From: Phallusia mammillata
Taxonomy: Eukaryota
Assembly: GCA_965637545.1 (NCBI GenBank)
Contig: OZ281497.1
Location: 10,106,001 to 10,170,000, forward strand
Direction of reading: 5' to 3'
Length of the DNA: 64,000 nucleotides
Shown: positions 1 through 64,000 of the stretch, piece by piece
Numbering within the stretch: the first letter of the stretch is position 1
Layout of the letters: each line of letters begins with the position of its first letter
The notes under the pieces: generated by a model
What the model was told of the DNA's origin: nothing
Database searches by the model: none
The model's input: only the letters and a program-made list of their open reading frames with translations
Translations under genes and position numbers: made by a program

Positions 1-3000
1 ATCGCTGATGGGGTAGACACGGCATGTTCGCGACGGCACCTCATTTGATTGTGACGGGTTTAGTGAAATACGACGGCCGTTTGGTGCAAAGATACTAATC
101 ATCGGGTATGGACCCCTCGCATGGTTAATTTGTCGACTAAGCGGGTTGAGAGTGGGTCTGAAATCGATACACAGTTCTTCAATTGTTTGTCTTGGCACGT
201 TGTGTGCGCCATTATCGGATTTCTGGAATTCGTTACAACAACGTGGCGTTTATGTTTTTTGGACTCCAGTAATTCTCGGCTAGAAATTTATTAGATTTAT
301 GTTTGCGTTTTACAATAATTTAACTTGTAATCATAAAAAATAAACCGCCTTGTAAAAATAGCGAAACAGTCGTTTAGTTTGACCCAATAGAGCTATAACG
401 TAATACAAATATTCAAAACGAATGTAAATCCTGAGCAAAATGATACAAGTCAGTTTTAAGTGTAAAACATCGCAACGTTTCGACAGCTCCTATTGTCATC
501 GTCAGGCTTTCATTTATTCATACGAATAATCATTACGTCAATACCAAACAATAATTTTCTCCCAAAAAAATTAAACATTTAAAATAATCATCTTAATTCC
601 CAGCACTCCAGGCGGTATTATTATGACATGTTTGGAGTTCACATATATATCAGAGATATGTTTCTGTTCTCAAGTGTCGAAGAAGGTTTCACTTTGCGGT
701 AAAGCACTCCGCGTCCATATACTTGAGAGTGCTTTCAACTACTGTCGCAGTAATCTATAATCGCTGCGCAATTTTAAACCTACACCCAAGCTAGTGTAAA
801 TAATTATAGCTATTTCGTGCCTGATAAAAGTGAAGTTTTCGTGAATATGCAAGTTTAATTTTGATATCTATCAAATTACATTAAATTTAACTACATATAT
901 AAAATAATCGCTACATTGAGTATACTGTTTTTTTTTGTTTTGTTTTTTGTTAGTTTTCATTTTACTGAGTGATTTTTCTTTTAGTGTCAAGCATTTACTT
1001 GCCTAATTGTTGATGGAGGCTTATGCTATGCCACCAACACCTTATTTAAACAAGAGATTGCTTTGTTTACGCGGCGACATAAGTGTTCCTCGTGTAACGT
1101 AAAACCCGGTTAAGACAATTTATTAATTGTGGAAACGTGACTTGAATCTTTTGATTAACATTTGGTCGTTGGGGTCAAATACGTGTTTTGAATTAGAAGT
1201 CCTGTGTGTGTATAAAACACAACGATACTTTTCCGTGTTATCTGCATCTTAAAGATCATTTGCATTAACGCACTCTGCGCACTCATCTATAATTTATTGC
1301 GGCATTCAAAACACGGAATTATTTTTAAACCATCTCCACGCAATGAGCGTCGCGCTTTATCCCAGCTTTATCACAGGCGAGGTGGGGGCGCTATTAATCC
1401 GAGCAATAATTAATAGGCGGCATCAAAAAGCAACCTGAAATCCACGACTTCCAGGACGTGACGTCATCGGTTAACTCATAGCGTTGGTGTAACGAGTCAG
1501 ACCCTTTAAAGTGACTTTGGCCACCACCGAAGCGGGTGAATAGTTTTTCAGGTCGTTGCTGACTGGGACATGGAATTGTGACGTCATAGTGTAAACAGTT
1601 GTTTCCAAGAGGGATAAGCGCGGCGCGGCGACTTGATAAGAGCTTAATGTCGTTCTTGTGACATTTATTCGTCCTGTTAAATACCGCATCGCTTCGGTGT
1701 CAAGTTATAGCAGAATTTGACCTTTGGCAGCACGTTATAACACAAAGAGTGTTACAAGGAATTAACAACATTTTGACGTCTCATTCTGTGAAGTGACATA
1801 TTTTTACAAAGTTTGTCCGACAATTTTACAAACGTAACGGCGTAGAAAAGACGGAATAACTCTGTTCCACAATTTGCCGTTGAAGTTTTTAACCCATAGC
1901 GCTTGTACAGAGTACACATACAACCTATATTATGCGTCCAATCTGCAAGTAACATTAAACCACCGCTTGTGGGTGGTAACTTACTCACAATGTATTTATA
2001 CTTCTATGTGGTGTTACTTCCGCAGTATGATGTCACTCGTCTAGCAGTGGTTTATTACTTTGACGCTGCCATCAACGTTCATGACTCGCAAACGATTTTG
2101 ACTTGTTTTTACTTTAGCCACTATCATTCACATTATCCCAGGCAGATGCAGACAAAAGCCTGGAATCGATATCGCCCACAGGAATTGAATTATTGATACA
2201 ATATGATAGTATTCCGCCAATACCAAGCCTTGACACCTAATAACAAAAAACAATCTCGGTGACTTACAGGACTCTATACCCATCATAAATCCAATTGGTA
2301 AACAAGTCTTTTTGAAATATTTTGCCCCCTTTCATATTAATCAAGGCTAAAAGTGGATCGTTAGTAGGTAAACATCTGCTATCGGGTCAAAATCGAGTAC
2401 ATACTTAAGAAAGGCAGTGGAGCGTAGTTCGCAGTGGTCTGTTTATGCGTGGGCTTTACACAATCGCCAACAAACGCACCGCCCTGAGTAAACCAAGACT
2501 AAATCGGGATCGGCGCCACCACAACTAAAAACTTCTACAATCAATTCTGGCCATGTTCTATGACGTCAATCGCAGTGCCTAACCACCAAATAGTTAATAC
2601 TAACTTGATGACTAAGGATTATAATAAATTGTCTCGAAAGCATTTAATGCGTAGCATGCCCCCAAGTGTTTCGTTTCACAGGACACTGGAATATGCAACA
2701 TTAAAATCAGTTTCAAATTTAAACACGTAAACAGTATTTTCATTTTTGACAAATATGGAACGTTGTCATTTACGGCAAATATTAAAAACAACAAACCTAG
2801 TATTAGATTGTTCAAACAGTCAATAAAACCGAAAATCGGAACAGAACATTACGCCCGACAGCAACTTTTAATTTTGATTTTTTGTTTTTTTACTTTTGAC
2901 TCAACCAACAATCGTAAACCGCTTGTCAAAACGAAATAAAAGGAACAGTTCTGAGAGGAAAAGCGCCCGTGTGCGTCTGCAAGGTTTCATCCTTATTGAC

Positions 3001-6000
3001 AAACGCATTAAGGCGCAAATTTTCGGTGTTTTGTGTAATTAGATCGCTTGACAGTCTGTTGAAATTGATACATGTTTAAAACGTTCCGATCCAAGAAACG
3101 TCATTGGTAACTGTGGGTTCTTCGCACTTATATTATATTTCATTTTGAGATCTCCTGGTTACAGTGCCTAAATAGTTGTAAAAACTTTTAACAGTTTTAA
3201 ATAGTTTGCCTATAAGGTAATTGAAAACGACAAACTTTACTGCTTAGCTTGCTGTTGACAACTATCGGTCATATATAGGCGTTAATGGTTACTTGTGCTT
3301 ATGTTAGCAACCGTAAATAATATCACAACAATGAAAGTAAAATAGGTCAAAGGGTATTATCATTGCGCCAGTTAACATGTCGTAGCATCATCCGATTACA
3401 TGGCTGTTAAATTCAGTTTCCTTCTGACAAGAGTGCTGTGTTTGTTCGCAATGTACTGGCAAGGTGATAAATGTCGATTGCCAAACAGATTAGTTGCCGA
3501 TCCGGCGCTTTGGGTGTTGATGAAGCGGCCACAATCGCAGCCTACTTGACTAAGCGGTTTTACTGCACGGTTTTGGCAGCACCGCCACTTTAATGAGTAA
3601 TTATAAATTAATTTCAATTAAATACATTTAACCCATGGTGTGTGTCAATAGGCTTTCACTGCTGACTACTTATAATATTAAACGTTAATGTAACTTAGAT
3701 GACAATTTCAGCACACTCAAATTAGTCTGTGTATTTTTTATTACAAACCACTGTGGATATCGATTTCCCACCCCAAAACATCATCATCAATCCTGAACAA
3801 GAATGAATCAAGATATAATGTTGATGTATTTAGTATAATCACGAGCAAAGGGTACCACTATAAAGTCTATGTAGTCCCGAAAAGTTATGAATACATAACT
3901 ACACGCACTGCAAAATGTGACACATATTTACCACAGAAAGTGAATTAAGACGTATAACCTAAAATATAAATAAAATACTCCTTTAAAGGGCCTTATGATT
4001 GTTAATTTTACCAACTGGCGAGTCAGAGTATTTGACTAACAATACTGTTGTACAGTATTATAGTGATGTGTTTTTCCAGTACAAGGTATAATAATTGACA
4101 AAATAGACGGAACTTGACTTTGAAACAACAAATTGCAACGTGACATGCAGTATGCGATGGATCTCTTGTGTTTAAAGCAATCTAGTCGTCGTGCATAATT
4201 TATGCTATACCTAACCTGCACCCCACACGCTGTGCAACGCGAATTTGCCATTTACGTAATACGTCCGACTGTTTGTTTTGCAGCCATTAATGACTTTTAA
4301 CAGGAACTTGAAAGATTACTTTTAACTTGCTCGCTTTTAGCTTGCTCATACCAGTTGAAGCACGATTCAGTGTAATTCGCGAAAACGCAGTAAAGAAATT
4401 TCCCGCATAAAATCATTGACCAAATGCTAAACGTTATTACCAGGCAAATTTTAATGGGCATTCGAAACGCACATCCAAACAATACCGGACAGAAAATGTC
4501 AAACTATTTTTGCGGCAAATTCTGAACGTATTTAAAACGTGCAGGCGATTTCCGTGGTCAAGGGTCCTATTTCGAGGATATATTTAGTAGCTGAATGTCA
4601 ATAAACAAATTTCCAACGAATAAAAATTAATAAAAAATGACATATTCAGATTTTAAACAACCTTTGCTTGACGCAAAATGTACGTACATATAAATGCAAC
4701 AATAAACATTTTTGACAGTGTTGTCAGTTGTTACGGTTCCCCGGGTCATACCATTTGTTCTCAGAATCCTGTAATAGCTTAAGAATCGAATGTTTCGGCA
4801 ATTTTGTGTTGTTGTGAGGCAAGTCCAGACAAATGTCAGATTATTTTACTTCAGGGTTGGTTGACCGATTGTATATTTGAGGTTTGGTCGGTATGTTACA
4901 CGATCATAGCTTAATCTATGCATGCAAATTTACGAACACACATATGATCAAAGTCTAATGCATTTATTTATGGGCAAAAAAGGAATTTTATGCAATTTGC
5001 TGTTAAATGTTAGAAAATAGTTTTTAAACTTTCAATTCGTATGATTGCTTATTGGAACCTTTCCATTACGTTTGGTGTGTTATGTGGTTCAGCATTGTCA
5101 AGCTTCCACGATCGATCTTTGTCAATAAAATGATCGATAAACATGGCTAGTGAGAAATCGTTGCTATGTAAGGAGACCACGCACTTTGGCATTTCTTTAG
5201 CCTCAGTCGCAAATAAATCAATGCGTTATGTACTGATCTCCGGTTTATGGTTTAGTAAACACACACCAGGCATGTTTCAGTTGCCCATAAATGCGCCACC
5301 ACTGCACTGAGCGTTGTAAGCACTTTTGAAAGTTATTTGGCGATTTGTCTGCCTCGTAATTCCATGTAATTTTATATCGCTCACCCTTTAAGTATTATGA
5401 GTTCTATATATGGCCAAGATTTATACGAATTCGTTAAATTAGTTTCTGGAATGAGTTTAAATTGATTAAATTAAAGCACAACTGCCAGAGAACTTGTGCA
5501 TGTAAAATATATTCTGCAGACGTTGCAACAATCGCTTTTCATTATCAGTGTAAGTTGTCAACTGTGCACGCGGAACGGGGTTTGTATAAGCAGAACGAAA
5601 ACAAGTTCCGTAAGGTATTCTGTATGCACAAATTTTCTGGCAGTCCTGTTTTGATTAAATTACTTCAAGTATAGAGTTCCTGAGTTACGAAACTAGAAAT
5701 ACCCTATTGAAATATATAAAGAAATATCTTATGAAATAGCGTTGGTAATAGGGTCAAATACATATTAGCGTTAAAACTAAACGCAATCTTCTCCAACAAT
5801 TTGCTTTGATTAAGTTTGAGAAAAGTTTAACATACAAAACTATGTATTAATGACACAGAAAATGCGACAACAAGACACCACAAGATCGCAACATTTCGTT
5901 CGTAACCCGACCCAACTCAATGTCAAAAGCTGATAAAATCGACCGCATTTCAAATTGGCTGCTGTCGCAAATACGATTAGATCAGTCAGAATCAATTTGC

Positions 6001-7829
6001 AAGATTAAGTTTCATTCGAGCTTATGTCGTAGACTTAACGCTACGAATATGGGATTTTAGTTCGGGGTTAATATCATGCGGTTTCTCCCGGATAATATTA
6101 CGTGTTACTTATTTCACATTATTAAGTGTATAGATTGCCTAACCGTTAGACAAATAGAGTCAAGTACAAAATATATATCAATTAAAGAGGTAATGCATTC
6201 ACTTAATTAATGAATTTTTGTTCGTAATCACTTTGTTTGCGCAATAAAATAAATGTATAATACTTTATGTTCAAACCTTGCAAGTATAATGTTTACAACG
6301 CGTTATATGTATTGAAAACCAATCGTTATTTATGAACCGCAAAAACAACGAATAAGGGAGTATCTTGTTTAACAAAAAAAGAACATTAATTTAATATTTA
6401 AATATAGTACGAGAAAAGAAATTTTAATAAGCTTTAATAACACACCAGGCGGTAAAACGATATTTAAATACACCACATGTTAGAAAATAGTAACAGTATA
6501 CCCACAGGGCAAGGCGCAGTGGTCGTGGAGGCGTAAATAGGATGACAGGTGCGCTGGTATGCATGTGTGTTACGTCCGCAACTGCGGTCGATAAATTGTG
6601 TCATTAATTTTCAGGACATCCTCGGTTGCTGGTTGTAAAAGTTCGCCCCCTGTCAGCAATATATTAACCGGACGTATGAAATCGTGCAGTTAGACCAAAA
6701 CAAAATTGAAGCGCCCGGAGACTTCACGCATCAAAGTCGGATGTTGGCTAATCGATTTCTATAAATAGATGCGTGTTTCGTGTTAATTTATCAAATACTT
6801 TTTTTTTAAATTAAAAAAATAAGTGGCATCAGATTTCATTTTATTTTAAATATCCATTAGTAATTTCCAAAGTCATAGTAAAACTGCACAACAATTTGTA
6901 ACATTTCGGAACATCTTGCAAAAACATGACCCGCAGAAAATATGTAATATCAAAATTTTAAAAAGTTTAGGACGAAACCACAAAATTGACAATTCATTGT
7001 TTTAATTTCAATTCAATAGCGCTTTCAAAGTGAAAAAAGTTGCACAAACGAAACTGATAACAGAAGTAGAATTTGGTAGAAATACGTAACTGTTTATTTA
7101 AAAAAATCTTTTATTGGGTCAATAACAATATGTTTAAATCTTCAAATATTTTTCCATTGTTTGAAATCAAGTGTAAATAAAGTTTCCGTTTTGCAAACTT
7201 TCTCACTGTCGTTAATTATTCAATTGGAATAAACCCAATAAACCCAGCATAAAATTTACAAAATTGCTTTCTTGGAAGTGACATTTCCAATTTAGGGAGT
7301 TTACCGGTGGTTCCACTGCCGATTTGCATTGAATAACATGGAAACGTCACTTCAGGGGATATTCGTGTTCACAAAACGTGATGAGAATAATAAAATCATC
7401 GACATCGTGTCAGTTTGCGTCCCTCTCATCCGTTTTGAAATATTCTGTTGAAATCGAATAAAGACTTCTGTTAATATCGGCTGCAGATTAATTTTTAGTT
7501 CTATAGACGCTGTGTTAATCCCAAAAATTGTCTGACTTTTTTCATAAATATTGCATGACGACGCTTGTACTTATTGCGACGTAACGTTGCAAGGAAACAA
7601 CCTAAATTATGCAGTTTTATTTTGCATAAAATCGATAATATTTTATAAAGCAACAAATGACAAACAGAACCAGTGCATAAGTTTCAAAACTATATATTGT
7701 GTAAAAATCAAAATGTTTTATTTATCTGTGTTTAAAAATGTCCAATGTTCAATTGTATAAGCCTGGTATTAAAAATTAATACGTTCTTAATGGGTTTCCG
7801 TGCAAAGCCCTTTGATAAACAACAAACAT

Positions 7830-7909
7830 GTAAAAACATTTATTGACAATAAAACTGTAAAAACATTTAAAAACAATAAAACAGTAAAAACATTTAAAAC
7901 AATAAAAAC
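7830..7909. repeat. 27-bp minisatellite, 3 copies
   Basis: Unit GTAAAAACATTTA(TTG/AAA)ACAATAAAAC(T/A) at 7830, 7857 and 7884. Confidence 0.9.
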
Positions 7910-10900
7910 CCATTTGATTGAAACTTACTTTGTGTTACATTGTGACCATTCCAATAAAAACAAATGTTTTAAAATGTATTACGTCCCTATGCAAAAGATA
8001 GTTCAATACAGTCCATCGCGCGGCAAAGGCAAACAAACGTCAAAACAGGCATTGAAATGTACAAAAACTAAAAGGACTAGTAATAAGTATGCTTACATCC
8101 TTTAATTCCTTTGCCCAAAGTGGGAGTTTATCCGGGTAATTTAAAAATTTTGGGAGGTTGCAAGCTACATTTGGTTGCTAAAATGGGTCACGGAATGAAA
8201 AAGGTTGATTTATACGAACGTTGCCTTATAAAACTAACAATCTTTGAATTTTATTGCATACTTTTTAATTACGCACGCGATGTTTGCAACAACGTGTCAA
8301 AATGAAATCAAAACCACAAGCTGTGCCAGAAGCACTAACAGGCGGTAAGCTTCGATGCCGCAGGGTTTAATTACACGCCCACGCACGTAAAGGTCAAATG
8401 GCTTTACGCAGTGTTAACTTGACGTTCTTTGCGTCAGCCGCCCCCGTAGCAATCCCGTGGGGTTTGTCTGCCGATTAATTTAGTTTTTGTGGTGTGGACC
8501 ACGCTTTTGGCTACACCCGAATCAAACCGTGACCTCATGCTGAGAAACAGATGTTTTGTACGATTAGAGCTACCTCGTACCCCTTGAGAATATGCTGAAC
8601 AGGAGTGTTGCAAAAAATTCACCTTTGTATTTGGTACATAACTGATTATATCTTGTTCCTTGTAAGGACCGCACGTATAAATGGCCCCAATTGCGATTCA
8701 TCTAGAAATAGATCAGTGACTCTAAAACTTTTTAAGCATGCGGCGCATTAATGAACTAAAATTTTCTTCTGCGGCACGCTCCCCAGTTAAGCATAACAAA
8801 AGTTGTACAAATAACGTTAATTTTCAACTTTATAGTAATGTGCAAGGAAGCTTTTTATTACCAATAACAAAAATATGAGCTTTGAAACGTTGTGATGCAC
8901 ACCAGTGTTTTGTTACAAGTCCTTAATCACGAGAGAATGTTGCACTTCAAAATCGGAAATATTTCGCGACATACTTGGAAATCTTTCACGGCATACTAAT
9001 GAGCCGCGGTACACTATTTATGAATCACTGACCTAGATTAACAAATGATGGTATTTGATGTTTAACTATCGCGGTTTGATATGTTATTGCCAAACTATCG
9101 TAAATATTTTGTCAATATTCAAGCACGATTTAGACACAGTTATGAAACGACGCCAGACGCGTAAAAACACAAATAAAGCACCTCATTATTCTGATAAGGC
9201 AAACGAACAGGTGGACATAGCCGTAGTTTTATCAAAATGTGCATTTCTAGAAATTACGATATTTTCCCCAAACACCTGCCTTTTCATATTTTGATTAGTG
9301 ACATACCGTTTAAACGTCATTTTGTGTTGAATTTTGTATGTGTTTTGTTTTGTATAGTTTTGTAATACCAATATGGAAGACAAGCAGTATATCTTTGGGC
9401 CTCGAAGACCTGGTTTCCCACCAAAAACCACAGGCGCCGAAATACCGCAAAATGACGTGAGGCGAAGCTGAAAGTGTCTTCGATCTGTTATTTCGTGCAA
9501 CTAATAAGTTTCTCAACACTGAAACTTTGTTTGGATGTCACGTATGTGGCGCTGATCAACCAAACAGATTGTCCAAGATCGTTACACCACAGATGTGAGT
9601 CCAAAGTATGAGAGAAACCATATTTTTTATTGTTTTATTGTTGTTAAGTTGCATAAAGATCGGCGAAATGATACATAACTCTGTTTAAACTAAGCTAAAA
9701 AAATACTCGACGGCGTTATAATGGCTCTAGCTGAGGACCTAAACCCGTGTAAGCATTGGCTTTAGAAGAAATGACTTAAATTTAACTAAAGTCACGACTT
9801 GACTCGAACTAGCTGTTGCTATTTTTAATAATCAATAAATTTGCCTATAATCCGATCTTTTGTCCATCAATCAAGGATCAACGATTGTGCGACTACTAGG
9901 ACGAATGGCGGATATTATTAGTCTTATTTTGTCATAATTACATGGACTTTCAAGTTGTCTCTTTAAATATTTTAAGTTGTCTCTCAGCCACCATTCTGGC
10001 TTAAGGATCGTAATCAAACAACTTGAATCAATTTTTTGACTTGGGAAAGAGGGCGTAATTATGACAGTGAAATAAGCTGGCTATGTAATGTTGTAAACAA
10101 TCATGACTGATTTATTTCTGATAAAAACTCCATGCCTTGCGGGTGTTATATTGTGTATAAAAAATAGCAAAAATAACATTTAAGGCGATAGTTTCTCCTT
10201 AATGACAAAAAAAATACTTTCACGTGAAATTGTATACAAGATACTTGAAAAGCTTTTAGGAACAACCGTTCGAAGAAAATGATGAAATTGCGTGTTGTTT
10301 TTAATGCCCACAGCCAGTGAACGGAGAGAAATGACATTAAAACAAGCTTCTACTGTCGGTTATTTGTCGCCATCTAGCGGGTAAATATTTGCCACTTTCA
10401 ATTCTATTCCAACATAAAGTTCCTATTGTTTGCTCAATTTAATTATCAAATTGACTTACATTGTCTGATAACTTGCTCCATTTTCAGCAAGAGTGGTAGT
10501 ACACCACCAAAAAAAAAGAAGTGAATTATTATTTCAGTAAGCCGAAATCGGTAAAATAGTTAAGTTGGCATCGCTTTGTCAAAGTCAAACTAAAGCTAAA
10601 GAGAAAGACGGAAACCATTTCAAAGCGTAAAATAACCAACATCGGGGTGTAGGTTAAATGTCATTTGGAAAGTGATACGCTGCTGCTTCATTTTAAAATA
10701 GCATTTGTTATGTTAAGCGAAAATACATACTCGCTAGACATATTACCCGAATAAGATCATTGCTTACATTTTTAATTTATAATTGGGTGCACCCCGGATT
10801 TGGTTTATTATTGGTACTTAAATTATAATTATCACTCAAAAACTTTACCAAAGAGACTTAGCATAGATATATGTGCACAGAAAAATAATTCAAAATTTAT

Positions 10901-13900
10901 AGCAACAAAAACAGCTTTACTGAAACCAGTTTAATGTTTTTAAGTTATCTTTGGAAAATTTTTGCTTTGTTGTCGAACAATGTCAAGTGTAAGGAATGTA
11001 CAAAGTACCAGAAAAACCGTTGTTAAATTTTATTGTATGTCAATTTTATTGTAAGGCGAAATTTAAGTCGTCGTCCAGGTTGTACGAAGAATTTACACCA
11101 TCAAAGGCCTATAAAACGTACCTGGACCTTCAAGGCATCTTTAACGTATCATACCTACAGATTGTGTCAATACACTCAAAGAGCATATTTGCTTGGACCT
11201 GGTTCCCATACTTATTGACAGAACGACTGGTTAAGTATTGACTGGACGTGATTTTCTGTGAAGCTAATTGAAGGCATAGAAATCTCCCAGACCCGTCCGC
11301 CTCTTCGGTCTGTTTTGGCTTTGATTATGAATTATTCAGCAGACTGAGAAGACACAAGAACGTAATAGTGCATTATGCAGCCAAGCGGCCAGGTCGATAT
11401 TCATTGCCGTTTGAGTGAAAGCCAGAGCTAGAATGGCAGCAGTTGCAAGGCACTGGACACCAGTCAGACAAACCACAACACAGAGCCCAATTGAGGTGCA
11501 GTTACAAAGCGAATATATGGCAGAAATCTTGCAGTCCAGATTAGGTCAAGTTCAACTGACTATTGAGATTTAAACCTAAAATGATAATACTTTTATGCTA
11601 TGATCACTATTTAGTTCGAAGTTTGCTTTCGATTCGTAGTTATGTGTCGGTAGTTGCAAGAGGAAAAAGCTGTTTCAAAGTCTCCAGGACTTATAATAAA
11701 CAAAATATGCTAAAGTTTTATTGCCACTAACAGTTTGTCGGTCAGTACTTGGAGTTCTAGGTGGCGTTTAATTTTTATGTGTTTGTTGTTTTAATAAATA
11801 TTTACTCATGTGGCAGAAGCGTTGGGCGTTTAGAAAAGCAAATATTTGACTAAAATCCTTCTTCGCATTTTTTACTCATCAGTTACTTGAGAAACTACGC
11901 ACCATTGACTGCGAGCTGCTATAATATTACCTTCATTCAATTGTTTTGTTGCACACACCAGAACTGCTCTACTAACCTGACTATGTTTGATAAAATGGCA
12001 AAGTATAAGTACTTGGTCAATCGTGTTAAGGTTTTGTAAGAGGTTGTTTGGTGTCAACGGGGTTAGGTACATGGATGCATTACATAATAACAGGTTTAAA
12101 CTAGCATCACTAGATGACCGAAAAACAGTATATTTGTTCTGGATCTACACATCACTATACATTCAAGATTAAGTTTGAATTAAGAGGCTTGTGTGTACAT
12201 TTGGGCTAAGTGATGCCGGTTTATATCAGTTGGTGCATTTCTATGAAACCTATCGTTTGCAGTATTTACCAAATTGGTTGTTTCGACTGCGGTAACGGTA
12301 ATGCCATCTGTTTCTGGCTGACAGAACAATGGATGGCTAGCTGTGTGCAGAACAATGGCACTTGAATAATTCATGACAAACCGCTGTTGGTGATTGATGG
12401 TTATTGTCCTGTTTTATTTAGGATCGAAATCATTTGTTAAAAGGGAAAGCAATATTGTTTGACCCCTATGTGGTTCTTAAAGTTGACCGTTGACACTACG
12501 TTTTTGAAACATTTACCGGCTTTGCAAACCTATACTTGATAAAACAAATTTAGATATTAGTGTGCAAACGCTTAGTGTGGTACAAATTAGCGAAGAACTC
12601 AAAAAAATCAATCACTTCCTGCACCCGGTGGCCGGTACTACGCGTACCTGAGCCAGCCCGCGGTTAACCAATCAGGCGTAGAAATGTACTTGACCCCAAT
12701 AGACCCGATAAAACAAATGTTTTTCCCTTGCGTGCATCCACCTTAGTTCCAAGCAATTAGTAAGTAGGACACTGGTCTATAATTACCTATTTCAAAAGCA
12801 TGCCGTTGTTTACTCGAGGGAGCGTTTGCAATTAGTCGATACGACATTAAAAGGATTGTATAAAGTAATGAAGTTGCCACTCAAAGGCAACGCACAATCA
12901 ATACGATTGCAACGCTTGTCAAGGAGCGTATCTGCTAGCATTCATTGTTGCAGAGAAATGATGCTGGTGTCTTTATCAGCAATCTGGTTATGGAAATCTC
13001 TTTTGTTGCACAAAATAGATTCGTGTGTGTACCATGCAGTTTCATCTATAGATAGACTTTTGCAAACCAGAATAATTGACAGGTTGTGTACTGTTATTTG
13101 GATTTGGGTTGCGTGTGATTTGATCGGGGAACACCTGAAAATCAATGACCGAAAACCACTAAACTTAACGCTAGAGAAAAGTAACCTGCACTATAGGAAA
13201 TTTGACTGGTTCAAATTACCCTGCGGACGTAGGTGCTGTATTTATCTATGAAAGACTTCTAGTTTAAATGTTAAGCTGTAATTCAATCGCCTTGTCCTCA
13301 CGCAATATATTGTATACCACACTAAGACGAATTTAAATTTGGAAAAGCCCATGATATTTAAAGTTTGGAGCAGTAGGGGCTGCAAACGTTTTCGTGTTAA
13401 AATTGTATTGTATTTTGTTCACGTGCACCTTGACGCAAACAACATAGAAACGCGTCATGGTAATGTGGCACCGAAAGCACAGGACACAAAAGAGGTATAG
13501 AAAAAAATCTAATGTAATGGTCGCAAGTGACCACACTCAAGTGACATCGCATAGGACGCCAGCAGCTTCTGTGCTAATTAAGTTGAAAAAATCAATGCAA
13601 TCGATGGTCAGGCAAAAGAACTGGTAAAAGCTTATACGATCGACTAAAAGCAGGATATCAGATGTTCTGTCAGTCTGCTAGTTAAGTTTCAGCAATGGAA
13701 GAAAGGCGAGCAGAGTGGTTAATAGTAAAGGTCAATGTGAGGTTTGTTATAGGCAGTCAGGTACCAAATATTTTCAGTAGTGGCTTTGCTTTCAAAAGAA
13801 GTTTTATTTTCCGGGTTCGGTTTGACAAGTTGGCAGTTTGGTAGTTTCAACATGTAATCAGTTGTTACTCTTAGTTATTAGTTATTACCCTTTACTTTCC

Positions 13901-14415
13901 CGCGGGGGATTGCATTGATGAGCTTCAAAAAAGAAAAATAGAGCGTATAAAATATTCAACAGCGACAGACGTTCGCTATTGCTTCCTTCATCAGCCGAAA
14001 TGTCAGTTAAGCAAGCAAACTTATCAAGCGTATACGTTTCTGTTTAACTGTAACCTTTAAATTTGCCAAAATGTACCACGCTTACTCAAACAAGATTTTA
14101 CGACTTTACAATCGTTGTCAGTTAACTGGAGAAACGCCAGGCTATGTCATAATGTCGATTGTCACTTTATAGACCAGCAATTGTTGTTCAAATCGTTCAA
14201 TTCGATAATATTAAATTAATGTTTACCACATGTGTAAATTTAACGCAGTGCATAACAGATATGCAGAACAGTTTCTGTTTGAGAATTCCTTGTAAAGTAT
14301 GTAAATATAAGTAATTGACTGTCACGTTATTTTCGGATTGAAACCTAAACGTTTACATCTTTTTTTTGCAGATTGATATTTGCACATGAATTGAGTAACA
14401 GATTAAGCGTTCAAA

Positions 14416-15708
14416 ATGGATTTTATTGTAAAGCAAGCTCTTGGTGGTAAGTTATACTGTTAAAAAAATTTTTTTCTGTGTGGTATATGGCCGACATTAT
14501 TTTCCTTAAAAAAGATAAACTGAATAATGTAAAATTACATGAAATTCCAGAAAATTGCAAAACAAATGGTTACGATTACAGGTGTTAAGATTTGGTTGAT
14601 GCTTTTAGTATACGGTAATAACATTTATGATGACTTATCAACAGTAGCCTAATAGCAGAAAAATTTCGAAGTTACATGAGAAAATTGATTTAAAAGTCAA
14701 ACTCAAAATCAGTATCATACACAAACATAAGCGAAATCAGAGAATAATAAAATATTTTTTAGGTGCCACGAAGGATCTAAATAAGATGATGGACAAAGGA
14801 GAGGAAGCTGATCCCAAACAACTAGAACAAGAACGAGAAGCTCTGGAGGCAATGGCCGAACAAGAAGCCGAAAGGAAAGCTAAACATCAGAAGGTGGAAG
14901 TTGAAAGGGAAAAAGAACGACAAAGAATTAGAGATAAGGTACATTCGTTTTGCTTGTTTTGAAAACGCTTGGTTTTGAAGGCCTTTATTTATATAGTTCA
15001 TGAATGGCCACTCTTAAGAAAACACATGGCTTTAATCTTTGTATTCTACCGCCTAATTTGACATTTAATTTTGTAAAACAGGAATCTTTTTCACATAAGG
15101 TAGTATATACAGTGGTGGGATTCAGCCCGTTCGCACCGGTTGTATCGAATCTTCTCACGAAATTTTATGAGATCAGAGAACCGGTTAGCATTACTGGTTA
15201 CTGTCAATTGACTTTTTGTAACAAAACCGGCTGAAAAATATGACTTTGAGATAGAACCGGCTGACAAAAAAATTGAATCCCACCATTGACTATACACCGC
15301 ATATAGGTTAACACGCCCAGCTGGATCAATCTGTACAGTACATGCATATTCTTTAAGTCTTATATTGGACGTCTTGTTTAGATGAATTGGCCAAATTTTT
15401 CAATTGTGCAAACGGCAATTTTAAACAAAAATCGTCATATTATGCACTTGAAAACTTAAAATATGGTTAAGCGTTACAACAAACACCATTTTTGTTTGCA
15501 GTACGGTTTAAAGCGCAAGGAAGAAATTGAAGCCGAAGAAAAAGCAAATCGGGAACGAGAAACCGAGGGAAGACTCACAAGAACAAAAAAACCTTCCATG
15601 GAAGAACAAGAAAGTCAAGAAGAAGAGGAAGGTAACGATGATGGTAATACCCCAACGACAGATCTAAACGTCGTCGTGGACATTAGTTGTGTCTTGTCGT
15701 CTTCATGA
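14416..15708 (+). CDS. CPLX: Complexin (synaptic SNARE regulator), 137 aa; join(14416..14446,14763..14938,15502..15708)
   Basis: Exon 1 MDFIVKQALG|G (31 nt, donor GTAAGT at 14447); exon 2 ATKDLNKMM...ERKAKHQKVEVEREKERQRIRDK (donor GTACAT at 14939); exon 3 YGLKRKEE...EGRLTRTKK...DISCVLSSS*. Phases 1 and 0 are consistent (414 nt). The N-terminus and central helix match the complexin consensus (MxFxxKQALGGATKD; ERKAK...RQxIRDKYG). Confidence 0.97.
15110..15288. mobile_element. hAT-type MITE, family A copy 1 (179 bp), in complexin intron 2
   Basis: TIRs CAGTGGTGGGATTCA / TGAATCCCACCATTG; degenerate TSD AGTATATA/ACTATACA; repeated AACCGG subterminal motif; aligns end to end with 24430..24609. Confidence 0.85.
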
Positions 15709-17948
15709 ACTGCTGTATTAGTCCTTATAGCGAGCATGCCTCATTGTTAAACAATTAAGCTACAATTGTGTGTGGATTCCAGAGTTCTGTATTCCTAATT
15801 CGAAAAATAAGATTTACAGAAGTACGTTTTCGTTGACTTAAAACAATTTGAACAGCATGCTTTAGGATTTGGTTTACTTAGGAGACACTAAGACAAAAAT
15901 TTGGCTACACAACGTTGCCGCATGGTAGCCACAATTGGATAGTTTTCATCCAATTATTTCTACTTTTTTGCCTCCGTGCAAAAGTTTTTAAACGGCTTTT
16001 CCAGCTAAATTTAAGATATATACCGAACTTAGATGAAAGTTCTGCTTGTTCTTATTTCCCATTTAATTGTTTATGGGTCCATACCTAGATCATTTTGTGT
16101 ATCTTTTGTGGTGTAACTAGTATTTCGCAACCAACAAATTCAACAAATTCAGAACAAAGAAATTTGGCGACCATGCAGGCGGAGAACGATTATTTGGTTT
16201 TGCCCTCAGGGGATCATGCCCTTGAAAGATGATCTTTCCCATTTTATTTGGGAAATCGATACCGTGACACACATTGATGGGGTCACAACATGGCATTAGC
16301 GAATCCTAAGCATTCTTGTAATCGATGGACTCGTGTCAAAAAAGGAACAATTTGTGCTAATATATTATTTTTACCCCAAAAATCACTGCTGTAAAAGTAG
16401 TGTATTAAAACTTATAAACTAAAATATGTTAATACAAAACGCGATTTGATAGGGTATTATACAATATCTTGTAAACTCTTGCCAAGCAAAGCAGTAACTT
16501 GCCAAACATAAACGTGTCTGATTTCAAATGTTCAACAAAAAAAAAGAAACGCACCTTTGAAACGCCTTTTAAAATAATGTATAAATCGTGGTACATTGGC
16601 TTTAGGATCCATGTTAAACAGTCAAAAAGCTGTTTTTGTCAGTCAGTGGGTTTTGATCATCGTTTTGTGCATGAGCAAATGTGTCTGGTTTAACGCTCGT
16701 GCAGTAGTGTATTAGTCACAATGAATTTTTTTTCACTCAGGTCTTCTTGCACAAGCGGAAAAAAGCTTCAACGAGTTGCAACTAAAAGTAACTAATGCGG
16801 CCGATGGTTGTATTATTTGCTAAAAGCCACCCTCCCCTGTGACATCACAATCAACGACCAAGATGAGCGTTCCGCCCCAATGCGCATGTATTCAATCATA
16901 TACCTAAAGGACGTTTTGACAGCCAGCCTCATGCCAATGACGGCTGCATTAAGTATTACATTTTGCCGCTCAGTGTTAAGATATTTCGTGACAAGGTTTC
17001 GTTGCTACGTTATCGATTTTTGGCAGTAAAAATTCGACAAGTTATATTTGCAAGCGTGTACCTTGATTTAAATGTGGTAAATCTCTAGCAATGCTAAAAT
17101 TTACTTTAATCATGTTTTAAGCTATTTAGCCATCTTGCCTGTTTTAGACAGCCCAAACAAAAGCTTTAGGTAACAACCTAGTCAAGGGTACAAAGCTCTG
17201 TGGGGCTTTTGAGACAATAATGTAAAAAAATACTGTTTTCTATTTATTCGTTGACGTTTCTGTACCTTGAACTTAAAGTGATTGTTGTATTATTGCACAA
17301 TGCCCATCTGTATCTGGTGTTCGTATTTACTCTTTGGGCTGTTTTTTTCATTCTCTTTCCTTGCTGGTGAAGTGAAGGCAATTTTACAGCTGGATCTTAC
17401 ATTGCTTTGTTGTGTTCTTACCATTATACTCGTGAATCAAAAATAGACGTTTATTTTACATCAAACATTTATTTTACATCAAGTTTTTGAGGTAACAAAA
17501 ATGAAAATGAAATCACAATTCATGCAGCCAGACAAAACTACATCACTGCAGCAATTAGTCAAGGGGACAAACATGTTCATATTCTCCAAACTGTATGATA
17601 CCGGCCGCATAACAAGCTCTTACTTTGTCAAGTATCACTGCGGCTAAAATATCAACTCGTACACATATTTTGGCAGCACCATTAAAGATTTGTTTCATGT
17701 TTTAACTAAAACGATTTTTTTAGGTAAGTTTCAGAAGTAAAATATTAGGCAAAGTAATTTTACACGAAATCCACCAGTGCTTAACACGGCCGCAGATTGA
17801 GCATTTCTACTTGAGTAAACCGCGTATCTTTTAGGGTTTCAAACACACCGGCCTAAAATTATAGCTAGATTTGGCCGCAGCCTTATCTTCTGATATACAG
17901 CTTGATTCGAACAGCCGGAATCGTTTTACTAAACTTTAAAGTCTAAAC

Positions 17949-18414
17949 CAGTGGTTCTCAACCTTTTTGTCCTTGCGGACCCCTTTTGGTACTGTCAAGC
18001 TAATCGCGGACGCCTTTGGAGGTTTTTGTATTTTTTGTATTTTTTTTCATTAACAAGCAACCCAAAAAGGTGCAGAATTTTCCAACCACATTTAGTCCAG
18101 GCTCCAGGACCAACATTTTAATCAGTTTGACAGGGCTGCGACATCGGAACTCAACAATAAAGAGCCATTACATTGTGATGTGACGTTGTTTGCCACTGTA
18201 AATTTACCTCTGTTGCATCACAATGGGGTTAAAATGTCACAATGCATTTTAGTTTATCGCCTATGAAGAATGTTTTTCAACAAGTTTTGTGCTATTTTAA
18301 AACGCTGAAACATATTTCTTAAATCGCGCTTTATCAATATCGTTGTCTGCAAAATTAGAAAGTTGTCGCGGACCACCTGAAAACGCTTTGCGGACCCCCG
18401 GTTGAGAACCACTG
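17949..18414. mobile_element. hAT (Buster/Charlie-type) non-autonomous element, 466 bp
   Basis: Perfect 15-bp TIR CAGTGGTTCTCAACC / GGTTGAGAACCACTG; perfect 8-bp TSD GTCTAAAC (17941..17948, 18415..18422); subterminal GCGGAC repeats. Confidence 0.95.
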
Positions 18415-19470
18415 GTCTAAACAGACTGAAAGACGAGTAGACGATAATGGACAAAAAATGCAGAAACATTTTACGTTATTTAACAGACATTTATTCCCGA
18501 ATCTATTTTTCTAAAATCATTTTGATCAAATGTAGCCAACGCAGCGTGTTACTTGTGTCTTGATTTTAACGGATTTATTAAAAATGAAAAATTCGGTCGC
18601 TAGCAACTTTTTGTAAATAAGTATGTCTTATCTTGAATTGTTTCGTCATAACTATACCAAAAATGTGATGTGCTCACCAATAAACTAGTTTTCAGTGGAA
18701 TAGCGTTGAAGTTTTAAATGCCAACCATGTATAATCTTGGTGTCGAAAATGAAACAAAGCAAAACATAGTTTGGACAAAACATGACAAGGTTGGGACTTA
18801 TAACTTAAAAAGTTATGGAAATGTTCGAATGCTCAGCAGTCTTGCAAGCAGATACAATGAGTAAAATTTAAACTAACGACGAAATAAAGTGTTTTTCCCG
18901 TTGCATTTATCGACTAATAGAAAGCAAGCAGATACAAACTGCGGAGCATTAAAAGATGAATTGTACTTTTTTTAAATGAGTGGTAGGCGGTGACCATAGG
19001 TAAAGTTCAAGTGCTACGTGCCCACAAACACCACTGATACAGCCTAATAAAAAAGGAAGAAAATGCCTAATAAAAAACGGAGGAAAATGCCTAAAGCATC
19101 AATACAAATGAGGGTATTGGGAGGAAAAGAGAAAATAAGCTCATAAACTGACGTCAATCATAAGGGCGTTATGTGTTAAACAGGTGCGATTCTTTGATTT
19201 TAAAGTGTAAGTCAGTTCTCTTTACCACTTTCATGGTGTGCTTATTTTGTGTATTTAAATTTATACACTACTGATCCGGAAACTTGCTACCAAATATCTT
19301 AGTGCGACAGTAAATAAGTTAATAGAAAACTAATCACGTTTAAGGCTGTCACATCGACATTTTTTCTCAAGTTTGCTCTTATTTGTGTAGGCAACGTTTT
19401 GGATTTTTAAAATGTGGTTGTCCTCAAAATTTTACCCACATTCAATACTTTATGTAACTGTACAGTAGTG

Positions 19471-19687
19471 CAGGGGTCGGCAACCTTTTTTGCACTGCGG
19501 ACTGTTTTTGAAAGTGAAATTTTATCGCGGACCGGTCTTCAAAAAACTACAAATATTTACCAATGAAAACGCCAAAAATTGTTTATCATCCCCGGGATAC
19601 ATGGACAAAATGTTTCATAGGATTTAACCTGAAAAAATATACGGCCCGGTAACGAACTCCTCGCGGACCGGCGGTTGCCGACCACTG
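19471..19687. mobile_element. hAT (Buster-type) MITE, 217 bp
   Basis: TIR CAGGGGTCGGCAACC / GGTTGCCGACCACTG; perfect TSD CAGTAGTG (19463..19470, 19688..19695); subterminal GCGGAC repeats. Confidence 0.93.
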
Positions 19688-20733
19688 CAGTAGTGCATTT
19701 CCTTCGACATCGTCAAAACATGTCCTTATTTACCACACCTAACCAGACAATCGTAATCGCTGTTAGCACTTGAATTATTTGAAAAGGCCACTGTAAAGAT
19801 TCAGCATCAATAAAAAGGTAGAGCGACAGACACAAAAATTCACACTAGACAGGTTGGCTAAATTCCGGTAAGTGGTGCAACGGAAATATTTCAAAAGCAG
19901 TTGATGTAAGAAATGCTGACGGTTAGAGCTATTAGGGTTGGTCTGAGGTTTCATTACAATAATAATAACAACACTGAAATCAACCTAAAACCAGTTCTTT
20001 TGTTAAATTTAGTTCCTGACCCTGGTACAGTTTCACTGTAAATTTAAATAATTTCGCTCTTTACGCCCTCTATTGGTAATTAACAAACCTTTTCTAGTGT
20101 GAGTTCTTGCGTTAGTAGCTCTAATAGAGACATGTTAATACTTAATATTTTTACATTATAGTAGATGATGCCATATTTTTGGGCTAGATCGATATCCGCA
20201 GTAGTTTGTTGTAAGAAATACACAGTCTGATTTGAGTGTGCGGAAATTGTCAGCTAAGTGATCGGTCCTGGAATGCAAGTGTTTATTGATCCTCGCAGAA
20301 AAACATGGACTTAAACTATCGTCTGCCATAAGGCGATGTATAGCAGACGGTGCTTGACAATACAAAAATTGTAATGCTAACACAATAGTCACAGTCAATT
20401 TCTAAACAATTTAGTCCGCAACATTTATGTGGTTTTGCATGCGATTTGATTCAATATTGAACACATACATTTTCGAAACAATACAACTATTAAACGCATG
20501 CGCAGAAATGGAATTCACTAGGTTTGCGAAAAAGTCATTGTTATATGATAAAAAGTAGCTCGAGTCTGATTCTATAAAATCGTTTTTGTGATGTCAAGAC
20601 GAAGATCAGCACTTTCGATAAAAGGCTTCATTTTCGGTCTTGTCTTATCATTTAAAGCAAGAACACAATAAGTTGCAAGTTACAAGTTGGGCCAAAACGC
20701 TTGCAACCAAAGTTTACATTACTGAGGTGCAGA

Positions 20734-23700
20734 TCAAGATGATTCAGTGGATTCCAATTCAAAAACGGGATTTGCTCTTCCTGATGGAACGGATGAAAAT
20801 TCTTCACTTAATTCCAGGTCTGTAGAGCTGGAATCTTCTTTGGTTTCGTTACTAGTATCCGTGGTGTCCTCTCTTATTACTGTCTTCTCGCAATCACCGG
20901 ATGATCCGGACCGTTTTGCCTTTTCTCTCATTTTATCTATCACGTGCAACGACACCGTGCGGATTCTGTACATGGCTCTGCTGGTAAGAAACGCTGAGTC
21001 ATCTTTCTCGTTGTCATTACGTCGGCGATTTCGGTAGCGAAAGAAGGCGACGAGCATTAGCCCCTCGGAAAGCTGAAAGACTGAGTAAAGCAGCGGAAAA
21101 ATGAAGAAGCTTCCGATTAGCTGGTTGGGAAAGGCGACTTTTAGGATTGCACAACCAAGTTGACCATTCTGACATCCGCTCTCTATTGCCACCGTTCGAC
21201 GATGAATGCTATCCAGTCTAGCACACGAAGCAAATAGAAATCCAAGACCATATCTGGAATAGTTAACCAAATGTTATTAAAGGTAAAACATTACAAATTT
21301 TATAAACTGCCATTTAGAAGAGAAGTTGTGTTTCTAAAATACATCGTATATTGCAGATGTCCTAACGGATAGTTGCTGTCGTCATCAGTGCCCCTTGCAT
21401 GTACAATACGATGTATTCTTATACACACCTTCTCAGGCAGTTTGGATTTTATCAAGATGGTTTACTTTTTATGACGGTGTTTATTGTTTTGAAATTTACA
21501 TCAAATGCTTCCTAAATGTCTGAAATAATGTGTTTTGGATCCTTAGTAAATCTTAGTAGCACAGCCCAGGGTAAAAAACATAGGTTTAGATCAGGGGTTC
21601 CCAACCTTTTTTGCTGCTCGTAACCCTTTGTCAGGTCCGAGCATTCTTCGTACCCCCAAAAAAATTCTGTTGGAATTTTTTAGATATATATAGCTAAATT
21701 ACACTGCTTTTATAGCTAATTTAAACGTTAAACCGGTATTTCACGCAAAAATGATTACTTTTGTGTTTTGTTGTTTATTGTTGGCAACAAGTAAAAAAAG
21801 GATTGTTATGAGACAACAAGGCTTTTTACTAAATAACAACAATTATTTGTGCATAAGTTTTTTTTTTCAAAGCAAAGACCTTAATGACGTAATATCATTT
21901 ACAATCCCAAAATAAAACTGAAAAGCTGATCTGTGGCCCAAGCATCTTCGTACCCCTTGATGTTCAATCTCGTACCCCCAAGGGGTACGAGTACCCCCAG
22001 TTGGGAACCCCTGGTTTAGATTGTATTTTAAGTTTCTACCCGACTAGTGGCATGAAGACGCAAAAGATCCACATCTCCTTGGGCATGTATCGCAAAAGGG
22101 TGTCTTCGTACAGCAAACCGGAAAGTATCGCCAGCGCAACAATGGTCATCGCTAGTAGAATCTTGCATGTCTGCACAAACCGAATACAACACAATAAACT
22201 TATTTTCTGTTTTTCAACTCCCCGCTGGCCATAACGCGATTTTCATTTACGATTGCAATGTTTTTCTGTTGATTGCCGGAAATCAGTTGTGATGATAACC
22301 TGGGTCAAAGTTTTAGCTATTGTGACGTAATGAATGATGTATGATATCACTAATTGCGTAAAAGGAAATTACGTTTCTCTACACCGGAAGTGTACATGAT
22401 TTTGCCAATTGCATAAAAACGTTTGTTGTTCTAAGTTACAAAATTCAACAAAAAATCTATAAAATTAAAACCGTGGTGTTGACCCACTGAAGCTTGTTGT
22501 TACGCGGTATTGCTTTATGTAATTGGCAGTCGTATACAAACTCCAACATACAATCTTTCAAGATCTCCCAAATTAGATGGTTTGCAGGGACAAACCCAAT
22601 TGCTACTTTAATACCACACAACCTTGATACAATGTTTCCTACTAACACAAGTTAAATAAAATTTGATGGGAAGCTTTTTAGTACAAAAACAACAACATTA
22701 TTTTATGGTATGATGCTTTACCGTAACAATGTGTTTGGCGAGGTTTGGCCACTTCCAATTGATTCCAACACCTAAAGTAACAGGAAGCATCATCAGGATG
22801 AGCGACAGTATCACAGATGGATAGGGGATGAGATTTGCATAGTCGGTGTCAGCTGGCAACCAGTGGGATCCATACACGAACAGGTTAAAAGGAATGAACG
22901 CAAATGCCAGAACCGATGAACAGGCAGTCATCAGCATACTATGGGGAATAAAACATGTATGTTAAATATAGGAGTTTCACAACTATTTTTACATGTAACC
23001 TCTTTGGTTATATTTAATGTCATTGTTTACCTTTTCTCTTTACGTGCCTGCATATAGATGACTTAATCGTATTTGTTACTTTGTAGTGATTGTTAAAACA
23101 TCTATATTGTACTGGCATTTTAAATATTTAATTTTATTCATTCTTTGTCACAAGTTTGTGCCCAGTGTTTTTAACTTTTTGAAACTTTAGAAAAACGTTG
23201 GGTCAAGGACTTTATTGAAATTACCAAGTTAAGCTCAGGTTTTCAAGCGTTATATGTCTTGGATTCGGTTTCGTGATCAGACGCTATTAAGTGGTAAAGA
23301 TACGAACGTCAATCATTGTTAGTTACAAATTTAACATAACACCTCAGCACTTTATGTGACTTCACATGAAGTTGAGTAATTAACTGAGTTTGTTTAGTGT
23401 AAAAATGTGTGACCGGGTCACAGGAAATGCTGACTGCTCTTCATTCAACACTAATGGCATCAGATAAAAACCATTGCGGAAGTTAGCTGCTGGGAGAATT
23501 TTCTGCGTAATACTGTTTTTCCACTGTATGTGACGATTTTGTATAAATGTATAGAATCACGTTCATTTCAAACATAAACATAGATTTATAAATGTTAGAC
23601 TATTATAATAGTTAAATTGGGTAATCTGTTTACGGGAACCAATTAGTTTTAAGCGCAACCGAAGTCACATCCAAATCAGACACTAAAATTAAACCTAATT

Positions 23701-25357
23701 TTTAAACTTTAACTTATACGACGTAAAACACTTCTGTATGGAAACAAAGATTTTCAAAATGAAATTTTATTGACAATATTTTGTGTCGTAATTAGGTTTT
23801 AAAATAAATAAGTTAAATCACCAAAACCATTAAAAGCACAAAAAATTATAATCTACCTGAGAGCAATATCCCCTTCAATCAGATAGGTGAGAATATTGGA
23901 AAGACTACCACCTGGAACGCTTGCTGTGATGAGAATAGTGACAGCAGCTACAGTGTGTATCTGAGCAGCTGAAGCAACACCGAAAACCAGCAGAGGCATA
24001 ACAATAAACTGAGTAAAAGCAGCGATTCCAACGCCAACTGGTCGGCGAATATGATCTTTCAGAGTATGGATATCAACAGTAGAGCCTAAACACAATAAAT
24101 CTGTGATTAAGTTTACATTGCAATAGAATTTGGACGGACTATTTCGACATTGAGGCACAAATTCAGCACTTGTTCATACAAAAGACAAAAACACTTACAA
24201 ACCACATGCTAAACGGATTTTCAAAATTACTTGTAAGTTATGTGTGAGAGTAACTATTTTTTTACAAACCTTTAAAATGAAACTTGTTGAGATATATGTT
24301 TAGGTCGAGTAAAACGTTGTGTCACAGGCTTCATGTTGAGGTTTTTGTGGTTAAGAGTCAAAGCGGTTTGTCACAGAAGAAATACAAGTTTCGAAAAATG
24401 GTCACAATTTTGAGAAAGTTTGTTTTATGCAGTGGTGGGATTCAGCCGGTTGGCACCGGTTCTATAGAACAGTCTCACTAAATTTTATGAGATCAGCGAA
24501 CCGGCTAGCATTACTGGTTGCTGTTAATGGACTTTTTGTAACAGAACCGGCTGAAAAATATGACTTTCGTGATAGAACCGGCTGACAAAAAATTTGAATC
24601 CCACCGCTGGTTTTATACGTTTTTGAGATATTTTGTGTTTTTCCAGTGCTAGGGAATATAGGCACAAACAAACCAGTCAAAAACTTTTGTTTTCATTGGT
24701 TTGTATTGCCAATATAGCATTTCTTTGTAACTCTAGCATCATGTCACATCTTAAACGCAATTGTTTTGATTGCTACAGCGCTTAGTCATGCGTTTGTTGA
24801 CTTCTGTTGTTACCCCATCTCTTAGTGCTTCCAATTCATGCTCTTGTCTTGTTACGTCGTAAAAGACGATGACGTAATCTTTTTATTCTCACGTTACGTT
24901 TGTTTTGAGGATAGCTTTTCAAAGGGCTTGTGTAAGTGTTTGTATTTTGACCAGCTTGGTGTCCAAAGTCAATCAGTTTTTAACACAATTAAAAACAGTT
25001 TGCCATAGCTACAATAAAAGCGTTTAGAAAAACAAAATAATCACTGCATGGGCAGTTTGCCGCTTATTTCTCAAACCAACTGCATAATTACACTAACGTA
25101 CGTGGAATTACATTCAAAACGATGTATAATTTACCCATTCCAAGCATGACTTCAATTAGAATGCAGATTGACAACCATTTGATAGCTGTGTCCATCGCTA
25201 ATTTCTCTGGGTCGTTTGAGAAGTCGGTGATAGGTATTCCATCAGGTGTAAACCTCACTGTAACCCGTCCACTAATATTGGCTGAAGAAACACCGCCTAA
25301 ACTTTGATTTGCTGTCACCATTTTCGTTTCAATTATATCAACAGCTTCTGCCGCCAT
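20734..25357 (-). CDS. SLC10A: SLC10-family sodium/bile-acid (sulfated steroid) cotransporter, ASBT/SOAT-like, 439 aa; complement join(25357..25135,24085..23857,22938..22722,22170..22040,21253..20734)
   Basis: Five exons with GT-AG ends and phases 1,2,0,2 summing to 1320 nt. Family motifs: MLGMG-STVD, RRPVGVGIAAFTQFIVMPLL, PGGSLSNILTY, DIALSMLMTACSS, RRTVAIESGCQNGQL, FPLLYSVFQ. N-terminal sequons NQS and NIS. The paralog cannot be assigned without a tree. Confidence 0.93.
21592..22013. mobile_element. hAT (Buster-type) MITE, 422 bp, in SLC10 intron 4
   Basis: Perfect TIR CAGGGGTTCCCAAC / GTTGGGAACCCCTG; perfect TSD GTTTAGAT (21584..21591, 22014..22021); subterminal TCGTACCCC repeats. Confidence 0.95.
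24430..24609. mobile_element. hAT-type MITE, family A copy 2 (180 bp), in SLC10 intron 1
   Basis: TIRs CAGTGGTGGGATTCA / TGAATCCCACCGCTG; TSD GTTTTATG/GTTTTATA (7/8); near-identical to 15110..15288. Confidence 0.88.
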
Positions 25358-25366
25358 GTTAGTGGC

Positions 25367-26828
25367 CTACACAAAAAGTCAAGGGTTCATACACAATCAA
25401 CAAACGCCTGCAAAATTTAAATGAAAATAAGTCTCTGAAAAACAGAGCCTACATAAAATGTTCAAACTGCAACACCGTGTTTATAGACTTACATCTGATA
25501 CAAACAACAGATTGTTCAGACAAGATATTCCACACTACATTATTGCTTATTATGAACGATATTTCCAAGCAATTTATCGCAGAAACATCTTTTTTTGCAA
25601 CATCTATACACAAGCCATATAATGCAGGTGTACAGCTGTAAAAACCACACAGTTTTTTGTGTGTTGTAAACTCCGCATATGCATAACCAGTGGTCGGACA
25701 TACTGAACTCATAACTAAAGCCTACGCAAAGTATATTAGTTTAATCTGCTCATCAAAATTGTTCTTCAAAGCTCCTGATTTAATAACCAACGCTATTGGC
25801 GTTCATCATATGAGGTCAGACTAATGGATTTTGCAGATATTGACACCGAATCCACAACAAAAAAAACAGCAACCTGACGACTTTACCAGCACTTCGCTAC
25901 AGCACTGTGAGTGAATCATCATTCCGGCGTTGTAATGTATAAATATTATTCACTGATGCTCATGTCAGGAAGCGAACGCCGGCATCTCGCCTTACGTCAC
26001 AAACTTAATTGCCCTGCCTTCAATCCGGTAAACCCACGGGCTACTAAGATTAGTGCCCCTTCCCTCCATGCTCAACAAATCTTTAAAAACAATACTACAA
26101 TTTTTGATAGATTGCATAGGTATAGGCTACAGAGGTTTTTTATGGTTCGATATAAGCTACTAAATATATAACATTTTTCAAACAAGCTACATGGCAATCG
26201 AGCAAATAGCCATTCAGCTTTTTGTTTGTGCGATAGCAGGATGGTAAGTTACTTTGCGAACACTCAGAACACTTCTAAATTGAAAAGGTCGTTCGTCTGA
26301 GTGGGTACTTGCGACAATGGTCGCTTTGGCAAAAGTGTTGAACTTGAATTAGACTTTTAGAACGATCTCGTAAAGAAAAAGTCTTTGAGTGGTAAAATAA
26401 TTTTATTATTTAGTATTAAAAAACTAAACAGTTTTAACTTCTCATCCATGCCCGAACCGACGAATTAAATTCTGCCGCCATCCACAATTAGGGAACTCCC
26501 CCGGAGTACCAAGACCTGCCATGAGTTCTTGACGAGAGAGACGGTATTGCGAGATTTTTTTGTGCACTGTGCGCATATTTTTGAATATAAACTGAGGCTA
26601 CATAATTTGCATGATAAAATGTGAAAATGCCAAACTACGCATGTCCGAATGCACGCACATTGTGATGTGCATATGGTGAAAAATTGCAAATAAACGCCAG
26701 AACCCCTGTTGTGAACCAAGAGTAGCAAAGCAAACACTACTGCTTTTGTTCACCGTTTGTTATGATTTCTAGCAAACGTATGTAACTTCAAATGTTATGT
26801 TTTTAGTCTTAGTCTATTGTCCCATTAG
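25367..26828. promoter_or_regulatory. Putative shared promoter region of the divergent SLC10 and GTF3C2 genes
   Basis: Head-to-head arrangement ~1.5 kb apart; CpG-rich patches at ~25900-26060 and ~26450-26560 including GCCGCCAT (YY1-like); probable 51-nt 5'-UTR intron of GTF3C2 at 26778..26828 (GTATGT...CATTAG). Confidence 0.5.
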
Positions 26829-26848
26829 ATTGTTTTAAATTTGAAACC

Positions 26849-29800
26849 ATGAGCTCAAAACGAACGAAGAGAAGAAAAACATATTCTCCCCGAAAAGTTG
26901 TGTCCTCCTCCCAACAGGAAGAAGCACTTGACCTTTCACAACCATGTGTATCCACAACTAATTCACCAGATGCTCAATCCAGCACCCAGAATGGCTTTGA
27001 AGCTGTTCCCGGGGACCCAAAAGACCTGGCGTCATATATTTTGCAAAATTCAGTGATTAATTTTGTTGAAACACCTCGGCTTCCTGAGGAGTATTACACT
27101 GAAATATCACATGTGAAGTTGAACACAAAGCAAGGAGAGGAAATGTTGTACAAGTGTAGAGGATGTGAAAAGAAGACCTACAGAAGTGCTGGTGGATTGA
27201 AAGCACATGTGGTAAATTGTCCAGACCTCCCGAAATCTGCATTCACTTGTGTTGTGTGCAATGAAAAGTTCCATGAACTGATATATGCTACAGACCACAT
27301 CAAAGGTAATACTAAGTTGGTGCAACAATAGACCAATCTCATGTGTGTGGCAGTTCCCAATGAGATATCGGCTGTACAGAACCAACCATGTCCTGTGAGT
27401 ATGTGCAGTGTGCACGACACTAAGTCCATGTGCAAGACCATTTTAATTGGCTACAATGCAAGAATAGCAAATATTTTTACAAAAAAACATCTCATGTGTG
27501 CATCTTCCACACTCTGCAGACTGGTTAATGATGCATTTAATGAAAGCTGTAATTATAATTCCTAAAAATTAACAAATGCCAATGTCATTTTCCTGTAAAT
27601 AGAAGCAAAATATTTTAGAAAAGGGCAAAACTGACCATGCAGAACAATTTTGTTAGATTTTTAAATACTTTTCTCAGTGCACAAAGTCACGAGTTTGGTT
27701 AATGTGTTGATATTCCAATAATCATCATTACCAACACCTTCAACAAAGTGTAGTACATTTGGAAAAAGAAATGTATTTAGTCAATATGACTTGGTAAAAC
27801 ATTTTCTTAAGTTGCTTTTCCTACTATTAAGAAGCCTGGCATTTTAATCTATTGCAGATGTTCACATCACCCCTCACATAGGTGTTGCATTAGGACCTGG
27901 AAGACGTGCAGCAGCTTTGAGTCGAATGAAAATTAACAATTACGAATCAAGTAGTTTGGCCAGTGATGAAAAAACTGATGACTACTCTGCAACTGAAGAT
28001 TTAGATTTTGCTGCTGTTATAAAGGAAGAACCCCCAGTATGTAACAAAGTTATTATGGGTCCCCTTACCTGATCACATATTGTTTTTGTCCGTATTTTTT
28101 TTTCTTTTTTCTGTCTAATGCTGGTTTGTTATATCTAATGCTGGTCAGTTAAGATGAACATAAATTCATAACTGGGATCAGCCATGAAGCGTCTATGCAG
28201 ACCAGCGATCATGGTCAGGAAAGAGTGCTTCAAATTTATTCAAATTTACAAAGATGTTAGCTATTGATCCAAATCTTCCTGAAGTTTTACCCTAAATGGC
28301 CCAGCGGTTCACCCACAGTCCTCCAAAACGTAAAATTTTTAAAACGGCTGTAAGTACATGATCTGGGAGTTTGTTGGTTGGTGCAATGTATTCTAAATAA
28401 TTTTCTAACTTTTAATTTGATTCACCTATTTTTCCAGTCCTTTAGGTCAGAAATGCAAGCCCACTATATGTGCTAAAACTTTTTACAAATTTGTTTGCAG
28501 TGGGTTGCCCATTCAGTGTTCAAAATTTTGCTCAATAGCCAAATGGTTACCATTACAGCCCATAATATATGTACACTGGAAAGCCAAAGAGAAGCAGATA
28601 TTTTACTGCAAAATGAACTCAACTCAACCTTTGCTTATGCCAAAAAGAGGAATAAACAGAAACAGTCTGATAAATACCAAAACAGTTTGTGAAAAAACAA
28701 GAAACATAAACAAAGATAATTAGTTTAATATTGGAAAACTTCAGAATATTAACATTGAATAATATAAAAAATAAATGAACCTATTTTTCAGGAGCCTGAT
28801 TTACCTATGCGAAAGAGAAACACTGACCGTGCCCCTTTGGTACAGGGAGCATCCAGCACATATTCGTATTTGCACATTCCTTTGGCAAATGCATATGAAT
28901 GGACATACAACCGACTTAAAACTCTTGAAAGTGCCAACACTGCAAACAGCAAAATGGAAAATTCGTTGGTTTGTAAAACATCACTAACCGTGGACACTTT
29001 GTGTGATATGTTTCAATTCAATCCACGCTCACCACAGTTTGCCATTGATACAAAACTGCTGGACAAGCAATCAAAGCAAAAACACACAAACAAAACTGCA
29101 ATATCAGGAACTGGCCAAAAATTCCAAACTCTTCGATTGTTCAAGGCTCTTCCTTGCAATAAGCATAAATCAAAAACATTTTTTACTGGTGCACCAGTCT
29201 GGAGCATGGCATGGTGTCCATATCCAACCAATGAGATTGAGCGGGATCAGGTATTAGCTCTCTGCTCACATTCCCAAGAGCATTTTGTGGATCCTGCTCA
29301 AACTTATGATGAGCCTGTATTGCTGCAGTTATGGAATTGTGGCCAACTGCCTGCATCAAGAACCTGTTGTGAGGTACAGTGGATTTATGTGTGTCAGACT
29401 AAAGCTAAAAAATTAAAATAATTGCTAAGTTACTATAATTTTGAAGTTACTATAATTATGACATTTTATGACAAAAATAAAAAAATTTGCTATAATTTTG
29501 ACATTTTTTAATGGTTAAGATGAATATTTTCATACTGGGATCAGCCCTGAAGCGTCAATTTTTAATGGTAATTTAGGCTTATTAAATCTCCACTTTTAAA
29601 CTTTGTACTACCTGATAATTTGGTTGGTCCTAATTCCAACTTGCACACTTTTTTTACAACAACCTGGATTAAGTATTTTTTTAAATAACTGTAGGTTTCA
29701 GTAAGGAAATCTGTAATAAAATGGTTAAAACTAGGCTAAATTGTATGAATGCTCAAAACAGACAACAAAACATTTGAAAATTTTAGCAGTTTAGGTTCTA

Positions 29801-32800
29801 AGCAATTTTTTATTACTAAATCTGTTTTTTGTTGTCAAGAATCCCTATTTGATCCAAGGTTTTGTCTTGGACGGTGGTCCTGTTTGGGATATGAAGTGGT
29901 GCCCATTTGGTGGTTTTATCCAATCAGATGGTGATGAAGTAGGGAGATTAGGAATTCTAGCCCTGGCCCTTGGCTCTGGTGTGATAAATATTGTGACAGT
30001 GCCCTTACTGCAGAAAAGTAAAGAATCAAAATCTAAAATGGAAAATATCAAAAGGTTTGTATTGTTGTTAATGGATGACTCTTTTTATGTCCTTGGATGA
30101 CATAGTGTTGCGCTTTATGTGCCAAATCTTTTTTGACTTGTACGCATACAAAGTTTTTATAACTTGGTGCATTCCAAAAAAGAGAATGTTACTTTACAAT
30201 TGACAGTAAATTTGTTTGTTTGTTTTATTAGATTGAAACCCTCCCTGGTTTTATGGCCTCTTGCTGGTAAAAGTTTATTGTATGGTCAATGCTTTTCTGT
30301 GTCATGGTCAGTAAATGATGGATGCAAGTTTATTGCCGGGGGTTTTGCATCTGGTCATGTCGCAATATGGGATGTAAATACAGAATCAAAGTTTCTAAAA
30401 ACCAAGGAAAATGAAGGTGAGTTTTCATGCAAAATTAAATATATATCATACTCTTTATGCTTGGTAAAAAGCTTAAATTTTAGGACATATTATGTAAAGT
30501 TTTAATTCGAAGAAAAATTATTTCTGTATATCAGGTGAAAATTTTGTCTTGGAACCATGCATTTTTGTAGCAACTTGTAGTTGTCCAAAATCCCTACAAG
30601 TAGTGTTGTTTTATTTAGAAACCATCACTTTACTTCCTTTTGTTTCATTTCGTGCCCACTCTAAGCCAGTCAAGGGAATAGCATGGTGTCCATTTAACAC
30701 CTACATACTTGCTACTGCTGCTGCTGACAAACTATTAAAACTGTGGGATCGAAGAAGACCTGAATGTGATTTAAAGGTGAATCATATTAACGTCAACTCA
30801 ATGGACTTCAGTTTGACTGCATTGATAATATTACATGTGACACTTCCCAACCTCAAAGAGCACTTTAAGGGTTTGCTGCTGGGATGCAATGACAAATGTA
30901 TTTTACAAAAACAAATATTTCGCATCAAGGCTACACTGTAGTCACAACACTCTATAGTAGTATAAGAACGGACATGAAAGTTTAAATTAAATTAGTTTTT
31001 TGGTGCAACATCAGCATTTGCAATGATATACTCTGTGGCCATAGGCGCCGAACACGGGTATGCCGGGTATGCGTGGCATACCCGGACGAAAAACTCGGGT
31101 ATGCCGCATACCCGAGAATCGGACCAACGTTAGTCATGCGTTGTTGCTTTGTAAAATTATTTCGACTAATACGTAACATACGCAAATGATTTCAATCGAG
31201 GTTATTGTCTCACAACCATTAAATTGTTCGCATTCATTAAAGTTGTGAAACGTATTCGAGAAGCATCGGAATTTAAACATTAAAGAGTGGTAAATAGCAC
31301 AACAAAGGTATTGGCGCTGTCCTATGGTAGAAACGCCGCTGCCCCGGGTATTTTGTCACCAACCACGTGAACCGAAAAAAATTTTTCAACCGAAAAAAAA
31401 ACAATTAACACCCAATATTACGTCACAAACGTAAGGTTGGTACTTAGCCTACAAAAATTAACGTTGTCGAAAGTTTCAGGCAGGTCAGAACATCGTTGAA
31501 ACAAAGTACACTGAACTTTAAAATTAATTATGCGTCACATACAACTCACTGCGTTAAATATGCGACACGTTGTAAACGAAACAAGCGACGTTAAAACGAA
31601 CATTGTCAATGCTAGGCCAGAAGTGTGCGCGCTTTGTTGCGTGAAAACTAAGCATTTTTGTTATAGTTGTTACGGAGAAGATAAATGTTAAACATTAAAG
31701 TAATTTGCGACGCACGGCAAAGTATGTTAGGTGACAGTCGAACTAAATCTTTTCTATCTTTATTGTTTTGCCTACCCGTAATTTCGGCAAATAGGTCGTT
31801 AAATTGCAACAGTAGCAAAAGGGCCTGCGGTGGAATTACGTTGTGTAAAGCTTATATACTGCAACTTTAATGGATTCTTACCATATGCATCAGCAGAAAA
31901 TATATTTGGCATTATATGACGTCATTTTGTGACGTCATATAATACGGCATACCCGTAAAAAATTCAATGTCGGCGCCTATGTCTGTGGCAGTAGTACTTA
32001 TTGGCTGCATACCAAAATGCTGATTGTCACATTAAAATTTTTAGTACATATTTGATGAACACAATCTCGTAGTTTCCTATGTGTTTGCAAAAAGCATTGG
32101 GAGGGATGTGGCATTATGTTATGGTATAAAGTGAAAAGGTTGAGAACCACTGTGGTGCATGACTGCATGGTATGTACTTGGGATGCAATCACATCCGCTT
32201 TATGACATAGATGCAACCTTTTGGGCTTCCCCCATGATTCTTGTATATTCAGTGGATGTTGCTTAAGCACAAAGGAAAATACTTTTACTAGCATAAATTG
32301 CCAAAGCCGTTTCCAAATTTTTAAAATGTAAAATACTGACCCAAAGAATGTTTTTATTTCAACCAATTTTTTGCGCGAATTGTTTGGACATTTTATTTTA
32401 GTTCACATCAAATTTAAACTTGTTTATGTAGCTCTCTAATTGCACAGTTGGCAAAATTTGCTGCAATTGACATCTGGGTGTAAAATTCAAAAATTTTGGT
32501 GAAGGTTTTGAGTGAAAATACTGCTGTTGTTTTTCTGCAGGATAACCTTGCCCCTCGAACAAGCATCATCAATGAAATTTGTTGGCCACATTTGGACAAT
32601 GGAGTTTACCTGGCTACAGACTCAAGTTTTGCGAACCCTCATTCACATGGATGTTTGTGGGCAAGTTTTAAGCAAGCCAACTCAATGCAAAGCATTTTCC
32701 CTACCAAGGTTTGTTTCACTTTTGCACTAGAATCTAGAACCATTGTGAATGTAGCTATTCCTAAAACAGAAAACTTAAAAATAAAGGTTGTTATAGCACT

Positions 32801-34789
32801 AAAACAAAAGTTTTGTAAAATTGTCGAATTTAAATCTAAAATATATTTTTGAAAACTATATTAGTGTGAATTTTGGAAGTGTTACACAATGGTACTGCTG
32901 TATGTTTTTTTACCATGTCCAGAATATGTAAATATACATATATTGAAGTGAAATGTCTCATTTTATAGTATGTGGTATATGTGAACCTCATAAACATTAT
33001 CCTACAACATTATCTTGAAATTTCCCAGGCTTGTTGCTTCACTGTTACCCACAGTGACTGGCTCCATGGCGCCGCTGGTGGCGATGCATCGGGAAACGCG
33101 ATGGTGATGACTTGCAATAACTGGAATCGAAACAACCACTTTGTTAAAAAATCGCCTCGAATGTTGTTGTTTCAATCCATTCCGCTGTGGAATGACCAGC
33201 TACCAACTACCGGTGATGCTGAACAGGTATTGGCATCAGCTTGGACCAGTGTTTTATGTAAGCACTGTGACTAGGACGCCAGGTTGCTGTAAGAGATCTG
33301 CATGCGTGCCGTGAAATATACTATCTTGAGTTTATGACAAAATACAGGTGTGCATGACAACACTAGATCTCCATTTTTTAGCTTTTTGTTGCCGAAAGCA
33401 GTCTTATACACCCGCATTGAAGAGATGCAACTAATTTTTTAACAGCGTTTTGAGTTTTTAGCCCGCAAATGCCACTTTTACTTTACCGTTAATTTGCTTT
33501 AACCTGTAGAAGGCCTGGCGTACTAAATTTTTTACATAAGTATGCCGTGATCGCTGGTCTGCATTGACGCTTCTGGGCTGATCCCAGCTATTCATGAATG
33601 TCTTATTTGCTTTTTGTTTAAACATATCAGGCCGAAGCAACACATTCGCCGCAGAATGACGACACCTACGATTACAAACTTTTATTCCACGATTCTGACA
33701 TGACTGGAAACTTGTCGAGCTGGGAAAACAGATCAGCCCACAAAAAAATTAGGTTTGTATTCAATACGATACAGGTTGATGCAACCAAATACAATTAACT
33801 TCTGCCGTTCATAAAAGCGATAAACTTATTTTCAAATCTCCGTGTAATTTTGGCATGAAGATAGTTATTTTACTTGTCTAATAGTTTTTTTGTTTGTTAA
33901 TAGTTTTGTTATTTTTCTGTAGTTTATTATTTTTCTGTGGTTTTATTCACTGTTTCATACCGGAACGGAACGGAACGTTATACCGGAACGAAATAAATAA
34001 TTTTTGGCTCACATACCGGAACAAAATATCGAAATAAAAATTATTCAAAATACCGGAACGGAACAAAATACCGGTATTTTTTATTCCGGTATTTCGTTCT
34101 GAACATTTGACATGAAACAGTTGCTAAATATTTCGCGCCGGTAAACTGTGATAAAAATTGAAGCTCCAACAATTTACATTCGTTTGACCATTATTGACAA
34201 ATGTTATGTGACGTAACAACTACCGACAATAATTCCTATTCGTTGCAACTTTCTTTCTTTTTTTCGCTAAATAATTGTAAAGACCACTAAGAAATGTTCG
34301 TTTGTTAAGATCGAAATCCCGAAAAATACCGTTATAAATTTATTTCGGTCAGACCGGAACGAAATGAAAATAACGGTCCAGAACGAAATAACGAAATAAA
34401 TAATTTGCTCAGAACGAATAACGTTATTTGGTTTCGTTCCGTTCCGGTATGAAACACTGGTTTTATTTATGAATTTATAAACCCTGTCTAAAATTAAGCT
34501 TAATGTAAAACGTCTGAATATGGGTATGGAGTCTATAGCGAAAAATTCGAAACTTGACTTTGACATTGAAAGCAAATTTCTCAGAACTTACGAAGATTTT
34601 GCCGATGAGGTCTACCGCCCTCAAGTGTCGGGAGTACAAAAGATGCGGTGGAATCCGAACAAATCTTCTTTCACGTGGATTGCCAGTGGAACCCACTCTG
34701 GTCTTGTCCGGTTACATTGTGTATCGGGGATGATCTCCAGTGAAGTGGAGGAATTTCGGTTGTGTTGCAGTGACGATGGTTGCACCTGA
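26849..34789 (+). CDS. GTF3C2: General transcription factor IIIC subunit 2 (TFIIIC110, WD40) with N-terminal zinc-finger pair, 822 aa; join(26849..27305,27858..28036,28792..29373,29840..30054,30232..30416,30619..30776,32541..32708,33029..33226,33631..33752,34585..34789)
   Basis: Ten exons, all GT-AG, phases 1,0,0,2,1,0,0,0,2, total 2469 nt. TFIIIC110-type motifs: FFTGAPVWSMAWCP, LLQLWNCG, GGPVWDMKWCP..RLGILALA, GQCFSVSW, AHSKPVKGIAWCP..LATAAADKLLKLWD, YKLLFHDSD, VQKMRWNPN..WIASGTHSGLVRLH. The WD40 exons 3-10 are firm; joining exons 1-2 is phase-consistent but not shown by transcript data. Confidence 0.9.
28148..28214 (+). repeat. Short dispersed repeat, copy 1 (GTF3C2 intron 2)
   Basis: Core CTGGGATCAGCC(A/C)(T/A)GAAGCGTC(T/A)ATGCAGACCAGCGATCA shared with 29514..29556 (+) and 33545..33605 (-). 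Confidence 0.8.
29420..29505. repeat. Short AT-rich tandem duplications
   Basis: AAGTTACTATAATT twice, then TGACATTTT and CTATAATTTTG repeats. Confidence 0.6.
29514..29556 (+). repeat. Short dispersed repeat, copy 2 (GTF3C2 intron 3)
   Basis: GTTAAGATGAA..TTCATACTGGGATCAGCCCTGAAGCGTC; matches copy 1. Confidence 0.75.
31040..31981. mobile_element. hAT-type non-autonomous element, 942 bp, in GTF3C2 intron 6
   Basis: TIR CATAGGCGCCGA / TCGGCGCCTATG; perfect TSD TCTGTGGC (31032..31039, 31982..31989); GGGTATGC/GCATACCC subterminal repeats; no transposase ORF; CpG-rich inside a CpG-poor gene body. Confidence 0.92.
32138..32152. mobile_element. Solo right TIR of a Buster-type hAT element (truncated remnant)
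   Basis: GGTTGAGAACCACTG, identical to the right TIR of 17949..18414; no matching left end found. Confidence 0.55.
33545..33605 (-). repeat. Short dispersed repeat, copy 3, inverted (GTF3C2 intron 8)
   Basis: Plus strand reads TGATCGCTGGTCTGCATTGACGCTTCTGGGCTGATCCCAG, the reverse complement of the copy-1 core. Confidence 0.8.
33948..34459. mobile_element. hAT-type MITE, 512 bp, in GTF3C2 intron 9
   Basis: TIR CACTGTTTCATACCGGAAC / GTTCCGGTATGAAACACTG (1 mismatch); perfect TSD GTTTTATT (33940..33947, 34460..34467); many CCGGAACG/CGAAAT subterminal repeats. Confidence 0.92.
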
Positions 34790-34868
34790 ACGTGTTGTAA
34801 CTTTAAACCGGTATTTTGCCCTGTCAGTTTTGAACTGGGATGTTTTTTTTTACAAATGAAACCAAGTA

Positions 34869-34874
34869 AATAAA
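34869..34874 (+). terminator. Polyadenylation signal of GTF3C2
   Basis: AATAAA 80 nt after the stop codon. Confidence 0.6.
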
Positions 34875-36931
34875 CCGAACTCACTTGTTAGTTGTATTTT
34901 TTGGAGATTGTAATGAGTGCTTTCTGGTGTGAGCACAAGAAAGACAATACCCAGTGTATCATTACGATCATGCGAAATACATCGGTCTTTACTGTGTTTT
35001 GTCAATACTTTCAGTCTATTGGTAAAAGAGTAAACGCTAGGACACATTGTTGAACAAAAATATCAGGGGTTGCACCAAAGGGAACAAATCAATTCTACAC
35101 TTTTTATCCACTCTACTGTCAACAGCAATGTTACCGGTTTACTTGTGCAGCAAATTATGTCCTTGTAACAATAACCATTGGAAGAATGCTTCTTCTGAAG
35201 GGAACGTAATGCTGTAAAAAGTTGATGTCGACATTATTATGAAAATCACCAGCCCAGAACCCTTCAGGCAGCGAAACCAGGTGCTGAAACGTTTTAAGCT
35301 ATCGTTACCTTTCAGTTTAGCAAACTGGTTACCAGTTTAAATAACCCTTAACAGAAGTCCTTTTCATTTCGCCTTTTTTTCTGTTTACTAAGATTACTGC
35401 GCTTTTACTGCACAATATTACAAAACTTTGCTGCAGGTAATGATCACTGTTTCATCTTAAGCGTATTAGTGCAGCTGGCGACGAGAGGTTGGCTGTATAA
35501 GCTAGTGAAACGATTTTCATTCGCCCAAACAACAACGAACACTTTTGACCCAAACGGAGGCCCACGGTTGTGTTTTTCCATTTCTGCAAATTCCCTTCTT
35601 ATAGCTTACAGTATTCGATAAACTTTAAACATAATCTTGTTCGTACTTTAACGGAAGCTGTCATTCCAAAAAACAAAAATGTTACTCTTCAACAAAATAT
35701 GATATTCTTAAAAGAAAGTCTAAAGTTCCAAAGCTGCACTGTCTCAACACACTTTTAGAACCCACAGAATTTAAATACAAACGTTGTATTTAAAAATGGG
35801 CTTCTTGACGTAAAAAAGGCACGAAACGAAATGTACAGGAATAGAAACGGACAAATGAACGATCAAGGAAATAAACGAAACAAGATTTAAGAAGCAAAAC
35901 ACATAATACGCGACATTGAGATCCGCAAAACAAAATACGTAGCAAAATTTACAGAATATTTTAAAGTGATTCAGTCAGACCATTGTATGCCAATGTGCTG
36001 GAATCGGCAATAGATTTAAAGCATGAAATTTATCGCCATTTCAATATGCTTCGCTTTATAACTGTATTAAAAACTAGTAGCAACAACCAATAGTGCGATT
36101 TGTTCATGTTGGAGTTGGTTAAGGAATGAAGGGCAGTTGTAGAAAATACTGATAAAAAATCGAGGTTATATGCCTTGTAGACAATTCAGCGTGCCTTAAA
36201 CCGGCAGGCATCTAACCACCGTGTGACTCGATATAAAAAAGTAAGTAGATAGCACATTAAGAAGCTGTTGAAAAGATGCAAAACTGAATTTTGATAGAAC
36301 CTTTTGGAAAAGTAAACGTTGTAGTGCCATAAAAAACGGGTTTTCCTGGTTTGCATAGAGCACACCACAAACTGAAAATATGTTGAGTAGCTCGTTTGGT
36401 TGCAGGCATATCATCATGCACAATGAATAATTTTTTCTTGTTTTAAACCTATTTTCAAAAGTAGACTATTCGGAGTGCCAACAAAATAAGATTTTTTTTG
36501 CAGAAACAGTTCAATACTTTAACTGACCAAGAATGGGCACTGAAACGTGTAATTACGTTTTTGTCGGTTATTTTTTTTCAGCATGCGCCAAATAAGGCTA
36601 TTTAGAAAACACACAATTCGCTGAGTACAAAAAAAGAATTTCCTTTAAAACCTTGATCGCATTGAGTGGCACGTGATAAAATAAGTGAACAATCTGGTAA
36701 AAAAACGAACGCAAGCTGATGCAAAAATGCTCACATTATACGAAATAAAGCACCGAAAACAAAAAATCCGCATGGTGTCGCGACGCGCACTGAGCCAGTA
36801 TGACGTCACGAGACCCCGACAGTTACGTCACGGACGTCAGGTATGCAATTGCGATAATGTACGCTTGGTGACAGTTGTCTTTGTTATTCCTCTGGAGGTA
36901 GTTCCAATGTATTTCTAAAGACGTGGCTCTT

Positions 36932-39900
36932 CTATTTTTGCAGCAGCCAGCATGCTATGACTGTAAGAGCCATAAGCGACCAGGTAGTTGATAGATTGGT
37001 TCCTCCACATGTCGGACATTGGGGGTCATTGTAAAGTGGTTTCACAACGTCACTGTGATGTAATTAATAGTAGTAGTTAGATTTTATGCTCAACAGGTTT
37101 AACGCCCCGTAAAATCTTTGCACTCCTTTGCGAGCTAATTTAGGTTTATGCTAGCTATACAAGACAGGTTAAGTTATCAAAGTATGATTTTTTACGTGAA
37201 AAAGTGTATGGTTTATGGTAAATTTGGACACGAAAAAAAAACGTTCAAAATATAAATTTAACTATTTCACATCTCAATTTGATCACAAGTTTTTGATCAA
37301 CCATATAAAGCTCTTCTGGCAATTGTGTTTTTGTACCGACGCTTTGACGTCCTATACAGGTCGCCTTCGTTAGGATAAATACACTTGACTATCGGCAACC
37401 TAAACTACATGTACTGACCTCTTCTCGTCTGGCCCATCAGCTGATCCTTCTCCTGAACCCGAATAATCACCGGATGATTCGTACGATTCATCTGTTCAAA
37501 AGTAAACAACAAAGTTAATCACACATTTAGAATAGCTTTTTTCAATCACTTACAAGATCCCAAATCAGAGCTTGGTAAAAAGCAAAGGTTTTAATAAGTG
37601 CTAGTGGCGATAGAAAAACCATTTAACGTTTCTCCTGCATTTTTCAATGAACAATTTCAATAAACATTCAACCACTTTGAAACGTCTCAGGTAGGAAAAT
37701 CCTATTATGGCGTCATAAATACCGTTTTTCATAAAATTCTGAGCACCATATATTACCAACCTAAATATTAACACAACAACCGTCCTTAACCGAAACTTAC
37801 CGTCGCTAGGAAACGGATCTCTTCCAACGTAGACATTCTTCAGCTGTCCAATAATGTCACGCATAGCGATGGTTTGTGCTTTAATCACTTGATCGGGAAT
37901 GTGACCGATTATTTCGGGATTTTCTGAACGTTCTTCAACTGACGGACTGTCGTAGCTGCAGATAAAAAGTTTGAATATTATTCTTGAGGTGTGATATAGT
38001 TTATGAGTGGCGCAGTGCTAGTCATTGACATGTTGACGAAAAAACAGTGTTACATAAACTGTACAGTCACATGTCTTAAGATTTGAAGGCGAAATGTAGC
38101 GAACAATAATAGGTTGTTCTAGAATAGTTGTTTCGAATCTAGAATATTAAATCTAAGTCTTGTATAAATTTTAAATATTCAACAGAAAATGTTGGCGGAA
38201 ATATAATCATACATTTTTACAAACTAAGACGTTTGCATTTTTGAATTCATAAATTCATATCGGTTTTTAGATTTTTTTTTGAACATTTTAGATTCGAATC
38301 CAGCTAGACTCCATATTTTTCTTTGATCATCCCTAATGACAACACACCACCTCCTTGTACAGTTTTGTACATGAGCAGACATACAACACTTAGTGTGTCA
38401 CAAGCACTTTTTGGATATTCGATACTAACAGTTCTTCTAAACCTCACAACTACTGAATGACGCCATCACTTACGTTCCTTCCGATTCGCCATTCCAGCAC
38501 GACCGGCTGTCAGTGGCGGCTGCTACGTCGTTACATACAGCAGTAGGAAGATTCGTCCAGTGGTCTTTCGTCGCTCTTAGCATTTCACGCATTTCTGTTA
38601 CTAAGGATTTCAGGCTTGTGTCATCTGAAGGGTCGCTTGTTTTGTCAGTGTCGCCATATTCATATCTGCACATAATGAGAAACAATTGAAACATGATTAA
38701 GAGGGTTGCGGGAGTACACTTGCATTGAAGTGATACAATATACGGGATTTTATCATGTTCCAACAACACATATGTGAGTATAACCCTTAACAATAGCTTT
38801 CTTCCTATCATAATACCCACATCATATTGAGTCAAAAATTTTATTGGCTTACAGTGACCCAAAAAATGGAAATACAAGTCACGAAAAAGTACAAACTAGT
38901 CTTAATGCAAAGCCAACTTACAAATCAGGATTAGGTTGGCTTGAAGTATACGGGTCCACATTTGTCATGGAGTAATCAGTAAAATCACTTTCCCTCAATC
39001 TTTGCTTATGGCGTCTCCTTCCACGTCGAGCTCGTCTAGTGCTTTTCTGTTGGTTGAAAGCAAAACCTTTGTTTTATGCTCGGCTAGGGGGATTTATGAA
39101 GAATTGTCTTTAAAAGTTAATTGCTCACAATAGCAGTTATGCCACCAAAAACGTAGATTTAAAAGAAGTAAAATGTCCATGTTTTTGGAACCAATAAATC
39201 TTGGACCATTGATCAAATTTTGGTAAAATAAGCCCCATTTAAGTAAAACTTCAGTGGTGCACATAAAAAAACGATTTTCTTCAAAAAATCACTTCACTAT
39301 TGAGTGGTAAAAACGTAAACAACGTCATTTGTCCATACCCGGTCTGTATCATCACGCTCATCCATTGAACGTTTTTCCCTGGATGCGGTCAAGTCAAATT
39401 CCACGGTGCCTTCACCTCGCTTTACGCTGCCCGGAAGTTTTGCGAGATAATTCTCGAGATCCGCTGGAGATGGGGTTTCCCCGTTTCCGTTACTCGGCCA
39501 TTCGTAAGAAGGAGGTAAAGCGAAAGATTCCATTCCCCCAAGGTTACCGAATGGCATGAGAAACTCCCCACCAGAGTCGCTAGTGTTGGCTTTTGGTGGA
39601 GTTCCACATAACGCGAAAATCTAAAACGCATCAGGTTGCAAAAATGGCAAATACTGATTAGCTTGATGACAATTTGATTGACCTAAAATTGCCAAACGCG
39701 ACAGGCGTTGAAAATTTAATTTTAGGCACATGAATTTCGCTATCGTTAATAGTAGTGATTAGATGTATAAACCACTTCTGTTTGGGAAGTTGCACTGTTT
39801 AAGACTCCAATGCAACACGCATTAAAACGACTATAAATACCGAAATAAAAAAGAGTTTGTATTTTGTGCCTTAAAGTGCAACCACTGGGGTTATGAAGTC

Positions 39901-42900
39901 CAACACAGCCTAATTTACAACTCACTGACCACAAGTACAGCTGTTTGCAAAATCAATGCAATCTGAAAATGTCGTAGTGCATTTTTACAGCCATTTCGAT
40001 TGAAATGCTTAAACAAGTGTACCAGGCGACGGGCCAAACACAGTGAAATCAAAAGTTGCGACAATAATATCGCGTAAACAGAAATGTTCAGTGCCATCAT
40101 AGATGGAAAGTTCAGTTTTAACAAGGCCACGGCACCTTGAGGCAAACTAAACATAAAACACTGTAATCCAAATCAGCATGTTTTTAACATCACAAAATTG
40201 GAAAATGTGTCATTTTGGGATCGGTAACTTTGCTGGTAAACAGGTTTATATGGACCAACAAAAATACCAAGTACAGCAAAAATGGCATAGACTTAGCTTT
40301 TTGTGCTTACCGTGGTTTGAAGTCGCAGTTTACTGTCTTGTAACGTCATAATTGCTTCGGAAATTCGGATGGCAAACGGGTCGAGTACGCTCTCTATGTT
40401 GTGGTGACCTTCAAGGCGATCCAAAATCAATTGCATGGCGTCTGTAATATAATTGAGGTAATGAATATGGAGAATAGTGATTGTTAAGTACCAGAGAGCA
40501 ATTTAACGAACAGAATGATTAAATTGTTTGATGAGAAACGCAGTTGTCTTGGGGTTAATCTTAAATTGCGTGTTTTTGTATCAATAACCCCATACAATGC
40601 CAAGTAAAATATTGATATAGCATTAAACGCTCTAATTTGAAACACATATTGACAAAATTATTAACACAAACAATATATGCCATCCGTGCATTATAATACT
40701 CGCTTGGGTACTTCATAAAAACTGTTACAATTCAACAAACAAAGTAGGTTTTTAATAACACATATGGATGACAAAGCTGAAACTTGTCTATAAATGTGTA
40801 GCAAAACACACTAATTGCTTAAATTAAAAGTTTGGTGCAAAAAGAAATTTACAAGAGCTCAAACTGTTGTAATGTTCACGTAATGTATTTTGCACAGTAC
40901 ATACGTTAATTCAGTGTGAAACATAGACAAGTCTTGTTTAAGATGAAAACAGCTTTGTTTATTGTGCACATGTCAAGATGGAAAACACAAGCGGTCTCGT
41001 CTGTCGAAAAGTGGCGTTTTCGTAAAGTTGCTAGTCAACTAAAATTATTGCCTCAATGTAAACGTGATCGGCTTCTACAAGAATGAGCAACCATTGTTTG
41101 TTTCACCTAACATCAGTAATATGGTTAGCGATTTAGTTGCGCTTGTGTAACTGCAACTGACAACGAAGCGCTTTCTGTTTGTGAATGCATCATCGCGTTT
41201 TTAGTTGACATGTGAAAACTACTCGGTACAGTATTACAAAGAATATATGTTACATTTTTTACCGACCCAAAATACCCTTTTTAACCCTGATGAAAATGGT
41301 TTAAATTTAAATGTTAAATCTCTCTATTACACGCACTTAAGGTAGCTTATTTAGCAATTAAACAGCATAAATAACTATGAAATGCTGATAGGTTTATTAA
41401 AAAATAGAATTCTTGGCATTTTTGTGGGGTACTAATACTAACTTTATTAACATCACTGTATGATAATGCGCTCGAAATTGACTTGGATGAAGCAGAAGAG
41501 GTTAGAGATAGGCAACTGTGTATTGCAAATGTTGTCTGGATACAAAAAATAAAAGAGCAGTTGTGTATCTGGCTGAACCGGGATAAACTTTTGACTGGTC
41601 TGGGACATTTTTTTGCGTGTTTTCGGGCAATTTAAAGTGATTTTGGCTCTGTTGGTTATTTGACCAAAACCGCTGGTGCAATTTTCCAGCAATAGTGGTT
41701 AGATGATTTGCTGTCGGCAGTGAATTGGAAAAAATCTGCGGCGCTTTGCGCATGAAACAACAACCAGAAACTGGGCAAATATACAACTGCGGTTCTTCAC
41801 CTTTACTTTTACATTATTGGAATAAGATACTTTTAAACGCAAAAAAGTTTAAATGTATGTGGATCGCTATGTGCATGTATACCTAGATTTGCGTGAACGC
41901 ATTCAGAACTCGATTTAAACCAAAAGGAATACATTCTTTTCTATTTTGTTTTACAAAGGCATTCAAGCATCAATACAACCATTGTGTAGAACTCAAAAAA
42001 TGCGGTGAAACCAACAGACATTGTGACATTAATTAATGCTTACTACTTTTGACGTGAACCAGTCAAGGTAAGGCAACACTTGAGATTAAGTTTCAACGAC
42101 ATTGGTTTCTCCACTTCCCATGGGAACAAGTTAAACCACTTACAAACTGTGTTATTGGGTGATAATTGATTGGAACTGGCTTATTGTCTGCGTCACAACG
42201 CCTCAACAATAAACAAGAATCGTTGAAGTGTGACGTAGCGAAGGCTAGATCAGTTTACAGTGTTTTCACAACTTGCTAGATGTTGTTACGTTTAGTGGCA
42301 GGTGAATAACGGGACAGCTTGGTAAACTCTTACGTTTGTTTTGGTGAATTGGTAATTGAAGGTGTTAAGCTCAGTGACCTACCAGCTTTCCACAGAACGC
42401 TAATTCCTGCTATAGCTTTGTAATAAAGAGGTAAATTCACATTTAATCACCGACAATGACCAAAATTAAACACATATTAAAGAAGGTTGTCAAAAAACAT
42501 AAATATTCGTTAGGTAGCCGAAAAACTGGCAAAATACAGCAAATCGACACTACTAGAGCTCAAAACTAAAACTATATTGGGTAGTTGTGTTTCTTAAGTT
42601 GAGAAATGAGAATCTTAAACAGAAAACATTTAAATTTTCACTCAAACCAGGGGGATTAAGCGAAGACTTAAACGAGACAGTGACCGACAAAAACCTGTTC
42701 AGCAACCTGCACTCAACGTTACCAGCAACGCCTAAGACACCAAAACAAAGTCAAAACAAGTTGCTATTTTAAGATCGAGCAGGAAAAAAACATACAATAC
42801 CGAGTGCATCTTGTCGTGCGTAAAGTGGACTTGACAAAACAAAGCGACGAAATTGGGGCTGAACTTGGCTCCCGCCCGCCAAAAGGCCGCAGCTAATGCG

Positions 42901-45900
42901 ATAGGGAATCCGTTTGTTATTTTAATGGCAAGAAAAACCGAAAACACGAACGAAAATTGTCCGCCCTTGGGGTCCATTGTACGGCTTTTGTATGTCTAAG
43001 CTTGTTGAAACAGGGATCGGGGTTGGACATTGTCAAGCACTCAGGTTGGATACTTGAAACTTATTGTTACGTTTAGCTTGGAAAGTTAAGCTGTGGTCGC
43101 TGAAGATTGTTGCTCGTTTCGCGCTGAACAACGTCTGATGGAACATACCACGTTTTAAGTTGTATCATAATTTTGTACCACGCAGTCGTGTCTCTCTTTT
43201 TTAAAGGCAAAGTTAATATTATTTTTGCCTAACGTCACTTGCGTTTTAAGTTGCGTAATATTAAGTCCCATGTCAACTGCTGCAATATACAGATGTATGA
43301 AATCTAAAGAAACCTTTTATTGGTTAAAGCAGAGATTTTTAACCGGTGTTCCGCTGAAGACTAGTGTTTCGCAAGAAATATATTAGTTTGACTACTTTTC
43401 CATGGAACACTGACCGAAAATTACTGGTGTAAAAACGTTCTCTTTCAAAGGGAATTTACCATCATAACCAGTTTGCATGTTCCATCGTAATTTGTAAAAT
43501 GTTATGAAGTGCAACACAGAAGGGAAGAAATATATAGAAAAAAGGATTACTTACGCGTATATATAAAACACACATTATTACGACGAATGCTCGGTCACAA
43601 CCGATGTGCACTACACTAAAAGGAAACACAAACAATTGAAACTTACCTATGTATTCATTCCAAACGGAATTCAAAGTATTGTAATCATGTAGACACCCCT
43701 TCATAATGTTGAGGCAAAGTCCATGACACGGTTTGATGGAAGTGATTCCTTGACATTTGGAGCAATACGACATTTTCATAAAGGCTTTCGTACATTCGTG
43801 AGTCGGATCAAACTGTAATAACAAACAATTGACAATGATTTGTGAGACATTGTGTATGCAGAAATCCGTCGTCACCCCCAGTGCTGATCAACAACAATGG
43901 AACTGAATATTGTGATAATCCTTCACGACAATACTAACGCGAATTATGGTATTATTGTCGTTTGATGTGATCAGCTTAAAATACAACCACAATAAAATCG
44001 TTCGGAGGAGTTTGACAAAAGACATATCCTACTGCAATAATTCTTTTTCTTATCGAACAGTTCTGCATTTTCCGCCAACTAGTTATAAATCCCAAGACCT
44101 AATCAATAGGCTTTAACTCCCTTAATACAGGTATCACATTCCTAACTTACATAGAAAACTTATGTAATATTGGCGTTGTGTCTTTGTGAGCTTGATCATA
44201 AAAAAATGCAAGACACATTTTATGTTGGGTCGCTATAAGTATAAAAGGTGGCTTTGAAAATAACGTCTATATTTAGAAATGATGTTTACATATGGCTTTC
44301 ATTCTTATCAGCAAAATAACATTTCAATCCAAATTCGATGTGTCACGATATTGGAAAAACAAACATTGGTTAAAGACCGAAATAATTAGATTTTCCAGAA
44401 AAAAATCACAATAGCCAAAATATTCATGTGTAATCTCATTGTAATATTTAAGTGACATTGTACCAGAGTCTAATATGGCAATACTAAAATGCGTTTTCGA
44501 TATTAAAAAGTGGGATAACAATTGGATGATTTTAATTGCCTTAAACACGCACTTAACTTAACTAGATGTAAAATTGTGTACTTTAGTCTTGGCGTTTGTG
44601 TCATTAGAGCTAGTGCGTCAATCAACACCAACGCACTTTGATAATTATGACTACCATGAGATGTTTATAAATAATTATGATTTGCACAAGCTCTTCTTTA
44701 ATCTTGCTTTGACTTTTACGGTTAAATCAGCTGCAGGCAGTAACTTAAGAGGTTTGGCCAATGTTTAACCTTAGATAAGTGGTTCTTAAACTGTGCTGGC
44801 GCAAAAAAAACGTTTTTGCACCGTCATTTCAAGTAAAGGGACTTTGGGGCTTGACGTCGAAATGGAGATCATCATTTTAACATATTCGTTAAAAAGAAGT
44901 CGCATCCACCACTTTACATAGTAAGTTTCTTTTTAGCGTATGTATTACGCCTACGGTTTGTAGTGTATCGCAAGCTTAGCCGGTTTTAGAACCACTGCTT
45001 CATTGGGGTTTTATGTCGGAAAATGCCAAGAAACATGGGTTAAAGTTATTAACTAGTTTCATTTTTCTTCCCCAGTGAGATTAATTTCCACATGACAGTG
45101 CGGTTTCCCACCTTGGCAACTTTGAACGCAAGCTCCTTGCCGACCTCCAAACCTCGAATGAAGGATCGTGCGGTGATGAACGCTCGGTGAACCTGAGCAA
45201 ACAAAGGCAATCTGGTTGCGGGGTCGGGTTAGAAAAATATTTGTCATCAGCTGGTGACAGGAAGAGAAATTGTTGACACAAACTCACTGAGGCAAAACTC
45301 TTGACCAACCAATGCTTCAGGTTTTTATTGTATTTTTAAAAGCAATAATATTTGAATAAAAAAATCATGGCACTGTACAGCCTTCTTTACACATTAAATA
45401 AAACAGCTTTTGCTTAGTTAAATGATCTTTATTATTACTACGACAAGCGATTAAACACTGGATTAACTTTAAGAGAAATACATACACGCATGGACAGCTG
45501 GCGTGGCATGCCTTTGAAGGGTTGGAGTCCATCAGTGTTGCTCTTGTCCCCAATACATTGCATGTATTCATCATCTATGATGTAGTTTGAGTTCATCAGT
45601 TTAAAAACCTTCTGTAGTAGCGAGGTAAAGAAGTTGTCAAAGATCTCTTCCATAAGCATTGTTTCCCCACTGAACAGAAAGAAGTTGATAACAGCAGTAA
45701 ATTACAATATATATTTATAGCATATTCATGTTATGTGACATCATTTTTAAAGATAAACTTTAAAGGACCAAATCCTTTGTTATTCGTTAAAGTTTTTACC
45801 AAGTTTACAAATTATTGGATAATTACACAAGCCAATGATATCAGGGACTCATTTCAATGTCTCACGCTATATTTAAGGAACTTACTGGTAATAGCTTTTT

Positions 45901-48900
45901 AGGTTGTCAAATAAGTTCATAAAAATTGCAGAATTGTCCACATACAAAGACCCATATGTACGGAAGAAAAGTCCATCAAGCGAGTTTTTGGCATTGTCAA
46001 CCAGTTTTTGAAAAAAATCTGTACAGAAATTTAATACAATTAGAGCTGATGGGTCTATTAAAACCAGAAAACAGTTAAAAGTGGGTATCTTTTGTTCAAA
46101 ACAATACAAGTAATACTTTAGTTTGTAAGTTGTGGCTGGGTACAGTTAAAGATAAATGCAAATTTGTAAGGTTAATACAGTTAGCATGTCATGAATTTGT
46201 ACGAAATATTAGGGGATTGTGGTGGATTTAAAATTTACATCAAATTTCATGAGTGTTTTGGGGATTTTTCACTTGCAAATGCTACACCAAAATAAACACA
46301 TGATAATTGGTTTTCAATTAAAGCTAATTAGATCATTTTGTTGATGGGCCCTGGTAATTGTCAACAAAAAATGTATTAAAATGGATTAATTTGCTTTGTA
46401 TTTAACCTACTTTGTACAAAACATTCCGCGACAATAAATAACTTATGTGTTTACATTTAAACATTGCTAAACTGTACGTACAATGTCATAAAATTGTATT
46501 TAGGTTTTCAGTTGGTTTTTCCAAAAGTTTGAAGACATTTTTGTGAAAGGAATTGGAAAAAAAGGGTCGATCAAATGGACCATGTCACAAACCTACCTAA
46601 ATGGGGTGACAGAGCAATTTGACAGAGAAAGACGGAAGAAATAGTATTGTAAGTAAATGGGGCGTAACATGAAGGAAGGCTAGAGGAAACCACTTAAGTG
46701 TGCCATATTTTTATCACAAAAAAATTTTAATATATGCTTTTTTTGCATCGCTGTTACATAAATATTGTACACAAGACCTATGATGTGTATAAAACAAACA
46801 CAAAGAAGAGAATTTCCAGTACGTTGGTATTAGTTTTAAAAATTGACACGACATCATCATAAAAGTGATTTAGGCTGGCAGCTAATTAAAATAAATTTTA
46901 ATTGCAGTTAGATTTTAACATTTCCTCAATGGCGCGTCTGGGTTGTTGCAATCAAAAGGAAACTCTGGGTGGTCCAAAAACTCAGATTACTACTAAATCA
47001 TGACAGCTCATATTAGCTCCAGCTAATGGGTTTGGGCATTACATGACATTATTGCATTGAAAAGGTTAGGTTTAAAATAAATATGCGCAGAAATACCAGA
47101 ACATCCGTTATTATTTCCCATCAGCTCAAGAGTCACAATAAGGTGTTTTTACAACTTTATGTATATGTTAAAATAACTCAGCATTATGACCAGGAGTAAC
47201 CACAAGGAAAACAGCACAAAAAAAGAAAAATTGTTTGACATCTGAAAATTAAAGCTGGATTTGGATGAAAATCAACTCATTCAAGCCAATGTACACAAAG
47301 AGAAAAACCACACAACAACTGGGTATGGTTTTCTGACACTAGCGTCAACAAACAGGGAAAATTAATTAATAACCCAGCTCAGAGTGGCCTAACTAAACCT
47401 TAAAGGGCAAATTCCTCACAGGTGGCAGCCAAGTTAATGATTTGGTCCCATAACTGAAGTTGGTTTGTAGCGGAATTCTACGAATGTCTGTGGCGGAAGG
47501 CTTACCTGCGAATAAGACTGCAATGTCGGGCTTCAATGAAGCGCCCCAGGTAATTGGAGATGGAATGTAACGCACAAAGTCGTTCGCCTGGCCTTTCAAC
47601 TATTCGTTCATTGCGCATGGGGAATAGGAGTAATTAAGTGTCAATACATCTGTTTACAATAAGTTCGCAAGCCGTATCTATGCAGTAGTGTTTCAAAATT
47701 TGGACCGTCTTTACATTTTTGAAAACAAACATTTAAAAAACACAAGTTCTTTTCAAGATGCATACCGGCCTTTCATTTGAAATTTTAACCGATTGGGGCG
47801 GCTTTAACCGAACGGTCAATCTACTAAGGTTTAAATGCGAATTTCTTTCGAAAAAACGTGTGAAAAACTTGAGGAAGGGGACCCAGTAAAGCTTTTATGT
47901 TCAACTAATATGAGTAAACTGAACACGTACAATAACAAAAATTCAACAAAATAGTTTTATTGGTGCGAACGTGTTGCGAGGCAGACATAGGACATTTGAG
48001 TCGCCGTTCTGAGTGACATTCCGGGAAGTTGGAATCCCGTGACAGAAGTGGGGATTACGGGGACAAACACAGCTGGACTCTAGCACTCATCTGTCCACTT
48101 CTAATGCACGACAAGCGACCATACAATCTCCACAAAAACCATTACTTCCATTTTTCTCAGGAAACACTTTTATTCCGCAAAATCTTTTGACTATATTATT
48201 GTTGATTATAATAAATTATTACTTTGTGTTTTTCCTAAATGTCCCTGCTCACGTACATAACACAGTATGCGTGGCATGCCGTTTTGGACAAGTTTGACAT
48301 TTTAAACAGCTGCACAAGACAGCAAAAGCAACGTTACCTGGAGTGTTCAACACATGTTTCGCTACCAATTAACAAACCGCAGGAGAATGTTAAACAGGAA
48401 GACAGGCGGCTGTTTTGTCGATATGTGCAAGCTAGTTAACAAGAAGCAAACAAGAACCTGCTTACGGGGTCCATAGGGTCCATGTTTACCGTCTCTATCA
48501 GTCACCGATAAAACGCATTTTCCTACTTCTCAAACACTCGTGACAAAATGGGGGCTTATGTTTGCCCACTTAAGGTAGATTTTAAGCAAACCGTACAGAG
48601 ACAGGGAGTTTTAGAGAAAATGCGATAATAACTTGCTGTATGCAATTCAAAGAATAAAAGAACAATCTTTGAAGTACATGTTACCTGGTTTTAACGACAC
48701 TACAAAAAGCCTTTCCTAATTTCTCAAATCATTGCATTAGGTACTTAAAACTGTACGGACATCAAAGAACTGTTTTTTGAGGATTCGTTGTTTAAAATCC
48801 TTTAACAAACCCATGGCCGTCAAACAAAGTATTGCCAAGATGCCGAAAGATGTCGTAGCCTCCAGGGACAAGGACGACTGTTTGTCATCTGCTTGCACAG

Positions 48901-51900
48901 GCTGCAGTAGCGCAAGAATGGGCAGCCTGGTCTTTCAGGGGCGACTTGTATGGGGAGTATTGTTTGGTTTGGCGAGATCCCTGAACAGGCTGAACGTGCG
49001 AACTGAATTAGCCGGACCTGGAAGGCGCGATAAGCATCTGCAGACTTTCAAGAGTGGTCGTCGAATTGGCCAAGTTGTCGCTTGGAATTTCGGACAACAC
49101 ATATTGGCCATTGTTGTGCTGGTCTCCAAGGGCTTAGTGTCCAGGTAATATAGCGCATACACGGGGTGAAGCCATTTTAATAAATTCGCAGTTGTTTCTG
49201 ATGTAATGAAGTCGCAGTATTAAAGACCTTTGTATCATATTCTTTCTCGGTAAAAATCAAGAAAGTCTGGGGTAAACAACTCAATTTTCGAAAAAATCAT
49301 TATTGTTTGTTCTGCATTTTAAGTCATATCAAAAAGTAGGGGAAACGTTTTTAAAGTGTAGTTGTTAGTAACCCAAAACTGCACCTATTATCGACAAAAT
49401 GTCCCCTTGCCCACATGCATAACTGTAAACACCTGTACAGCAGCTCGCGGCAGAATGTAGCGCTGTATTGTTTACAACTACAAGTGTCGGTGGCTTCAAA
49501 GAGAATCACCTACGAGCGGTGTCTTGCATTTCAGCCAGAGGGATGCGATCGAAGGGATAAGGCTCGTCAAACACGGCAAGAAAGGCAGATGAATGGACCG
49601 AGCAACGTGCGACGGCGGTCAAGACGCAGCGGGGAGCAAATTAAGCAAAGACAAGGCCCGAGAGAACGAATGAGCCGATATATATGCGCTAATGCCTGGC
49701 AAGAGGTTGCGGTAAGATGAAAGGAAGTTAAACCGCACTCGCTTCGAACGACGGCTGCCAAGGCGATTAACGATTTGGAGCGCTGTTTATAACTTGCGGC
49801 AGTGGTGGTTACTGGTTATGATTATAAATAGGAAAATTGTAGGATTTGTCTCGACGAGAGAAACGAACACAACAACCTAAATGTCCACATCATACTTTTG
49901 CGATTAATATTCCTTGGATTATTTCACGCTTTTGATTGAGATTTATGCATATTTCTAGGCAGTTCTTTAGAAATGTTACGTACATATTCATTTTCTAGCA
50001 ATATTGGCAAGATCATATGCGAGTCTTAAGTAAAAAAGCTACCTAAATTGGGATTCAAAATAAAGTGAACCTTTAAATTTTCTCGCAAATTAGTTTTTAG
50101 CGTAAAAACAAGAGAAACGCTTTGAACCATCGCTCCAAGTAAATGCTTATCATTGTTCAGCTGTACTGACTTCTGACGTAAGCTCCTGGCTAAAAAGCTA
50201 CGTACTTGACCTCTGAACCGAGTCATGCTCCCGGCGATGTTGAGATATGTTATTGTATAAAGTTTTCTTTTCTACAGCCGATTAACAAGTAGATAGGGGC
50301 AGGCTAGAGTGGCCAATTACAATCGCGATAAATGTCGTCATTCTTGCGTGTATGACGACATGACCAAAGTAATTTGTTCACCTTCGGGATAAAGCTGGAT
50401 ATAATGAGACGGTTTTACCTTGAATCAAATTCTATATATAACGCGAATGGGACAGAGTGTTGGAATTATAGGCTACACTTCCTCAATCATGTATAGTTTA
50501 GACGTTACTTCGGTGCTAGAAAAACGGTTTCAAATAGGGAAAGCAAAATAAACAAGACATTGCTATGGGATAATGCTTTCCTACGTCGGTAAAATCTCGA
50601 GTGGCAATATGATAATGTTAAAACAATGGAATAAAAAACATTCTAAATTTGCTGTTTTTAATATGGTAAAATTAAAAATTGGTACAACATCTGGAAACGA
50701 GACATTATAAAACTTACGTTGATAATAACATTTCAACCTTTAACCTTCTTGTGACGTAATTATTTTGAACGTCACTCGGACGAGATACATTACCGAACAA
50801 AAATGTCTAATATTAAAACCTTAAAATTATGCAAGCCATATACGATAAACATCTTTCATCATTGGCCAGTCAAACAATGGGTATTTGGTTCAACGTCAAC
50901 AAAATGTATTACCTGGACAACGGACAGGCCCTGACACCAAGCAAGACAATGCTCAACTGGAGCAAAGAAAAAAGTACAAACAACTCCATTTTTGGTGCCA
51001 CAAACTTTTCGTTGGGCGCTGACACCGTCGGCATGTGGGGGTCAAACTCTGTCGTCAGTTCCTGCCACGATTCACGACCGCGTGCCTTAAGGTATGTCAC
51101 TCGTAATTGCTTGTTATGTTACGTGCAGGAAACAAATAGGCTTGGCGAATCAAAACAATCGGCCGCAGGACAGCACTCAACCATCACAAAACCATACCAA
51201 TGACACAGCACAATACCGAGGAAACAAAACGGGCTTTGTAGCGTCTTGTCTTTTAGGTGATGGCTAACAATTTAAAACCGTATGTAAGATAATTTGTTGC
51301 TGTAAACTTGTTTTAAATCATAAATTCATCTCGTCGTGATTTTTATTAATTCTTTGTCGTTGCGTTTGGACCAGTTTCGGGAAACAGTCTTCCTGTGGCT
51401 GTCTCAAAAGCCAAAGCAAAACTTATTCCTGCCCTTTTATTTGTAGAGCCATTATAATAGAAGTACTGTATTAAGATCGACCTAATGACTAAAACAACAG
51501 CGGAAAAGGAAGTAAACGGCCGAAATCACAGGAAATTAGAAACAGCTGAACGATAAGGTTGATTGTAAGCTACAAAATACACGATAAGCTACTTTTTTCA
51601 CCCAACCGCATTCATCTAGCCGCCTTGTATAACCAACAGGCGGTATGTTACAGCGGTTTGTAAGCAAACTAAAAAATGCCAATTTAGACAGTTTTTAGCA
51701 TGTAACCGTCAAAAGCGAGCTCAAACGAGAAGAAGGTATTAGTGAACGATTTTAAACGCTTGAGCTACCCCGGAGCCCCGCAAGTTACGTAACAGGATAA
51801 ACCTTGTTTTCAATATTGCTTCAACAAATTTATACAATTCAGTTACAGTACGTTAAAAATAATTACTTCGAAAACGACTAAAAATGTGTAAATCTCTTTG

Positions 51901-54900
51901 AACAAAACTTTATGAAGCCTCTTAAAAAAATCGTAGGACCATAACAAATAAGTTTGTGTCGCTTTTAAGTAAATTGAAGGCATTATCGCAATGATCAAAA
52001 ATGCTCACATTTAATTTGGTTTAAATTTCAATGTATGGCTTAATCAAGGCGAAAAAAATGCTTTGTACACAACACAAGATATCGCCTGTAAAAAACGAAC
52101 AAATTCACGCAAACCAAACATGGAAACAATCCGGTGTACGAAGAATAAGTAAAAACATTATGTTTCAGTAGGGAATCCATAATCATATTGCAATCGCAGT
52201 TTACTGATATTCGATTTTTCGTGACAGTTTACTAAATATTTGCCATCTGTTACACATAACACAGAAGGTCCCATGGCGTCTCAAGCGTGAACAACAGCAA
52301 AATCAGGTAAGGGAAACCCACTTTTTCAACTGCTTTGTGTTCCATTTCTCGCCCATGTAATAAGATTAAGAGCAGTTTTAGCGACGTGTGTCTGACTGCA
52401 GTATGGACGACGTTGAGTGTTTGGAAAACGACTAATTAAGATCGTGTTATCGTATACGAGGTCGATGCTGTGACTGTAAACACAGCTGGAGAATTTCACA
52501 GTGACCCACCAAACAGTTTCCATCAACAAACTGGGTTTAAACTAAAAGCTCGAAAGACGCTTGACAACCACAAAGTTAAAACTTTGGGATTTATTTAGTA
52601 CAATTAGGGCTGTTTGAAACGAGAAGTCGGGAATCAGATGTATTTCGAACATTACACAATACAACTGTTACAATTCACACAACTTGAGCATTATCAACAT
52701 CTTCAAACAGTGCACGCATTTCTTATTTGTGTTAAAGTACTAATTTTGTTTATGCATAACATTTTCCACTTAAGAACAAAGCTTATTTGTTTTGGCATTC
52801 ACAACATTTTTGTTTCATCACCCCTAACTTGCTTTGAATTTTGTTTTACACGAGAATGAAAGAAGAAGATGCCCTCATAACGTGTTACAAGTACGTCGTT
52901 ACAATCTCCAATATTTGTCATAACCTTTTGAAACACAAGCAGGCCATTATCGATATGTACAAAGTACCGGTATACACACCTAACAATAAAGTTTGTGGTC
53001 GTACTTCCAACATAAGTTGTCTGGCGTGTTGGAGAATGACGCACAGGCTGAAGAGGAATGTAACTTGAAACATCTGACTATTTATCAGCGTTCTGGGAAA
53101 GAGTGACTAAACCCAAACAGTAAAGGAAACCAACAGAACCACTTTTTCCAAAGGCAAAATCCTTCCCAAGCAAAACATGTTGATCAAAGAATACAACGTG
53201 GTGTCATAAAACTGATCTAAAACAGTTTTAAAATCGAACTTTCAATTTTTATTTCGAGTGACGACGGCAGTCTCAAGGGCACTTGTGGTCGAATCTGGCG
53301 GCCCAGTTTTGTTGACGGCTCTTAATATCAGCCGGATATTCCCTTCACTTACCCGCTGCGATAAGACAACAGCGGCGTCAGTTCTCGAGTTCAAATTCAA
53401 TTTTGAAGCCAGGACACTTTCGCCTGTGCCGGCTTTGTTATCACCTCTGATAGCGTGACAGCCCTCCATCGGCTTGGCCACGCTGAATTTCACTTGTGTG
53501 GGGCGCAGTGCGGATTGTGGGGGTCAACCGGGCCCTTGAAAACTGATACAAGTGCAACAGAAAAGCCACGAACGTCGCCCCGCCTAATGGGAAGGGCAAG
53601 CGTGAAAGGCAGCTGACAGAACTGGCTGACTGTAATGGAAGACGTGAACTTGCATCAGGGAAAACAAACTTTCTGCTTGGGGTAAAACACATATGCGATA
53701 TTCAGGTGTCGATCACAGACATAAAATCTCGATCAAAGCCGCCTATTTTACTGCGGCAAGGTAAGATCTTGCCGAGATCGCGTCACTTACAAGATACGAT
53801 CGCATATCACGACAAGATATGATCAATGTCGAAGGATGCCAAGAGGGGTCATCACAAAAACTACACCAGCGGTAAAACATGCAGAGTATAAAAAGCACCA
53901 TTGAGTGAGATAAGGATGTTATTTCTCCACAACCGGGACAAAATGGGGAAAACTATGCCCGACTTGAGCATCGCTATTTTATACTTTTGTGTATCAAACA
54001 AACGTAACTTGCACACAACGGATAACCAAAGAGGGAATAACTAATGAAATGTCACTTCGTTATTTAAGTTGGGTGACCTTGTGCCCAGCAGAAGGCGGGT
54101 GTTTTAGTTTAGGCGTTTTTCGACATTCTGTAGTAGGTTTATCACGCTGTATACACACGCACACAAACAAAGACTAAAAATAATACAGTGACCCCGTTAA
54201 GGGGATAGAAACCCGCGCTGCACTCGTGTGAGTTGCCTTCGTAAATATTTGCCAAAGCGCCGAGCTGGCGTAGTCGGGCGCAAACAGAGATTTATAATGG
54301 TGGCGTCGACAAGGTAAACAACGCAGCTGCAACGAGATTCACTGCCTCGCAGCATTTACGAGCATATTACCGGAAGACCTTATTTCCATCACTTTGGCAG
54401 CGGGTTTTGTAAAATTTTACTCCGGAAATGTCTTGTTTGGTTGTAAACTCCAACTTGGAACTCGAGAATATTAACAAACATCATAAAAACCCCGTGTTTA
54501 AAATGATTCATTGAGTTTACGTTGCTGAAGAGCTTCACTAGCACACGTAAATCAACAAAATAACCAACAAAGAGAAGTATGTGTGCAACGTGTGTTTGTA
54601 AACTCAGGAGTGCAGTCTGTACAAACAATGTTACAGTTTTTGAAAAACTTCAGTCATTAACTGACTTGGACAACTGGAGACTTCTTAAATCAGAAAAAGG
54701 TTGATGAATCAACTGTTGTGATTCACAGTCAAAAGTGTAACTGTTTTGGTAACAACGTTTTCTGCAATGTATGAAGCGTTTTCCAGGTCTTGTTAAGTGT
54801 CTAATATATCTAACACAGGTTGAAAGCCCACAATAGCTGACCTTACAACTATGAGAGGTTGGTAAATATTTTCACGTTTGCTTTGCAATTAATTTTAAAG

Positions 54901-56498
54901 ATAGAGCATCGATCGTGGAGGTCGTATTCTGTGTTCAATATACGCCAACAGTCTTTTTTTCCCATTCAACAGTACACAAGGCTAAAGAATATTACATAAA
55001 ATGGGTGATGGCGGGGAGAAGTTAAACGTCCACGCAGATGGGATTTGATAACCCTGGAGCTACGACATGACTCATCACATAACACACCCACACTCGCATT
55101 CGAGATTGTTGATTCACAGCCTTTGCTTTTGGTAGGGGAATAGTCAAGCATAAAAGTCATAGCACCCAATGCACTCTAAGGACAAATTGGTGCATTCTGA
55201 TCGTGGTCCAATGCCGATAAGACGAAACTACAGCCCTATTATGCTAGTTGCACCAAACTACATTGTTTAGTCTCCTTTCTCCCCGAGAACACGACAAAAA
55301 CTCCCAAGGTGAGTATCCTACTTTGTGGTACGGACTGGTGGTTTCAGGAGGTTCAAGCGGTTCGGGTGCAATTACCGGCCAACGGCATCGCATCTCGGGT
55401 AACTTCACCTGGGCACTGTCGCAATGCTTTCACGTTGGCCGAGATTTGACGCACGGCCAAGTGTGTTGGCCGCGAGCGATCAAGACAAATTTCACTTCCG
55501 CTCTTAGATAATTTGTCGGGAATGTTTTTGATATCGGTTCAACGTGAGGCGAATTTGGAGGCTTTTGACATGTTATGTCTACACTTGGAGGGAGCGGCTA
55601 AGAGAAAGTCGCACATTCGTCTGTAGCCTGTTTTATTTCTTGCAAAACAAATACACAAAACCAGAAAACATGGGAGTAAAAGTGCCACATTGAAGCTGTT
55701 AACCAACAAACATCTTTTGCGCCAACTTCCTTGTTTTTTTTCACAACTTTTATATTTTCAATCACAGACTTCAAGCACATCCGATAAAGTTGAACGACCA
55801 AAGAATCAAAATACCACGAACGGGTGCATATGGTCAACTAAACGCATGTCAAGAATGCAAAGGCTTAAGGGCCCCCTAAACTTAGCTGGATATTGCAAAA
55901 GCGCTGTGTTTGCCAAAAACAGCCCGAAATTGCAGCCAAACCAAAAAGAAAAGTCACTTGAGTACCTCCGGGGTGGCTAGACAAGGACACGCCAAATTCC
56001 GTGAAATCAAAAACGCTGGCACGTCGTCGAAGGGTAACCGGATCGAACCGGGTGATGCAAGTTTGCTGGGCGGTGTTTTCGGCGCAAACAAGGTGCTAGG
56101 GCTCAGCAATAGGGGATGAAAGGGTGAAGGGCTTTGAGGCGGACCTTTGGTGGAGTTATGGCGAAGTGCAACAACCATAACAGGAAACTTAGACGTGAGG
56201 TTGGCGGTTCTGGCATGCCGATGTCACGCCAAGGATTTGTGTGGCAGCGTCAAATGATGGTCGAGCGGACTGTGCCAGGTACGGCTGGACGATCTAACCG
56301 CCGTTTGTCTGTAAGTCCATGAATGAACGGGTAATTGATAGTGGAAGGTAGCCATTATCAGCCCACAGACTAAGATGGGTGCTTTGACATATTGGCATGA
56401 AGTAATTGTTTGTAATTTCGCGGTTAACACGCACATTATATACACATACAAATTTGCGTTGGTTGTAAAGCACATATCTATGAAAGCTCTTATTGGGA

Positions 56499-56534
<36 letters not shown>

Positions 56535-57965
56535 CATAAATTCAGTTTCGGACAAACCATTTCTTAGGTAAAGATTGTACAGCAATGTTTTGTTGTATCG
56601 ACGAAACGTTTTTAAACGAACTTTACATTTGTACTGATGATGTAATCAATTTCGAAAGAAACCTCTGCGTGTGATAAATCGTGGGTCGTTCGAAGTTTGT
56701 CCAACACCTCTCTAGTTTCTACAACAGGTCTAAACTGATCACCAGCGGTGAAAGGGTTTATTGCAGTTCGCTTTTGTCCGTCTTTTCCCCTACATCCATC
56801 ATCACGGGCAATTAGGAACAAAAGTAAGACCAACGCGGGCGAAATTCGTCGCCGCACAGCGATAAAGGTGAGCTTTGTGCTCGCACAAAAGGTGACTTAA
56901 AAGGTGATTGTAAGGCTGAAAGTGGTGGCAGGGGGGACGTCCTTCTAAACACGAAAGGCAAGAAGACTCCCGCACGGTCGCTTGCCCATGGAGACATGGG
57001 TCAAATGCCGATTTAGGAAGGAAGTGATTGGCAATGAATCGCGACCATTTGACGCAATTAAGTTTTCACTTTAATAGATGCAGAGTGCATAGAACAATAA
57101 CTTGTAGTAATGGTTACACATATTAATAGGTCACCATAGATATCCACAACAATTGACAAAGTTATTTTAACAAAAAAAAAGGCTGTATAGTTTTTGTGAA
57201 AACATAATGCATCTTTTTATGTAAATTCGGTAACATATGCAACAATAGTGTACAAATATACATACGATTTACCAAAATAACAAAATAGTTGCTTCTGGAA
57301 AAAAAATCAACTTGCGTTTAAATCTCAACAGAAGTTGTGTGGATTTATTTTACTATCCAAAATACAAAGCAGTTTTTTACACCTAAACAAAAGCCACTCT
57401 TACCATCAACTTTAGCTGATTTGTTGCTGAACATGTGCTCCACCAAAGAACACTTACGCTCCACTTGGATCTCAAAATCCAGATTGCTTTGCGTAATGAG
57501 GTTGGCTTCCACTTCATTCGTGCAGCAGCTATATTCCCGTGGGCACATCTGCAATGCTTGGCCTAAAAATAATTGACCCAATGAAATATATATACATCAG
57601 TCAATATACATTTGAACCATAGTGATTGAGCATACAATGTTGTGTGCATGAATGCCTGAGGGACATAATGTGTAGAATGTTTGCAATGTTTCACCAAAGA
57701 ATACCAAAATACATTTTTTTTTAATTTTTCGTTGTATATGGCGTAATTACTTTGTAAAAATGTATTTTATCCAGCCAAAAAATGAGTCAAAAATACCATT
57801 AACAGCAGTATGAGGTATAGGTTGCTTTAATCCGGAAAGCTGCAGTGCTCTTCGAGTTTCTGTGCATGGGTCTGTTGCACGTAGTCCTCTTCTGTTAGTT
57901 TTTAAAGCTGTGGCAATTGCTGCCAGTGATAGTCCCACAAGCACAAGCCTAGTTGTGAAATGCAT
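36932..57965 (-). CDS. GPC: Glypican, GPC1/2/4/6 (Dally-like) subfamily, ~656 aa; complement join(57965..57797,57562..57404,46018..45886,45669..45486,45192..45112,43812..43647,40441..40311,39620..39339,39046..38922,38665..38474,37955..37801,37491..37419,37052..36932)
   Basis: Signal peptide (MHFTTRLVLVGLSLAAIATA); conserved Cys pattern (DPCTETR; QMCPREYSCCTNEVE; ECTKAFMKMSYCSKCQGITSIKPCHGLCLNIMKGC; LCG; AVCND..SCWNG); DAMQLILDRLEG..NIESVLDP; HS sites SSGDYSGSGEG in acidic context; GPI-type hydrophobic tail (GGTNLSTTWSLMALTVIACWLLQK*). Thirteen exons, phases consistent, 1971 nt. A second in-frame ATG lies at 57992. Confidence 0.95.
44777..44997. mobile_element. Degenerate Buster-type MITE in glypican intron 5
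   Basis: Decayed TIRs AAGTGGTTCTTAAAC / GGTTTTAGAACCACTG; TSD no longer recognisable. Confidence 0.45.
56501..56530. repeat. (AC)15 microsatellite
   Basis: Uninterrupted AC run. Confidence 0.98.
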
Positions 57966-58780
57966 AGTCCTGCTGATGCAGTTTAGCACCATGATTGTGT
58001 AAGTTTATATTTTTGCACACCCTTGGCAGGTGACAGCTTCTTCGGGAACTTGTTGTGAGTTTTAGTGTGAGGTGTGAGCTTTTCTGTAGCTTCACAACAA
58101 AAATAATTGTGGTACTCCAAACAAAAGATACTCTTGCAACAAAAAAATCAAAAACCTTCCAATACAAAAAAATAAACTTATTTACACAACAAAAACAGGT
58201 GACCTGTAAATCAAATAAAATTAAAAAAGGAAACATCCACTTCAAACTTACAGAAATAAAAAGCACTAAACAAAAAGCATTTTTTTAAATGCACAAAACA
58301 TTGTCAAACTCTACAAACATGCTTTATGCATATTGCATTGAAAGGAACAAATATATGTAGAGAACTAATTCAAAACATATTATTGTTAACATCACAGTTT
58401 ATCATTCTTAAAACACGTACTATGATCAGAAACATTACATCATGCAATGACTTTTACTTTCCCTGAAATCACTTTTTCTGTCACAAAACGTATTCAGAAC
58501 AATAACTTGCCATTACTGAACTTTACTTTGTACAAGTCTAATGTGTTTGTGTAGTTTGAATGTGTAAGTGAGCTGTGAGTGTGATTTGTCTTCATCTGCT
58601 GCTGTAATCCTTGAAATCACAGTTCCAAACTAAATCTAACTAAACACAACGGGTATATAACACGCTATTGTCTATTGTTTTCTGTTTGAAGTAGGAAACC
58701 ATATTCTATTTTGCAAAAGCTGCAAAAGCGAAATAAAACAAACAATACATAATAAACAGGAAAGCCTTTAGTCTCCTTAC

Positions 58781-58920
58781 ATACAGCAACGAACAAACAC
58801 GCTATCGCTATCGCTGAGTTACGAAGCCGGCAAACGAGACAACGAGTTTCAAAGACGCAAAGACTGCGCGAGAAGGCTGCGAAAAACGACTTCCTAACCT
58901 TTTTCTCGCACGTGTTCACG
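58781..58920 (-). other. Putative non-coding first exon / TSS region of glypican
   Basis: CpG-rich segment ending in a donor TAT|GTAAGG at 58780; a strong acceptor (T-rich tract, TTTACAG|) at 58204 opens the first coding exon. The intermediate UTR structure is unresolved. Confidence 0.4.
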
Positions 58921-60291
58921 CAACCAAAACGGAAAGCAGATTTTTACATTTTAAAGTTAAAGCTAAAACAAATGCTATTATTGTACTATTACTCTTCAAG
59001 TCTCTTCTACATAGTAAACTAAAATTATGAACATCGATTCACAAAAGATAAATAGCGAACTTTAAAATCGTGCAAGTTGTTTGCTATTCCTCTCAAGGTC
59101 TAGCCTGCGTATTTTGTTTTGCAGAGGTTGAGGAAGAAAATACTCTCGAAAAGACCATGTAAAAAGTTATTTTGGGGGAGTAGAGTTTTTTTTGTAGGTT
59201 ATGTTTTTATAGATACCACATAATATAGCCTACAAAGCATATATTACCTCATTTAACTTTGTCCTCGTGGTATGATACGATTTGTTTATATCTGTCGAAC
59301 GCGAAGGTATAAAATGTTGACTTTTATGACATATTGGTGATATTTTAAAAATATTGCCCGTAATGTGTCAATAGGGTAATAAATTAAAATGGGTCGCTTA
59401 TCAAAACGTCTCTTATGTAAACTCAACTGCACATATCCTTAGTGTCGTCTTTGCAATTTGAGCGAGGTTAGCGAATTTTTAATGATGTCGTAAAATTGTT
59501 TGGCCTACGTCATACTTTGTACAACGGCACAGGGAGACTTCCTTTTATAGCGCTGGCAAACCGGTTGATTTCACTTCATATGTCAACGAATAGAAAACAA
59601 GCAAAATACAAGCCAACTTTTGTGATGAGTAAAATCACTTCTACATGTCCTTTATAGTTTATACATACGTGTTCCCCAATTAGCTACAGCGAAACCATTT
59701 TAATAAAAAGTGACGCTTGCAAAAACATTTTTCTTGTTACGTAAAAAAATCACATTTAAACTACAATAACCATTATACCACAACAACGTCACTATAAACG
59801 TAAGTCATATCTAAATATGTCCTCGTAAGTGCTTTATTAACTTTGATACCAAGGTACGCTTTGGGGAGTTTACCAATTGGTCTTGAACAAGATGTTGCAG
59901 GGCTGTTTGACTAGGTCAGGTCCATATTGACACCGAGTACAAAGTCATGCCCAAATCAAGGCCGTTTTTTGAAGAAACGCAAGCCCGAAGCAGACTTATA
60001 ACTCTGGTTCGAATTAGGAAACACTTATAAAGTATGGAGAGCGTTCGGTTAGGATGCATTTTTCATTTGCGAATTGATGGTTTTAAGGCACAGCGACTAT
60101 AAACTATCTGTGTCAAAGATGTCTCCTTCAGGAACGCACGTCAAATGGCCTACTAGCCTGCTATATAATCATTACATTTTCAGGCACACATCAGTTTCCG
60201 TTTTTCACCAACAGACAACCTAATTTTCCCATGCAGGCCAGTCGGCCTATGTATTCAAAAATAAAGTAATGAAGCAGAAGCGGGACATAAA

Positions 60292-60327
60292 TTTATTAAA
60301 CACACAAACAACAGAGAAAGCTTTATT
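60292..60327 (-). terminator. Polyadenylation signals of IMMT
   Basis: AATAAA on the minus strand at 60327..60322 (overlapping the TAA stop) and at 60297..60292. Confidence 0.55.
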
Positions 60328-63300
60328 TCTCGAGTTGAGCACCAATCACCAGTCCCTTAGATACAGTTGCTAAGGCTTCGACGGCTTGTCTTGTTTCCAA
60401 CAGCAACCTTGCCTCTTTCAACCAACCTTCGACGACCTGTGCAGGAAGTACAGAGACATTAAAGTGTGGGTGTTTATATCAAAATTAACACTACTTTGTT
60501 TCTAATCGGCAACACCAAAACACATTGGTCTGGCTTAAAATACGGATTCCAACGGGGTCTATAGATGCACAATGAACGTTTTTTGACAGAGACCCTTCGT
60601 AGGAAAAATATAATAAGGTGCTAAACTTAGTTTGCCGGTCCTCCGTTTGGACACCAGTTATGTCTAGATGAGCCCTTGTTTGTATCAAAAATTAATGAAC
60701 CAAAATCATATATTCGACAATCAGTAGCATTAGTAACTGGCTTCGAAATTTGGGAGACGCTTAAAGAAAATATGGAGAAGTTACCATTAACAGCGATTTG
60801 GCACTGGAAAAGTGTTCTGAGGTCCTCGCAACGCAGTTTTGGACTCATTTACAGTTTTGCTAAATTAAAACTTGTTTAACATTGAAATATTCGTACCCTT
60901 CTTGGTTCTCCTGTAAGTTGATTCACAAATCTTGCAGCTTGTTCCAGGTTTCCATGATCCAGGCAGTAATTTGAATAGGAAATGATTGTAAAGACGTCGA
61001 GCGCTGATTGGTCGATCTCGGTGGGTGGGGCAAGTTGAGCGCTGGACACCGTTAATAAAGACTGGAAAGACAACACAAAGATTAAGGTAAGACTTTTAGA
61101 CTTTTATTACAAAAACTAGTATGTAAGTATGTAATTTCGTACACATTGGGCAGATAAGTGACGGAAATACCAAATTTTCCCTTTTTCGATGTTATAATCT
61201 TCAAAACAAGTTTCCTAACGAGATTGCGAACCACAAAGGGCCTTTATGTCGAAAATTAAACATAAAAGTTAAAAACCTTGTGTTGAGGGGCCAAGTGCAA
61301 AAGAGGTGACAAAAAGACCAGTTTATATTTCAAAAACCAGTCAACACAAAATGTAAAACAATTCAAGTTGAAATCACCAACCTTTAAATACGACAAAAAG
61401 TAAACGAAAAGCGAATTGCGATTCTGATCCACCAGCGACACCCTGCGGCAGATTTTTCCAATTCGTCGAAAGGAAGCTCGCAATATTTCCTCAGTGTAAA
61501 CTCCTCTCTCTACCGCCTCCGTGGGAACAGCGGCAGAAAACACATTCAAAGCGTTGTTGTCGTCATAAACCTAAACACATAAGCAGTATTAAAACTAGCA
61601 GTAAGATTAGCCATTAACTGTAAAACAAGGTATTAATTGCTATTATACAGAAGGAAAAAACGTAGTTTGGACAGCATTCGAAATTTGGATTTGGTAGGGT
61701 ATTTCTTTGCGAGAAGAAGTTATATTAACCTTTTTACATTAATCATGTATTGCTAAAGTTGCAATCTAAAGCAGCGCTCTTCAACCTTTTTAGTGGCAGG
61801 GAACCCTTAAAGGTATTTTGTCAAACTTTGCCGAACCCCCATAAAATAATTTTAATAAATGTAATACAAGTAGGCTACATCAAAGAAAAAAGATGCATTT
61901 TACTTCACATCCGAAGCACATCACAAAGGTTGACTTCAATTAAACGATTCACTAAAACGCATTGCCATGTTATTTGGATCGGTCGTTTCTACATTAATCT
62001 CGCAACTTAGCTAGAGTGTAACAAGGTTGTATTTATTACGTCACAATTGATCAATGGTGTAACAAAGCTTAACTAGAAGGTATAGGACCTATATACTATA
62101 GGCGAGCATTGCTGTTCGAAACAATGATATTATGAATCATTCGTGTTTGAATTGCTACACCAAACCGCTGCGAACCACCCAACCCTTAAAGTTCACGGAA
62201 CCCCTGAAAGGGTTGTGCGGAACCCTGGTTGAAGAGCTCTGATCTAAAGCTTAATCGAACAAACTGTTGAAAACTAAAAATCTACAGAAATTTGTAGGAA
62301 TAAAAACCTTTTATCTGATCATGTTTTTTCTGATATTATTACGCATGCTGCCAAAGCAATGTAAAACCTACCTTTTTAACAGTTTTTAGTTCAGTTGCCA
62401 AGGGAACGGGCTTTCCTTTGTCACCATACTTGATAGTATGAAGCAAAGCGTCACAAGCTAGGGACAGTTCTTGAGCTTTTCTTGTTACATTTTCCACATG
62501 TGCTCTGCCTGCAAAAAATGTATCCCTTTGCAAAATCGAATATCAAATACGCATTATCAAGGTCTAACGTGACAAATTGTGTTGATTAGGGTTTGTATAA
62601 TAGATTGCAGCGCGTTCGTAAAGTGCTTACACAATAAATAGAACACTTTGGAATTGGTGGAGTGGCCATTACAACTATCGGGTCCAACAATGCCAAATAC
62701 ATAGCCCATATCTGTCACATACAAACGTTTTAACAAAATCGGCCAGACATAAAAAATCCAAAAAAGTAAAGCGTCTACTCTTTAAAAAAACCTAAAATAA
62801 GTTCGCCACATGAATGTAAAATCTTACAAAAACGTTTCATGTGGTAAAAATACTGGACAAAAAAAAACAATAAACAAAATCCGTTTGAGGAAAGAATTAG
62901 GACAGTTTTTGCAAAATTATGAGTTATTTTGGTTTTGTAACAAATCAATTTCTTACCATCGACTGCTTGTTCGATTCCCCTCACACGAGCAATCGCCATC
63001 TCCAACTCCAACTGATGTTTATCAATTATCGATGCAGTTTTGGCCTCATTTGCTGCTCGTTCTGCCTCCATCATAACAAGAAACTCTGATTTTTGCTCTT
63101 CCATCCTGTTATATACAGAACTTGATAAAATAGTCATTTCTATCAAATGCTGTCATCTTTAAGAGCGGTTTTCTAGCATGTAGTTTCTCTAGCATGTAGA
63201 CCACAAAGATCCTGAGTTGACACAAAAATATTGAAATTTAAACGTTGTTGAATGCATTTTGTGAATTTCTATGCATTTATTTTAAGGGACGTATCAAATT

Positions 63301-63585
63301 TAAAAAACAACTTACTTTAACACATTTACAAAGCTTACAAAGCAACTATTTGTGTAGTTTGGAAATGTCACAGCTTGAGGAAAAGGCGTTTGTAGTTTGT
63401 ACGTTTTGTCTGCAAGAATAATTTAGGAAAAGTACATACGTTGTTTCCATCAATTTCTCGTATTTTTCGGCGGCTTGTCTTTCCATGTACGACAATGCTT
63501 CAGACATGTGTTCCACATGAGCGGACGCCTGACGTTTCAACTGACGTCTGATGTCGTCATCGTGCGTACGTTGTAATTCCGTCAC
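60323..63585 (-). CDS. IMMT: MICOS complex subunit MIC60/mitofilin, 3' part only (299 aa; 5' exons beyond the window); complement join(63585..63440,63105..62957,62508..62372,61570..61382,61061..60897,60436..60323)
   Basis: IRRQLKRQASAHVEH, AIARVRGIEQAV, RKAQELSLACDAL, RGVYTEEILRASF..RRVSLVDQNRNSLFVYFLSYL, mitofilin motif YCLDHGNLEQAARFVNQLTGEPRRVVEGWLKEARLLLETRQAVE. GT-AG introns, phases 2,1,0,0,0, 900 nt. Confidence 0.96.
61772..62241. mobile_element. hAT (Buster-type) MITE, 470 bp, in an IMMT intron
   Basis: TIR CAGCGCTCTTCAACC / GGTTGAAGAGCTCTG; perfect TSD ATCTAAAG (61764..61771, 62242..62249); subterminal GAACCC repeats. Confidence 0.94.
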
Positions 63586-64000
63586 CTGTGTTACGAATTT
63601 CATGTTGGTTACCTGATATGCTTTCTACTGGTCCAGGTACGAATCCAATACTGGATTCATGCAGAAACTAAGGGATTGTGGCCAGGTTTAGTTTTTTTGT
63701 TTAAAATCCAAAACAATGCTCTTAACTGACCAAATTGTTTTCGTCACTTAAATGCAATGCTTCAAACGAATAATTAGGTTAGTCTCCTTTTTATTTTTAC
63801 AAAAGTAACCAATTCTTATTACAGTTTGTTACATCGATATCACCAGACAATGGCAAACTATGTGTAAGATCTCATGCATTTTCTTTCAGTTACTCCAGAA
63901 TTGCGTTTTTTTCTGTAGAACTTATGAACTGCAATACAAAAATTATTTTGTGCATATTTAATTAAATAAAAATTAGGTATTTTTTTATTTTCTCTAACCC

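What the first reader, a model, noticed from the sequence alone, without database searches (positions are those of the whole stretch)
27155..27865. ZNF512-like C2HC+C2H2 zinc-finger pair spliced onto TFIIIC110 (GTF3C2): possible fused Pol III factor / chromatin-targeting protein
Seen: exon 1 encodes CRGCEKKTYRSAGGLKAHVVNC (C-x2-C-x13-H-x3-C), then FTCVVCNEKFHELIYATDHIK. The phase-1 splice to 27858 adds DVH and completes C-x2-C-x12-H-x4-H. A second ligand supplied across an intron argues the join is real, and exon 2 then joins the WD40 exons in phase 0. Known, from recalled sequences that need verifying: this tandem spacing, with T-x5-GLKxH-x3-C, is that of the finger pairs of vertebrate ZNF512B (CPTCNVVTRKTLVGLKKHMEVC...CQHCRKQFKSKAGLNYHTMAEH). 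ZNF512/512B bind pericentric repeats and recruit SUV39H; human GTF3C2 has no annotated C2H2 fingers; human GTF3C2 and ZNF512 both map to 2p23. Exon 2 also has GRRAAAL, weakly recalling an R-x-A-A-Q-V-A motif I recall in both human proteins. Inference: a single ZNF512-TFIIIC110 protein may be ancestral and was split in vertebrates, giving TFIIIC its own sequence-specific fingers and linking Pol III/insulator sites to repeat recognition.
Basis: partly seen in the sequence, partly recalled or inferred. Interest (0 to 1): 0.85.

Follow-up and report, generated by a model that had tools for sequence, protein, structure and literature searches.

The report
Tunicate TFIIIC110 carrying ZNF512-type zinc fingers
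The sea squirt version of a core RNA polymerase III factor (TFIIIC110/GTF3C2) really does start with a conserved pair of zinc fingers. The first finger looks most like those of the vertebrate heterochromatin proteins ZNF512/ZNF512B, which hints at, but does not prove, a shared origin.

Summary
Window 26849-27305 is coding exon 1 of the Phallusia mammillata GTF3C2 (TFIIIC110) gene. It encodes a C2HC finger and most of a C2H2 finger, whose last His comes from exon 2 across a phase-1 intron.

Transcriptome contigs from four studies join exons 1-2 to the WD40 exons in one spliced-leader mRNA. The 822-aa product is already in UniRef/nr as 'GTF3C2-like'.

Clavelina and four unnamed loci repeat the finger exon, the split and the downstream WD40 exons. 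Ciona savignyi and two short contigs show only the finger exon. So the module looks conserved in tunicates. Bird GTF3C2 lacks the fingers but keeps the RRAA motif that follows them.

The ZNF512 likeness is partly borne out:
- For: a profile of finger 1 ranks ZNF512B and ZNF512 first and second among all PDB sequences, and a shape search puts ZNF512/512B clusters on top.
- Against: the ZNF512 Pfam models are not met, finger 2 is generic, and a 1.8-billion-protein search found no ZNF512.

I also found an N-terminal RRKxxxP[KR] motif like ZNF512B's RBBP4/NuRD-binding motif.

Whether the fusion is ancestral could not be tested, because no non-tunicate invertebrate GTF3C2 was reachable.

The parts
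26805..26806 (+). AG acceptor for spliced-leader trans-splicing; mature mRNA body starts at 26807
   Evidence: The X7 contig carries ...GGGATTCTATTTGAATA before 26805. This is the Ciona SL ATTCTATTTGAATAAG (PMC1488885). SL+GT occurs 3179 times in this genome and 0 times in the reversed control. There is no ATG between 26807 and 26848.
26849..27305 (+). Coding exon 1 (residues 1-152 plus 1 base), ending in phase 1
26870..26899 (+). N-terminal basic motif RRKTYSPRKV (residues 8-17). It fits the NuRD-interaction motifs RRKQxxP and RK(x)xxPxK/R.
   Evidence: Regex present in 8 of 10 family members at residues 5-18 of the true N-terminus, and 0 times in 14.5k control residues. Motif definitions come from PMC11602157. 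Binding was not tested.
27008..27142 (+). Conserved helical lead-in (residues 54-98: P-x-DP-x-x-L...F-x-E-x-P-x-x-P), predicted to form one unit with the fingers
   Evidence: Alignments A1/A3. AF2 model of residues 52-158: pLDDT 90.9, with helices at model residues 6-16, 18-21 and 29-41.
27155..27220 (+). Finger 1, atypical C2HC (C-x2-C-x13-H-x3-C), residues 103-124; the ZNF512-like finger
   Evidence: Profile A6 ranks ZNF512B and ZNF512 first and second in the PDB.
27248..27305 (+). Finger 2 (C2H2), first part: C-x2-C-x12-H-I-K plus the first base of the Asp codon
   Evidence: Generic C2H2 by profile A7.
27306..27857 (+). Intron 1 (GT..AG, phase 1), splitting finger 2 between its two His ligands
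   Evidence: Joint in 4 runs. The donor is at the same position in 6 other loci.
27858..27865 (+). Finger 2, last part: completes Asp, then Val-His (the fourth zinc ligand)
27858..28036 (+). Coding exon 2 (residues 153-212): end of finger 2, RRAA motif, acidic stretch
27899..27940 (+). GRRAAALSRMKINN (residues 167-180), counterpart of vertebrate GTF3C2 KRRAARVALLYLQEL
   Evidence: Alignment A5 with three unnamed loci, Clavelina and two bird GTF3C2.
28792..29373 (+). Coding exon 3: linker and start of the WD40 propeller; matches human GTF3C2 residues 401-461
29840..30054 (+). Coding exon 4 (WD40)
30232..30416 (+). Coding exon 5 (WD40)
30619..30776 (+). Coding exon 6 (WD40 repeat, Pfam PF00400)
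32541..32708 (+). Coding exon 7
   Evidence: The loose end of the contigs at 30777 maps to 32542. The model equals P0001.
33029..33226 (+). Coding exon 8
33631..33752 (+). Coding exon 9
34585..34789 (+). Coding exon 10 with the stop codon. AATAAA lies at 34869, and contig length puts the 3' end near 34919.

Best explanation
The finding is the true 5' coding part of the Phallusia mammillata GTF3C2 gene. GTF3C2 encodes TFIIIC110, the tau91/Sfc6 subunit of the tauB module of the RNA polymerase III factor TFIIIC.

Shown:
- One spliced-leader-capped mRNA of 10 coding exons makes an 822-aa protein.
- Its N-terminal ~215 residues hold, in order: a basic RRKxxxP[KR] motif; a helical lead-in; an atypical C2HC finger; a C2H2 finger whose last His is supplied across a conserved phase-1 intron; and an RRAA motif shared with vertebrate GTF3C2.
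- The WD40 propeller follows.
- The module recurs in Clavelina (full-length protein) and in four unnamed loci. Ciona savignyi and two short contigs show the finger exon alone.
- It is absent from bird GTF3C2.

Inferred:
- In human tauB the TFIIIC110 propeller lies on the DNA just downstream of the B box, and yeast tau91 helps tau138 bind DNA. So the finger module most likely acts as an extra nucleic-acid or chromatin tether that strengthens or redirects TFIIIC binding next to the B box.
- The residues at the usual base-contact positions are small (finger 1: S/T, G) or acidic and variable (finger 2). I therefore expect backbone or shape binding, or protein contacts, rather than a long specific DNA site.
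- Finger 1 is of the ZNF512/ZNF512B type.
- The N-terminal motif may bind RBBP4.
For: - Gene structure and expression. Spliced leader.
- Identity as GTF3C2: human 8cli_C, E 2e-6 from one exon; bird GTF3C2, E 1e-67; Atlas score 0.97 to GTF3C2 clusters and TM 0.64/0.56 to chordate GTF3C2 and Sfc6; UniRef name.
- Conservation: 10 relatives with invariant ligands. The finger exon is colinear with WD40 exons in L022, L023, L024/25 and L026. The split finger and RRAA motif are conserved.
- Fold: AF2 pLDDT 90.9, two beta-beta-alpha units plus lead-in helices. The model aligns with DNA-bound tandem fingers, although all Z scores are below 5.
- TFIIIC110 position on DNA and tau91 cooperation: PMC11811891.
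- ZNF512 type.
- NIM-like motif.
Against: - No binding data of any kind exist.
- Net charge of the finger pair is near neutral, and the helix positions -1, +2, +3 and +6 are S, G, G, A in finger 1 and E, I, Y, D in finger 2. These are poor for base contacts (read).
- ZNF512B fingers also mediate oligomerisation, so the module may not touch DNA at all.
- The RNA evidence consists of assembled contigs whose library type was only guessed to be RNA.
Confidence: 0.72

Rival explanations
1. Reader's scenario. An ancestral chordate (or older) TFIIIC110 carried the ZNF512-type module. In the vertebrate stem the N-terminal part became the separate genes ZNF512 and ZNF512B, the finger pair multiplied, and GTF3C2 lost its fingers. 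Tunicates keep the original fused state.
For: - Finger 1 profile: ZNF512B 34.2 bits and ZNF512 31.3 bits rank first and second of 177,635 PDB sequences; the next hit scores 25.4.
- Their best single fingers (24.2 and 21.6 bits) beat 232 and 231 of 232 fingers from the best generic ZNFs.
- Both share the same C-x2-C-x13-H-x3-C, an 8-9 residue linker, and a C2H2 with H-x4-H.
- ZNF512/512B clusters fill rows 1-6 of the Atlas shape search.
- The distribution is complementary. ZNF512B is vertebrate-specific. There is no PF21276/PF21367 hit in the Phallusia genome. Fingers are absent from bird GTF3C2, which keeps the motif that follows them.
- Human GTF3C2 and ZNF512 lie within 417 kb.
- The NIM-like motif is shared in kind with ZNF512B.
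- From my own memory only: human ZNF512 has an RRSA...LQELA stretch like that of GTF3C2.
Against: - No outgroup was examined, and the fusion was seen only in tunicate-like sequences.
- Arthropod GTF3C2 clusters show no zinc-finger Pfam at 10% or more of members.
- The Pfam ZNF512 models were missed by 9 of 10 members, with a best score of 20.4 bits against a cut-off of 27.
- Finger 2 is generic.
- The ZNF512 finger that best matches the tunicate C2HC finger is the C2H2 one, not its positional equivalent.
- The Atlas rows are one per Pfam set, so generic ZNFs are collapsed.
- In human, 10 genes lie between the two loci.
Confidence: 0.3
2. Tunicate-lineage gain. A finger-pair exon was added in front of the RRAA motif of GTF3C2 in the tunicate stem. 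It came either from a ZNF512-like precursor gene or from an ordinary C2H2 gene. Any likeness to ZNF512 is then due to shared finger type or convergence, and vertebrates never had the fused form.
For: - All identified carriers are tunicates: Phallusia, Clavelina and Ciona savignyi. The unnamed loci are closer to them than to birds.
- The single-sequence search finds only generic ZNFs beyond the orthologues.
- The pair profile A3 does not separate ZNF512B from ZBTB17, ZBTB20, HIC2 or HKR3.
- The best generic ZNFs reach 24-30 bits against 23.1 for ZNF512B.
- PDB structure searches are not discriminating.
- Tunicate genomes are known for rapid gene-structure change (general knowledge).
Against: - The specific finger-1 signal for ZNF512/512B.
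- None of about 260 generic fingers forms a C2HC-C2H2 pair.
- The complementary distribution with the vertebrate-only ZNF512 family.
Confidence: 0.4
3. The N-terminal extension is mainly a protein-recruiting arm rather than a DNA reader. The RRKxxxP[KR] motif would dock RBBP4/7 (NuRD-type deacetylase/remodeller), and the fingers would mediate self-association, as in ZNF512B. TFIIIC-bound sites would thereby be coupled to local chromatin repression or insulation.
For: - The motif has all four positions essential in ZNF512B (R, K, P, and K/R at position 8) plus a hydrophobic residue after it. It lies at the N-terminus as in FOG-1, SALL and BCL11A, in 8 of 10 members.
- ZNF512B fingers oligomerise.
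- The base-contact positions of both fingers are weak.
Against: - A short basic motif can equally be a nuclear-localisation signal.
- The glutamine at position 4 of the N-terminal motif is replaced.
- Two family members (P0011, P0016) lack the motif.
Confidence: 0.3
4. Artefact. Exons 1-2 belong to a separate small zinc-finger gene and are joined to GTF3C2 only by assembly or read-through.
For: The RNA evidence consists of assembled contigs, not single molecules.
Against: - The same joints appear in four studies, in frame, with no stop.
- The spliced leader lies at the 5' end, and the first AUG is at 26849.
- The same order of exons occurs in 5 other loci and in the Clavelina protein.
- Finger 2 is incomplete without exon 2, and exon 2 carries the GTF3C2 RRAA motif.
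Confidence: 0.02

Closest known systems
Vertebrate GTF3C2 / TFIIIC110 (human 8cli_C; bird P0033, P0034)
   Same: Orthologous WD40 propeller and C-terminal region (28% identity over ~60% of the length, E 1e-67). The RRAA...L-x-x-Q motif sits ahead of an acidic stretch, and the protein has the same role expected in tauB.
   Different: The vertebrate proteins have no zinc fingers, no helical lead-in and no RRKxxxP motif. Their N-terminus is low-complexity with AT-hook-like basic runs.
Yeast tau91 (Tfc6) / S. pombe Sfc6
   Same: Same propeller fold (Atlas TM 0.56 to Sfc6 clusters). tau91 cooperates with tau138 in DNA binding, so an N-terminal DNA-binding helper fits the family theme.
   Different: The Atlas fungal clusters list no common Pfam family, so no fingers are seen there. 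That the fungal helper region is basic or AT-hook-like rests on my own knowledge and was not tested here.
ZNF512 / ZNF512B (PDB 2ctd, 2gqj; Pfam PF21276, PF21367)
   Same: An atypical C2HC finger is followed by a typical C2H2 finger. Both share the C-x2-C-x13-H-x3-C spacing, the T/S...G-L-K-x-H core, an 8-9 residue linker and H-x4-H in the second finger. These proteins are the best PDB and Atlas neighbours of finger 1 and of the module. ZNF512B also has an RK-xxx-P-x-K RBBP4-binding motif.
   Different: The tunicate protein has one pair instead of three or four, and it is fused to a WD40 propeller. The Pfam ZNF512 models are not reached, and finger 2 is not ZNF512-like. The ZNF512B motif is internal rather than N-terminal. 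ZNF512/512B bind pericentric heterochromatin; nothing is known for the tunicate protein.
N-terminal NuRD-interaction motif of FOG-1, SALL1/4, BCL11A, ZNF827
   Same: R-R-K-x-x-x-P close to the N-terminus of a zinc-finger-bearing nuclear protein.
   Different: Position 4 is T/S/N rather than Q. The motif starts at residue 5-10 rather than 2-3. Binding is untested.
HKR3/ZBTB48 fingers (PDB 2dlq)
   Same: Contains a C2HC-like finger followed by a C2H2 finger, and was the best single-sequence PDB hit for Phallusia exon 1.
   Different: Its spacing is C-x2-C-x12-H-x4-C. It drops to E 9 with the finger-1 family profile.

Membership tests
GTF3C2 / TFIIIC110 / tau91 | WD40 propeller homologous to GTF3C2 along most of its length | tested here: met
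   8cli_C, E 2e-6 with exon 3 alone. Bird GTF3C2, E 4e-67 and 8e-66. Atlas features 0.97, TM 0.64.
GTF3C2 / TFIIIC110 / tau91 | Conserved N-terminal RRAA...LxxQ motif seen in vertebrate GTF3C2 | tested here: met
   Alignment A5 of tunicate exon 2 peptides with two bird proteins. The match is weakest in Phallusia itself.
GTF3C2 / TFIIIC110 / tau91 | Assembly with TFIIIC90 and TFIIIC220 into tauB | not testable with these tools
   Partner sequences from this genome were not assembled. Inferred from orthology only.
Classical C2H2 zinc finger | C-x2-C-x12-H-x3-5-H ligand pattern with a beta-beta-alpha fold | tested here: met
   Finger 2 pattern after splicing. AF2 strand/helix pattern, pLDDT 90.9.
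Classical C2H2 zinc finger | Pfam zf-C2H2 (PF00096) at its gathering score of 25.2 bits | tested here: not met
   Phallusia scores 12.9-20.3 bits. Relative P0003 reaches 26.3, and P0016 reaches 27.7 on PF13894.
ZNF512 / ZNF512B | Fingers arranged as an atypical C2HC followed by a typical C2H2 | tested here: met
   One such pair. Definition from PMC11602157. Same spacing as 2gqj.
ZNF512 / ZNF512B | Pfam PF21276 (ZNF512_C2HC) at 27 bits | tested here: not met
   No hit for P0001. Best in the family is P0016 at 20.4 bits, E 4e-4. No hit over 17.6 bits anywhere in the genome.
ZNF512 / ZNF512B | Pfam PF21367 (ZNF512_zf-C2H2) at 27 bits | tested here: not met
   Only P0004 at 14.3 bits. Genome best is 17.8 bits in generic ZNF clusters. 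The finger 2 profile gives generic hits.
ZNF512 / ZNF512B | Three to four finger pairs and no other globular domain | tested here: not met
   A single pair fused to a WD40 propeller.
ZNF512 / ZNF512B | ZNF512 family members are the closest finger relatives | tested here: inconclusive
   Yes for the finger 1 profile against the PDB, against selected generic ZNFs and in the Atlas shape search. No for the single-sequence search of 1.84 billion proteins, the pair profile and PDB fold searches.
FOG-1-like NuRD-interaction motif | RRKQxxP (N-terminal) or RK(x)xxPxK/R (internal) sequence | tested here: met
   RRKTYSPRK at residues 8-16, and in 8 of 10 relatives. Q at position 4 is replaced.
FOG-1-like NuRD-interaction motif | Direct binding to RBBP4 | not testable with these tools

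The most novel reading that the evidence does not exclude
The vertebrate-only heterochromatin/NuRD proteins ZNF512 and ZNF512B descend from the N-terminal arm of an ancestral TFIIIC110. That arm held an RBBP4-binding motif, a C2HC-C2H2 pair and an RRAA helix, and tunicates still carry it fused. In tunicates TFIIIC itself would then bring ZNF512-type fingers and a NuRD-docking motif to tRNA genes and extra-TFIIIC sites. This would give a direct molecular link between Pol III factor sites and chromatin silencing or insulation.
Probability: 0.25. Interest if true: 0.8.

Novelty: new variant of a known kind. Interest (0 to 1): 0.55.

Why it matters
TFIIIC marks tRNA genes and also acts at 'extra TFIIIC' sites as a chromatin boundary and looping factor. 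How it talks to chromatin is poorly understood.

A TFIIIC110 with its own conserved finger pair and a possible RBBP4-docking motif offers a natural experiment. The test organisms (Ciona, Phallusia) allow embryo electroporation and CUT&RUN.

If the ZNF512 link is real, it would explain where a vertebrate-specific family of pericentric heterochromatin proteins came from. It would also explain why ZNF512 lies near GTF3C2 in the human genome.

If the link is not real, the finding is still a clean case of a lineage-specific DNA- or chromatin-binding add-on to a general transcription factor.

Tried and rejected
- Word-indexed protein searches. With the N-terminal region of P0001 and the finger region of Clavelina P0030, only the query's own cluster came back. 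With the P0001+P0030 alignment, only two bird GTF3C2 came back. So I obtained no survey of invertebrate GTF3C2 and no full-length ZNF512 sequences.
- Metagenome locus search.
- Foldseek and VIA-align against the PDB gave only generic tandem fingers, with E of 0.04 or more and Z below 5. ZNF512 2ctd ranked 17th.
- Control structure. The AF2 model of a generic Phallusia finger pair (L002) reached only pLDDT 58.9, so I did not use it as a control for the Atlas shape search. That search therefore has no structural control. The finger 2 profile serves as a sequence control.
- The Atlas feature search with the bird RRAA motif gave no usable hit.
- Paper searches for the recalled ZNF512 motif strings gave nothing. 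Searches for ZNF512 together with GTF3C2 or TFIIIC returned only GWAS or list co-mentions.
- P0014 and P0009 looked like possible long finger-bearing GTF3C2 proteins, but they are plain multi-finger proteins with no WD40 similarity.
- I rejected the idea that two separate genes are joined by assembly (see rival explanations).
Full report
**What is in the sequence**

The window is AT-rich animal DNA. The UniRef name of its protein assigns it to the ascidian Phallusia mammillata.

An ATG at 26849 opens a 152-codon exon. It encodes the first finger at residues 103-124 (nt 27155-27220), with the pattern C-x2-C-x13-H-x3-C. It then encodes FTCVVCNEKFHELIYATDHIK.

The exon ends at 27305 with one spare G in front of a GT donor. 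Behind an AG acceptor, exon 2 starts at 27858, so the codons read D-V-H. The second finger then becomes C-x2-C-x12-H-x4-H. Without the splice the frame stops nine codons later, with no second His. Exon 2 ends at 28036 and joins exon 3 at 28792 in phase 0.

**One transcript, one protein**

Twenty public runs of this species hold about 40% of the sampled words of 26700-30700. That share is what the exons make up.

I laid contigs from four runs of four studies on 26500-32400. Each run gave one contig of about 2.5-2.6 kb. The contig covers 26805-27305, 27858-28036, 28792-29373, 29840-30054, 30232-30416 and 30619-30776, and runs on into sequence that maps to 32542. All listed joints are GT..AG.

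One contig carries, ahead of 26805, the end of a template-switch primer followed by ATTCTATTTGAATA. This is the ascidian spliced leader (PMC1488885). In this genome the leader followed by GT occurs 3179 times, against none for the reversed control, and includes 553-bp tandem arrays. So the mRNA is trans-spliced at the AG at 26805-26806. The first AUG after that site is 26849.

I completed the model with exons 32541-32708, 33029-33226, 33631-33752 and 34585-34789. It equals a public 822-aa protein except for one residue, R363L. That protein is named 'General transcription factor 3C polypeptide 2-like'.

Caveat: the evidence consists of assembled contigs, and the library type was only guessed to be RNA.

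**It is GTF3C2**

- Exon 3 alone matches human GTF3C2 in the TFIIIC cryo-EM entries, at E 2e-6.
- A two-sequence profile finds bird GTF3C2 at E 1e-67.
- The ESM Atlas places the protein with GTF3C2 clusters by features (0.97) and by structure (TM 0.64 to chordate GTF3C2, 0.56 to fission-yeast Sfc6).

**The finger module is conserved in a clade**

phmmer of exon 1 against 1.84 billion representative proteins found ten relatives of the whole exon.

- The named ones are Clavelina lepadiformis and Ciona savignyi. The Clavelina protein is 819 aa, has the same architecture, and is annotated both as GTF3C2-like and as a C2H2-type domain protein.
- The unnamed ones lie on ENA, Logan and TARA contigs. 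In four of these loci the finger exon is followed on the same strand by the GTF3C2 WD40 exons.
- All seven zinc ligands encoded by exon 1 are invariant, as are a Gly in finger 1 and parts of a lead-in region (P-x-DP-x-x-L ... F-x-E-x-P).
- In six loci the exon ends at the same place, H-[IL]-x plus G|GT. In four of them the next exon begins x-x-H and continues with RRRAARQSRLKIQMF or a close variant.

The split finger is therefore under selection and is not a chance reading.

An AF2 model of residues 52-158 has a mean pLDDT of 90.9. It shows three lead-in helices and two beta-beta-alpha fingers.

**Vertebrate GTF3C2**

The two bird proteins have no Cys/His finger pattern. They do have KRRAA(R/K)VALLYLQELAEEL, which aligns with the tunicate motif that follows finger 2. 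So vertebrates keep what lies behind the fingers but not the fingers themselves.

**Is the pair ZNF512-like? Evidence against**

- The Phallusia protein hits neither ZNF512 Pfam model.
- Only one relative reaches 20.4 bits on PF21276, against a cut-off of 27.
- Neither model finds anything in the whole genome.
- Apart from the orthologues, the 1.84-billion-protein search found only ordinary multi-finger proteins.
- A profile of the whole pair puts ZNF512B (2gqj) first in the PDB, but within 2 bits of ZBTB17, ZBTB20, HIC2 and HKR3.
- The best generic proteins reach 24-30 bits per domain, against 23.1 for ZNF512B.
- Fold searches of the PDB are uninformative.
- A profile of finger 2 gives Zif268-type hits and no ZNF512 at all.

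**Is the pair ZNF512-like? Evidence for**

It shows the same C-x2-C-x13-H-x3-C spacing, the same T/S...G-L-K-x-H core and a linker of 8 residues, against 8-9 in tunicates.
- A published description defines ZNF512B as four pairs of one atypical C2HC and one typical C2H2 finger, and calls it vertebrate-specific (PMC11602157).
- None of about 260 fingers in the 15 best generic proteins forms such a pair.
- A profile of the lead-in plus finger 1 ranks ZNF512B (34.2 bits, E 2e-7) and ZNF512 (31.3 bits, E 1.5e-6) first and second among 177,635 PDB sequences. The next hit scores 25.4 bits.
- Their best single fingers (24.2 and 21.6 bits) exceed 232 and 231 of the 232 finger domains of the selected generic proteins.
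- A shape search of the ESM Atlas with my model puts ZNF512B and ZNF512 clusters in rows 1-6 and 9, at TM 0.37-0.41 by query. The best generic row scores 0.34-0.38.

Two cautions apply:
- The Atlas list shows one row per set of Pfam families, so generic clusters are collapsed. My structural control failed.
- The ZNF512 finger that matches the tunicate C2HC finger best is the second, C2H2, finger of the pair.

My reading is that finger 1 is of the ZNF512 type (about 55-60% that this reflects common descent). Finger 2 carries no such signal. The protein is not a member of the ZNF512 family as Pfam defines it.

Residues 8-17 read RRKTYSPRKV. The ZNF512B paper defines two RBBP4/NuRD-binding motifs: N-terminal RRKQxxP and internal RK(x)xxPxK/R. 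In the internal motif R, K, P and the last basic residue are essential, and a following hydrophobic residue helps.

The tunicate motif has all of these. It occurs in 8 of 10 relatives within the first 18 residues, and nowhere in 14.5k control residues. It could equally be a nuclear-localisation signal. Binding is untested.

**Evolution**

- Human GTF3C2 and ZNF512 lie in one 417-kb interval with ten genes between them (PMC2570409).
- No paper in the library discusses the two together beyond locus lists.
- Tunicates are the sister group of vertebrates. Tunicates have the fingers on GTF3C2 and no ZNF512. Birds have GTF3C2 without fingers, and ZNF512B is reported as vertebrate-specific. Both a vertebrate split and a tunicate capture would give this pattern.
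- I could not reach any amphioxus, echinoderm or protostome GTF3C2, so the direction is open.
- Arthropod GTF3C2 clusters in the Atlas show no zinc-finger family at the 10% level. That test is weak, because the tunicate fingers are also below Pfam thresholds.
- I recall that human ZNF512 contains an RRSA...LQELA stretch very like the GTF3C2 motif. The part of that recollection I could check (its first finger pair, against 2ctd) was right. The motif itself is unverified.

**Likely mechanism**

In the human TFIIIC-DNA structure, the TFIIIC110 propeller binds DNA just downstream of the B box through a basic groove. Yeast tau91 cooperates with tau138 in DNA binding (PMC11811891).

An N-terminal finger pair on this subunit would sit close to that DNA. 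I therefore take it as an auxiliary tether for DNA or chromatin.

The canonical base-contact positions are S, G, G, A in finger 1 (S/T and G conserved) and acidic or variable in finger 2. So a long specific site is unlikely. Self-association, as for ZNF512B fingers, and RBBP4 recruitment are live alternatives. None of this is shown.

**Verdict**

- The architecture is already in public databases, and the literature searched here does not discuss it.
- The ZNF512 link is suggestive for finger 1 and for the overall arrangement, but unproven.
- The ancestral-fusion story is untested.

Noticed in passing
window 26870-26899: The N-terminal motif RRKTYSPRKV fits the RBBP4/NuRD-interaction motifs defined for FOG-1-type proteins and ZNF512B. 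It is conserved in 8 of 10 relatives and absent from bird GTF3C2 and from 15 generic ZNFs.
   Followed up: partly
window 26805-26807; G000:C3:11108338-11147465: The GTF3C2 mRNA is trans-spliced to the ascidian spliced leader ATTCTATTTGAATAAG. The leader plus GT donor occurs about 3179 times in the genome, including long tandem arrays with a 553-bp period (SL RNA genes).
   Followed up: partly
window 28145-28214 (intron 2): A ~70-bp element at ~97% identity to thousands of places in the genome (3606 first-look candidates). Some occur as inverted pairs about 360 bp apart, so it is probably a MITE end. It explains the high contig depth and the many loose ends there in the RNA contigs.
   Followed up: partly
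window 29242-29244: The window encodes Arg at residue 363 where the public protein has Leu. This is the only difference in 822 residues and is presumably allelic.
   Followed up: no
window 30205-30236 (intron 4): A (TTTG)n microsatellite directly before the acceptor of exon 5. The reads tool skipped it as a repeat, which is why the 30054/30232 joint is not in its joint table.
   Followed up: no
window 22698-24158, minus strand: Exons of a sodium/bile-acid symporter family (SBF, PF01758) gene lie upstream of GTF3C2 and are transcribed divergently from it.
   Followed up: no
None of the Pfam-scanned ORFs flanking GTF3C2 corresponds to a human 2p23 neighbour, so no local synteny was seen.
   Followed up: no
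L026:1104-2754; L027, L028, L029: A very compact orthologue with introns of only tens of bases (Logan run), and TARA Oceans scaffolds carrying the finger exon. These are probably pelagic tunicates. P0016 from TARA is the member closest to ZNF512B (25.9 bits in one domain; PF21276 E 4e-4).
   Followed up: partly
P0033:120-135: Bird GTF3C2 has an AT-hook-like run (PRKRGRKSK) ahead of the RRAA motif. So the N-terminal arm of this subunit carries different DNA-binding add-ons in different lineages.
   Followed up: no
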